Assembly (NCBI GenBank): GCA_001275005.1
Contig: JWZX01003274.1
Span: 1-53,188, forward strand
DNA: 53,188 nt
DNA from: Chrysochromulina tobinii
Taxonomy: Eukaryota
Direction: 5' to 3'
Shown: piece by piece, positions 1-53,188 of the stretch
Numbering within the stretch: position 1 is the first letter of the stretch
Layout of the letters: each line of letters opens with the position of its first letter
The notes under the pieces: generated by a model
Database searches by the model: none
The model's input: only the letters and a program-made list of their open reading frames with translations
Told to the model about the DNA's origin: nothing
Position numbers and translations under genes: made by a program

Positions 1-1
<1 letters not shown>

Positions 2-60
<59 letters not shown>
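2..60 (+). repeat. (GCGCCC)n hexamer tandem repeat, about 10 copies, encoding (Ala-Pro)n
   Basis: Visible directly; in frame with the 104..490 ORF. Confidence 0.9.
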
Positions 61-490
61 TGCCCCACGCAGCACTCCGTTCGGGCAGGCGGCGGCCTTT
101 GCTATGCCGATGGCTGGGTTGGCAGCAGCGGGAGGCGTCGCAGCTGCCACTCGAGGTGGCGCGCCGCCGCCCCCGGTAGCGGTAGCAGCTGATGATGATG
201 GAGATGATGACGACGACTACGACGATGATATTGTCGACGACGATGGCATCGTCGACGACGACCTCGTCGACGATGCGGAAGGGGAGCAGGCCGACAACGG
301 CGGACACTTGGCCTACGCCATCGACGGCGACAATGCGCCCTTGCAGAGGGTTAAGACTTTCCAAGGCGGCTTGCCTTTGCCGTATGCTGATGATGATGAC
401 TTTGACAACGGCGAGGAGGAAGAGCAGGAGGGCGAAGATTACTACTACGACGACGAGGATGATGACGACGGGACGGGCTACAAAGCATGA
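2..490 (+). CDS. 3' end of a gene entering from the left edge: AP repeat plus acidic D/E-rich tail, function unknown
   Basis: Frame is open from base 2 to TGA at 490; coding-like codon usage; poly-Asp/Glu tracts. Confidence 0.6.
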
Positions 491-1102
491 GATGTGGGTC
501 GAGATCAAGGGCGGGCTGACGGAAGGCTTGAGTCGGCGTGTAGCTGCTCGCTCATGAGCTTGAGGCATGGCCATGGGTTTCACCCCGCGCCCGGCGTCCG
601 GCCACACGCGCCCACATGACGCAACAATCATGTACCATCAGAACATACAGTGTAAAAGTCGGGGTAACGGGAACCGGCGCGGACGCGACGTTCGTAATGA
701 AAATTCGGATAAAAAAAATTATCGCCCTCGCCCGCCCGCAGGCGCCCTGGCGCAGCGCGCAGCCGCGGCGGCACCGGCGGCACGTCGCCCCGCAAGAACC
801 CAAGAACCATCATGCCAAGAACGCGCATGTCCGCATCGACTCTCATCCGCTCACCGCCCGTGCATCTTGTGGTTTCTATTGACCGAGATAACAGCAATTT
901 AAGAGGTACAGCAATTTCAAGGACTGTCGAGGCTCATACGCGCATCAGGCGCACCACGCGCGCACACCACGCAGTCACCACATTTACCCAGACCGCAGAC
1001 GCCTCACCAGACGCCACGCCCAGCGCCGCCATGAGCACTCTGCTCGGCCATGTGCCTGCTGCTGCTGCGCGCGGGCCCACACGCTCTCTGTGTTCCCAAT
1101 CT

Positions 1103-2047
1103 CTACGGCAGCGTCGCCTTGAGCGTCTTTTTCTGCTCGACCGTGAGTGTGGAGGGGAAGGTGACCTCGAAGCAGATGATGAGGTCGGCTCCGCAGATGC
1201 CCTCGCCCGGCACGGTCAGCGAATCGCCGGGCGCGACGATCTGCGTGGCAGGCACGGCGAGCTCGCGCCCGTCAAACGTGGGCACCGGAACGACCTTGCC
1301 GCACAGCGCCTCCTTCAAGCTCATCGTATGCTTGTACAGAAGGTTGTCGCCCTCGCGCGACCACAGCGGATCTGGCAACACCACGAGCATGATCTCGACG
1401 TCGCCGGGCAGGACGTGCACGCCCTGGTCGCCCTGGCCCTCAAGCGTCGCGATGAGGCCCTCCTCCGAGCCAGGCTTCACGTACAGCTCCGTCTCCACCG
1501 CCTCGTCCATCGTCGTGCCGTCCTCCTTGAGCAACTTCCGCGTGTAGCCCACCGTCTTGACCGCGCCGTTGTATACCTCCGCGAGCGTCACCTCGAGCGG
1601 CGCGACGACCACCGGCGCCTTGCTCTTCGTGAACGGCAGCTGCATGCCCGTGAGCTGGCCGTAAAAGGCGGGCGGCTCCTCGCCGGTGGTGCCGAGGATA
1701 TCGGCAAACGGGCTGCTGGTACCAAAGAAGGCCTGGAAGATATCGAGCGCATTGTTGTGGTAGCGGTATTTGCCGCCCTTGACGCCGCCCACGCCGTCTG
1801 GGATGCCCTCCTTGAGCCCTCGCTCGCCATACTGATCGTAGATTGCGCGGCGCGCCGGGTTGGAGAGCACATCATACGCCTCCGAGATCGAGGTGAAGGT
1901 GATCTCCGCCTCATCGGGCGGAATGGTCGCGCGCTGGGGGTGGAATTTGAGGGCGAGCTTCCTGTACGCCTTGTTGAGCTCCGCCGGCGTGCACGTGCGC
2001 GTCACGCCCAGCGAGTCATAGTAGCTTGTCAGCTTGCTCGCCGGCAT
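1103..2047 (-). CDS. DNAJB13: Class B J-domain protein, DNAJB13/radial-spoke RSP16-like
   Basis: N-terminal J domain (YYDSLGV...KAYRKLALKFHPQ...EAYDVLSNP..R.IYDQYGE.GLK), short linker (DIFQAFFGTSSPF) and DnaJ C-terminal domain; no Zn finger; HPD is altered to HPQ. Orthology to DNAJB13 is inferred. Confidence 0.75.
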   Translation of the reverse strand: MPASKLTSYYDSLGVTRTCTPAELNKAYRKLALKFHPQRATIPPDEAEITFTSISEAYDVLSNPARRAIYDQYGERGLKEGIPDGVGGVKGGKYRYHNNALDIFQAFFGTSSPFADILGTTGEEPPAFYGQLTGMQLPFTKSKAPVVVAPLEVTLAEVYNGAVKTVGYTRKLLKEDGTTMDEAVETELYVKPGSEEGLIATLEGQGDQGVHVLPGDVEIMLVVLPDPLWSREGDNLLYKHTMSLKEALCGKVVPVPTFDGRELAVPATQIVAPGDSLTVPGEGICGADLIICFEVTFPSTLTVEQKKTLKATLP

Positions 2048-2160
2048 CCCTGCTGAAAAACAGCGCCCTCAACGACGGCGCGCCGTCGTGAGCGAGCGAT
2101 TTCCCATGCATTCGAAAAGTGCACCACTCTCGCCTTGAGCTACCGCAGGACGGCGTCCAC

Positions 2161-3822
2161 ATGCGCCGGTCGTCATTTTTGCGCCGCCTCTCGGATTCGG
2201 ACACGCTCCGTGACGAGATTTTCAACCTGCAGGCACGCAACGCGTCGCTTACCGAGCGCCTCTCGAGTCTCGTCGGCGGCGACCTCGACCTCCACGAGGA
2301 GGTGACGCAGTGCCGCGCGCTGCTCGCCAGAAAGGACGCGGAGCTCAACGAGCTCAACGAGCTCTTTTGTAGCATCGAAGACGAAGTGGCGCGAGCGCGG
2401 ACCGAGCGTGACGATGCGCAGGCCCACGCCGCTCGCGCAGAGGATGCGGCGGCGGCGGCGGCTGGGGAAAAGGCGGAAGCGGCGGGGCGCGCGGAGGCCA
2501 CCGAGGCCATCGCAGCGCTCGAGGCGCGCGGCCGGGAGATGGCGCTCGCGCGGCTCGCCGCGGAGCAGGTGGGATCGCGCCTCCTTCTCGAGGCACTGAT
2601 CAAGGCCGACGGAGAGCTGCACACGCTCGGTTGCGCGCACCGGCAGGCGCTCGAGCGCTCGACGTCGCTCGAGGCTGCCAAGACGGCAGCGCTTGCGCGC
2701 GACGCGCACGGGCGCTCGGCGGTGCAGGAGTCGCTCGTGCATGCGCAGCAAGAGAATGCGCGTCACACTGGCACGATCCACGCGCTCGAGGCTCAGCTGG
2801 CCGCGCTCATGGCAGAGCTCGCGTCCGCGACTCAGCGGGCCGACCGTGCCGACGAGCGGTGTCTTGCGAGCGAGGGGCGTGTAGGCGTTCTCCATGTAGA
2901 GCTGCATGCAATGCGCGAGGCGTGCGCCCGCGCGACCGGCGACGCTGCGAGCGCGCGTGCCGCCGCCGACGAGGCGCGCACCGAGTGCCTCACGCGCGCG
3001 ACAGCGCAGGCGGCGGCGACGGCTGAGCTCGCTGCGGTCCAGGCAGCGCTCAAGGCGACGCGTGTAGCGGCAGCCAAGGCGGCGGCGGCGAGCGAGGCGG
3101 CGCAAGCCGAGCTCAACGAACGCATGAGCGCTGTGAGTGCGCTCGCTGCCGAGAACGCCCGCGCGCTCGAGGCAGCACGCACGGGCGAGCTTGATGCGCG
3201 GGCAGAGACCGAGGAGATTCGACGCAAGGCGAGCGCGCTGCAGGCGGCGCTGTCGGCAGCGCAGCTGCAGGCACGCATGGACGCGCAGATGCAGGCGGCT
3301 GAGGCCACCAAGGCCGCCGAGGCGCAGCGCGCATCACTCGAGGAGGCGAGAGAGGCGTTGCAAGCGCGGCTTGAGAAGGCCGTGAGCGCGCGCGCAGCTC
3401 TAGAACGGCGAGCAAGCGACGCCGAGGCGGAGGCGCGCCGGCTGCAAAAGTGCGAGAAGCAGGCAGCGGCGCTCGATACACAGTGCAAGGCCTTGCAGAC
3501 GGAGCTCGCCAAAAAGGCTGACGCCCTCGAGAGGGTACTCAAGCGACGTGGCTCCGCGCTGGTGCCGCCACCGGCGCCGCCGCCGCCGCTTCCGCTGGCG
3601 CCGCCGTCGCTGCCGCTGGCGCCGCCGGCGTCGCTGCCGCTGGCGCCGCCCGCTGCTGAGCTGCTTGCGCCGGCCGCGCCTTGCGCGAGTGAGGCCGCCG
3701 AGGGCGCGAGTGAGGCCGCCGAGGGCGCGAGTGAGGCCGCCGAGGGCGCGAGTGAGGCCGCCGAGGCGAAGCCCGAAATTCCAAGCGCTATGCCGACGCC
3801 GACCCAGACGGCGCCGCCGCTG

Positions 3823-3853
<31 letters not shown>

Positions 3854-4149
3854 TCAAGGCGTCGCACGGGATGCGCCTAACCTCGCACATCGCAGCAGCG
3901 TCCTATGGGCCAGTGCTGGCCTTCGAGGACAAGCCCGCTGGAGCGCCGACGGCGCGGCCGACGGCTCGCGGCAAGGGCGAAGGCGGCGGCCTGGCGCTGG
4001 CGTCCTCCTCCAAGGAGAATGCCCCCAATGTGCGTGCTCCGTCACCCGGGCCCGGTCCGACCACGGTGAAGAAGGGAGGAGTCGTGTACAAGGAGGTCAG
4101 CTCACGCTACTCCTCGTCGCCAGCAAAAAATCACGGACGTGCCCTGTGA
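2161..4149 (+). CDS. Ala/Glu-rich coiled-coil protein with Pro-rich tail, unknown function
   Basis: Long ORF with first ATG at 2161 and heptad-like composition; head-to-head with the DnaJ gene, about 110 bp apart. Confidence 0.7.
3685..3765 (+). repeat. 21-bp coding minisatellite, about 4 copies (ASEAAEG)
   Basis: gcgagtgaggccgccgagggc repeated in tandem. Confidence 0.9.
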
Positions 4150-4319
4150 ATCGATGTAACGTACATCGTAGCCAAAAGAGCCCGGCAAGGGGTTAAGCAA
4201 GCTAAGTTGCTTGTGAACATGTTCTAACGAGACGATGCCAAATTTGGAGACGAAGGTATACGAAACGAAACCGTGCAAAAGTCGCCTCCAAACAAGTATA
4301 GAGTTGAGCCCGCAAGATC

Positions 4320-6209
4320 ATGGCGCGCTTCACCAGGAACGTCGTGGCCCTGGCTGAGTGTGAGGCACCGCAAATCAAGAAAACTCTACGTGCTTGCCTA
4401 ATTGATCCTCGGTTGATCCTCGAAGCCAAGACAAAACAGGACCTCATCGACCTTGCTGAGCAGAATGGTATCTTCTCCACACTCGACGAATGGACCATTG
4501 AGATTATGAGGGCTGCCAAGGAAGCGGGGAAGAGTCCGCTCGACGCTATGCTACAGGCAACCCGCGAGACGCGGGGCCCATCCAAAAAGGCAGCACATAA
4601 GAGCCCAATGGCTGCGGCGCAAGCGGAGCTGGCGTCTCTTAGGAAGGATATCTCGAGAAAGGCCGACGAGCTGGGGCTGGACGTGCCGGGGGACAGGCTA
4701 GCGTTTGCGGCAGACTGGTCGCGCGGGCCGGCGGGCAAGTATCAGACCATGGAGATTCCAGCGTACCAGCCAGCGGCCGGCCAGCGCAAGCATACGATGC
4801 AGGATGAGGATCTGCTCGTACAGGATGAGTACACATCTATCGTGGACAAGAGCTACCGCCCCGCTACCGCGCACGCTGCTCTTGGGCATGGCTATGAGGG
4901 CAGCACCTACGTCAGCCCGATGGTGCAAGCACACATCAGCGCCCGCCTGAGTGCAAAGGAGTCGGCCCGCCTCAGCGCACAGGAGTCGTTGCCGAGCTTT
5001 AGAGGCTCAGCCGAGAAGACTAAGGAGTCCAAGAAGTCGGGCGGGAAAAAGGGCAAAGCGGCTGCTACGACGCGTGAGGCGACGCGTGAGGCTCAAGGCG
5101 GGCAGAGCAAAACTGGCAATGCCCCAGCTTCGAAACGCGGGTCAAAGGGAGGGAAGCGCCACACTCCCCCTCAGTCTACTGCTGCCTCCGCGCGCCCCAC
5201 CACTGCCTCAGCGGCCTCCCTCTCAGCTGCCCTAGCCCCGGCCGTGGTGGCGGCCGCCGCCCCCGCGGTGATGGCGGCAGCAGCGGCGCACCTTGGATCT
5301 AAATCCGGTGCCGCTCGCCCGGCTGCAAGCATGAATGAATTCTTTGAGGCGGCAAAGGCGGACGCTGCCAAGGCTGGGCCGCGAGGGGCTCGGGGGTATA
5401 CACCGCTCACCTCGATAGGCTCACGAGGAGGTGACCTCTCAGCTGCCCTAACCCCAGCCGTGGTGGCGGCGGCCGCACCCGCAGTGATGGCGGCAGCAGC
5501 GGCGCACCTTGGATCTCATGCTGAGCAGGCTATGCCTCTTGATCGCACGCGGCGCCAGCCGCCAGCCTTGCAAGCAGCCAGTGTGGTGCGTCAGCAGAGC
5601 ACCGACTCGCTGAACATCTCAATGTCATCTTCGGCCGAGTGGGACGACGTCTTGTTTCGCGGACAAGTTCCATCATTTGTGGAGCGGAGCGCCCGATCCT
5701 ACCCTGTGCCCAAGTCTTCAATCCTCGCGGACGACGACAGTAGAGGCATGCCAGAAGAGGTCTTCGGACGCGTGGTCGATCAGCACGGAGTGCGATCCAA
5801 GCCCAAGCCCAAACCGTTGCCATCGCCCACGAAGGCTCCAGTCACTGATCGTGAGATGTACGGTGAGACGATGCGCGAATACGGCCTTGATATCGAAGAC
5901 CTCAAGACGGCGCGCAAGGCGGCGGCCAAGGCGGCACAAGAGGCGCGTGAGACTGCTAACCTCAACCGGGGATCGTCCACCGACGACCGCGGCGGCAAAG
6001 GAGAGCGCATTGCAGTGGCAGCAGCGATGGCGGACCTCGGCCTCTCACTCGACGAGATCCGGAATGCGATGAGGCATCGAGGGACGTCGACGCTTGAGGA
6101 TGAGCCCGAAGATCTCCTGCGCAAAGCCGTCACTTGGGACGAGGAAGTAGCCCGAGCGAAGAAGTGGGCACTGCGCGGAGCCCAGACGAACTGGGCAAGG
6201 TTTGACTGA
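4320..6209 (+). CDS. Hypothetical 629-aa protein, largely low complexity
   Basis: ATG-initiated long ORF; internal duplication SAALxPAVVAAAAPAVMAAAAAHLGS at about 5219-5300 and 5436-5517. Confidence 0.65.
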   Translation: MARFTRNVVALAECEAPQIKKTLRACLIDPRLILEAKTKQDLIDLAEQNGIFSTLDEWTIEIMRAAKEAGKSPLDAMLQATRETRGPSKKAAHKSPMAAAQAELASLRKDISRKADELGLDVPGDRLAFAADWSRGPAGKYQTMEIPAYQPAAGQRKHTMQDEDLLVQDEYTSIVDKSYRPATAHAALGHGYEGSTYVSPMVQAHISARLSAKESARLSAQESLPSFRGSAEKTKESKKSGGKKGKAAATTREATREAQGGQSKTGNAPASKRGSKGGKRHTPPQSTAASARPTTASAASLSAALAPAVVAAAAPAVMAAAAAHLGSKSGAARPAASMNEFFEAAKADAAKAGPRGARGYTPLTSIGSRGGDLSAALTPAVVAAAAPAVMAAAAAHLGSHAEQAMPLDRTRRQPPALQAASVVRQQSTDSLNISMSSSAEWDDVLFRGQVPSFVERSARSYPVPKSSILADDDSRGMPEEVFGRVVDQHGVRSKPKPKPLPSPTKAPVTDREMYGETMREYGLDIEDLKTARKAAAKAAQEARETANLNRGSSTDDRGGKGERIAVAAAMADLGLSLDEIRNAMRHRGTSTLEDEPEDLLRKAVTWDEEVARAKKWALRGAQTNWARFD

Positions 6210-6665
6210 AATCGAGACGATTGAAATCGGTAAGGTTATAATTACACTCAATGGTTGTTACAATGGTGTGGTCGAATTGTGGAATCGGAATTCACTCATC
6301 CCTGCGGGCGCCAGACCGAGGACCGCGCGGCGCGAGCCGCGACCGCGCGGCGCGCGGGACCCGGGTCCCGGCGGGCCCGGGATCGTATATCGGAATATGA
6401 TCCCGCCCCGTCGCGCCCGGCCGGGGGCCGGCGCGTCGCGTTCATCCAAAGCGGGACAGGCGATTCAATGATTACCGAGCGGGCATCCCCTGCCTGCGCA
6501 CATTTAAAGAACACTGATCCGAGCACCTGCGCCTTCTCGAGAGCCAGGGCCGCGCCAAGCATCCGGGTCGTACAGCTACAGGAACACCCCTGCTCCCATC
6601 CGATTACCAGCATCCTCGGCATGAGTACTTTCTCCCCGACCCACCACGCTGGCACTGATGCACTC

Positions 6666-9317
6666 TCATCGCACAAGCATGGGCGAGTCTGATCGGCTAA
6701 TGAAGCTGCTACGCCGCCAGCCAAAGCGCTCGATGCGCACCTCCTTGTAGCTCACGTCTGCGGCCTGCTTCTCCTCAGCAGCAGCGAATGAGCTGCGCCT
6801 TGTGAGGACGCCAGAGGACTGCCGGTCGAAGAGTGTCGCGCCTGCCCTGCCGAAGAGCGTGGGCGATTGGCACGCTTTGGACTTCTCCTCAAACGAGGCC
6901 TCGTCGGCGGCTGCCACATCGCGGCTGCTCACATGAAAGAAGGGCAAGGCCGCGGATGGCGCCTTTGGCTCGGAAGCGATTGGACCGTTTGCCGCTGATA
7001 CGTCTTGGGTACTCGGCGCGCGGCGCGGCTTGCTCGCCGTCTGTGGGCCCCCGCCCTGCTTCTGGCCACTCTCGATGTTCTGACTGTTGATGGAGCGCAT
7101 GGCCATTGGCTGGCGCGCCGGTGGCGAGTTGTCGGGGGGAGCGGGCGGAGGCGCCATTTCGGACGGAGGCGCCATCGGCGCAGGTGCCTTGGGCGGCCTC
7201 TTTGCGGGCGTCGGGCTCGCGTTACGACTCTCACTCGAGCTCGGGTTCGAACGCTGGCTACCGGCCGAGCGATTGCTGCTGCCGGCGGGCGGCGCGAGCG
7301 ACGCGAGTGATGAAGGCCCCACAGGGCTTCCTCCACTGCTGCGCCGCTGCTGCCCAGGCTTGCAGAGCACAGTGGGGGGACGCATGCCAGCCGACGCCTG
7401 GACGCGTTGGCCTGGAATGGGAGAGGCATTGCGGCTGCTGGGATGGCTCGAGCCGGTATTCGTGCGGTTGGACGTTGGTGACGGGTTGCTGACTGCGCCT
7501 GCTCTGCCGCCGGTGGTCGCCGGCGAGACGGACCGCGAGGCGTTTGAGGAGCGCCGCGCGGCGGGCGGCTTGGGTGCCGCCGCGGGCCTCGCCGGAGAGG
7601 GGATCGGCGAGTCGCCCGAGGCCGAGCCGCTCGATGAGGCACCACTCATGCTACGCTTCGGAGGTGCCGGTTTTGCCGGCCCGTACCCCGACGATTTCAC
7701 AGGTTTCTTGGCGCTCGCGTCGTCGACCACCACGTCGCCGATTGCCTGCACAGGCTTGCGCCCGGGAGGAGGTTTCACCGGCGGTGACGCATCCCAGCCT
7801 TTGGTCGCGACCGGCGCGCCCACGGCAGCGGGCGCAGCGGCGGGCGCGACCGAGGGCCGCTTGGGTTGAGCCCCTGTGGACGGCCGGAACTTGTTGTGCT
7901 TCCCAAATTTGGCATCGCCCAGTGCATGCAACTGATCGAGCTCATTGGGCGGGGGCGGCGACGGTACGGGCGGGGCACCGTTGAGGACGGACGGTGCATT
8001 GTCCTCCTCCACCTCACTCGCAGCACTCTCGGCGGCGGGTGCGGGCTTGTGCGAGCCGCCTAGCTTACTGAAGTCGAGCGATGGGACGGGAGACTCCCGC
8101 CCCGCTAGGCGCTCAAAGGGCGACACACGACCAGCCATGCGCTCCGCCAGACGCGCTGCGCCCGCTTCCACCGCTGGTGGATCGGCGCTCGGTGCCGAGC
8201 CGGCTGACGCATCGGCCGCTGGCTTCACGCCGACCTTGACCACCGGCTTGCTTCCCGCCTTGGCCACGGGCGCGGCCTCAGCCGCCTTCTCAGCCGCCTT
8301 CTTCGCCTCGAGGATCTGACGAGGATTGAGCTGCGGCTCCTTTGCCTTGCCCTTGGGTGCAGTGGCGGGCGCGGTACCCTTGGCAACGGGTGGCGCGGCC
8401 GCTGCCGGCGCCTCCTCGCGTGGGCTTGGCCCCTGCTTCGGCAACGAGCGCTTGATCGTCTGTGGTTTCGCTCGAATGTCCTTACACTTGGCGATGTGGC
8501 GCTCCGCTGGGAGCGCCGCGAACTTGCGCCCGCAATGAGGGCACGGCACGCGGTCATCATCATCTGCCTCCGCGAGCATCGGCGCAGTCGCTCCGCCGTC
8601 TTTGGCCGCAGCCGCCGCGCGTCTTATCTGCAGGCTCTGCTTCTGCCACTTTTTCCGCTTCGCCTCTCGCTGCGAGGCCTGTGCCTCTGGGTCGGGCTTG
8701 TCGAGCAGGCCGCGCTTGACCGCGTTCTGAACAGCCTGCTCGGCATCGGCATCGCCCTGCCAACGCTGTGCACGCGGGTCGAAAGCCTTGCGCTTCTTCT
8801 GCCTTTCCGCTGCACGGCGGCACGCCTCCTCGTGCCGCGGCAGCCGATCGAGCCTAAAGCGTCTGTTGCAACAGGCGCATTCAGCCATGTCGGGCAGCGG
8901 CGCGGCCTCATCCGGTTGCCGCGCATCGTAAATCGCGGCCGCATCGCTCTGCGGCTCCTCGTTGTCAGCGTCTACATCCTGATCGGCCTTGGGAACGGCC
9001 TTGCCGGCCACGCGCGGCGTCGGGTCAGACCGATCGGAGAAGAGCTCGTTGGCGGTGCGGTAGCTCTCTTCTGAGAGGTCCGCCGCAGCGCGAGGCGTCG
9101 GATCCGATCGGTCCGTGTACTCGTGCTCAGTGAAGATCTCCTCCTCCTCTGGGTCATCTGCGTAGCCCTCATCCTCGTACACATCATTATCATCGCACGG
9201 CACGCACGGCGCCGGCGCAAGGTTGTCGTCTTCGTACGCCGAGTCGTATTCTTGTTCCGGATCGTCAACCTCGTACGGATCCGCGATGATTGCGTAGCGG
9301 GGAGGAGGTGTCGCCAT
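6666..9317 (-). CDS. C2HC zinc-finger protein (ZC2HC1-like) with long disordered Pro/Ser tail
   Basis: Two CxxCxRxF-x7-H-x3-C fingers (CACCNRRFRLDRLPRHEEAC; CPHCGRKFAALPAERHIAKC); first ATG at 9317. Confidence 0.8.
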   Translation of the reverse strand: MATPPPRYAIIADPYEVDDPEQEYDSAYEDDNLAPAPCVPCDDNDVYEDEGYADDPEEEEIFTEHEYTDRSDPTPRAAADLSEESYRTANELFSDRSDPTPRVAGKAVPKADQDVDADNEEPQSDAAAIYDARQPDEAAPLPDMAECACCNRRFRLDRLPRHEEACRRAAERQKKRKAFDPRAQRWQGDADAEQAVQNAVKRGLLDKPDPEAQASQREAKRKKWQKQSLQIRRAAAAAKDGGATAPMLAEADDDDRVPCPHCGRKFAALPAERHIAKCKDIRAKPQTIKRSLPKQGPSPREEAPAAAAPPVAKGTAPATAPKGKAKEPQLNPRQILEAKKAAEKAAEAAPVAKAGSKPVVKVGVKPAADASAGSAPSADPPAVEAGAARLAERMAGRVSPFERLAGRESPVPSLDFSKLGGSHKPAPAAESAASEVEEDNAPSVLNGAPPVPSPPPPNELDQLHALGDAKFGKHNKFRPSTGAQPKRPSVAPAAAPAAVGAPVATKGWDASPPVKPPPGRKPVQAIGDVVVDDASAKKPVKSSGYGPAKPAPPKRSMSGASSSGSASGDSPIPSPARPAAAPKPPAARRSSNASRSVSPATTGGRAGAVSNPSPTSNRTNTGSSHPSSRNASPIPGQRVQASAGMRPPTVLCKPGQQRRSSGGSPVGPSSLASLAPPAGSSNRSAGSQRSNPSSSESRNASPTPAKRPPKAPAPMAPPSEMAPPPAPPDNSPPARQPMAMRSINSQNIESGQKQGGGPQTASKPRRAPSTQDVSAANGPIASEPKAPSAALPFFHVSSRDVAAADEASFEEKSKACQSPTLFGRAGATLFDRQSSGVLTRRSSFAAAEEKQAADVSYKEVRIERFGWRRSSFISRSDSPMLVR

Positions 9318-9547
9318 TTGTCGGGCCGAGAGTCCCAAAACCGAGGCCGAGCGCTCGATACTATTGTATTGGCTTAAGATGAGGTCGCAATCAAACGTGT
9401 CTGATCCTTTAAGGACTCCTCGACTTACAGTTCTTGACTTGACTTATGCTGTTTTTTTGCTCGAAGGCGCCGTTCTGAGCGCTTCTCGCGTCACCTCCGA
9501 CGCGTATTTCAGCTTACAGACCGGCGGCGGTCACTACCTGTTTGATA

Positions 9548-10190
9548 ATGAGGTGCTCGTCGGTCCTCGCCGTCTTGTTGCTCTCATCGTCGGTCGACGG
9601 CCTGAGGATGCCGCTCGCCGCCTGCAGCAATGGCCTTAACAGCAACAGCTGCCGACGCAGCGTGCTCGCGGGTGCCGCTGCGTTTCTGACACTCGGACCG
9701 CTCGCTCCGGCGATGGCGAACACGGCACCGATGCTTGACAAGCCCATGGAAGGGTTTGGGACGGACGAATCGAAGCGCTCTGCCTTCAAGGAGAAGCAAA
9801 AGAAGTACAAGAAGGCGTGGCGCAAGTCGCTCTCAGACCTTGAATTTGCTACCACCGACGCAGAGGCGATCACTGCCGTCGACAACCTCTATGCCCTGAT
9901 CAAAGAGAACAACTTCGAGGTGCCGGAGGGCGTGCGGAAAATGGATCTGGACCAGGTTTACAAAACGGTGCAGCCTAAGATTGGCAAAAATGCGCGAATG
10001 AACTTTCAGAAGGTGAGCCGCGCATGATCGAACATGCTCGTCATACGCCAAAATCGTATCCTCTGCACACCTGCGTCATGACGACACTTCTGACGCATGC
10101 TTGGTCGTGTATGCCTTTCCTCAGCTCGACCTGATTGTGCGAGACATTACGAGCGTCAAGGGGATGCCGAAGGATGATCTCGGCTACTGA
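9548..10190 (+). CDS. Nuclear-encoded, probably thylakoid-lumen helical protein; exons 9548-10012 and 10125-10190
   Basis: Signal peptide (MRCSSVLAVLLLSSSVDG), then twin-Arg RRSVLAG, hydrophobic stretch and AMA cleavage site. GT-AG intron 10013-10124 (aag|gtgagc...ttcctcag) gives the in-frame C-terminus LDLIVRDITSVKGMPKDDLGY*. Confidence 0.75.
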
Positions 10191-10552
10191 GAGTGCCCCC
10201 AAGGGCTGCGCCAGGCGAGCGGCAGCAGTTTCTGGTTTCCTGGCGGTGGCGCGCATGTATGTTCCGCATCGCATGTGTTGCGAGTCGCGCCGCACTCAGC
10301 AAGTCCCCGCAAGCTGTCGCACTCCGCTGAAACGGCAGAGCTCGGCCCACAAACTGAAAGGCGACACTGTTATTTCACACTTTTACATTTACTGGATTAC
10401 TGCCCGCACTATAGTAACTAACTTAGTAACTTTGACCCAAGAAGGGGGTTCCCGTCACGCGATTCGTGAGCGCGGGGGGCCGGTCGAGATTCAATGATTG
10501 GCGGGTACCTACCGTATAATTATGTATATAGCGCACGCATGTTCCTGTCTGG

Positions 10553-10692
10553 ATTCACACACTATCCCCACCACCTGATTTGAACTCAGTGATTGACCCA
10601 AAGGCGAAAGGGGTACGGTAGTCGGTAGAGGGGGAGGTTTTCCTTCTGGCATTCACACAATATCCCGTGTGACCACCTGATTTTTAACTCAG
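10553..10692. repeat. Degenerate direct repeat of about 40 bp (attcacac..tatccc..ccacctgattt..aactcag), two copies 98 bp apart
   Basis: Copies at 10553-10589 and 10651-10692; ttgacccaa..aagggg also recurs at about 10432 and 10593. Confidence 0.6.
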
Positions 10693-10771
10693 AGAACCGA
10701 ATGCATCGTAACGCGGCCTAACGTCCCGCTAAACCCGCGCCGATCGTTCGACGTTCTGCGCCCCGGGTCAC

Positions 10772-11824
10772 CTATTTGTGCGGATCGGATGGTATCGTGC
10801 GCGGATGGTATCGTCCACCTGTGAGCCGCTGCAAGTGGGGTGGCGTAAATCCGTGCGCATGCACTGCCTTGCAGCGGTAGCGCCCACGCTCTACGTGCAG
10901 CGTGCCCTTCCACGACGTGTGCCACTCGGCACGCGTGGCGTTTTCCTGGACGTATTGCAAGCCGGGGCAGTAGTACTCCTCGGGCAGCATCAGAATTCGC
11001 AATGACTGATGCCCGCTCATCCATTCTAAGCGGATCATCTCCTGATCGCCTTGTCGGACACCACGATGTGCCTTTCCTATGAGACGGGAGGCTGCACCGA
11101 AGAAGAGCTCGTGAACCGCGATGGCATTACTGTACGCAATGAAGCAGCCGCAGATTGGTGGAATCGGCGAGGTCGAATATGGCGGAAAGAAGCGGCCCAC
11201 ATCGAGTGGCGACGCTAAGTCCGCGATGTTGAGGGTTTCGGTGAGGAGCCCGTGCGCGAGCGGTGGCCACACCACGAGCACGTCCTGGTCTAGGTACAGC
11301 GTACGCCTGAAGGGTGACTGCAAGAACGAAGCGAGCTTCCACAGATGGACATTATTCGTGCAGCCCGTATCTCCTGCTGCAGCGCACGTGGCCCAGCTCG
11401 AAGGCAGGCTCAAGAGGCTGCTACTCAAATTGCTGCCTGCGGTGGCGTGTTGCTTGCGCCATCTTGTTCTCAGCCACGGCTCAAATTCGGCACATAAGGC
11501 CAGTGTGCGCGATGCGTCCCACCTTCCGGTTACTGGGAAGCCAGCGGCACTCAGTGCTTCAAGTGCAAACGGATTGGCGGCGAGCATCGTTGGAAATGTC
11601 GGTCGCATGACGTCATGCAGGACATCAGCCGCCGTGACAAGTTCAGAGGTAGCTCGCCGTGCGTCGGCCACCGTGCGCCGCGGCTTCAGGAGATAGAAGA
11701 AGTTGAGCACACCATACGAAAGCCGATCCTTGAGCGCTCCGAGCTGATGCCACCTCACTTCATGGGTTGTCGAGCAGCTAGAGGGAAGCGTTATCCTCGT
11801 GCCTGCTCTGTCGTCACGCGGCAT
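10772..11824 (-). CDS. GT-A-fold glycosyltransferase-like protein (nucleotide-diphospho-sugar transferase); start uncertain
   Basis: K...LQSPFRRTLYLDQD (DxD motif), GDQ motif, LPEEYYCP and a C-terminal His (VHAH). Confidence 0.65.
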   Translation of the reverse strand: MPRDDRAGTRITLPSSCSTTHEVRWHQLGALKDRLSYGVLNFFYLLKPRRTVADARRATSELVTAADVLHDVMRPTFPTMLAANPFALEALSAAGFPVTGRWDASRTLALCAEFEPWLRTRWRKQHATAGSNLSSSLLSLPSSWATCAAAGDTGCTNNVHLWKLASFLQSPFRRTLYLDQDVLVVWPPLAHGLLTETLNIADLASPLDVGRFFPPYSTSPIPPICGCFIAYSNAIAVHELFFGAASRLIGKAHRGVRQGDQEMIRLEWMSGHQSLRILMLPEEYYCPGLQYVQENATRAEWHTSWKGTLHVERGRYRCKAVHAHGFTPPHLQRLTGGRYHPRTIPSDPHK

Positions 11825-11963
11825 TCGAGCGCGACCGCGACCGACGAAACCCTCGTGGTCATGCCAAATCCAAACGCCGCGAATAGCGCATACCCAATAC
11901 CCTCGCAAATGCTCTCGCCTATTCACGCCCTCTGTGGACGCACGAAACTTCACCGTTCACAGC

Positions 11964-12989
11964 ATGGTCCGTGTAAATCCGCGTCGCGAAAAGCTCTGGC
12001 TCATCTCCGCCATGTTGGCATGTTCGGTGTTGCGATCGCGGTTTCTAGCCCTCTTCGCCGGCATCCTTCGCGCGTGCGCCAACCACGGCGAGAAGGTCAC
12101 CGGCACTGGTGCGTGGAAGATCCCCGCGGGTTTCCGCTACAACCTCGATAGTTCGTTCGCCGATGGCATCGCGGCCGTCGCAGGCTTGAACGCTTCGCTG
12201 CTTGATGTAGGAGCCGGAAAAGGCCTATACGTGCGATACCTGCGCGCGCACGGCCTGCGCGCCAATGGCGTGGAGGGCGTTGAAAACATCGCGGCGCTGA
12301 CCGGTGGCCTCGTGCGGCAGCAGGACCTGACCAAACCAATGGCATGCGAGCCAAACGACTTGGTCATGTGCCTCGAGGTCGGCGAGCACATCCCGTGGCC
12401 GTTTCAGTACGTGTTCTTGCGCAACCTCAACTGCTCGACGCATCCCACGACAGGTCGACTCGTGCTCACCTGGGCGCCGCCGGGCCAGTACGGCTCCGGG
12501 CACGTGAACAATCGGCCAGCGAGCGCGATTCGCAATTGGCTCACGAGCAACCACTCGTGCCAGAACCAGAGTGGATGGTCTGGCCAGGAGGTGGTCGGTT
12601 GCGATTGGCAGCAGCAGCTGCCGGGCTTTGGGTTCGAGTTTGACGCCCCCACGACCCAGTACCTGCGCGAGCTGATCGGGCTCGGGTACTTCCGTGCGAA
12701 CGCGCTTCAAGTCTTCCGGCGGCCTAGTGCGCCACCCGCCAAGCTGCTGCCGATCCCGACCCCGCGGCGCGCGAGCAACATGACGACTGTCGCAGTGCGC
12801 TACTTGCGGCGCAGCCATGCCGTCGCCAGCGCGATGGCCGCCGAGGCGATGGGCTTGATGCCACCAAAGGAGCACTATGACAAGACTGGACGCGTCGGCA
12901 TCGGGGCGGTCAGCCGAGAGCTCCGAAATATAGAGAGCCATCTGGCTTTGCTCTCCAGCTTGGAGCGCCGAGAGATGGAGGCCGGTTGA
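11964..12989 (+). CDS. Class I SAM-dependent methyltransferase, possibly secretory-pathway
   Basis: Motif I LLDVGAGKG, GVEG, DLT, CLEVGEHIP and WAPPGQxGxGHVN; hydrophobic N-terminal segment from ATG 12012. Confidence 0.8.
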   Translation: MVRVNPRREKLWLISAMLACSVLRSRFLALFAGILRACANHGEKVTGTGAWKIPAGFRYNLDSSFADGIAAVAGLNASLLDVGAGKGLYVRYLRAHGLRANGVEGVENIAALTGGLVRQQDLTKPMACEPNDLVMCLEVGEHIPWPFQYVFLRNLNCSTHPTTGRLVLTWAPPGQYGSGHVNNRPASAIRNWLTSNHSCQNQSGWSGQEVVGCDWQQQLPGFGFEFDAPTTQYLRELIGLGYFRANALQVFRRPSAPPAKLLPIPTPRRASNMTTVAVRYLRRSHAVASAMAAEAMGLMPPKEHYDKTGRVGIGAVSRELRNIESHLALLSSLERREMEAG

Positions 12990-13062
12990 TTTCGCAATAG
13001 AGTTCACATCTCGCAATAGAGTTCACGTCTCGCAAAAATCTCGCAATAGAAACTTCACATCT
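12990..13062. repeat. Tandem repeat of about 19 bp (tctcgcaatagagttcaca), 3-4 degenerate copies just after the stop codon
   Basis: Visible directly. Confidence 0.75.
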
Positions 13063-13273
13063 CGGAGATCATCCGATCTCGCTCCAGTCGTTTGCGCAGC
13101 GGCACAGGCGTGCCCGCAGGCGGCTGCTTCCGCTTGCGGCACTCAATTGGAAGGGCCGCCGGCGGCACGAGGTCAACGTGGTGACGTCCGCGGCTTGCGC
13201 CGGCGCCCGCGTTGCATGCTGCGCAACATCCCCCTGCTCGGTCGCAAGCAGCGGGAATGGGCACGAACTACTC

Positions 13274-13359
13274 TTCACAGCCAATGTTTAGAATTCGACA
13301 CCCAAGTCTTCACAATGTACAGAAACGTTTTCACAGCCAATGTTTGTAATTCGACACCC
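13274..13359 (+). promoter_or_regulatory. 30-bp direct repeat containing CCAAT, immediately upstream of the GH127 ATG
   Basis: ttcacagccaatgttt(ag/gt)aattcgacaccc at 13274-13303 and 13330-13359; a regulatory role is inferred only from position. Confidence 0.4.
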
Positions 13360-13361
13360 CC

Positions 13362-16300
13362 ATGAATTTGATTACGCCGCGTGGGCTGCTTCTCATCGCG
13401 GTCGCGGCGGCGGCGCTGCTTGTTACCTTCACGGGCTCGCTGGACGTGACATCAGTGTCCCGACCGATGACGTCACGCTCCGTCGAGCTGGTGAACGCCG
13501 ATCCGCAACGACCTGTGCAGATTGGAGGCACAGTCACGGCGGCGCCACAGGATGACTCCGGCTGGCTGCCTCCACCACCACCACGTGTAGCTGCAGCGGC
13601 AGTGGCGTCCACGCGCCGTGGGACGACGACATTGCAGTGCCCAGCCTACGCCGGCCCAATGTTCTTCCCCTACTATCCGGGTGCAAAGAGTGTGCCGCGG
13701 CACGCAGTACAGTCCGTGGCACTGCCGGGTCCTCTGGAGGAGCAGCCGCTCGCCTCGCCAGCGCAGCGCGTGCGGCTGAAGCCGTTTGCGCTGCCGGACG
13801 TGCGCCTCGAGCCGAGCTCGCGTTTTGGCGTCTCGCAGCGAACGAACGCCGCCTTTCTGCACAAGCTCGACATCGACAGGCTCCTCTACTTCTTCCGCAG
13901 GCTCGCTGGGCTGCCGCAGCCGCGCGCGGACATCAGCCCGTACGGAGGGTGGGAGTCACAAGGGAGCGGGCTGCGCGGAGAATTTGCCGGCCACTACTTG
14001 CATGCCGCCGCCGCCGCTGCCGCAGCCACCTCGGATGCGATCCTGCATGCACGATGCGAGCAGATGGTCACCGTGCTCGAGGAATGCCAGCAAGCCCTCG
14101 GCCAGAGCGGCTACGTGAGCGCCTTTCCGTCGTCCGAGTTCCAAACCGTCGAGGATTTCAGCTCGCGCTCGCCATGGGTGCCATATTATGTGATGCACAA
14201 GCTCCTCGCTGGGCTCATCAGCACGCACGAGTTGCTGGGATCGAAGACGGCGCTGCGCGTCGCGCTTCGGCTCGGTGCGCACCTACGCACGCGCGTCGAG
14301 CGGCTCCTTGCCAGGGGCCTTTCCGTTTGGCACGACTTTATCAACCAAGAGGTGGGCGGCATGTCGGAGGCGCTCGCCGACCTCGCGCGCGTCACCCGCA
14401 ACTCGAGCTGGCTGCAACTCGCCGCGCTCTTTGAACGGCCGTGCTTCGTGGGCCCCCTCGCCCTCGGCGATGGAGCAGGCGCCATTGAGCGCGTCCATGC
14501 CAACACGCACCTGCCGCAGCTGCTGGGTGCGATGGCACGCTATGAGGCCACGGGCGACGACGCGCTCCGGATGGCGGCAGAGGTCTTCTGGGACGAGCTG
14601 AGCAAGCATCACCTCTTCGCCACCGGCGGCTCGACCACTGGGGAGGTGTGGCTGCGGGCGGGCTTGCAAGGCGACGCCGTCGCGCATCAGCGCAAGGACA
14701 ACTACTGGGCGCACGACCAGGCGGAGACGTGCGTGGCTCACAACTCGATGCGGGTCTCGCGCCGGCTGCTGCAATGGAGCCCGTGGCCTACCGGCGCGGA
14801 CGCGTCGCCCGCCGAGGCGACGGCGCGCGTCCTGAGGCATGCATCCTACCTCGAGCGGACGCTGTACAATGCGGTGCTTGGTACCCAGCGCGGAACGCTG
14901 CCCGGCCAAATGCTCTACATGTTCCCGCTCGGCTCGGGCGTGAGCAAGGCTGGTATCCCCGACGCCCCCCAGGGCCATCACTGGAGTGACGAGGAACATC
15001 ACTTCTGGTGCTGCCAGGGCAGCGGCATAGAGGCTTTCGCGCGCCTTGCGGACACGATCTTCTGGCGACGCGACGGAGGCAGCCCGCCGCTCCTCTTCGT
15101 GTTGCAGCTGCTGCCGAGCTCGCTCATCTGGCGGGAAGCTGCGATCCGCGTGGCCGTCGGTGGCGACTACCCAGGCTCCAGCGGCGCGGGCGTGCCACTT
15201 CGTGTGCACGTGAGCTTTGAGAGGTTGGTGAGCGATGGAGTCAGCGGTGGAGCGAGCGGCGGCGAGGCCAACAGGGCCGGGGCACGCGGCGGCGGGGTGA
15301 GCGGCGGCGGGGTGAGCGGCGGCGGGACGGCGCCCGCGCCCCTTGACATCCTCCTGCGGCTGCCGCAATGGGCGAGCCATTTGCGGCTCGTCTCCACGGG
15401 AGCGCTGAGCACCCCGGGCAACTCACTTGAGATGGCCACAGCTGGCTCGCTGCTACCCTTACGCCTAGCGCCAAACGCCAACGGCTCGCTCAGCGTCGAG
15501 ATGATGCCCACCATCAGCTGGGAGAAGATCAAGGACAGCCGACCCATTTTTGCGTCGCTCCACGCGGTGCTCTACGGACCCCTCGTCCTCGGTGGTTTCA
15601 CCTATGCCGAGCGCTCGCTCCCGCTCGGCGCCGCACTCATGCCAGTGCCGCCCGCCGTGCGCTCGCAGCTCGGCTCGGTGCGCGTGCATGTGCCCTCATC
15701 TGTGGCGGGCATGGGCATCGTCGATGGATGCCTCGTGAGCAAGTGGAAGAATGTGTGGGTGGTTCACAAGGACCGGACGCGCTCGTTCATGCCGCAGGGC
15801 CAAGTGCCGGCCGAGTGCCTCACGCGGGCTACACCCATTGAGGATCAGCTCGCCGATTTCCCACAGGCGCATGGTGGTGGTAAGGGGTATACTCTCGAGG
15901 CGGCGCAAATAGCACACGCGTGCGCGCGGCTCGACGGGTGCATCCTGCCCGAAGGCACGAGCGCCTTCGCTTCCGGAAAGCTGTTCCTGATGCACCTAGG
16001 GGTGGGCAGCCCGGCGGTGCTCGCCGCGCCACCGCCGACAGTGCCCGGCACGCGGCGCGGCGGTACGGACGCGGCGAATGCTGCGACCTGGAGGCTGACC
16101 GACTCACCCGTCGGACTGGACGCACCCCTCGCATCCGGCCTCTACCTTGAGAGTTTCGAGCTGCCTGGACACGTGCTCACCTGCACGAACCTTCCCGCGA
16201 GCAGCGGCACCGGGGCTTTCCGGCTGGAGCTCCAGCGCGCGCGCCGCAACGACAAGGCGCAGCTATGGCTGCAGACGCCTGCCGCTGCCGGCAGCAGTGG

Positions 16301-16739
16301 CGGTAGCAGCAGTCCTAGCGTCGACGCAGCCAAGCTAACGTCGATGCTTCTCGAGAGCGTCGGCAGACCGGGCCATGTGCTTGCCGTCGAGCCCCGGAAG
16401 GAGCCTGCGGGCGGCGGTGGCAAGAGCGCCCCCGGCGCGCCGCCGGCGGGCCTTGTCGTGCCGCACCGAGGTGCCGCCGTCTCTCGCGAATGGGAGCCTG
16501 TGCTCTCGCCGAACCGCGATGAGGCCGCCGCCGTCGATATCGAGGCATCATTTGCCGAGTACGCGCCCACCTCGTTCTGGCTGGCGCGGCCATCGCATGC
16601 TGCGGAGGCCGAGCCGCCTGGCTCACGCCCCTTTCTATTGATGCCGCTCAATGAGTTCCAGGACGAGCACTATAATGTGTATTGGTGCAAACCCGCAACG
16701 GTAGGGGAAGCGGCAAAGCCTCCGAGGCATTGCGTGTGA
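13362..16739 (+). CDS. GH127/GH146-type beta-L-arabinofuranosidase-like protein (DUF1680) with N-terminal signal/anchor and C-terminal accessory domains
   Basis: PYGGWE...LRGEFAGHYL, WVPYYVMHK, EVGGM, HANTHLP, TGG, ETC and FWCCQG motifs (Zn-binding Cys / catalytic Glu set), YGPLVL. Confidence 0.9.
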   Translation: MNLITPRGLLLIAVAAAALLVTFTGSLDVTSVSRPMTSRSVELVNADPQRPVQIGGTVTAAPQDDSGWLPPPPPRVAAAAVASTRRGTTTLQCPAYAGPMFFPYYPGAKSVPRHAVQSVALPGPLEEQPLASPAQRVRLKPFALPDVRLEPSSRFGVSQRTNAAFLHKLDIDRLLYFFRRLAGLPQPRADISPYGGWESQGSGLRGEFAGHYLHAAAAAAAATSDAILHARCEQMVTVLEECQQALGQSGYVSAFPSSEFQTVEDFSSRSPWVPYYVMHKLLAGLISTHELLGSKTALRVALRLGAHLRTRVERLLARGLSVWHDFINQEVGGMSEALADLARVTRNSSWLQLAALFERPCFVGPLALGDGAGAIERVHANTHLPQLLGAMARYEATGDDALRMAAEVFWDELSKHHLFATGGSTTGEVWLRAGLQGDAVAHQRKDNYWAHDQAETCVAHNSMRVSRRLLQWSPWPTGADASPAEATARVLRHASYLERTLYNAVLGTQRGTLPGQMLYMFPLGSGVSKAGIPDAPQGHHWSDEEHHFWCCQGSGIEAFARLADTIFWRRDGGSPPLLFVLQLLPSSLIWREAAIRVAVGGDYPGSSGAGVPLRVHVSFERLVSDGVSGGASGGEANRAGARGGGVSGGGVSGGGTAPAPLDILLRLPQWASHLRLVSTGALSTPGNSLEMATAGSLLPLRLAPNANGSLSVEMMPTISWEKIKDSRPIFASLHAVLYGPLVLGGFTYAERSLPLGAALMPVPPAVRSQLGSVRVHVPSSVAGMGIVDGCLVSKWKNVWVVHKDRTRSFMPQGQVPAECLTRATPIEDQLADFPQAHGGGKGYTLEAAQIAHACARLDGCILPEGTSAFASGKLFLMHLGVGSPAVLAAPPPTVPGTRRGGTDAANAATWRLTDSPVGLDAPLASGLYLESFELPGHVLTCTNLPASSGTGAFRLELQRARRNDKAQLWLQTPAAAGSSGGSSSPSVDAAKLTSMLLESVGRPGHVLAVEPRKEPAGGGGKSAPGAPPAGLVVPHRGAAVSREWEPVLSPNRDEAAAVDIEASFAEYAPTSFWLARPSHAAEAEPPGSRPFLLMPLNEFQDEHYNVYWCKPATVGEAAKPPRHCV

Positions 16740-16792
16740 GCCCTGAGCCGTGCTCCATCGAGGTATAGCGCCGTGCAGAGCACCTGCAAAAT

Positions 16793-16872
16793 AGTCAAAT
16801 CAAGTCACTTCGAGCACAACAGACTGCTTGACTTGTCTTGTCTTCAAGTTCAAGTTCGAGTTCAAGTTGACT
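16793..16872. repeat. Degenerate TCAAG/CTTGA pentamer patch
   Basis: agtcaaatcaagtca...cttgacttg...ttcaagttcaagttcgagttcaagttgactt. Confidence 0.55.
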
Positions 16873-16996
16873 TAACCCGAAATTTTCAATCTGGGTGAAT
16901 CACAACTTCTTTTTTCGCGACTTTATTCGTTGCAGGGTTTGTGTCATTTTTGGTCTTGCCCGAATACACCAAGCGTTTGGGCTGCAGGCCTAACAA

Positions 16997-19714
16997 ATGC
17001 CGCCCAAGAGGGGCTCTCCCGCGAAGGACTACAACAACTCCGGCGGCTCCCCCCCGAAATCGTTCATGCAGGACGCTTCGCCGCTGCTAAGCAAGAACGC
17101 GCCCAGGAGCGACGCCCTTGCACGTGCCGGGTCCCCAGCCGCCGCTGCAGCCAAGAGGGAGCCGATTGGATCCAACATGGAGATTCAGGATGACAGCAGC
17201 GCCCCCAGCAGCTTCGTGAAGTACGTGACGCCTGCGTGCTGCGCCCTCGCGGTCCTCGCCTTTATGGCGGTTGCCTACGCGGCGACCTACCTAACACGCG
17301 ACGATGAGGATACTCCTGAGTTCACCGCTGTCGAGAAGAGCCTCGGCATCTATGCTGCCGTCGAGAGCTTTGTGCCCTGGTGGTTCGGCAGCGATTCTGA
17401 GCCGGAGACATGCAAAGACGGCCTGCTGATCACGGGACCCGTGCAGACGCCCGCGAACGCCGCGCTCTTCCTGACGATTCTGCTCTGGATGTTCCTCGCA
17501 GTCGCAATCGTGGCCGACCTCTTCATGGAGGCGATCGAGGCCATCACCTCGCAGGAGACTACGACGCGCACGACGCTGCCAAACGGCCGTACGAAGTCCG
17601 TGACGTCGCGCGTGTGGAATCCGACCGTCGCCAATCTCACGCTGATGGCCCTCGGCTCCTCCTCGCCCGAGATCCTGCTCTCGATCATCGAGATCGTGAG
17701 CTCGGGCTTTTACGCGGGCGAGCTCGGCCCGTCGACGATCGTGGGCTCGGCCGCGTTCAACCTGATGGTCATCTCGGCGGTGTGCGTGATGGCGATCCCG
17801 AATGGCGAGGGGCGGTACATCAAGGACACAAACGTCTTCTACATGACCGCCACGTGGTCTATCCTGGCGTACATTTGGTTGTACGTGATCCTTGTCATCG
17901 CCACGCCCGACATCGTCACGATGTTCGAGGGTGTCTTCACCTTCGTCCTCTTCTTCATTTTCGTCCAGCTCTCCTATATGACCGACATCGGCGCCTTCAA
18001 TAACTTGTCTTTCACCGCCCTCTCCAGGCGTTGCTGCCGAGGCAAGAAAGTCTCGGAGACTTCCTGGAAACGTATGCGTCGCGTGGAGACTTCCTCGAAA
18101 GCCACTGCCGCCACTAAGAAGTCGTATGCCGCGTACCGCATCGGCGCGACGCGCGAAGCGACGGGTGCGGCGACGCGCGAGGACATTGCCAAGGAGTTTG
18201 GACTGTCTCTGCCCCACGAGAACCTGAACCAAAAGAGTCTCGAGAACAAGGGCGTCTTCGAGTTTGCCCACTCGAAGGTGATGTGCAACGCCGCGTCCAC
18301 CGCATTCGAGCCTTGGGTCGACGTGCACGTGGTGCGCCACGGCAGCGTGCTGGCGCCCGCGTCAGTCTCGTACACGTGCACGGAGGGGGGCGGAACAGTC
18401 GCCAAGGGAACCGTCGAATTTGGGCCGGGCCAGCTGCTTGCCAATCTGCGGTTCGAGATTTCGGAGGAGGACAAGGCGAAGCCGAGCAGCAGCGTGATCT
18501 TCACGGTGGAGCTCTCGGCGCCGTCCGCGGGCAACATGCTCGGCGCGGTCACCATGTGCGCGGCGCGCATCAAGGACGGGAACGCGCCCGGTGTCTTCAT
18601 TCTCAACAAGGACTTAATCGAGGTCCCGGAGCACAAAGGCAGTTATTCCATCAAGGTGCGGCGCATCGACGGGAGCAGGGGCACAGTGAGCTGCCTTGTC
18701 TCGACGCAGGACGGCACGGCAATCGCACCGAACGACTACGAGCCCATCGTGGACCAGCTGCTTGAGTTTGGCGACGGTGTGACCGAGCGCTCCGTCACCG
18801 TGAACATCGTCAACGATAGCTCCTTTGAGGGCGATGAGGACTTCAAGCTGATCTTCTCAGGCGCCCAGGGTGGCGCTCGTTTCTCGGAAGAGTGCAACGG
18901 CGGGCCCGAGCGCGCGCTCGCGACGGTCAACATCAAATGCGACGATCATGAGGTCGGTTGCGAGGGCCTCCTGGTGCGCCTCGGTATCAACGCCGATGAG
19001 ATGCAGGTTGTCGGCTTCTCGTGGAGAGCTCAATTCGATGACGTGATCCGCTACGACGGTGAGAGCCCAATCGAGGCGCTGCTGTACGTGCTCGCGATGC
19101 CCTGGCGCTTTATCTGCGCCTTTGCGCCGCCGCCGCGGCTGCACGGTGGCTGGACGTGCTTCTGGGTCGTCCTGTCCATCATTGGCATCCTGACCGCCGT
19201 CATCGGCGACGTTGCGGCGCATCTGGGCTGCTGCATGGGCATCAAGGCCTCGACGACCGCGATCACTCTCGTCGCGATGGGCACCTCTCTGCCCGACACG
19301 TTTGCGAGCAAGACCGCCGCCGCGAATGAGGAGTATGCCGACGCGTCGATTGGCAACATCACCGGCTCCAATAGCGTCAACGTCTTCCTCGGCCTCGGGC
19401 TGCCCTGGGCCATGGCCGCCGTCTACTGGGGAGTCCTGTTCAGCCCCGACAAAGAGGCCAGCTGGCGCGCGCGCTACTCTGAGGAGCCGTGGTACTCGCC
19501 TGGCATGCCCGTTGCGTTCGCAGTGCCCGCAGGCGATCTGGGCTATTCGGTGGGCGTCTTTCTGATCTGCGGCACCACGACCCTCGCAGTGCTGCTGCTG
19601 CGCCGCGCCGTGTTGGGCTTCGAGATCGGCGGCCCTCCCCACCTGGCCATGCTCACCGCGGGGTTCCTTGTCTTGCTCTGGTTCCTTTACATTGCACTCT
19701 GCGTCACCAAGTAG
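16997..19714 (+). CDS. NCX: Na+/Ca2+ exchanger (NCX/SLC8 type) with two Calx-beta domains
   Basis: Alpha-1 repeat NLTLMALGSSSPE...GSAAFN; alpha-2 repeat AMGTSLPDTFAS...NITGSNSVNVFLGLG; Calx-beta motif TQDGTAIAPNDY...FEGDEDF. Confidence 0.93.
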   Translation: MPPKRGSPAKDYNNSGGSPPKSFMQDASPLLSKNAPRSDALARAGSPAAAAAKREPIGSNMEIQDDSSAPSSFVKYVTPACCALAVLAFMAVAYAATYLTRDDEDTPEFTAVEKSLGIYAAVESFVPWWFGSDSEPETCKDGLLITGPVQTPANAALFLTILLWMFLAVAIVADLFMEAIEAITSQETTTRTTLPNGRTKSVTSRVWNPTVANLTLMALGSSSPEILLSIIEIVSSGFYAGELGPSTIVGSAAFNLMVISAVCVMAIPNGEGRYIKDTNVFYMTATWSILAYIWLYVILVIATPDIVTMFEGVFTFVLFFIFVQLSYMTDIGAFNNLSFTALSRRCCRGKKVSETSWKRMRRVETSSKATAATKKSYAAYRIGATREATGAATREDIAKEFGLSLPHENLNQKSLENKGVFEFAHSKVMCNAASTAFEPWVDVHVVRHGSVLAPASVSYTCTEGGGTVAKGTVEFGPGQLLANLRFEISEEDKAKPSSSVIFTVELSAPSAGNMLGAVTMCAARIKDGNAPGVFILNKDLIEVPEHKGSYSIKVRRIDGSRGTVSCLVSTQDGTAIAPNDYEPIVDQLLEFGDGVTERSVTVNIVNDSSFEGDEDFKLIFSGAQGGARFSEECNGGPERALATVNIKCDDHEVGCEGLLVRLGINADEMQVVGFSWRAQFDDVIRYDGESPIEALLYVLAMPWRFICAFAPPPRLHGGWTCFWVVLSIIGILTAVIGDVAAHLGCCMGIKASTTAITLVAMGTSLPDTFASKTAAANEEYADASIGNITGSNSVNVFLGLGLPWAMAAVYWGVLFSPDKEASWRARYSEEPWYSPGMPVAFAVPAGDLGYSVGVFLICGTTTLAVLLLRRAVLGFEIGGPPHLAMLTAGFLVLLWFLYIALCVTK

Positions 19715-20201
19715 AGCGACTCCATGGGCACGATGAAGAGGTCGGACGTCCAGATGACCGTGGAGACGCGAGCGATGGACGCGCGCGCCGCGGTTGTACA
19801 CAAGAAACTATTTGCCTTCTTCCATCCCTATTGCTCTCCTCGTATTGTGCCAATTTCCTGTTGCATATGCTCCCAAGGCCCATATGCCTGCACAATCGAA
19901 TGATGAGCCTTCTGAACGGATGAGTGACGTTGCCTGTCGTCCGTCGCCGTGCTGAATTGCGGCGAGAGGGGCGGCGTGTCATGGACAGCACAACTCGGTG
20001 TAACGGAGTCTGTGGGTGTGGTATTCTTGATACAATCGGTGTACTAAGCGTGTTTGTGTTAGTGATAGTGCGATACCGCATGCAGTGTCGTATAATAATG
20101 GTGTGTCGCAACCGAATCGCAATCGATCATGAAATCTCAAGCTCCGTGTCCAGTCCGTCCGGGGTCCTGACCTCCGGTCGGATCCTGCAGGATGGTCCGG
20201 T

Positions 20202-22298
20202 CTAATAAGCAAAAGCATCCCCATCGAAACGCATCATGCCGTCAGGCAGCGGAGGCGATGCAGCGGGGGGCACCGCCTCTGCACCCCACGTGGGTGCCTC
20301 CATCTGAGCTTTCCGCTCGGCAATAGCCGAGGGCTTGCTACTTGCTGGTGGATCGCCCTCGACCGCCACGCCCTCTGTGACATTGTGCGCGATGCCAGCG
20401 GTCGATGGCATGTCCCTGAGCACATACCCCCGCCACAAACGCCTCGCGTACTCTTCGCGCTGACCATCGAGGCGAGTCGGTGCAAAGATACCCTCGAGCC
20501 GCAGGGTCTGGGTCGCTACGTAGGTGCGATAGTATTTGAGTCGACGCTTGAGCGGCCGTGGCATACGCTCGAGCGCCCGCTCGAGGTCCTGGCTCGAAGT
20601 TTTTGAATCGTGGCCATGCATCCGCACGACTGGTATCGTCGGCAGGTGCCAAATCCGCGAGAGCGCATAGCGCACCCATTCTAGCCCCCACCAAATCGCC
20701 GATGGCACGAAAAGTGCCGGTCGCTCACCAGTGGAGCCGCCAGCCGGATCGTTCCCACCACTACCTTTGTGGCTGTCGCCGACGGCGTCGCTTGTGCTGC
20801 TCCTTCCCTCACCGAGCCGCCCGATGCCATAGCCAGGCCATCGCTTCGCACGCGAGCCGAAGTCATACACGCGTACTGTGTAGCCGAGGGCCAGAAGGAG
20901 AAGCATCTCAGCGTCGATCGACTCGAGCACTCCATAGTAGTCGCGCGCTTCGCAGTGGGAGCTTTGGATGCGGCAGAACCGGAGCGCCTCGAAAGGGATG
21001 CCGACTGCGCTCACGAGAGAGGTTAGCCCGGGGAGCGCTTCGATGCCGTTGGTCAAGTTGAGGAAATGCAAGGGCGCTGAGCGCGCCGCGCAAGCACCGG
21101 CCGCCAGCCGAAGTGACGAATCCTGTGACGAATCCCGTGACGAATCTTTGTCGTCCTCCTCCTCATCGCCAGCCAAAGTCGCCGGCGGAGCTGTGTCCAT
21201 TGACGAAGTTGACGAAGTCGCCGGCGGAGCTGCGTCCATATTTGTCGTAACCGTCGGGAGCGCGCCAGCAGCGGGAGGTGCGCGGAGATTCCCATCGCTC
21301 GCTTGGGCTGTCTCCGCTGCGATCGCCGCTGCCCTGTCTCGCCTGCCTCCCCCTTTCCTCTTGCTCCTAGTGTCATCCGATTGCCTCCCTTTGGCCTCAT
21401 TCTCCTGCTGACAATCGCCGCACACTGCCTGCATCGCCGCATCTGGCGAAGCGCCGTCTCGAGCGCCGCGACGCCTTTCCGCGTCAGCCTGTGCCATCTG
21501 CCCAAAGAGGGCTTCCAAGGCGGCCAGCCGTTCTTGCGTGGAGGCGAACTTATCGTTCGCATGGCCGACGGCGAAGGCCAGAAACTCGTCACTGACGAGG
21601 CGGGTCAGGTCGCAAGCTGCAGAGGGATCGACCCCTGTGATAGTGCCTGCGCCATCGTTGCTTGTGAGAGCTAGCGGCATCTCAAGGCCGTACGAAGTGG
21701 TTCGAATGGCAAGCATGACCTTGCCCGACTCGGAGAGCACGATCCCGCTCTCGTGGTAGTTTGCCCGCTTCGCCACCTGCAGTAGCCGCTTCGCCGCATC
21801 TGTGTCCCGGCACTGCACGTGCAAGATGGCTGGCTCTACTTTGAGCGAGACGACGCCCTTCAAGGCGGATGGCGGCGCATCCGTCGCGCTAATCGCATTT
21901 TTGGATGCGGTAGAGCCGCCATTGAGCTTTGCAGGCGAGCTGGCAATGCCACTGCCCATCGCGCCATTGCCGCTTGGCTCTGGCGTGCCACCGTGGGCGA
22001 CTGCTCCACCGCCGGATTCGGGGCTGTCAAACGAAGGAGAACCACGGAGGGCCGACTCAACTGCCGCGACATCGACGGGACCGTGACGCACGAGCAGCCA
22101 ACGGCCACCACGCGTGCCGTTGGCTGCAAAGAGCACAATGCGCCCTGAGCAGCACGACGTGGTCACAAAATCGGGATGAGCGTTCAACCCGTAGACGAGT
22201 GCAGCAATTGGCACGTCGAGCGAGCCCTTGGGTGACTTGTCCAGCTTGTGGAGCGCATTGCGCTTCGACACGTCGAAGAAGTTGGACGGCTTGGACAT
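20202..22298 (-). CDS. TYW3: tRNA wybutosine methyltransferase TYW3 domain fused to an unassigned C-terminal domain
   Basis: [12 protein letters not shown]...TTSCCSGRI...W..V.H...EPAILHVQC...ESGI...AIRT...LEMP is the TYW3 signature; ATG at 22298; second globular domain at about 21071-20420. Confidence 0.85.
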
Positions 22299-22516
22299 TT
22301 TCGCCACGAGGCGTCCTCGAAAATGTCCAAGGAGCTCGCTCACACCACGACATTTTCGCCGCGACGAGGACGCCACACACCCCCCTCCGACCTGGTTGTA
22401 GAAAATGTGTCGGCCACGCCTCCGTCCATTGCGATAGCGGCCCCCGTGCTTGGGGGTCCGGAGAGCGCGCGCGTTGTGTGTTTCACAGCAGCAGCACCGC
22501 GACGAAACTGACTGAC

Positions 22517-23470
22517 ATGCTCTCGGCTTCGCTACAGCTCCTGTGCTTGCAGGCTGCCAGCGCTCTCGTCGTGGGCTCACGCGCCCACCGCATCGCTATG
22601 GCTGCACCCAGCACCTCCAGGCCATTTAGCTCGCCCGAGGTCGCGCCGCGACCGGGCTACTCCAAGGCCGACCAAGTCGCAAGGTACGCCGCTGCCCAGA
22701 AGGAGAACAATGCGCGGTACCTCGATATCGAGACAGTGTACGACGGCAGCTACCTCAAGGGCAAGCGTGTTTTGATCACGGGCGGCAACCAGGGCCTCGG
22801 CCTCGCGCTCGTCAAGGAGCTGCACGCGCAGGGTGCCGAGGTGATCGTTGTCGGCCGCCGCTCGAGCCCAGAACTCGATGCGCTCGTGGGCGTGCAGGTC
22901 ATCACCGGCGTCGATGTGACCGACACGGCGGCGGTGTCTGGCAAGATGATCGACGAGCTGAAGGGCGAGCCCGTCGACTACATCATCAACAACGCCGGCT
23001 ACTTTTGGGAACCTCACGAGACGCTCGAGAACATGAACTTCGAGGAGCAGATGAAGCAGATCGACATCTGCGGCCTCGGGCCGCTGCGCGTGAGCTGGGC
23101 GATGATCAACAAGGGCCTCGTCAAGGGCTCCATCATCATCGTCACCTCGCAGGCCGACTCGGCCGAGTGGCGCTTCACGCAGAATCCTGAGGGCGGCGAC
23201 TACGGCCACCACATGAGCAGGGCCGCATGTAACATGGGTGGCGTGCTGCTCGCGCAAGAGATCAAGGGCAAGGGCATCCCGGTACTGCTCATCCATCCTG
23301 GCTTCAATCGCACGGGTATGACCTCCAAGTTCAAGCACATCTGGGACATCGAGGGCGCCGTCGAAGCAAGTGTGGGCGCCAAGCGCGTGCTCCACGAGGT
23401 CAAGGGCGCCACGCTGGAGCGCACAGGCATGTTCGTCAACGCTGAAGACGGCCTGCAGATCCCATTCTAA
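22517..23470 (+). CDS. Short-chain dehydrogenase/reductase (CsgA-like), probably plastid-targeted, with an atypical active site
   Basis: [15 protein letters not shown] and IHPG motifs; N-terminal signal peptide [25 protein letters not shown] replaces YxxxK. Confidence 0.85.
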
Positions 23471-23845
23471 ACCTGCAGTTCCCGCTCGTTAGTGTGTATG
23501 GGAAGTTCAGGCGTGCTGGTCGTAGTATCAGAAAGCTGTGGACGAGACACACAGTGCCCCACAGCGCATTCGAGATTCGTGATTCGACCGGTCCACAGGA
23601 CCAGCAACGCGGACACGTGGCCGCACGCACGCCACACCCCGGCCCGCGCCCAAGCGAAGCCGGGGCGGGCGGCCCGCCCAGCCCGCGGGGGCGGGCACGG
23701 CCGGCCGGGACGGCGAGTCAAAGACACAGTCAGATGTCAGACGACAAAAGAAAGTCCCAACGCAAGTCAAGCGCTGACGAGTCCCTCTCATACAATGAAC
23801 CCCGCGAGCGCGACGAGCTGCCTCGATATGTCTCGAACTCTCGAT

Positions 23846-24885
23846 TCACAGGCTCGTGTTACATTTGCAGTTCACACTGAATCTTGCACACTGTCCGCAC
23901 AGCGGGGGTGCCCGGGTCAACCGGTATTTGAAGTCCCACCGTTGGCACGCGTACCGGTGCACGGCGCTCGCCGCGCACGCTCGCCACATCCAAACTTCGA
24001 GTGCTGGTGGGCACGCCAGGATATTCTTCGACGTGCCACTGCTGCCGCTGCAGCCCACAACATCGCACGCCTCGTAGTACGCGTCGTACAGCCCGAGCAG
24101 CGTGTCGGCCATGCGCCTCGACGTCACAAAGTGGTGGTCGATGTGACCGCGACCAAGCACATCGTTCGCGGGACCTGCAGCGAGGAGTTGCCACGAGCTA
24201 TGACGGATTCTCGCTTCCTCCATTTGGCAGATGGTCGGATGCGGCGCCTCCCAGCGCAGATCCGGGCGCGTCCTGATCACGTGCGTGTACTTGACGCCGC
24301 GCGTCGCCTCAACCATCTCGATGGCGCGGTGGCACTGCGCCCACGACGCTACTTGACTTAGTGCGGCACTCATACCCTGGTCCGCGAGAAAGCCGCCTGG
24401 CGCGAGCCGCACGTCGCACGTCGCATTGCTCATTGCACGATCGACACCATCGGCCCACATCGCGACGACCCGCGGCCGAAGTGCTGCCAACGCGGCATGC
24501 GCCGCCTCGGCCGTCGTGTGCATCCGCTCTTGCCGCTGCACCCAACTGCTATTGCAGCCTTGACGTTTGTGAGCACTCCGCTGTCGAGAAGGCTGATCAC
24601 CGCAAAGAGATCGGCGCATCGCAAAGGATGAAGTAGATTTGCAGCGATCGACGAGTAAACTGGCCGCTCCGTGAAGCTGCGCAGCGCTCCTGTCATGCAG
24701 ACGGCAACGCGTGAATCCCTTGTCCCGTTCTGGCACTCGCACGCGCTGCTGCTGCTGCTGCTGCTTTCCGCAGGCGGCGGCGACGGCAGATTCATGCATG
24801 GTGCGGTACCAGACACACGCGTGCAGCCCTTTTCATCGTAGACGCAGACTGACGAGAGGTTGGAAGCGAAGCCAAGGGTCTTCAT
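23846..24885 (-). CDS. Glycosyltransferase-like protein split over two frames (short intron or frameshift near 24536-24576)
   Basis: The N-part (RVAVCMTGALRSF) is in ORF 24430..24885 and the C-part (QC...YTHVIRTRPDL...DHHF) is in ORF 23846..24799. Confidence 0.5.
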
Positions 24886-24914
24886 GTGTGCAGGGCACCC
24901 AGGGTCTTTCTTCT

Positions 24915-24938
24915 AGTCAAGTCAAGTCAAGTCAAGTC
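24915..24938. repeat. (AGTCA)n microsatellite, about 5 copies, in a divergent intergenic region
   Basis: agtcaagtcaagtcaagtcaagtc. Confidence 0.9.
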
Positions 24939-25172
24939 TTTCTTTTTTTGGAAGGTGTGGAAATTGGTGTGAGGCCAGTTCGCGCAGCCCCCGCAGTATC
25001 CCTGTTTTCACACACACGTGCGACTCAAAAAAACTTTGCATGCGCTGGAACTTGTCTGAATATTACCGTTCGACCGATGAGGTGCACGATGAGGAATTTT
25101 TTTCTCATGCGGCTGTCAAGCTGTGCGACACCTCTCCGCCTATTCGACACCTACAGCGCTGTCGCGTCGTGA

Positions 25173-26138
25173 ATGAATAATTTTCACGTGACTTCATCGG
25201 ATGATGTTCGCCTCGGTGGCAGCAGCAGCAGCAGTGACAATGGTGGCAGCACGTGCACCTGCTGCTGCGCTCTTATCAGGCGAGCCATGGCGGTCGCGGT
25301 CGCGCTGGCATGCCTCGGCTCAATTGCAGTCAATGCGGAGGTGCTCAGCCCGCCTAACCGCTTTGAGTTTGGCCACTGCCAAAATGACTCGCCCATCCTG
25401 ATTGGCACCCACCACAAGACGGGCACAGTGCTAATGCGACATATCCTACGCGAGGTCTGCCCAATGCTGCAATGGCGGTGCAGCGTGGACGACGTGCCCA
25501 CAACGTGCCGAACGCCCGAGCAGGCGCAGACGGCCGGATTGCAGCTGTGCTTCCAGCAGCATGCGATCCGTCTCAAGGTTCAAGGTAGCCAGACGCCGTA
25601 CCGCTTCGTGCACGTGATCCGCGACCCGCTCGAGGTGGTGCTCTCAGGCTACGAGTACCACCTCAAAACGACCGAGCGCTGGGCGCTGCGGCCCGATAAG
25701 CGTTTCAAGAACAAGTCGTACCGCAGCTACCTCAACTCGCTCTCGCTCGCCGAAGGGCTCGCGGCAGAGCTCAAGCATTCTCTGCACGATAACCTGAAGA
25801 CGATGCCACGCGTGCTGAATCGGACCGGAGGCCGGCCATGCACGCTCACGCTGCGGCTCGAGGACTTTGAGCGCGATTGGCGCGGCACGACGGCGCGGCT
25901 GTGGGACCTCTTCGGCGTCGAAGGCGCTGGCGTGTCGGCCAGGCTCGATAGAGAGATCGCCAAGCATAATGTGTACCAATCCAACCGGCCAAGGCTGACC
26001 AATGCGCACGTGGGCAACGTGACGAGCCGCGGTGCAATGCGAGCTGTGGTGCGCAGCCTGCCCGCGGTCTATCAAAAGATCCAGCACGTCCGCAAGCAGA
26101 TCGGCTTCCCGGATGTCGGCAAGGAAGGCTTGCCGTGA
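25173..26138 (+). CDS. Membrane-anchored sulfotransferase-like protein (P-loop, PAPS-binding)
   Basis: 5'-PSB-like motif GTHHKTGT, 3'-PB-like motif HVIRDPLEVVLSGYEYH, RLEDF; N-terminal hydrophobic helix. Confidence 0.75.
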   Translation: MNNFHVTSSDDVRLGGSSSSSDNGGSTCTCCCALIRRAMAVAVALACLGSIAVNAEVLSPPNRFEFGHCQNDSPILIGTHHKTGTVLMRHILREVCPMLQWRCSVDDVPTTCRTPEQAQTAGLQLCFQQHAIRLKVQGSQTPYRFVHVIRDPLEVVLSGYEYHLKTTERWALRPDKRFKNKSYRSYLNSLSLAEGLAAELKHSLHDNLKTMPRVLNRTGGRPCTLTLRLEDFERDWRGTTARLWDLFGVEGAGVSARLDREIAKHNVYQSNRPRLTNAHVGNVTSRGAMRAVVRSLPAVYQKIQHVRKQIGFPDVGKEGLP

Positions 26139-26729
26139 GAGGCGAGCGACTAGCCCGCCGTACCGTACACGTAGTCGGACCAAAACGACGTCAAAAGGTA
26201 AAGCACCTACTGATTAGTTTGCAAAGGATGGTAAGCTGCATACGGCATGGATAACGGCATGGATATCTGATACTGTCAGTCACACGTAGGACACACTCGA
26301 GTCACGACCGGACCACAAAGATCGAACCGACGCCGGGACGCGCGTGCACTGCTTGACTCGCGCGCGCCAGCGCTCGCCCCGCCGCTCGCCGCTCGGCTCT
26401 CGCGCGGCACGCCAATCCAGCGTGCACCGTGGACCGTGCTTGACGCTGTGCTCGGCCGCGCGCCGTCGCGCGGTGCACACCGACACGAAACCGCGCTCCA
26501 AACCGAGAGACGGCGGACCGCGCGCGATCACCAATCATGCGTGATCAGCACCGTGGCCCCTGCACATTGAGGGCACACACCGGTTCCGCGCGAAAGGGCA
26601 AACTTCACATCATGCCTACGGACCGCATGTTCTCCTCTCTCCTGCAGCGAATCTTCCTTTCCCCACGCCTCATCTTCCGACACTCCCATGCCGTGCCTTC
26701 GCGCCGATCGTGCGGAGTGTAGGACCGTA

Positions 26730-29008
26730 TCAGTCATAGATGGGGCAGAAGACGCCCATTCCCTCGCAAAAGATCCCTGGATCGTTAAAGCGTCGCCCCT
26801 GGTCTAGGCTCGCCATCGCCGCCATCTGGGCATCGCTGAGCACAAAGCCGTCCAGATCGAGATTCTCGACGAGGCGATCGGGTTTGGATGACTTGGGTAC
26901 AATCGACAGACCGCGCTGCAACGCCCACCGTAGCACCACCTGTGCTGGGCTCACACGGATCTCCGACGCCAACCCGACCACCGTCGGGTGCTGGAGTGCC
27001 GAGTCGCCGGCCGTCGCACCGCCCAGCTCGATGTACGATCCAGCGCCCAGAGGTGAGAAGCCCGTGACAGCGAGGCCGTTCTCGGCCGCATAGCGCAGGA
27101 GCTTAGGCTGTTGGAGGTACGGGTGCAGCTCCACCTGCAGCACCTCGGGAGCGATGGTTGCGTACGAGAGCAGATCCCGCAAGCCGGCCGTATTGAAATT
27201 GCAGACGCCAATATGCTTGGCTAGTCCTTTAGGGATGAGGCCCTCCATTGCCCGCCACGTCTCCGAGAGGGGCACGGGCTCGAGCTCCATCGTTGGCTTG
27301 GCGGCGCCGGGATCGAAGATCCATTCAGGTGGGTAGCGCGTCTCGAACGGCACGAACTTGAGCGAGATGGGGAAGTGGATGCTGCGAAGGTGTGAGTCGA
27401 TCGCAAGGACCATCACGGAGCAAGCCACGCGCCAGGGTGTGGCATCTGCATGCATATGAAAGCGCACGGCCCCCCTCACAGGTAAAGGTCGACGTAGTCA
27501 AGTCCAAGGTCAGCGAGTGTTTTGCGGCAGGCAGCCTCGACGTGCTCGACGGCATGGTACGTGTTCCACAGCTTAGATGTCACCCACAGCTCGTCGCGCG
27601 TCACCAGCCCCTCGGCCATAGCCCGCCTGATCCCCTCTCCCACCTGAACCTCGTTGCCGTAGTCGCAAGCCGAGTCAAGGTGACGATAGCCCGCGCGGAT
27701 CGCACATACGACAGTATCGGCGCACACGTCCTTGGGCACCTTCCATAGGCCGAGGCCGATGGCAGGCATCTTGGCACCACTTCGCAGCGTCAGGCTGCGT
27801 ATGGTTGGGGACAGCGCTCGTGTCAGCCCCGCGTGACCGCTTTCATCGGACGCGGTCCACGGCGGCAGGGCCGCTAATGGTAGGTCCTTGCCAGGCGGCG
27901 GTGCCCAGAGCGACGCGAGCACGCGACGAGGCCCCTCGTAAGATTGTCGTGAGTGGAGGGCCTTTCGGTTGTCGAGGAGTAGGACATCACCGGCCTGCCA
28001 AGGAAACGCGACGCAATGGTCGCGCAGGTACGCGCCAACGCTCTCGAGTGCCGCCCGTGCCTCCGCATCCAGCGCCGTCCCGTCACCGTACACCACCGCC
28101 TTGGCCGGGTCGTTACGGACGTCGATCCAGCCTTGCGTCGCGGCGACGACCGCGTTGAAGAACATCTCGCGGCCGGTGGCGTCGTGGTGCACGAGAGCGG
28201 GCATCCGTGGAGTCACAGTTCGCACGTCGCCGCCGTCGAGCCACGTGTACTCGATCCCCGCCGCCTCCATCGCCGCCTCCGCCTCCTCGCGACTATTCGC
28301 CATATACGATGCCCGCCAACCCTTGCCGAGGGGCGAGCTCGGGTCATTATGCTCGGGAAGCGTGCGCACATAGCGCACGCCGAGGCGGCGCAGGCGGTCA
28401 GCGACGGCCGAGTGGTGGGCTTGCAGGTGTTCCGCAACGGCGAAAGACGGGATGATCGGTGTCGCGCCGCCCGAGGCTGCCGGCCGCTCGCAGAAGAAGA
28501 ACACGTACGCCGGCGGCTCTATGCACTGTGCCATCTCGTGGTGGAAAGGGATGGGCTCCGAGGGCGGCGCCTCGTTGGCGGTGAAAACGCCCGGAGCGAC
28601 ATTCGTGCGCGGCGCCGCGCTGCATCCCATCGCAAACGGCCCGAGCTCGAGGTTCGATGCAAAGCGCGAAAAATCCATCGCTGTCGCAGAACCCCCGAAA
28701 CCTCGCAGCAGCACCGCATCGTACTTCTCGATGAGGGCCAGGAGCGCGCCACGATGAGCAGCACTCCATTCGGCGAGCGAAGCTGTCATCGCCTCGGCTG
28801 GAGCGATGGTCAACGGGAATGTTCGACCCTCAAAGCTGCGCTGCTCGGCGATGCTCACAGCTTTGCAGCCCACCGTAGCGGCTGCTCCATCGTCGTCCGC
28901 GTGCCCGGACGTAATGTGCTCGACGCGTCGAGCCCCTGCTGCAATCTCGTAAGCGTTCCGTGTGCGCGGCTTTACAGGTGCTGGCATATTTGGCGGAGGG
29001 GTCCGCAT
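26730..29008 (-). CDS. Fusion of a TauD/clavaminate-synthase-like 2OG-Fe(II) dioxygenase and an aldo-keto reductase (xylose/sugar-phosphate reductase-like); exons 29008-27480 and 27381-26730
   Basis: Dioxygenase motifs PIPFHHEMAQ and WQAGDVLLLDNRKALHSR. AKR motifs MPAIGLGLWK, DSACDYGNE, SKLWN, GVCNF, QVELHP, IVPKS. The 98-nt GT-AG intron 27382-27479 restores the canonical DLYLIHFP. Confidence 0.9.
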
Positions 29009-29369
29009 GGCTCAAAATTTCGAGCCAGGCACGAGGACGTCTGACTGATTGGTTCTGGCGACCGGGTCGGGTCCTGGATTGCGCGAGAGGTAGCGATCGC
29101 TTTTAGGACGAGTTTTTGACGAAGCGCATAAATTGACGAAACACAAGGGCGCTGCGCGAGTTCGTCAGCTCTTTTTGGTTGACACCTGAGAGAGCCTCTA
29201 ACCCTCTCGCACTGCCTTGCATGCACCACGAATATATGAAGTTTTCGTCGTTGCGCCCGTAAAGAAGAGCGACCTTCCCGAAGGCACGGCGGGCGGCTAA
29301 GGGCGGCGGTCGACCCTTCGAACGTGAACGTGGACGTTGTGGTCCGGTGTGGCGTTGGGGAGCGTGTGA

Positions 29370-32300
29370 ATGGTATTCGTTTCTCGGCGCGAACAGCGCA
29401 CATCCCCAACGGCGCGCTGGGCGAAGCTGAGGACCTATGCGAAATCGCTCGCGGCGGTGTGCATCACCTTGGCCGATTGTCCCAGCCTGAAGCCGCCAGA
29501 GCCGCCTCGCCGGGGCGGCAGCGTACAACAGCACTCTGGGTATATTGACAAGCTGCGCACTGGTGTCAAGGGCATGGGAGCTCTTGTTGCATTCGACATC
29601 AAGGCAAGCACACGGACAGCAGCAGTAGAGGCCGAGCAGTTGTTGGATGCGGGAGGCGTTGTGACCTCCGTTGACGATGCTGCTGACCTCGAAAAGACGG
29701 AGTACTGGCAGCAGGGCGATGCGAGCCTCGCGACCAAGGAGAAGATGGAAGCGCGGCAAGCGCTTCGGTATAACAAGCACGTGCTGGCAGCGCTGCAGCT
29801 GTACTGGGAAGCAGCACAGCGCAGCTTGCACTCGGGGGGTGACCCTTCCGCGAACGAGCTGCATCAGGAGGGCCATGCCCTTATGCTGCGGCGCATCTAC
29901 CGCGTGATGATCAAGGACTTCGACCCTGCAGATTGTGAGCGCTGCATCGCCGAGGACTGGGCTCGCGACGCCAAGGGAAAGGATCTGCTGACTCGTAAAG
30001 CATTCTGCGACGCGTTCTTCGAGCTGGCGGATACGTGGACGGCTGGCATCGACGCTCGTGAGTATGCGGCATTCTTGCGGACTCTCTTCGACTCTGTCAC
30101 CATCCAACGACAGGTCCGCGGACCCGACGGGCAGGTGATGATGGTCGCCTTTGTCTGGAAGGACGAGGTCGAGTGTGTGTTTGACGAAACGTACGCAGAG
30201 GAGGAGGAGGAGCAGGTCGAGGAGAGGAAGCCAGTGAAGATCGACGAGGGGCAGGTCGCCGTGATCCAGGAGAGCGGAGAAGTCGTCGAAGCCTCTTGTG
30301 CACCAAGCTCAACAAAGCAGGCTCCCGTCGCGATGAAGCCACCTCGGGTTGCCAAGGACGAGAGCGCCCCAGAGCCAAAAGTCGAACAGACTACAGGCGA
30401 AGCTGAACCCACCGAAGCTCCCGTCGCGAAGAAAAGGTCGCCGCGGAAGGCCAAGGAGAGCGCTCCGGACGCACCAGATGGCAACGTACAGCCAACCGAT
30501 AAGCCCGTGAAAGACTATCGCGCGAAGGCCAAAAAGAAGGGAAGCAAGAAGAAGAAGGACGAGGAGGAGACGAGCACTCAGAGTAAGGCAGTCATAGTTG
30601 TGCAGTCGATGCAACGTAAGAACAAGGCCGTGAAGAAGAAGAAGGAGCGCGAGAAGGCAGTCGTCACCATCACGAAGCATGCTGCCGCGAAGGCGGAGAA
30701 TGTCAAGAAGAAGCGTTCAACCCAGCCGGAAGGGCCGGTCTTGTCCGAGAGTCGGAACCGCGAAATGAACGGCGAAGGGAGTGGTGTCGCTGGTACGCGC
30801 GGGCAGTTGCAGTACTGGGCGCTCCGCAAGGGGCTACCGCCTCGGCTACAGGAAGTCTTTGATGAGCTCCCTACTCAGGATCAATTAGCGGTGGCCAAAC
30901 TCTCACAAGAAAAGCGACTCAAGTTCCTCCGCATCCAAGCCATCAATGTGGAGAGTTTCAACTTCACAACTGAGCAACGGGCTCAGCACGTCGAGGCGCG
31001 CAGAGGGCTTGATCCTCGTCTGCGAGCGGTGTTTGACGACCTGATGAGGGCCGATCAGCTCGTCGTCGCATTCATGACGCTTGAGAGGCGTGTACTCTTC
31101 CTCCAGCGGCGAGCAGACTTGATCGACCGCGGCTTCGGATGGGGGCTCAGAACACAAAGGCCGCTCCGTGAGCGCATGTTGCAGCGCGCTGTTCTCTGGG
31201 CGCAGGCCGAAGGCGGCGCGGTTCAGCACGCGATCAGCGCCGCTCTCTATCGAGCCTTCTCCCTAGGTCTTGGAACCGGTAAGGATGCTGCCAGCAAGGA
31301 CGGTACGATCGAGTCACCCTCGATTGGCGTCCAGATGGCGGGAACGGGGGCGCTCGAGCACGCCAAGTTGAGCCCACGCGGCTTTGCTTCTTACGCGGTT
31401 GGCGTCGGGTTCACTCGAGCCATCAAACGTGGTAGTGTCAAGGGGGGTGCAAGCAAAGGAGCCGGCGTGGACGCTGCTATCGCATCCTGGATGGGCGTCC
31501 CGGTAGCGCTTGAAGACGCTAAGTTCAGCCCACTCGCCTTCGCGTCTGCGCTGCGGCCCAACCGCGCAGCAGCAGCGCTGGGGCCGTTGGCAGTTGCTGC
31601 AGCGGCGCAGCAGAAGGCAGCTAGTTCCACGAGAGCTCCGGCACCGCCGGACGAGTTCCCTTGTACCTCGGTCACCAAGGAGATGCTTGACGGGGCGAGC
31701 CTACGCCGATTACTCTTCCAGACGGACCATGCGCCGTCACCCCCGCAGCTCCCACGACAAGAGCGCCCCCGGAGCTCGAGGCTGGCCCGGGGTCACGACG
31801 GTCCTCTTCCATCGCCACTCCACGCCTTCACGGCCTTCAGCAGTCTCAACTTCAGCAGTGGTGCTCGTCGGCATACAGGCATTGGGCCGGAAGGCAAGGT
31901 GATGATGACGTGCTCTCAAGCCGGCACTTTGCTTGAGCTGGATCGGCGTGCTCGATCCTCAAGCGTCCACTCGAAACTTTCGTTCCCACGGCCCACCATT
32001 GTCGACATAGACATCGACTCACCTCGGCCCATTGACGAAGTTGACGAAGCTCGCCGCCTCAGTACACCCTCTCCCAGGATCACCACCACTGCACCACCCA
32101 CCGACGAGGACGTCGACGAGTTGGTTGACCTGCAGCACGAGGCCCCGATGGGCCATGCCTTGGTTAGCGAAGATGGGCTCCTGCCTTTCATCCAAGCACT
32201 TGGACCTAGCCCTGGCACCTCGGTGCGCCGCCCTTCCGCCCTGCTCCCTACCATCCTTCCACGTTCAGCGCGCCCTACTACGGTACATCTAAGGACGAAT

Positions 32301-33260
32301 AGCGGATGTGCCGTCCAAAGCGGTGCATACCGACGGACGTGCGCCTATTCGACAAATACGTCGCTCTCCGTGTCTCCGCACTCCGCGCGCTTCCTGGCCC
32401 AGGGTGGACCCGCAGCGGTGGGCCGGAGTGGTGGGCAGACGGCTAAGAGCCGCATGGAACCACGAGTAGACGCTAGCGACGCGTCGGCCCTTTCCATCTC
32501 TCCAGGCCGACCCCCAGGTCGGCCTGAGTCGGCCATCAGGTACGCAGCCTTGAGCGGAATTAGCAGCCGTCGGGAGCTGCTCGCAGAGAGGAGGGGCGCG
32601 GAGGCACACGAAGGGGATGTGATTCTGAGTCGCCCTACCTCCCCACAAGCGCGGCCTATGGATCCAGCACTCATGTTTTACTGGAACCGGCCGGGAAGCC
32701 CCGTGGGTGGGTTGCTTCCGGAACGCCGAGCAAAGTCCCCCCGGGCGCCGAATGAGGAGCCCTCGGCGGCGGATGCTGGAGCGTTGTTGCTGCGTGTGGC
32801 TCACTACGCACACGGCGTGAAGATGAGCGTACCACCTGCGCCACCAGAGACGTTGTACAGCGTGGATCTGGAGATGCAAAGCCCTCTCCACACATGCACA
32901 ACATTCTTGGACGAGTGGCGTTTTGCGCGAGACGAGCTGCACTCGCCGCTCTATCCTCAGCCAACGTCGTTCACCGAGCCTGCTCCAGCGGCCTCTCTCA
33001 CATCCGAATCAGTGGTGAGCTTCTTCGAGACCTCCGAGAAGCGGCAACGAGAAGCCATGCTCAAGACAACCGCAGCAGAGATCGCCGCAGAGATCGCAGC
33101 AGCGGCGATAGAAGAGGATTCGTGCGTGCAGATGGATGTCGAGCCGCTGTGGCAGCGACATCTCAGAAATCATGCACTACGGCAGGGCCTCCCTGATCAT
33201 GACCTTGATGCTCGTCATCAGCTCTTGCTCGGCAAACTAGCTGCGTGGAAGCCAGACTGA
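29370..33260 (+). CDS. Large 1296-aa protein: N-terminal helical/EF-hand-like domain, IQ-like basic segment, long disordered C-terminus
   Basis: DWARDAKGKDLLTRKAFCDAFFELADTWT segment; VIVVQSMQRKNKAVKK; uninterrupted ORF. Confidence 0.65.
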   Translation: MVFVSRREQRTSPTARWAKLRTYAKSLAAVCITLADCPSLKPPEPPRRGGSVQQHSGYIDKLRTGVKGMGALVAFDIKASTRTAAVEAEQLLDAGGVVTSVDDAADLEKTEYWQQGDASLATKEKMEARQALRYNKHVLAALQLYWEAAQRSLHSGGDPSANELHQEGHALMLRRIYRVMIKDFDPADCERCIAEDWARDAKGKDLLTRKAFCDAFFELADTWTAGIDAREYAAFLRTLFDSVTIQRQVRGPDGQVMMVAFVWKDEVECVFDETYAEEEEEQVEERKPVKIDEGQVAVIQESGEVVEASCAPSSTKQAPVAMKPPRVAKDESAPEPKVEQTTGEAEPTEAPVAKKRSPRKAKESAPDAPDGNVQPTDKPVKDYRAKAKKKGSKKKKDEEETSTQSKAVIVVQSMQRKNKAVKKKKEREKAVVTITKHAAAKAENVKKKRSTQPEGPVLSESRNREMNGEGSGVAGTRGQLQYWALRKGLPPRLQEVFDELPTQDQLAVAKLSQEKRLKFLRIQAINVESFNFTTEQRAQHVEARRGLDPRLRAVFDDLMRADQLVVAFMTLERRVLFLQRRADLIDRGFGWGLRTQRPLRERMLQRAVLWAQAEGGAVQHAISAALYRAFSLGLGTGKDAASKDGTIESPSIGVQMAGTGALEHAKLSPRGFASYAVGVGFTRAIKRGSVKGGASKGAGVDAAIASWMGVPVALEDAKFSPLAFASALRPNRAAAALGPLAVAAAAQQKAASSTRAPAPPDEFPCTSVTKEMLDGASLRRLLFQTDHAPSPPQLPRQERPRSSRLARGHDGPLPSPLHAFTAFSSLNFSSGARRHTGIGPEGKVMMTCSQAGTLLELDRRARSSSVHSKLSFPRPTIVDIDIDSPRPIDEVDEARRLSTPSPRITTTAPPTDEDVDELVDLQHEAPMGHALVSEDGLLPFIQALGPSPGTSVRRPSALLPTILPRSARPTTVHLRTNSGCAVQSGAYRRTCAYSTNTSLSVSPHSARFLAQGGPAAVGRSGGQTAKSRMEPRVDASDASALSISPGRPPGRPESAIRYAALSGISSRRELLAERRGAEAHEGDVILSRPTSPQARPMDPALMFYWNRPGSPVGGLLPERRAKSPRAPNEEPSAADAGALLLRVAHYAHGVKMSVPPAPPETLYSVDLEMQSPLHTCTTFLDEWRFARDELHSPLYPQPTSFTEPAPAASLTSESVVSFFETSEKRQREAMLKTTAAEIAAEIAAAAIEEDSCVQMDVEPLWQRHLRNHALRQGLPDHDLDARHQLLLGKLAAWKPD

Positions 33261-33489
33261 AATACATGCACTGATTCTGGTATCACGCGTCTGTAGAGGG
33301 GTATTCTTTGCGACTGTGAATCGGGTTCAATTGTACAATGTAATGTCCCAATCTCGCCGAGTCTCGCCGAACGGAATGCATGCTTCCGAAATTTGTGGAA
33401 ACTGGCTGTGCAGAAACTGGCGACGCGTGGAAGAGATAGTCTCGCAGCACGCACACACGCTGCACAAGCAGCCAGTCACGTTCCAAGTA

Positions 33490-36400
33490 ATGCCGCCAAG
33501 CTTGAGTGTAGGCGACACCGAAGAGCTGAAGCGGAAATCTGCCCATCAGCTCATGCAACTGAGCCAGCTGCTGATGGCGCGCGATCGAGAGCTCGAGGAA
33601 CTCAACGAAATGGTGTCCCTTCTCAAGTCCCAATTGGGCATCTCAGGTGCCGAGGATGCAAAGGAGGTGCTGAAGGCCATCGAGGCCCATGTTCGAGCAA
33701 CCGAGGGCAAGCTGCAGCAAGCGGTACGGGAGACTGAAGTGCTCAAGCAAGGGGAGGAGGCGGCGGAACAGTCCGTGGCCGAGGCTATGGCAGCCGTTGA
33801 GAAGGTGGTTGCGACGGCAGAGGCGGCCGCAGCAAAGGCGATCGCTGCGGCGGAGAAACGGGCTACGGATGCGGCGGCTGATGCGGCCGCTGCGGTCGCC
33901 GCGGCGGAGGAGGGCGCAGCAAAGGCGATCGCTGCGGCGGAGGTTTGGGCAGATGAAGAGATCCAAGAGGCCAAGGAGAAGGCCGAGGAGCTCGTACGCC
34001 AGGCCCAGGCCGAGGCAGCCGCACGCCGGGGCGATCTCGAGAAGGTCCAGAGCAGTGCCCAGAGCGCGCTGGAGCAGCAGAATAAGTTCCTCAAGCAGTC
34101 TGAGGATGCGCTCACACGGACGCAGCAAAAGCTCAAGAGAGCCGACGGCACCCGCTCGTTGCTGAAGAAGCGCGACGAGCTCATGCGGATTCAGGAGGCC
34201 ATCCATCGGCTTCAGGCGATGGATATGGTGCCCCGGCTGGAGCCCGCGCCGGTACCCGATGAGCCCGAGGAGAAGGAGGAGTACGAGGACGACGAGGACG
34301 AGGACGACGAGGACGACGAGGACGACGAGGACGACGACGAGGAGGACGACGACGACGAGGAGGAGGAGGAGGAGGAGAACAGCGACAATCCGGTGAGGCC
34401 CCGACCCCTGCCGCGCTTGGCCCCACAACTTGGCTTGCGCCACTGGCGCCTTGGTACTCTCCCCCATCGTACCCCTCGTACCCTCCCCCCTCGTACCTAC
34501 CTCGTACCCTCCCCCATCTCACTGAGCGTGTGAGGTGCGCTCCCGCCTTGTTTGCAGGCGGACGACCTTCTGGCGACGCTGATGGCGAAGCAGCAGGAGC
34601 TCCTGCGCATGCGCCAGGCCATCTCCGAGCTGCGCCAGCTGCACGATGGCGAGCCCGCGCCTGCGCCCGCGGCCGCGGCGGCGGAGGAGGAGGAAGAGGA
34701 GGCAGAGGAAGGCGCGGAGGATGAGGCGGCGCTGCTGCAGGAGCTGCTGCAGAAGCGCGCGGAGCTGCAACGCATGCAGGCGGCCATCCAGCAGCAGGTG
34801 GAGATGCGAGCGACCACGCTGGAAGAGGCCAAGGAGGAGTACAAGCGCAAGGGGCAGGAGACCCGCGAGGCGATCGAAGGGCAGAAGAATCAGATTAAGG
34901 AGCTTCAGCAGAGGGTGAAGAGCGAGGTAGCCAAGACCGCGGCAGCCCGTGCCGAGGAAAGAGAGGCTGCAGCGAAGGCGGTGGCGGCGGCGGAGGCGGC
35001 CGCAGTGCTGAAGGTTGCTGCGGCGGCGGAGGCTGCAGCGAAGGCAGTTGCCATAAATGAGGCCGCCGGATCGCACTACTTCGCTGCAGCTGAGGCAGCC
35101 GCAGCGAAGAAAATTGCCGCAGCTGAGGCGGCGGCAGCTGAGGCGGTGGCGGTGGCGGAGGCGGGGGCAACGCAGGCAGCGGCCAATGCGGCGCAGGCGG
35201 TGGCTGCTGCGGAGGCAGCCGCAGCGCAGGCACTGGCGCAGGCGGCACAGAGCGTGCGGGGTCAGCTGGAGGAGAAACTAGAGGTGACCCTTTCGGCCAA
35301 GAACGCGCAGATCGACGCTCTGCGATTGGAGCTGAACCAAGCGACCAGGAGCGCGCAGGCCGAGACGCTGCGGCTAGAGCTGAGCCAGACCACACAGATC
35401 GACGCGCTGCGATTGGAGCTGGCCCAAGCGGAGGCGCGGCATGCATCGGCTAGCCGGCTGCTCGAGGCGCGGGTGGTCCAGGTGATGGAGGATGCGGCGT
35501 ATGAGGTGGCCAGCATGCGCGCGCTCGTGGACGCGGCGCACAGCGATGCGCGCGAGTCCGTCAAGCTTGGCTTGCTCGAGGCTCAGGAGGCAGCGCTGCG
35601 CCTCGCACGCCAGCTCGACGTAGCTCTGGGAAGGGCACCTTTGGCGGAGGCGGAGTTGATCACGCAGTTTGAGCGGGCGAATGCTGCGCTGCTGATGCCT
35701 GCTGGGAGCGGGCACGCGTTCCTCGCGCACCAAAGTCACCCGGCGCTCGTGCACAAGATCGGCAAGGAGAACGACGAGGGCGATGGGCTGCCCGATACGC
35801 TTGTCTTTCAGAGCATGAAGGCGACACGTCTCACCCAGAGGCGTGCTTCGCTCGACTTCGAGGCCGAAGGGGTGCCGAACGAATCTGTCGTTGCGACGGC
35901 TATTTCGAATACAGCCGCTGCGTCGGCTGATACCGATCCGGCCTCGGCAGGCCCATCTCCTGCTTGGTCCGCGGCTGCGGCCGACCGCCTCCGGTCCGAG
36001 ACGGTTGATGCTCAGCCATCGGGTCTGAATCTGCCCAGCGCGAGGGCCATCGACTGGGGGGAGCCTTCGGACGACGACGAGGTCGGGGACGAGGCGCACT
36101 CTCATGCGACACAGAAGAAGAACGCCACGCGTCTTGGCGATTTGGAGGCGGCGCAAATTGAACTCGCACAGAGGAACGCAACGCGCCTGGCCGATGCACA
36201 GGCGGCTCGAATTGAAGCCACGTGGACCGCACAGAGAAATGCAGAGCGCATCACCATCGCCGCACAGAGGAATGCAGCGCGCATGTCCGAGTTGCGGGCG
36301 GCGCTTGCGCAAGCGGTCGAGGCCGAGGACTACGACAGGGCAGCCGAGCTGCAGCCTCAGATTCATGAGCTGCGTTTGGCGACAATCGACCTTGCTACAA

Positions 36401-36603
36401 GAGAGGGTGCAGCTGTCGCGGCAACTGCACCACCCGCAGCGGCGTCGAGCGCCGCGGGCGTAAATGTCGCCACGGTGGCTGATGGAAACGTTGTCTCCAA
36501 GCCCAAGCCACTCGACAAGCCGCCCGTACAAATGTGCTCGACGTTTGACCATGGTCCGCAGCAGCGTCAAGGAGCAGGACTCGCGCTACAGAGCATGGAC
36601 TGA
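33490..36603 (+). CDS. Coiled-coil protein with acidic tract and C-terminal UVR-like motif; exons 33490-34392 and 34558-36603
   Basis: GT-AG intron 34393-34557 (ccg|gtgagg...tttgcag|gcg) joins two ORFs in frame; LAQAVEAEDYDRAAELQPQI matches the UvrB/C coiled-coil motif. Confidence 0.75.
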
Positions 36604-36983
36604 GATGTGATACTCCGGAGTAAATGTAAGTTGTGAGTCGAGTGGGAGTACTGAGGACTGTGAGGGGTTGTCGGGGGGCACGAAGACGCGAGAGGCGAGC
36701 GCAACGGAGTTAGGGCGGCAACGTGAGTTGTACAGAGAAAGGGTTACTCTTCGAGTTACGACGTTATAACGACACTTACAGTACTTACAGTCTCCGACCG
36801 TCATGCTCGACCCACGACCGTACTCGTCGTACCAGCTCGGCTTCGTGATGTACATCCTGGGTTGCCTGGAACGGCACGGATCGCGGAGTGAACGCGAAGA
36901 TGTGTTGAAAGAGCAGGGAGCCGCTTGACGCCCATGCTACGCACACGAGAGCCGGGCTCTCCGCCCTGCTCACGGCGTCCTGT

Positions 36984-37457
36984 TCACTCGACCACGCAGG
37001 TTGCCTTGGCGGGGGCCTCGACCACGGGCTCCTTGGGCTCGGCCTCGACGCCCTCCTTGGCCTCGTTGACGTCGGCATCCTTGGCGGTGGCCTGCTCTAC
37101 CACGGGCTCCTTGGGCTCGGCCTCGACACCTTCCTTCGCCTCGTTGATGTCGGCGTCCTTGGCGGGGGCCTGCTCGACCACGGGCTCCTTGGGCTCGGCC
37201 TCGGCCTCGACACCCTCCTTCGCCTCGTTGATGTCGGCGTCCTTGAGGTCGGTGTCGGTGGACACGGGAGCCTCCGTCTCTTGCTTCTCCTGGTCCTCCT
37301 TCGCCTCCTTCGCCTTCTTCTCTGGCGACTCTTTCTTCTCCTTGCCCTCGTCGGGAGCGTCACGCTTCTTGGGCTCCGCATCCTTGCCAGGCGACGGCGC
37401 GTTGGTGTCGTTGATGTTCTTGAGCGCGTCAGTGGGAATCTGGACCATGGTCGCCAT
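36984..37457 (-). CDS. Small acidic E/K/A/P-rich repeat protein (about 157 aa)
   Basis: ATG at 37457 or 37448; three copies of KDAD(I/V)NEAKEGVEAEPKEPVVE; strongly biased codons. Confidence 0.75.
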   Translation of the reverse strand: MATMVQIPTDALKNINDTNAPSPGKDAEPKKRDAPDEGKEKKESPEKKAKEAKEDQEKQETEAPVSTDTDLKDADINEAKEGVEAEAEPKEPVVEQAPAKDADINEAKEGVEAEPKEPVVEQATAKDADVNEAKEGVEAEPKEPVVEAPAKATCVVE

Positions 37458-37872
37458 GATTACTGCGCGCGATGACAAGGGCCGCGCGGAGGTAAGCAAA
37501 GGTGTGCGTGCGTGTGAGCCGGGCGGTGCGCGCGCGTGTGAGACGGGCGGGACGGATGCGTGCGGAAGCAGGAGATTCGTCCGAGCGTGCGGGTACGGCG
37601 TTCTTGGGAGGTGGAGGCGGGCGGTGGCGGGTGCGCGCAGGTGCAAGTGCCGGCCCATGAGTGCCGCGCGCCTTTTGCGTTGTGCGTGTGCGGTCTGGAT
37701 TTCTTGGGTCGTTCGGCGCGAAAGCGCCGGTGTGCTGGAACTACGATCCTTGATCACGCAACGGCGAAGTGTGCATGCGGGAGATAAACTAGAACAATTT
37801 CAAATGTAAGAAAGAAATGCATGCTGTGTAGAAACTAACCTCCATCTCATAACCTCCATACTCGCGGGTGAC

Positions 37873-39456
37873 ATGAAAGCACGGCAACTTCGCCCTGGCC
37901 CAACGCCCACGTGGATTGGTACAACTTCTATGCAGACCGTGCAGCGTATGGTGGCGAGCCCTGCCAATGCCGAGGTGCAGCATGACGGCTGCTTTGCGCT
38001 CCTGAAGATAGCCAATGGCAGTGCCACGCGCAAGAAGGCCGTGATCGTCGCTGGTGGGCCGGCGGCGATAGTGGCGGCGATGCAGCAGCACGCTGCGGAC
38101 GCGAACGTGCAGCGTGGAGGCTGCTTCGCGCTCATGGCCATAGCCTCCGGCGATGCCACGTGCAACCAGGCAGTGATGCACACGGGTGCGCTGGCAGCAA
38201 TCGTGGCAGCGATGAAGCTGCACGCTGCGGACGCGAACGTGCAGCGTGGAGGCTGCTTCGCGCTGCGTGCTCTAGCTAACGGCGGGGATGACAAGGGCAA
38301 GCGGGCTGTGATGGACGCGGGTGGTCCGGCGGCGATTGTGGCGGCGATGAAGCAGCACGTTGCAAGCGCGGAGGTGCAGTGCGGAGGCTGCGATGCGCTG
38401 GGTGCCGTGGCCTACGGCGATGCCACGTGCGACCAGGCGTTGGTGCATGTACTGCAGGCGCAGCTGGCGGCAGCCCAGGATGCCAACGCGCGCTTGCTGG
38501 CAGATTGCGAGAGAGCACGAAGGGCCACCCTCGCGCGATTCATTGAGACGAACGACGTCGCCACGCCCGCGGGGGTGATGTCCATAGCAGCCGGCCCGTT
38601 CACGCACTACAGCAATGCCTACCAGAACGCACTCCAGAGCTGCTTCACTACCGTAGAGATTTGGAACGCCGAGCAGCCGCACGTGACGGCGCCATTCCAT
38701 GTGGAGGTCGGCATGCTTCGCCAGCTGTGGGCAGAGGGTGGCCGCGGCCGCCACGCAGGGCCATCGCAGGGCACACTCCTGAGGGGCTTCTCTCTGACAC
38801 GCATCGAGGCAATCGAAGTGCCCGCGAGAGATCGCGAAGCTTTCTACACTCGAATCGACCAAACGGGAACTCGGCGCGACGTTCTACGATGCGGTGAAGT
38901 AGATTATGGAAGCGCCGCCACAAACGGCGATCGCATCGGCGAGAAAGCTGCTGTGCTCGCTCGCCTCAAGGCGCGCTTCCTGCCCCATGACAAGAACCGG
39001 CAAGACCTCGTGCTCGCGCTCCACGGTTGCTCTCACGAGGCCGCCGACTGCATCTGCAAGGCTGGGTTTACCGTCGTCCCCTTGCAGGACCGTCTTGGGC
39101 GCGGGTTTTACTTGACCACACATTCCGAATACGCATGCCTTAAGGCGTGCCGGAATCCACCAAACGCTGCGGGCGAACACGTCCTCATCGCAGCTTTTGC
39201 TGCACCTGGGTTGACATATCCGGTGAACCGGACGGTCGACTATAGCCGCCCGAGCCAGATGCACAGCGACTCGCGGCTCAGGGGGCAACCGCTGCAACCG
39301 CAGTTCAATTCGCACTATGCTTTCGTCTCGGCGGAGCACAACTTTGAATGCATGGATGGCGCGCGCAAGGGTTATGACATGGACTATGACGAGCTCGTGT
39401 GCGAAGTGGCTGCTCAGGTGCTGCCCGCGTACCGACTCTACTTTCGGGCGTGGTGA
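37873..39456 (+). CDS. Armadillo-repeat protein with C-terminal PARP-like ADP-ribosyltransferase domain
   Basis: About 4 ARM repeats (AAIVAAMxxHxADANVQRGGCFAL), a short coiled coil, then LALHGC...GRGFYLT...YDELV...QVLPAY. Confidence 0.75.
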   Translation: MKARQLRPGPTPTWIGTTSMQTVQRMVASPANAEVQHDGCFALLKIANGSATRKKAVIVAGGPAAIVAAMQQHAADANVQRGGCFALMAIASGDATCNQAVMHTGALAAIVAAMKLHAADANVQRGGCFALRALANGGDDKGKRAVMDAGGPAAIVAAMKQHVASAEVQCGGCDALGAVAYGDATCDQALVHVLQAQLAAAQDANARLLADCERARRATLARFIETNDVATPAGVMSIAAGPFTHYSNAYQNALQSCFTTVEIWNAEQPHVTAPFHVEVGMLRQLWAEGGRGRHAGPSQGTLLRGFSLTRIEAIEVPARDREAFYTRIDQTGTRRDVLRCGEVDYGSAATNGDRIGEKAAVLARLKARFLPHDKNRQDLVLALHGCSHEAADCICKAGFTVVPLQDRLGRGFYLTTHSEYACLKACRNPPNAAGEHVLIAAFAAPGLTYPVNRTVDYSRPSQMHSDSRLRGQPLQPQFNSHYAFVSAEHNFECMDGARKGYDMDYDELVCEVAAQVLPAYRLYFRAW

Positions 39457-39886
39457 CGCACATACAGCCGTATAGGCTGAAGCTGGCTAGAACTCGCGCG
39501 ACAACACCACACTGTCCGGTTTCGTGGTGTTTGTAACGCGCCCGAATCACGCGCGAAAGAACGACGGGCGGACGGATACCGTACCGTCTTGGTAGTCATC
39601 AAAGGTGAGAGGTTTCGTCCGTCCTCTCTCTATTAGCATGTGTTCGAGGACCCATAGACCACGTCCTCTGGGGGCCTCGGTGGATCCTCTCTTCACACAC
39701 TTCACCTCTGACTCCCTCTGCGAGACGCTCGCACTGATTTACTGTACACTGTTCCTCTCCGCACTCACACACACTCAAAAAAGACGACCCATCCGATCGG
39801 CACTGGCAGTTCAGTCGCAAACGCTGACCGTGGCGTCTCTCCTCTCGTATCATCTTCTCTCGCTTTCGCATCCGCAGTCCCCGAGT

Positions 39887-42800
39887 TCATGCATTTTCGG
39901 GATTATGCTCCGCGGCAACCGACAGAAAGATCTCCTCCAGCCGTGGCTGCGAGCACGCATAGTCCTGAATACCGAGGGCCGCCTTGTTCTTCTCGAGGGC
40001 CTCGAAGACCTCAGGGAAGCCGTGGCGGTCCGATGGGATTCGGAACTTGATGACTTGCCGATGGTAGTCGGCTACCTTCGCGCCAGGGAAGAGGCTCATG
40101 ATCTTGGTCTTGGTGGCCTCGACGTGGGAGGCGCGCTCGAGCGAAGGAGGATTGGCGACCGTGCCGTTGGCTGCGCCCGTGCCGTTGTCCTCCCCCCCTT
40201 CCTCGGCGACGCGAACTTCGAGGCTAAGCTCGTTGCCGAAGCGCGACTTAAGGTGCTGCTGGCCGCCGATGCAGCGCATGTGGCCGAGGCTCATGATACC
40301 GATGCGCGTGCAGAGGGCCTCGCACTCCTCCATCGAATGACTCGTGAGGATGATGGCACGGTGCTGCCGCTCGCGCGTCAGCACGTCCCACATACGGCGG
40401 CGCGCCACCGGGTCCATTCCACTCGAAGGTTCGTCAAGGAAGACCACCGGCGGCGCGCCGATCAGCGCGACGGCGAGCGAGAGCTTGCGCTTGTTGCCGC
40501 CCGAGTAGGCGCCCGAGGGCTTATCCGCATGGGGCGTGAGCGAGACTTGCTGGAGCAATTGGGTGATGAGAGGGCCCGCCTCATGGGCTGGGATGCGCTT
40601 GAGCCTCGCGAACATCCACAGGGTCTCCCGACCAGTCATGAGCTCGAGCAGCGGGTCGAATTGGGGACAGTAGCCGATCCGTTGGCGCACCTGCTCGAGC
40701 TCCCGCACCACGTTGTAGCCGCAGATGCGCGCCTCGCCGCTGCTCGGGAGGATGTCGCCGGTCAGCATGGCCATCGTCGAAGTCTTTCCCGCGCCGTTGG
40801 CACCCAGTAGACCGAAGCACTCATGGTGGCCGACGGCGAAGGAGAGGTCGGCAACGGCCACTTTGGGTGGCGCGCCGCCGCGTGCTGCGTAGGCCTTGCG
40901 AAGGTGATGGATGAGCAATGCGGGAACCTCGGCATCGGCCCCGTCGGCTTCCTCTGTGTCTGCCGTGCTGGTCCGGCTCGCCCGGGACATAGAGCGCTGG
41001 TACGCGTCTTCGGCCGACTCACTGCGTGCTGCCGCGATGGCCGCTACGATGGCCTCGACCCGAGCGCACTCCGCCACGACGTCAGGGTCGTCAGGCGTAA
41101 GCCCTGCTCCGGTCGCACGCGACAAGTCTGAATTGGCGCCCCGCCAGCGGAGGAATCGCTCGTACACGATGGCGAGGACGAGGGCGATGGGCAACAGCGC
41201 GAGGGCGGAGAGCATGTCCAGAGGTGCGCCCACCACGAGGCAGACCGTAACGATCAAGACGGCGGCGGTGAGCATTTTTGAGGGGCCGCTGCTGAAGCCA
41301 GCTCCACCGATGCCATTGGCGCTGCCGCCGCCGAGGACGCAGCCCGCCACGAGACCGACAATGCGGCGGATGCGTGGCGTCTCGAGGCGGCCGGCGATGG
41401 CTCGCTGGTGCTCGAGGAGGAGGAGCAGGGACCAATAGCCAAGGGCATGGAGGGGGAAGAACCGGAGGGCGCGGCCCGCCGCATCGTCGTCCCAGACACT
41501 CAGACATCCGCCCAAACACCCGCCCAGCGCATTCGTGTACCATGTGCGTGTGAGACCGAGAAGGGCCTCGCCAACTACGTAGGTCGGAAACATGCGGTAC
41601 ACTAGGAGCAGTCGCTGGTCAATATCTTGGGCTTTGTCAATCCGGGACATGATGAAGTGCGCAATCACCGCAGCGAATCCCGTGGCCAAATTGAGCATGA
41701 GCGTGGCAATCTGCGCCGTCGAGTGCGACTCAAAGAGAAAGGAGAAGCAGTAGATCATCGGGAGCACGGACGCGCCGTAGCCGAGGAGCACAAGGTACGT
41801 GGCGAGCGCCTGGTCCGAGTTGCCGACGTAGCCGGGCTCGCCATAACAGAAGAATACGAGCATGCAGCAGCTCGCTGTGAAGGTGAACAGCGTCAAATCC
41901 CACAGGTACGATGCGAGCCAATACACCGCCGGGCCTGCTCCCGAGACGAGCTGTAGATGCTTTGCCTTGACGGCGCGCTCCTTGACCACGAAGACAGCGG
42001 CGGAGGCGGGGATGTAGCAAAAGGGGATGAGCACAAAAAGCGCCGCTAGGGTTGCGAGGATGAGCTTGATTGTGAGCTCCTGGGTACCCGTCAGCGGGAG
42101 TGGGTGGTTGTACACCGCATAGCTCTCCTCCGCGGGCGACGAGCCCGCTGTCGGCGGGGGCGGCGCGCCGTGAATCTGCCGCCAACGCGCCGCGGTCACC
42201 TCTGCGAGATACGAGGGGAGCGCGTGCCACGACGACGTGTTGTGAAGGATGGTTAACGGCCAGCTCATGGAGACGTTGTGGGGTCGCTCCGCGGGGATCG
42301 CGGTGTCATCCGAGATGGTGTACTCGTAATTGCCTCTCCCGGTGTGCACATCTCCCACTGCGATCTCGACACCAGAAAAGGACATGGTGCTCCTGCTCAT
42401 AAAAAAGGACGAGATGTTCGCGGTGACGGGCAGCGAAGAGACGTTAGAGGTGTTACCGATCTGTGCCAAGGCCGTGAAACGTATGCCATTGATGGTCGTC
42501 GAATTCTGCCTGACGTAGATCTCCTGCATCTGGATCGTCGGCGAGGCGAGAAACAAGTTGGGACCCGCTGCCGTGGCGAAGCCAGTGTCGATTGAGTTCG
42601 GCGCACCACCTATCTGCCAGACCGTTCCCTCAAGCTCCGTGAGCCGCACCGTCTGCCCATTTTCGATAGCGAGCAGCCGCGGATCTGCAAAGGCGATTGC
42701 AACCACGAAGGCGGGCACTCCTGAGATATTGGCTAAGGTATTCACCCTTTCCCTTGTAATGGGGAAGATTTGGAAACCGTCGGGAGCAATCGAGCTGAAG

Positions 42801-45800
42801 ACAACCTCCGCAACGAGCTCAATAAGCACCGAGGCCAGGGGCTGGTCGTCCACACGAATATTGCCAACGACATCGCTCTCCAAGCTGACATCGTCTGTTC
42901 CTGCGTCGGCGATGCCGATCGCCCGACCGCTGGCCTCACAGAGCGCTGTGAGCCACGGGCTGGTACTAGCTCCATCCCCGCTGCTCGCGCCGAGTGCGTT
43001 GTTGAACGCTTGGCTCGCGTCGGCTGCAGCCTGTAGAGACGCCTGAGCTTGAGCGGCGATCTGCGGCTGGACGACATTCCATAGCAACAGCCACGGGGCA
43101 ATCGGATAGTCCGGAGGAAGAGGCAGGGGTATGCCAGCTTGCAACATTCTGCGCGATCCGGCGCCCGTGGGCGTCGCGTTCGCGCTACGTTCGGCCGAGC
43201 GCAAAGTCGCAGTGGCCAATCCATTGAGCGCGCAGAAGAACACCACGGCACTCGCACCCTGAGCCACCAGCGGCTTGAAAAGGTAAGGGAGCGTGCCGCC
43301 GCTCAGCACGCGCGCACGCAGCTCGTCGTCCACGGCGAGGGCTCCCATGCGAGGGACCTTGCCGTGCCCCAGTAACGTGTGCTTCAGGTACTCGGAGAGG
43401 CCATCGCTGTCGGCCACGTCCATGCATTTGGGGGAGAGCACCTGGCTGCTCATCTGACGGGTGAGCGGCGAGGCTGCGGGCAGGTTGGTCACGAGCTCCG
43501 AGATCGCACCTCCACCAAGCAGCGCCGCGTTCATTTGGATTCGAGGACCCGCCAGCGGCACGTTGATCACAAGCACGAGCAGCCCGAGGCACACGAGGCC
43601 AATGGGCATCAGCTGCTGCGTGGCGAGTGTCTTAAGGTCGCGGCGTGTGCAGCACATCCGTTTCCACAGCATCAGGCGCAACGTCTTCAGCCATGCCACG
43701 ACATCGGCAACGAGGACAGCGAACTTGCCTGAACCGGAAGCCCCCTTACCCCCCCTACGCCATTCCGCCCACTTGTGTTGACGATTGGTGGACGGAGATT
43801 GTGACCCTGGGCTGCCAAACTTCGCGGTCCTCTTCCTCACCGCGCCTTCATTCTTCTCCATCTTCGCCGCCGCTCCATTTTTCTCGGGCGGTGACATCAC
43901 GGGGTCGTCGTCGATTGCAACCTCAACCATGGAAACGCCGCTCAATTTGTCGGGGCTGCTCGGGCCGGTAGGCGTGACCGCCTGCATCTCGACGCCCTCC
44001 GACGGACCACCGCCGCCACCCTTCTCGCCGCTGCTCGTTGACGTGGCTTCCTCGTCGATCAGCGCCCTGAAGCGGCCGGTTCGAAAGAGCCGCCTACGTG
44101 CATATCGGGCTTTAAGGGCTACATCGCGCCCAAAGGCGGCCTCGATCGCCGCCTCCATCCCGCCAAGGTGCCGATCCGGCCCACCGCCTTGCACCGAGGC
44201 CTCCTCTCGTTTGGCTAGCTCAATGAACACCTCCTCGAGCGACGAGATGGACATACCGTGCCCTCGAAGCCCTAGCTCCTCGGCGGCAGCGTCCAGGTAC
44301 CGAAGGAGAGCCGCAAACTGGGGGGCCGCATCGAGCGGCAAGCGGAAACTCAGTTCATCGCCCGCCTCGGAGAGCAGCTCAATGCGCGAGACGAAACTCT
44401 GCAGCTTCCGCGCGACTTCTTGCGCGTACACCTTTGTGTTTGCCTTGATCATCGTGAGAGTGTACCCGAGCCCGAAACGGCTCTTCAGAAAGAGAGCCGA
44501 GCCGCAGCAACGCACCTTTCCGGCGCTCATGATCGCGATGCGATCGGCGAGCATGTCGGCCTCATCCATGTAGTGCGTCGTGAGCACGAGTGCGCGCCCC
44601 TTCTTATTACGCTGCAGCAGCTCCCACATGCTGCGGCGTGCGCCGGGGTCCATCCCCGACGATGGCTCATCGAGCAGCACTGCCGTCGAGCCGCCAATCA
44701 GCGCACAACCGACGGAGAGCTTGCGCTTCATGCCGCCGCTGAGCGCGCGCGAGCGTGCGTGTACCTTCGCGCCCAACCCTACGTCATCGGCCACCTCGAG
44801 GGCTGCCTTGCGTGCCTCGGCTGGCTTCAGGCCCTTGAGCTCAGCGTACAGGTGTAGGTGCTCAAGCACTGTGAGCTCGGGCCAAATCACATCGTGCTGT
44901 GGACAGACGCCAAGGCACTGGTAGACTTGCCGACGCGAAGTGGAGATCGAGTGCCCGAAGACGATGCAGTCGCCCGATGAAGCCGGGTAAAGGCCGCAGA
45001 GCACGGAGAGCGTCGACGTCTTGCCCGCGCCGTTGTGGCCGAGCACGCACGTGATTTGTTCCGACGCCATGGAGAGGCTGAGGTCATCGACGGCGAGCTT
45101 GCTGTAAGGCCCGCTGCCGTACCGTTTCGTCAAGTGCACGATCTCGATGCTCGGCAGTTTGCGCACCTCGTCCGCCATCGGCTCGAAGGCGATGCACTGG
45201 CTGGCATCGCGGCTGTCGGCGCTCGCGCCCTCTGTGGGGACTCCAACGGTAACCATCTGGGTGTGGCTCGAGCCGGTGCGCCACCACCGTGGGAGTAGGC
45301 AGAAGCAAGGATGCTCACTCGCACCGAATTTGGAAGGCAGCGCGCGCTCGAAGTAGAGGAAGAGGAGGAAGTAGAGCAAACAGTCGAGCGCCATCATTCC
45401 CAGGCAGGTGCCAAACGTATACGAATCGCGCGTAGACGGCTCGATCGTGACGCTCCGTTCGGCGTGTTCATACTCGGCCAGGATGTCGGCTCCAAATGCG
45501 AAGGCGGAGGGCAGCAGTAGCGAGGTCAGAACCTTGGCCGAGCTTTGCTCGAACGAGTTCGAGCCGAAGAAAATGTACTTGGGGAGGACCGTGCCAATGA
45601 AGACGACAGGCGCAGCGACGGCGGCGAGCTTGCCGTTCGAGAAGAAGGTCGAGAGCAGAAGTGAGAGGGCAAAGGAGCCAAGGGAGAAGAGGCCGACGTA
45701 CGCGACGAGGAGCCCTAAGTTGGCATGGACGATGAATTGGCGCAGCATGAGCGTCAGCGAGATGGTGATCAGCGTGGCATCCAAGAGGCCGAGCAGACAC

Positions 45801-48104
45801 CAGCTAGTCACAAAGCTCGATTCGCGAAGCCCCATCATTCGCATCGTCTGCTTCAGTCGCAGCTCCTTCTCCTCTACGATCGCCTTGGTGAATTGCGCCA
45901 CTGGCAAGAGGAAACACATTGTGAGCACCAGCCCGAGTAAGAAGCCGATCGCAAGGTAGAAGTCGTTCTGTGCGTACGCAAGCGTTGGGAATGGCACAGC
46001 GACTGCGCGCGAGGCGGGAGAGCCCGCGAGCACTGCGGGCGGCGGAATGGTGGCGCCTGCCGAGGTGGCGCCCGATGCGTTGAAGGCGTATTCGTCCACA
46101 AGGGCTTGCAGCGTCAGGAAGCCGGACATGTAGTATGTCTGGTACGTGGCATCGAGCCCTTGGCCGATGCTATTTTCGAGCCAGTTGGTGTTCGGCACGG
46201 TCGAATAGTTCATCCGAATGGCGTAGCGAAGCGATGGTGCAGGCCGGGCTGTCGACGATTGAGGCAGCTCCGCAGCCTCGGGCAGCGAGTAGAAGACGAG
46301 CACGGCCCACGCGCGCTCGACCGCCTCGTGGTCCAGCACGTAGCTCACCGCGGCCTGCTCGCTTGGGTGTACCTTGATGGTGAAATTGCGGAGCAGCGCG
46401 TGGCGATTCCTGGCGAATCGCAGGAAGTCATCGACGGCCGGCGAGGCAGGTGTGACATGTAGCGTGCCAAGCGTCAGCACGTTGCCAAACTGGCGTCCCA
46501 AGTTGTTGAAGCTGATCAGGTTGGCGTAGGCGGCCGGGCTCAGATTCGCACGGAGGTTCAAGCCCACCGCCATGAAGGAATCCACAGACGGGATCGGCAG
46601 AGGTCCTTCCAGCAGAGGCGACAGACTCTCACGGATCGAAAACAAGGAGTCCTGGCTGATGACCGATGGCCGCGCCAAGGGTGCGCCAGTGCAATTGAAG
46701 GTGTAGACGCCTACGCGCCATGGGCCGCCGCACCCACCGGGGCCGCCTGAGCAGGCGTCTTTCCTGCAGTCGGCATCAGGCGCACGCTGAGCGTCGATGC
46801 GCAGCTGGTTGCCGCAGAAGCACTGATGGCCGTTCTCGACACCGGCGAGTCCAAAGCCTCTCTCGTGGCAATAAGAAGCGCACCTGATGCACACAAAGGG
46901 ATCGCGGGTCAGTGCATGCACACAAAGGGAGCGCGGGTCAGTGCACCAGCGCCAGGCCGACGAGGACGAGAAAGGGCGCGCCCATCACGGCGCCTACCAT
47001 TCTCGAGACAGAGTGCAATTGGAGGTCATCAGAGGTCATCAGAGGTCATCCCATCGCCCACCATTCTCGAGACAAAGTGCCATCCTGTGCATGCGCAGCA
47101 TTCAGTACTCGACGACTGTCGTCAATGTAGCACTGCATGCCGGCAATCGCGCAGCCCGGTGGCGATGGCGGCCGTCTGATTCGAGGGCCACAGTCGGTGC
47201 AGTCAGTGCCGAGGCTGCAATCCGAAAACTCGGATCCGGGTCCGCCATCGTTGCAAACACCATTGGAGGCGACGGTGCACGTCTCCGCGCACGTCCGCCC
47301 GTTGTTGACTTCCGTATTTTGCCGCGCCGCTCGGCAAGGCTTGTACGCCCCGGATGGATCATTGCGTTCACCGGCAGTGCGAGTTTGCATCCACCCAAAG
47401 CGCACAGCGCCCTCTCCGGAGAGCACCCTGGGCGTTTCGCCATTCGGCGCGAGGCAAGAGATGCCTAGGTCCTCAGAGTGATCCTCCTGGCAGTCTGGCG
47501 CACCCCAAACCAGCCCACCTCTACTTCCGGAGAAAGGATCTCCTTGGGTGGAGCCACACTCGGACAACATATCCTCATCGCCGTAGCATTTCATATGGGA
47601 GAGCCAAATCTTGCCTGAGCCACGGCGTTCTGCTTTCAGCCCGAACCGGCAATCACTGCGATCAACGACGTAAGGCTCCAAGCCCATCTGCCCGCAGGCC
47701 ACCCACGCGTCATTGAGCCCAAAGCTGCGGGTACAGAACGTCCCCCATTCACCCGCGTGGAAGATCTCCAATCGCCCGTCGTACACAAGGCTTTCGGGCC
47801 TGCAGGCGAGCGAATCCCATTGAGTTCGGATGGTCGGCTGGGCCCCAAAGTCGAGACCCCGCATGGTCGGCTGGGGAGACCTAAAATCGAGACCCATGTC
47901 GAGCGCGGCCGCGAGCATTGGTCCGGCCCTCAGGTGCAGCACTGCGTATGTGGCTGCACCAAATTCCTGCTTGCTGGAGTAGCTGAAGGCAAGGACGAGG
48001 ATGCTCGCCAAGAGCGGAGGGCTGAAGATTTGACACAAGGTCGTCCTAGGAGAGCGCCTCTTCAGGAGGAAATCCTTGCGCAGGACGGCGCGGAGACCGC
48101 CCAT
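39887..48104 (-). CDS. ABCA: Full-size ABCA transporter (2679 aa spliced) with SRCR, Cys-rich and WSC domains in extracellular domain 1; exons 48104-47062 and 46883-39887
   Basis: ABCA N-terminus LRAVLRKDFLLKRR plus TM1; EKE motifs; NBD1 GHNGAGKT/LSGGMKRKL/LDEP; NBD2 GANGAGKT/YSGGNKRKL/LDEP. The 178-nt GT-AG intron 46884-47061 joins LSREW|CASYC in frame. Confidence 0.9.
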
Positions 48105-48537
48105 GCAACCCCTCAGCAATCCGTTGCGGGCGGCGGAGCGCGGAGGATTCGGAGCGCACGGGCGCGCGCCCGCGCGTCCTGTCTGGGTCGGAGTGCCCGA
48201 TGCGTCCGATGCAAAAAGTTGCAGCAAAAAGTCTCGTCACGCGATGAGCCTCATCAACCATGTGTCGTCAACTATTTTTGGGTGAGGGAAATTGGCGGGA
48301 TGGCTCGCCGCCGCCGCCTGCCGCCACTACGTGGCGCCGTTGGTTTCCTTATCACGAGCCTGCCGCCCGGTGCCCTGGTGTCTCATGCGAAAAGGTTTAG
48401 TAGAACCGATGAGCTCAGCAGCTCGTGTGCCCGTGTTGTGGGACCGGGGTTTCTGACTGACAAAAATTTATGTCTGGTCGAAAGCGAAAAATGTGTAAAA
48501 TTTGGAATTTCGCGCGGTTTGTACTCTCCCAAGTTCG

Positions 48538-50409
48538 ATGTCCTCACCCATCGCCATGGCCTTCACCATTGCTGGAATGATCGACGAAGCGACAATGTCG
48601 ATTCCTTCCACCCCTTCGGCTTCGGCCGACCTGTACGACGACTCCTCCGACGATTTCGCGTCGCTGCTCGAGCCCATCGACGGTAGTGGCGGTAGCCTGC
48701 AGGCGCTGTATCCGCAGGCCGACCGCGAGCTCGTCCGGCTGGAGTCGGAACACGCCATCTCGATGATGGAGCTCCGACACGAGCAGGAAATCACGGCGCT
48801 GCGGCAGGACGCTCGTGAGCAGCTGCGCCGGCTGCGGGCCGAGGTGCGCCGGCGCGACAAGGCCCTCACGGCGCTCACCGACGAGCGCGACACGCTGGCC
48901 GCGCAGCTCGCCTCCACAAGCGCAGAGCTCGCGCCGTACCCGGCGCAGCTCGCGGCCGCGCGGCGCAGCGACGCGAAGCACAAGCAGCAGCTCGCGACGA
49001 CTCGCCTGCAGGCGGAGCACGAGCGCGCAAGCCTCGAGCAGAGCATGCAGGCGCTGCGCGAGCGTCTCGAACTCGCCGCCGCAACCGAGCGCGCGAACCT
49101 CGAGCAGAGCATGCAGGTGCTGCGCGAGCGTCTCGAACTCGCCGCCGCAACCGAGCGCGCGAGCCTCGAGCAGAGCATGCAGGCGCAGCGCGAGCGTCTC
49201 GAACTCGCCGCCGCAACCGAGCGCGCGAGCCTCGAGCAGAGGCTCGAGGCGCTGCGCGAGCGTCTGGAGCCCCAGCTCGCCGCTGCGACCGCGCGCGCGA
49301 CCGAGTCCGAGCGCACGGCGGCCGAGCTCCGCAAGGAGCTTGAGGCCGCGCACCTTGCGCATGCCGACGCGCAGCGGAGCGCGGCCGAGGCTCGCGAGAA
49401 GCTTCAGGGCGCGTGGCTGGAGGCGAGCCGCGCGACGGCGGCGTCCGAACTGCTGGCCGAGCGCGTGGCGATGCTGCAGCGCGAGAGCGAGCGGCTCGGG
49501 GAACAGCTCGGGCTCGCGCATCAGGCTGAGCAGCAGCGCTCCGAGGAGTTGCGCGAGACTTGCGCCGCCCTGGCCGGGGTTCGCGAGCAGCGCAACCAGC
49601 TCGCTCGCGAAGCCGAGGCCAGCAGGCTGGCCGAGGTCGAGGCAAGGGATGAACTCGCAGCGGGTTTGGAGCTCGCGGGCGCGGGCGAGGCGCGCGTCGG
49701 CGCGGCCGAGCGGCGCACCTTAGAGGAGCATGAGGCGCGAGTGCAGGCCGAGGGTCGACTCATGCAACACGTCGAGGAGCAGCGCGCCACTCGTAGCCTG
49801 CAGCAGCGGCGCATGCTCGCACTGCTCCTGCGTGCAAGCAGGGTGCAGATGGCGCTCGGGCTCACCAAGTGGAAGGCGGGCGTGGCCGCCGTCGACGCGC
49901 TCGACGCGCGCCGCGCGTCACGCGAGGCGGCGGAGCTCACGGCTGCCGTACGGCAGGAGCTGCAAGAGCAGCGGCGCGCGGTCGACATGCGGGACTTCAT
50001 TTCCAGTCGCGGGCGGGCGCTCAACGGCGCCATCCGGAGCGCGCTCGACGGAGCGTACGCTCGGCACAGCGCGACAGCGGCCTTTGGGCGATGGGCGCTC
50101 GCCACGAGCGTGCAAGCTCGCTGTGCCGAGCGATGGGCGTCGCTGAGTCAGCGGGCCGAGCGCGCGGGGGCCGAGCGCGCGCCCTGGAGACTGTTGCTCT
50201 CGCAGCGCCGGCGTCTGTTGAAGCTGCAGACGCGCCGCTGTCAGACGGACCATGCGCAACAGCACGACGATGCGCGCCTCTCCCGCGCCGTCTTCGTGGT
50301 GTGGCGCCTGTCGACCCAGGTGGGCGTGCTACGCGAGCTGATCGCCGCGGAGGAGGGCCGGTATGCGCCGGTGCACGTAGGGCCGGATCCGTGGTGGGAG
50401 GCCAAGTAG
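48538..50409 (+). CDS. Coiled-coil protein with internal 22-aa repeats, unknown function
   Basis: Long A/E/R/L-rich ORF, divergent from ABCA. Confidence 0.7.
   Translation: MSSPIAMAFTIAGMIDEATMSIPSTPSASADLYDDSSDDFASLLEPIDGSGGSLQALYPQADRELVRLESEHAISMMELRHEQEITALRQDAREQLRRLRAEVRRRDKALTALTDERDTLAAQLASTSAELAPYPAQLAAARRSDAKHKQQLATTRLQAEHERASLEQSMQALRERLELAAATERANLEQSMQVLRERLELAAATERASLEQSMQAQRERLELAAATERASLEQRLEALRERLEPQLAAATARATESERTAAELRKELEAAHLAHADAQRSAAEAREKLQGAWLEASRATAASELLAERVAMLQRESERLGEQLGLAHQAEQQRSEELRETCAALAGVREQRNQLAREAEASRLAEVEARDELAAGLELAGAGEARVGAAERRTLEEHEARVQAEGRLMQHVEEQRATRSLQQRRMLALLLRASRVQMALGLTKWKAGVAAVDALDARRASREAAELTAAVRQELQEQRRAVDMRDFISSRGRALNGAIRSALDGAYARHSATAAFGRWALATSVQARCAERWASLSQRAERAGAERAPWRLLLSQRRRLLKLQTRRCQTDHAQQHDDARLSRAVFVVWRLSTQVGVLRELIAAEEGRYAPVHVGPDPWWEAK
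49021..49290 (+). repeat. 66-bp coding tandem repeat, 4 copies (ERASLEQSMQALRERLELAAAT)
   Basis: Near-identical units start at 49021, 49087, 49153 and 49219. Confidence 0.9.
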
Positions 50410-50680
50410 GTTGTATAGAGCTCTACGTCGAAAACGTCCAGAATTAACAAGTAAGTAGTGTACGGTACTTCCGGCCGTGTAAAGTTTATAGTTAGTTAAA
50501 CTTTGTTAGGGATCGAAGCGGCCGGAGCGCGCGGAGCGAGGCCGCTGAGCGTGACGCGACGCCCCGCTTGTTTTCGCCACCGCAGAGCGGGGGTCGCGCC
50601 GGGCGCAGGCCGATACCTAGTACACACGCACCGGGGGGGGCTAGCCACATGTATACAGTCACGGGCACACAGTCGCGCAC

Positions 50681-52185
50681 TCATTTGGCCATGAAAGCCT
50701 CGTAGCTGCCGCCACACAGTAGCTGCACGTCGCGCCTGATGTCGGCTTCGCTCACTGGCCAGCCTGCGTCGACGATCTTCCGGTACTGCGTGACCAGGAC
50801 TGGGACGAGTGACTCGCGCGAATGCTTCCACTTATAGAGCAGCTGGTCGACCACGCGGCAATCCGTGTGGTTGAAGGTGAAGGCGGTGCCCATCATCTCC
50901 AGGCGCATCTTCGTGATCGACTCGATCATCGATGGGTTGTTGCAGAACCACCAGCAGCCATACAAATGCAGGTTGCCAAACTTTCGGGCCAGCACGCACA
51001 GCTCGTGCTGGTTCTCCGCCGAGAGTACCGTGACGAGGAGCTTGACATGCGGGTACGCGAGGCACACCTCGCGCAGCCAGCTCAGGTCGGCCACCTCGAC
51101 CGCGTCGCCGCCCGCTCGGAGTGCCGGGTTGACCCCACGCACCGCTCCTGCGAGGCGAGATTGGAGGCGAGATTAGGCCGAGATTGGAGGCGAGATTAGA
51201 CCGAGATTGGAGGCGAGATTGGAGGCGAGATTGGAGGCGAGATTGGGCCGAGATTGGAGGCGAGTGGCGCACCGATCTTGATCGCGATCGGTAGCCCCGC
51301 CTCAACCGCAATCTCAAGCAGCACCTTCTCAAACAGATCGCTGCCCGTCGGCGTGCCGCCCGCAGCGGATGAGGGCGGTTCAGCGTGCTCGTCGCCCACG
51401 CGCTGCTTCTTGCCCACACGTCCGACGCCGCGGCGCGTCAGCGTGCACTTGAAGCCAGCGGGGGTGGATGCCATCAAATAGACTGGCTTCAATATGCCGA
51501 TCCACTCGCGTAGGTACGCCTTGCACCCCTCGAGCGTCTCCGGATGCGCGGGCTCATTGCGCCGGAGCGCGGCGGCGACCGTTGTCCAGTCGCCCGCAAG
51601 GATCGGGTCGACGCGCAAAGCAGTCTTGAGGCGCGGGCTCACGATGGGCGCAGTCTTGAGCTTCCAGTGCACCGCCTCCTCAGGCACGAACGGGATGTTT
51701 GTCATCACGACGTACTTAACCTTGGCGAGCTGGCACACGCGCTCGAGGTACTCCGCCGGCTCCTGCTGGGCGAACCAGCCGCGCAGCGCGTCAAGGCGCG
51801 GCTTTGCCGGCTTCGTTGCCGCCTCTCTTAGCAGCTGAGTGAGCCCCAGTTCAGAGAGCACATTGATGAAGCCCCGGCACGCCTCGCTCATCGGCGTGCG
51901 CTTGACAAAGAGCTCCTCGAAGACAAGCTCCGCCTGTCGCGCGAGCGGCCACGCGAAGAACTCGTCTTTCGAGGGCGGCGCATCAGGGACCGTTGAGGTC
52001 GAGTCCGCTTCCGAGTCGAGAGGCATCACCATCCACGTCTCGGCCACCAGGTAGTGATATGTGAGCAGCGCGTCGACGCCGTAGAGCATCAGCTGGCCAT
52101 GTGTCGGTGGCAAGAGGTGCGTGTGCACGTCGATTACCTCGACGGCCGACACCTCGCGGGCCACAACCGCGTTCAGGTCGAACAT
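50681..52185 (-). CDS. uxaC: Glucuronate/uronate isomerase-like protein (amidohydrolase superfamily, BH0493 type); exons 52185-51273 and 51147-50681
   Basis: IDVHTHL (HxH metal site), LLTYHYLVAE, VMTN, NQHELCVLARKF, GCWWFCNNP, HTDCRVVDQLLYKW. The 125-nt GT-AG intron 51148-51272 restores KIG|AVRGVNP. Confidence 0.85.
51152..51263. repeat. 12-bp intronic minisatellite (ggaggcgagatt), about 9 copies
   Basis: Fills almost the whole uxaC intron. Confidence 0.9.
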
Positions 52186-52463
52186 GCGAGGAGGTGAACC
52201 TGGCTGTTAATGCCGCTTGACCCCAACAGTTAAGCGGCCGTGAACTCAACGTGTGATGAGACTGTTGGCAGAGCTACCACAGGGGCCCAACCAGGGGGAA
52301 GGGGTATTGGGCATATGGGGGCCGTGCGGACGCATACCGGGAGGTTTGCTGCTCACGTTTCGGACTCAAGGGAGTCTCGAAACGGTTTGATGCGCATCCC
52401 GATTTAATTCCAACGGCTGGCACGGACTGGGTGCATACACCTCGTTGAGGAGATTCTCGAACG

Positions 52464-53188
52464 ATGGTAGCATTCTCGTCTGGCTCTCAGTCGAGAGCGA
52501 TGTGGTGCTGGGGCCCGAGTGCTCGCGCCTTCGTCCTCGCTTTTGCCCTCAGCCATCTGCGCATGGCCGAGGCGCTCCCCCCGGTCGCGAAAACGAGTCC
52601 CTCACGCGCTTATGCTGGGCTTCCGCGTGTGGTCGATTTTATGGGGGGGGACAGGGCAAGCTCGCGCGTCCCCATGCTCGGCGCGGTCGACGCGCACGAG
52701 ATCCTGGGCGACAAGGTGCCCTCGAATCGGCTTTATGGACTTGCCCCACTCGAGCGGCATCGTTCGTACGCGCGCGTTCTTTCTCTCCGGGTACTCGTCA
52801 AGGTGGCGTCAAGCGGGGGGCTTCACATTCCCGCCGGCCCTTTTCCGTTTGGTCGGGCATCGGCAGCTTCGCCTATTATAATCGTGCCCGCGACGTTCGG
52901 GGCATTTTCCGGTGCTGTGCCCAGGCCTTCTTCGCCCCGATCGGAGTCCTTTCGGTCCATCGACTGCGCGCACGATGAGCCTAGCCTCGATCCGACTGTC
53001 CTGCCTTTCGCACGGCGCGCGGCCATGTACACGTTCGCCGTTCTCGCGCCGCTTCCGGTGGGAATCAAGGTGCTCGCCATCGCTATGAGTAACTTCTACC
53101 CCGTCGACGCGGTCTGCCCGCACTGCAAGGACACCATCTTGCCGGCCGGTCATTTGGCTGCAGCGTGCCCGCTGGTCGTCGAGCTCAC
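52464..53188 (+). CDS. ORF running off the right edge, with a CxxC-x8-H-x4-C motif; possibly retroelement gag-like
   Basis: Read by hand: open from ATG 52464 (further ATGs at 52563 and 53025) to the window end; encodes VCPHCKDTILPAGHLAAACP; not in the supplied track because it has no stop. Confidence 0.35.
   Translation, partial: MVAFSSGSQSRAMWCWGPSARAFVLAFALSHLRMAEALPPVAKTSPSRAYAGLPRVVDFMGGDRASSRVPMLGAVDAHEILGDKVPSNRLYGLAPLERHRSYARVLSLRVLVKVASSGGLHIPAGPFPFGRASAASPIIIVPATFGAFSGAVPRPSSPRSESFRSIDCAHDEPSLDPTVLPFARRAAMYTFAVLAPLPVGIKVLAIAMSNFYPVDAVCPHCKDTILPAGHLAAACPLVVEL

What the first reader, a model, noticed from the sequence alone, without database searches (positions are those of the whole stretch)
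20202..22298. TYW3 fused to an unassigned conserved-looking domain instead of its usual partners
Seen: after TYW3 and a disordered linker, the same frame encodes a compact domain ([12 protein letters not shown]...RIQSSHCE...[15 protein letters not shown]...[14 protein letters not shown]...LKYYR, about 21071-20420). Known: TYW3 is standalone in yeast and animals, and fused to Kelch and TYW2 domains in plants; this domain resembles neither. From unverified memory, similar NLTNG/RIQS stand-alone proteins occur in microbes without assigned function. Inference: the fusion points to an unknown tRNA- or nucleotide-modifying activity.
Basis: partly seen in the sequence, partly recalled or inferred. 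Interest (0 to 1): 0.7.

Follow-up and report, generated by a model that had tools for sequence, protein, structure and literature searches.

The report
Phage-type Rit1-like domain fused to TYW3
An algal gene joins the tRNA methylase TYW3 to an unnamed domain that also occurs alone in many phages and bacteria, and that domain is likely a distant, shrunken relative of Rit1, so it would attach ribose-phosphate to tRNA, a chemistry the reviews read here list only for eukaryotes.

Summary
The fusion is real: one 698-aa intronless frame holding TYW3 with its essential residues, a CxxC-bearing linker and a domain of about 165 core residues ('X') with no Pfam, NCBIfam or PHROG match. A poly(A) RNA contig runs across the junction. 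All 6 longer database hits are TYW3 fusions, including Prymnesium parvum, and they form one clade. X is a family of 967 clusters, standalone in phages, bacteria and algae. New here: X is likely a remote homologue of the N-terminal domain of Rit1, the PRPP-dependent tRNA 2'-O-ribosyl-phosphate transferase. One short, prokaryote-type member scores 30 bits against a Rit1 profile (reversed control 4.1). Phage versus giant-virus profiles align at 85% probability. Invariant N, G, S and D residues coincide, and both predicted folds give the same weak matches to PTP-type phosphatases and phosphoribosyltransferases. The link runs through the short members; the window's own copy does not score against Rit1. 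Phage copies lie nearer RNA-repair genes than chance (p=0.018, families chosen after the fact). Homology about 85%; ribosyl-phosphate transfer onto tRNA about 45%, untested. X is not a Rit1 member.

The parts
20202..22298 (-). Single intronless ORF, 698 aa: TYW3 - linker - domain X - short tail
   Evidence: near-identical database proteins start at the same Met; RNA contigs 20121-21967 and 21938-22316 in run X7, no joints
21510..22265 (-). TYW3 methyltransferase domain (aa 12-263) with D28, TTSCCSGR (46-53) and H72; carries a low-complexity insertion
   Evidence: PF02676 E=1e-42; essential Asp, Cys and Arg per PMC5311493 passages; positions
21408..21422 (-). CxxC motif in the linker just after TYW3 (aa 293-296), kept in the fused proteins; possible metal or redox site (inferred)
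   Evidence: present here and in 8 of the 9 other proteins with a TYW3 tail
21069..21509 (-). Low-complexity linker of variable length
   Evidence: length and sequence differ between fused homologues; a 24-nt in-frame insertion in one RNA contig
20421..21068 (-). Domain X (aa 411 to about 626, with a Gly/Ser-rich insertion after VYDFGSR): alpha/beta domain, likely remote homologue of the Rit1 N-terminal domain; keeps N414, G418, R443, Q445, S446, C449, E450, D479, G538, Y589, T608, D611
20205..20255 (-). C-terminal Pro-rich motif also seen at the ends of several eukaryotic X proteins
   Evidence: by eye

Best explanation
The gene encodes TYW3 fused to domain X, which is likely a minimal, distant relative of the Rit1 N-terminal domain and would use PRPP to put a ribose-5-phosphate on an RNA 2'-hydroxyl, most likely in tRNA. 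Shown: the fusion, its RNA cover, its single origin, and standalone X in phages, bacteria and algae. Statistically supported: homology of X to Rit1-N. Inferred: that Rit1-N is the catalytic PRPP-binding half of Rit1; that the invariant Asp at the end of strand 3 (D479 here, D107 in Rit1) and the loop-helix after it bind PRPP, with the N/G and S loops lining the pocket; that the fused copy works on cytosolic tRNA next to TYW3 (tRNA-Phe the first candidate); that standalone algal copies with long N-terminal extensions may be organelle-targeted; and that phage copies protect, mark or repair tRNA during infection.
For: (1) Rit1-N profile against 318 X sequences plus 1044 decoy ORFs: 30 of the top 30 are X; the X profile against 120 Rit1 plus 1044 decoys: 30 of the top 30 are Rit1. 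In 760 new ORFs (80 X) the top 20 are all X. (2) Best member P0216 scores 30.0 bits, P=1.9e-11, or 1.9e-4 after multiplying by 24,736 families and 398 sequences; reversed X sequences reach at most 4.1 bits. Its best hit in all of Pfam is PF17184, E=0.0068. (3) hhalign of diverse phage and prokaryote X against giant-virus Rit1: probability 85.5, E=5.7e-6, 87 columns; reversed 10.9 and 60 block shuffles at most 32.8 against 44.4. Deep alignments: score 29.2, 100 shuffles at most 19.5, 54 unrelated families at most 20.0. (4) Invariant residues fall in register: X N9, G13, S34, D67 with Rit1 N53, G57, S74, D107. (5) Two confident AlphaFold models share the order of their core elements and 6 of their top 50 VIA hits: PTP-type 1ywf, 4r0s, 1fpz, ending on the same chain residues; HGPRTs 2xbu, 5esw; and 8a0c in the CriT region. 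CriT is a PRPP-dependent O-ribosyl-phosphate transferase (PMC10299916 passages). (6) Phage X lies closer to RNA ligase, RtcB or Thg1 genes than random placement in 9 lineages, Fisher p=0.018; control Thy1 and dUTPase p=0.82. (7) Fusion to a tRNA enzyme; such fusions earlier revealed the wybutosine hydroxylase (PMC2938197 passages).
Confidence: 0.45

Rival explanations
1. X shares the Rit1/PTP-like scaffold but is a hydrolase: it would remove a phosphate or a ribose-phosphate/ADP-ribose adduct from RNA ends or bases during RNA repair, using Asp instead of the PTP Cys.
Against: No Cys-x5-Arg loop: the strand ends in an invariant Asp, as in Rit1. No similarity to the DUSP-like C-terminal domain of Rit1 (P=0.45). 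The only significant sequence relative is a transferase domain.
Confidence: 0.25
2. X is a Rit1-related phosphoribosyl transferase or nucleotide enzyme whose acceptor is not tRNA (phage DNA, a free nucleotide, a protein or a metabolite); the TYW3 fusion would be a one-off recruitment.
For: Most phage neighbours are DNA replication, recombination and methylase genes. Other single fusions are to squalene synthase (P0225) and RNase H (P0195). A purF-like gene lies just upstream in 4 related bacterial loci. CriT-type relatives act on sugars.
Against: Proximity to RNA-repair genes but not to Thy1/dUTPase. The only recurring fusion partner is a tRNA enzyme. The closest family acts on tRNA.
Confidence: 0.2
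3. The Rit1 resemblance is convergent (strand-loop-helix periodicity); X is an unrelated alpha/beta family and the fusion carries no functional link.
For: Below-threshold Pfam score; no direct score for the window's domain; no Foldseek hit; Rit1 was proposed from memory before testing.
Against: Corrected P about 2e-4, clean decoy separation in two sets and matching invariant residues; the fusion is kept across diverged haptophyte-type proteins with both domains intact.
Confidence: 0.1

Closest known systems
Rit1, tRNA A64-2'-O-ribosylphosphate transferase, N-terminal domain (Pfam PF17184)
   Same: Colinear profile match over about 87 columns; invariant Asn, Gly, Ser and Asp in register; same order of core strands and helices in predicted models; same weak structural neighbours.
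   Different: X is about 165 aa against about 270; no DUSP-like C-terminal domain (PF04179); several Rit1 invariants lack counterparts; X has its own invariants (R, Q, C, E, G, Y, D); found in phages and bacteria; under the Pfam cut-off.
TYW3/Taw3 (PF02676), and the plant/stramenopile TYW3-Kelch-TYW2 and chlorophyte TYW3-TYW2-hydroxylase fusions
   Same: Complete TYW3 domain with the essential Asp, Cys and Arg; C-terminal fusion to another module.
   Different: The partner is neither Kelch, TYW2 nor the JmjC-type hydroxylase (no Pfam match); CxxC linker.
Cys-based protein tyrosine / dual-specificity phosphatases (PtpB 1ywf, Siw14 6byf, TpbA 4r0s)
   Different: No Cys-x5-Arg loop; Asp at the strand end; 2-10% identity.
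Type I phosphoribosyltransferases and O-ribofuranosyl transferases (HGPRT 2xbu, 5esw; Bcs3 CriT 8a0c)

Membership tests
TYW3/Taw3 methyltransferase | PF02676 over its gathering cut-off | tested here: met
   146 bits against 27
TYW3/Taw3 methyltransferase | N-terminal Asp, (S/T)xSSCxGR motif, His | tested here: met
   D28, TTSCCSGR, H72; the one change is at the Ser that is dispensable in yeast (PMC5311493)
TYW3/Taw3 methyltransferase | N4 methylation of yW-86 in tRNA-Phe | not testable with these tools
   needs complementation or LC-MS
Rit1 (PF17184 + PF04179) | PF17184 over its cut-off (27 bits) | tested here: not met
   window domain: no hit; best member 16.3 bits, E=0.0068
Rit1 (PF17184 + PF04179) | C-terminal DUSP-like domain | tested here: not met
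   absent from the ORF; X against Rit1-C P=0.45
Rit1 (PF17184 + PF04179) | Full set of invariant N-domain residues | tested here: not met
   N53, G57, S74, D107 matched; W59, Y60, K73, H78, R88 and G258-W266 not clearly matched
Rit1-N superfamily (remote homology, not membership) | Significant profile similarity in both directions with controls | tested here: met
   holds for short phage/prokaryote-type members, reaches the window's domain only through them
Rit1-N superfamily (remote homology, not membership) | Same fold by direct superposition | tested here: inconclusive
   only indirect: shared element order and 6 shared weak VIA hits; the two models could not be superposed with these tools
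Rit1 (PF17184 + PF04179) | PRPP-dependent 2'-O-ribosyl-phosphate transfer to tRNA | not testable with these tools
   needs an enzyme assay
PTP/DSP phosphatases | Cys-x5-Arg catalytic loop | tested here: not met
   invariant Asp in that place
PTP/DSP phosphatases | PTP fold | tested here: inconclusive
Type I phosphoribosyltransferases | PRTase fold with a vicinal acidic PRPP-binding motif | tested here: inconclusive

The most novel reading that the evidence does not exclude
Domain X defines a previously unrecognised, minimal branch of Rit1-type enzymes, carried by many phages and some bacteria, that ribosyl-phosphorylates tRNA backbones, for instance to shield tRNAs from host nucleases or to steer them between translation factors. 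Algae took it up, and haptophytes welded one copy to TYW3 to add an undescribed backbone modification to tRNA-Phe. It would also point to a prokaryotic or viral origin of Rit1 and give a 165-aa model for an enzyme with no solved structure.
Probability: 0.3. Interest if true: 0.88.

Novelty: new variant of a known kind. Interest (0 to 1): 0.72.

Why it matters
The two reviews read list Ar(p)/Gr(p) only for eukaryotic initiator tRNA, made by Rit1 (PMC7694415, PMC11301382, passages), and no Rit1 structure was found in the PDB copy. A 165-aa relative in phages, bacteria and algae makes Rit1's mechanism and origin directly testable, predicts a tRNA backbone chemistry in phage-host conflict, and gives a function lead for a family of 967 unannotated clusters. 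TYW fusions have revealed unknown tRNA enzymes before (PMC2938197).

Full report
The observation. The stretch 22298-20202 on the minus strand is one frame of 698 residues. Pfam finds TYW3 at residues 12-263 (E=1e-42) and nothing in the rest; NCBIfam and PHROGs find nothing for the C-terminal domain. TYW3 keeps D28, TTSCCSGR and H72; in yeast the Asp, Cys and Arg are essential and the Ser that is changed here is not (PMC5311493, passages). Of 21 runs listed, 19 hold the stretch; I laid 4 of them. A poly(A) run has one contig colinear over 20121-21967 and another over 21938-22316; none of the 4 runs shows a joint. Contigs do not prove a single transcript, but nothing favours two genes. No whole genome is held for this window. 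The nearest named fused relative is Prymnesium parvum, so the host is inferred to be a haptophyte.

The family. The domain (X) has 106 relatives of similar length among 1090 candidates and 967 clusters at 50% identity, of which I saw the best 150. All 6 hits among 5235 longer candidates carry TYW3. Of 50 further long members scanned, 2 carry TYW3, 1 squalene synthase, 1 RNase H, 1 a weak BET match and 45 nothing. Standalone genes of about 165 residues occur in 30 prokaryote loci (of 43 stretches; mainly Kapabacteria-type genomes and Firmicutes prophages), 50 viral loci (of 219 stretches) and 162 metagenome stretches, of which 80 were kept. One GenBank phage has it, as a hypothetical protein. 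In a FastTree tree built from the 293-domain alignment (the 25 of 318 sequences with short cover were left out), the 10 TYW3-bearing sequences and 2 probably truncated ones form one clade (support 0.994) inside the eukaryotic standalone forms; P. parvum has both a fused and a standalone copy. The fusion therefore arose once. A CxxC follows TYW3 here and in 8 of the 9 other fused proteins.

What X is related to. The conserved motifs reminded me of the Rit1 N-terminal domain; that was recall, so I fetched real Rit1 sequences: 6 from giant-virus-type contigs (7 pattern matches; 3 scanned, all 3 confirmed as PF17184) and the best 120 of 445 database hits. Deep profile alignment gave the predicted register at score 29.2, P=0.001, against 12.3 reversed, at most 19.5 in 100 block shuffles and at most 20.0 for 54 unrelated families. 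X positions N9, G13, S34 and D67 (96-100% conserved) fall on Rit1 N53, G57, S74 and D107 (all 100%). With single sequences, a Rit1-N profile ranks X above decoys: 30 of the top 30 among 318 X and 1044 decoys, and the reverse search gives 30 of 30 Rit1; in 760 fresh ORFs the top 20 are all X. The best member scores 30.0 bits (P=1.9e-11; 1.9e-4 after correcting for all Pfam families and 398 sequences), reversed sequences at most 4.1, and its best hit in Pfam itself is PF17184 at E=0.0068. Fifteen diverse phage and prokaryote X against six viral Rit1 align at probability 85.5, E=5.7e-6; 60 shuffles reach at most 32.8 against 44.4. Against this: shallow alignments gave P=0.32 and 0.27, eukaryote-type X against cellular Rit1 P=0.09, 11 of 12 best members and 0 of 36 others showed no Pfam Rit1 hit, and the window's own domain does not score against Rit1. 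The link is transitive: the window's domain scores 185 bits and P0216 201 bits on the same X profile.

Gene context. Among the 50 viral records, 23 (9 of 29 lineages) carry an RNA ligase, RtcB or Thg1 over cut-off. In those lineages X is nearer to them than random placement (Fisher p=0.018), whereas Thy1 and dUTPase are not (9 lineages, p=0.82). The families were picked after I saw them near X, so this is modest. Among 139 neighbour representatives from the 80 metagenome loci, Thg1, two RNA ligase types, RtcB, PNKP, RlaP, NADAR and NUDIX appear, without a control and partly overlapping the first set. Most neighbours are DNA-metabolism or unknown genes (in one search, 150 of 208 candidates were scanned).

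Mechanism. Rit1 moves ribose-5-phosphate from PRPP to the 2'-OH of position 64 of initiator tRNA in plants and fungi, blocking eEF1A (PMC7694415 and PMC11301382, passages). I infer that X keeps the PRPP pocket and does similar chemistry on tRNA (0.45). Because several Rit1 invariants are missing and the best folds are phosphatases, a hydrolase in RNA repair (0.25) or a non-tRNA acceptor (0.2) remain open; convergence is least likely (0.1). X works like Rit1 in this reading but fails the membership tests.

Novelty. Searches for Rit1 with giant virus, phage, PTPase or RNA repair, and for TYW3 fusions in haptophytes or algae, returned no paper describing this family or fusion (search listings only, open-access library). 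The passages seen in PMC2938197 list TYW3 fusions to TYW2, Kelch and the hydroxylase, and the paper has 0 occurrences of 'haptophyte' or 'Rit1'. Supplements were not read and subscription papers are not covered. Verdict: real fusion, new variant of a known kind, interest 0.72.

Noticed in passing
L086-L091 (viral contigs, 4 of them named GVMAG); proteins P0242-P0282 of similar length: Giant-virus-type contigs encode full Rit1 homologues (PF17184 E about 1e-66 in the 3 scanned) with a decayed DUSP-like domain; the paper searches found no report of viral Rit1.
   Followed up: partly
window 22290-22364: A perfect 14-nt inverted repeat (22290-22303 with 22318-22331) covers the start codon, and a near copy of the start region lies 55 nt upstream with an out-of-frame ATG (sequence): a possible hairpin or upstream-ORF control of translation.
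   Followed up: no
window 22406-22497: The gap between this gene and the head-to-head short-chain dehydrogenase holds a short element that many RNA contigs from elsewhere match with loose ends: a dispersed repeat or shared promoter element.
   Followed up: no
window 20121-20129: A poly(A) end on the + strand at 20129, probably of the convergent Na/Ca exchanger gene, overlaps the 3' end of this gene's RNA contig by a few bases.
   Followed up: no
window 26730-29011 (-): A TauD-type dioxygenase runs in frame into the start of an aldo/keto reductase whose remainder is in the next ORF: probably a TauD-AKR fusion with an intron.
   Followed up: no
P0225, P0195: Single cases of domain X joined to squalene synthase and to RNase H; may be gene-calling artefacts.
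   Followed up: no
L015, L016, L017, L019: A purF-like gene (glutamine amidotransferase plus weak phosphoribosyltransferase match), a PRPP-using enzyme, lies just upstream of X on the same strand in four related bacteria.
   Followed up: partly

Follow-up and report, generated by a model that had tools for sequence, protein, structure and literature searches.

What would an ABCA-family transporter do with an SRCR domain, a six-Cys module and a WSC domain in its first extracellular loop? The question is raised by a minus-strand locus in the window analyzed here (53,188 nt from Chrysochromulina tobinii), which is a spliced, transcribed, full-length ABCA gene in a freshwater alga, a haptophyte judging by its relatives. 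Removal of the GT..AG intron at 46884-47061 yields 8040 nt encoding 2679 aa with a single terminal stop, and the fusion of two ORFs proposed in the initial annotation is borne out by RNA: contigs from 4 of the 8 runs examined (X6, X8, X10 and X11; 18 runs were listed) skip precisely these 178 nt. Since X10 and X11 belong to the same study, the spliced contigs count as three studies; in the other four runs no contig covers the joint, which is not evidence against splicing. Frame-keeping GT/GC-AG pairs are numerous, and RNA supports 46884-47061 only. Exon 1 is covered gap-free by RNA contigs, and a single 845-nt poly(A) contig runs through the end of the SRCR domain, the Cys-rich module, the WSC domain and the loop core (aa 202-478). 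L001-L003 match the window letter for letter over 2304 nt and do not count as independent of it. The gene is laid out as follows.

47062..48104, minus strand: coding part of exon 1, with the ATG at 48104, TM1, SRCR, Cys module and 5' part of WSC (ORF, Pfam, RNA contigs)
46884..47061, minus strand: intron, 178 nt, GT-AG, phase 2, within the WSC domain (splicing of ORFs, RNA contigs)
39887..46883, minus strand: coding part of exon 2 up to the stop codon (ORF, Pfam, RNA contigs)
47979..48041, minus strand: TM1, aa 22-42 (hydropathy, profile match)
47454..47786, minus strand: SRCR body, aa 107-217, with six group-A Cys, no first strand and 4/6 cation-site ligands replaced
47388..47414, minus strand: downstream strand, aa 231-239, predicted occupant of the SRCR first-strand site (motif, profile, model)
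47181..47291, minus strand: mobile six-Cys module of 37 aa, aa 272-308, no Pfam match
46697..47138, minus strand: WSC domain, aa 323-410, split by the intron (Pfam, Cys count, PDB match)
45962..46636, minus strand: conserved ECD1 core, aa 431-655 (ABCA alignment)
45332..45955, minus strand: remainder of TMD1, about aa 658-865 (ORF, Pfam)
44477..45145, minus strand: NBD1, with Walker A, Q-loop, signature, Walker B Glu and H-loop (Pfam, motifs)
42077..43609, minus strand: TM7 followed by ECD2 (about 490 aa), which contains a long variable insert
41147..42070, minus strand: remainder of TMD2, about aa 1953-2260 (ORF, Pfam)
40262..40918, minus strand: NBD2, catalytic motifs complete (Pfam, motifs)
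39947..40132, minus strand: C-terminal regulatory domain, R1_ABCA1 model (Pfam)

The transporter body is complete. Pfam finds two ABC_tran, two ABC2_membrane_3 and one R1_ABCA1 match in the spliced protein, a full layout of two TMD-NBD halves, and all five catalytic motifs are intact in both NBDs. The C-terminal R1_ABCA1 match scores 47.2 bits (cut-off 27), while a first-half copy is below the cut-off by itself. By alignment and sequons, a large exoplasmic domain follows the first helix of each half: out of 15 N-glycosylation sequons counted, 13 fall within ECD1 (615 aa) and ECD2 (492 aa). Hydropathy places TM1 where a profile match to ABCA7 3-41, weak alone, agrees with it, and the modules lie after TM1, in the first extracellular loop, as initially annotated. 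None of the three was found in ECD2, and an Atlas search with the beta-rich stretch of ECD2 returned nothing usable (0.76). Family membership suggests ATP-driven lipid flipping or extrusion. The order TM1-ECD1-TMD1-NBD1-TM7-ECD2-TMD2-NBD2-R is that of human ABCA3, ABCA1, ABCA7 and ABCA4 (PDB 7w01, 5xjy, 8edw and 7lkp), which are the best PDB matches of the Prymnesium parvum orthologue (ABCA3, E 4.7e-247) and whose ECD1 core can be aligned with that of the window family. Unlike the window protein, the human ABCAs are not reported to carry SRCR, WSC or the Cys module in the portions of the literature consulted, and their ECD2 spans 270-290 aa. At five lipid-facing positions of ABCA7 the window family profile has no basic residue, so the ABCA7 substrate is not transferable.

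The modules sit in a variable part of the loop. Profile alignment defines a slot between TM1 and a segment matching ABCA7 291-319 and 417-576; the 291-319 match, which scores 1.7 bits by itself, presumably corresponds to the tunnel and lid. The slot has a median of about 52 aa in orthologues versus about 370 aa in the window, ranges from 9 to about 380 aa across 83 sequences with both anchors, and accepts low-complexity inserts whose length runs from 9 to over 250 aa; it is hypervariable. The SRCR domain occupies it in 3 of 163 sequences scanned (the window, P. parvum and the relative P0263), and was not found in Diacronema, ochrophyte or liverwort orthologues. WSC plus the Cys module occur there in 1/163, and in 0/34 non-self loci; among relatives they are limited to the window copy and its close sister, and 18/18 exon-1 Cys are present in sister sequences that are about 90% identical. 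The rarity suspected at the outset thus holds among these relatives, and a search of the available literature found no description of an ABCA with these modules. Absence from most orthologues' slots indicates that the modules are accessory to transport rather than required for it.

The P. parvum protein (AB1Y20_018777; KAL1523856.1, UniRef A0AB34JR38), named only hypothetical protein or ycf16 at its source, is an ABCA with SRCR at the same slot, the same downstream strand and a 47% identical ECD1; its gene model lacks WSC and the Cys module, and its cation site, unlike that of the window, is intact. In P0263, one unspliced ORF reaches from TM1 through SRCR to where the ECD1 core starts. The core tree does not establish a single SRCR origin, which appears in 19% of bootstrap trees; we infer one gain in a haptophyte ancestor.

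The SRCR domain itself (PF00530: 60.3 bits, cut-off 26.1, E 2.4e-16; initially placed at about 47780-47455, here 47786-47454) shares its six conserved Cys and core motifs with group A domains (MARCO, SCARA1/5, SALSA/DMBT1, Mac-2BP), as distinct from group B CD163. It differs from group A in lying within a transporter loop, in its lost cation site, and in having no N-terminal first strand, which is predicted to come from downstream. Profile matches begin only at position 8-12, and motif scores upstream, where a first beta-strand would precede the GRxE strand, are negative in 4/4 proteins. Compared with shuffles (P. parvum 14/2000, P0263 111, window 1222), the downstream first-strand motif reaches significance at the sequence level for P. 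parvum alone. The split-domain model scores 0.66 versus 0.41 for the best of three controls, a pass that may stem from resemblance to solved SRCRs; at least 78% of contacts are shared between its runs, partner pLDDT is at least 58, and E113 pairs with R235. The mark applied is reached by 51/78 solved and 2/108 mismatched microbial pairs, and by 39/65 solved and 2/126 mismatched eukaryotic pairs. The alignment used (A4, depth 29) was picked among 22 candidate additions to get the SRCR rows aligned, these rows being misplaced in A2 and A3; a single-sequence fold of the window module region gave pLDDT 34. All Foldseek matches listed for the P. parvum model are SRCR domains (MARCO: TM 0.74 over about 90 columns). 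The modeling thus predicts a circularly permuted SRCR with the downstream strand in the first-strand site; nothing relevant to such a permutation was among the titles listed by a literature search.

With numbering transferred via motif spacing, the SALSA cation-site residues D1019, D1020, D1058, D1059, N1081 and E1086 correspond to T, R, S, H, D and E in the window, so that T125, R126, S169 and H170 stand where SALSA has its Asp pairs. P0263 has D, D, D, D, D and E, and six acidic residues are kept in both other lineages. The SALSA site binds polyanions and a bacterial protein, and mutating the Asp pairs abolishes ligand binding. The dual cation-binding site is thus lacking in the window SRCR (4/6 ligands lost), which may reflect decay and weakens the case for microbe binding by the canonical route.

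The WSC domain spans the intron as initially annotated, refined to 47138-46697. All 8/8 Cys are present across the joint, and the 3' part alone scores 33 bits with PF01822 (cut-off 27.8). Its best PDB match is Kremen1 (E 2e-4), with which, as with yeast Wsc1 and the fungal lectin SiWsc3, it shares eight Cys; unlike these it is a single copy within an ABCA loop. According to one report (PMC9024836), single WSC domains show no obvious glycan pocket, glucan binding is not general among them, and the Kremen WSC acts in protein complexes. The Cys-rich module, initially put at about 47290-47180, lies at 47291-47181. Of 34 proteins, 27 contain the module, 49 copies in all and combined with unrelated partners, and another transcript contig has a copy that differs at 7 of 92 nt. 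With E up to 1, the LNR/Notch model PF00066 matched neither exon 1 nor five multi-copy carriers. Separately, Atlas feature matches of the module at 0.82 include Notch in 23% and 43% of members, a lead only.

We tentatively favor, at somewhat under an even chance, a lipid exporter whose SRCR, six-Cys module and WSC together form a docking arm that varies between lineages. The arm would hold the pump on a partner made by the cell itself, either a lipid acceptor or a surface or vesicle glycoprotein, and lipid would be exported at that site. ABCA ECDs have been proposed as acceptor-binding parts (PMC8666613, PMC9890230). After a single SRCR gain, the window lineage would have lost the calcium site and added two modules, a combination from which a change of partner may be inferred.

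A receptor-transporter hybrid, as initially proposed, keeps its fusion, topology and rarity; its glycan or microbe binding is weakened by the cation-site loss and the single WSC. One version, which we consider unlikely, makes the distal ECD, in a group of haptophytes, a swappable cassette on the permuted SRCR, with prey or microbe contact steering lipid flipping at engulfment. Similarly doubtful, at about one chance in four, is a prey or microbe sensor, whose arm would bind foreign surfaces and couple contact to the flipping of lipid where engulfment occurs. It would unite in one chain what ABCA7 plus LRP1 or CED-7 plus CED-1 do in animals. Those pairs combine an ABCA with a scavenger-type receptor as separate proteins and are functional analogies only; to our knowledge, neither receptor is SRCR-based. 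LRP1 and ABCA7 are found together in phagocytic cups (PMC2064260), Chrysochromulina tobin has no wall and is phagocytotic (PMC4580454), P. parvum and P0263 retain the SALSA-type site, and the Diacronema, ochrophyte and liverwort orthologues lack SRCR. Against such a sensor stand the vanished cation site, the weak glycan binding expected of a lone WSC (PMC9024836), and perhaps a ten-sequence sister group without SRCR, 8/10 with a short slot.

The modules may instead be mobile passengers or spacers that landed in a permissive loop, bind no specific ligand and are retained mainly because they help folding, add size or resist proteases; we hold this improbable too, to a like degree. The range of slot lengths, the promiscuous Cys module with its near-copy, the different Cys-rich stretch in the P0100 slot and the lost cation site all fit it, but SRCR stays at one site despite 47% ECD1 identity, six acidic ligands persist in 2/3 lineages, and 18/18 Cys are conserved in sister sequences. 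An artefact (two genes, mis-assembly, or modules removed from mature RNA) is largely refuted and very improbable: databases do call the unspliced exon-1 frame (stop at 47046) as a separate 352-aa protein, and chimeric-looking contigs occur near the region (P0262, L004, X2 record 22), but the spliced, joined RNA contigs from three studies, one of them over aa 202-478, contradict a separate gene at 47046..48104 or removal of the SRCR/WSC region, exon 1 has no other canonical joint, and TM1, SRCR and core share a single chain in P0263 and P. parvum. No functional link was seen between the ABCA gene and neighbouring ORFs (GH127, Na/Ca exchanger, TYW3, TauD, SDR, methyltransferase; Pfam match in 8/22).

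How ABCA proteins engage extramembrane partners is under debate, the human ones included. In this protein, recognisable soluble binding-type domains occupy a loop that is short in orthologues, which makes them separately expressible, ligand-screenable pieces, and the natural variants of the slot (no module, SRCR, and SRCR plus two) amount to a series of deletions and swaps. The predicted circular permutation bears separately on how the SRCR fold is shuffled. Should the ligand prove to be prey, the arm would make it possible to approach at the molecular level how mixotrophic haptophytes recognise their prey.

Removal of a 178-nt GT..AG intron (46884-47061) joins two minus-strand ORFs within 39887..48104 into a single 2679-aa frame with one terminal stop, as the initial annotation had proposed. 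Its exact skip is found in RNA contigs of runs X6, X8, X10 and X11, which count as three studies, since X10 and X11 belong to one. The RNA evidence comes from 8 of 18 runs, freshwater or mixed-culture, and consists of assembled contigs, each shorter than the whole gene. In the spliced product, Pfam detects an SRCR domain (60.3 bits, cut-off 26.1), a WSC domain (33 bits, cut-off 27.8, from the 3' part of the domain), two NBDs, two ABC-2 membrane domains and a C-terminal regulatory domain. The Walker A, Q-loop, signature, Walker B Glu and H-loop are all present in NBD1 and NBD2, and the eight WSC cysteines are complete only after splicing. Contig 3 of X11 (845 nt), from a poly(A) library, extends over the joint between 47499 and 46495 (aa 202-478); it takes in the end of the SRCR, all of the Cys module and WSC, and the beginning of the ECD1 core. 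This continuity, with the Pfam matches, bears out the earlier placement of the three modules in the first extracellular loop of an ABCA. The SRCR and TM1 are covered by overlapping gap-free contigs (X6 records 29 and 30), and no other canonical joint was seen in exon 1 in the assembled contigs of the runs examined, which speaks against the annotation's own caveat that the SRCR/WSC region might be spliced out. An ABCA with SRCR, Cys module and WSC is real and, among the sequences scanned, rare; no description of this variant turned up in the literature searched. Further features of the window are as follows.

27479-29011, minus strand: one stop-to-stop frame with a TauD dioxygenase, then the start of an aldo/keto reductase.
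29370-33257, plus strand: 1296-aa frame, no Pfam match.
34534-36600, plus strand: 689-aa frame, no Pfam match.
42077-43546, minus strand: ECD2, with a long variable insert.
46171-46624, minus strand: part of the ECD1 core, to which metagenome locus L004 and RNA record 7 of X1 each fuse an unrelated ORF, out of frame, at 46624; the two may be the same data, and the junction may be a chimera or a duplicated fragment.
46884-47061, minus strand: the intron, with a duplicated stretch 5' of its 3' splice site.
47015-47050, within the intron: short 10-nt tandem repeat, which RNA contig depths of hundreds to thousands mark as genome-wide.
About 47840-47900, minus strand: 12-aa in-frame duplication ahead of the SRCR, missing in the sister sequences P0090, P0096 and P0097.

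The modules occupy a slot that appears to lie in the N-terminal section of ECD1, because TM1, an LGTLH segment and the core align in order to ABCA7 (3-41, 291-319 and 417-576, by family profile), the LGTLH match (1.7 bits) being supported by collinearity only. In ABCA1, 4 and 7 this section forms most of the tunnel and lid. The ECDs of these transporters, described as layered into base, tunnel and lid, are the parts proposed to bind acceptors (PMC8219669, PMC9890230, PMC8666613). The 83 sequences with both anchors have a median slot length of 52 aa, the shortest slot being 9 aa and the longest about 380 aa; the automatic anchor was wrong in three rows or more. In 18 of these 83 the slot carries an R-R/K-(x)-L motif (shuffle mean 6.3, maximum 16), a count inflated by relatedness, since the carriers are mostly of one clade; the window has one in ECD2 (aa 1592-1596). 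The motif resembles diatom RXL processing sites, and ABCA loops carrying it may be cleaved. The ECD2 insert is long in five haptophyte-clade proteins (488-663 aa) and shorter, 137-221 aa, in several others. Near aa 1755-1875 it has a beta-rich stretch that is partly conserved and for which an Atlas search found no family.

The modules are not common in the sequences scanned. Among 7493 candidates of 1300-4139 aa, the WSC-ECD1 query gave 19 matches, in which SRCR occurs with ABC in Prymnesium parvum KAL1523856.1 alone and WSC with ABC in the window's cluster alone. The aa 1-245 query, run on 729 candidates of 193-616 aa, gave three matches: the window's cluster; P0263, a 321-aa single ORF with TM1, SRCR and start of core at 53% identity; and P0262, probably an assembly chimera, in which exon-1 sequence and an MBOAT domain are fused within a single contig. 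The ECD1 core query yielded 294 representatives, the best 150 of which were taken; local profiles, applied to 163 sequences of which many are fragments, found an SRCR in three (window, P. parvum, P0263) and WSC plus Cys module in the window alone. The window had been used to train all three profile sets, P. parvum the SRCR set and P0263 none. In three sister sequences (~90% identity) every module is present as far as the shared intron, with 18/18 cysteines. The modules are present at 3 of 37 metagenome loci, all identical to the window, and 26 of the other 34 have TM1 upstream and no modules. A close relative, P0100, has a different seven-Cys stretch, without Pfam match, in the same slot upstream of the core.

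No published ABCA with SRCR or WSC was found in a literature search of sources other than subscription journals and supplements, nor any literature on ABCA, scavenger receptor cysteine-rich and haptophyte together; the architecture may be listed in genome-paper supplements. The SRCR fusions covered in the relevant part of PMC4448552 are lysyl oxidases only. The P. parvum protein is already public with a precomputed SRCR match and an uninformative name.

The ECD1 core tree places the window among haptophytes, with Diacronema outside and P. parvum closer (support 96/97 and 97/94), in a clade with P0098, P0099, P0100 and P0101 (100/99); P0099 is probably the continuation of P0263, judging by overlapping ends and contigs of matching length. 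Together with the freshwater or mixed-culture origin of the RNA runs, this placement suggests a Chrysochromulina-like alga. The link of this clade to P. parvum has support 80 in a quick tree (77 rows) and is not supported by a careful one (27 rows; 19% of bootstrap trees). We favour a single SRCR gain, since the ABCA-borne copies have in common the slot, the missing first strand and a downstream strand.

The window SRCR has the six group-A cysteines and matches CD163, SCARA1, Mac-2BP, DMBT1 and MARCO. Canonical SRCRs (P0037, P0027) have a first strand, EG..RL..G, four or five residues ahead of GRxE; no such strand precedes GRxE in the four ABCA-borne SRCRs tested, and a similar motif lies 13-19 residues past their last cysteine. 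By sequence, this motif is significant in P. parvum, where it ranks first of 174 windows (14/2000 shuffles); in P0263 it is suggestive and ranks second of 155 (111/2000), and in the window it falls outside the top five and lacks significance (1222/2000). An AlphaFold2 model of P. parvum 1-509 (pLDDT 67, pTM 0.43, alignment depth 29) folds the motif as a strand at 207-216, and the SRCR of the model superposes on MARCO with TM 0.74. Folded as two chains, window aa 103-219 and 220-254 scored 0.66 against 0.41 for the best control (contact agreement at least 78%, partner pLDDT at least 58), with aa 232-241 antiparallel on 108-115 and E113 opposite R235. The mark was passed by 51/78 solved and 2/108 mismatched microbial pairs and by 39/65 and 2/126 eukaryotic pairs, in a calibration without peptides, and a pass can arise from resemblance to solved SRCRs. 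The window SRCR is thus predicted to be circularly permuted, as from an out-of-register cut of a tandem SRCR array; alternatively, the downstream strand would be the leftover of a second domain.

SALSA binds ligands via D1019, D1020, D1058, D1059, N1081 and E1086, and D1019A or D1020A abolishes binding (PMC7043408). When motif spacing is used to transfer these positions, 6/6 are acidic in both P0263 and P. parvum, whereas the window SRCR has lost the cation site: the six residues are T, R, S, H (R in one), D and E in the window and in the 11 members of its cluster that were compared. This loss and the gain of WSC and Cys module fall in one lineage, the window's.

The Cys module, 37 aa long and without Pfam match, recurs in 49 copies in 27 of 34 matches under a strict six-Cys pattern. 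It adjoins trypsin, VWA, kinase, peptidase and other domains, and its carriers include Chrysochromulina parva and P. parvum proteins. Atlas neighbours at 0.82, partly with Notch repeats, make the Notch likeness a lead only. A further transcript contig, X11 record 5, bears a copy that differs from 47180-47271 at 7 of 92 nt, which suggests recent within-genome copying. The nearest solved structure to the window WSC is Kremen1. Single WSC domains are described as missing an obvious glycan pocket, and the three WSC domains of the lectin SiWsc3 bind beta-1,3-glucan jointly (PMC9024836); the window ABCA, unlike SiWsc3, has one.

What might such modules do? Prey recognition has precedents in ABCA7 acting with LRP1 (PMC2064260) and in C. 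tobin, which is phagocytotic and has no wall (PMC4580454); in a prasinophyte, an ABCA2-like gene is raised by feeding (PMC11217555). However, the SRCR cation site is lost in the window copy, and we consider this role unlikely there. The modules may instead be tolerated passengers, which we rate about as likely as prey recognition. The simplest reading, held tentatively and short of an even chance, is that the modules would serve an active lipid exporter as an accessory arm for docking to a partner, which may have changed between lineages.
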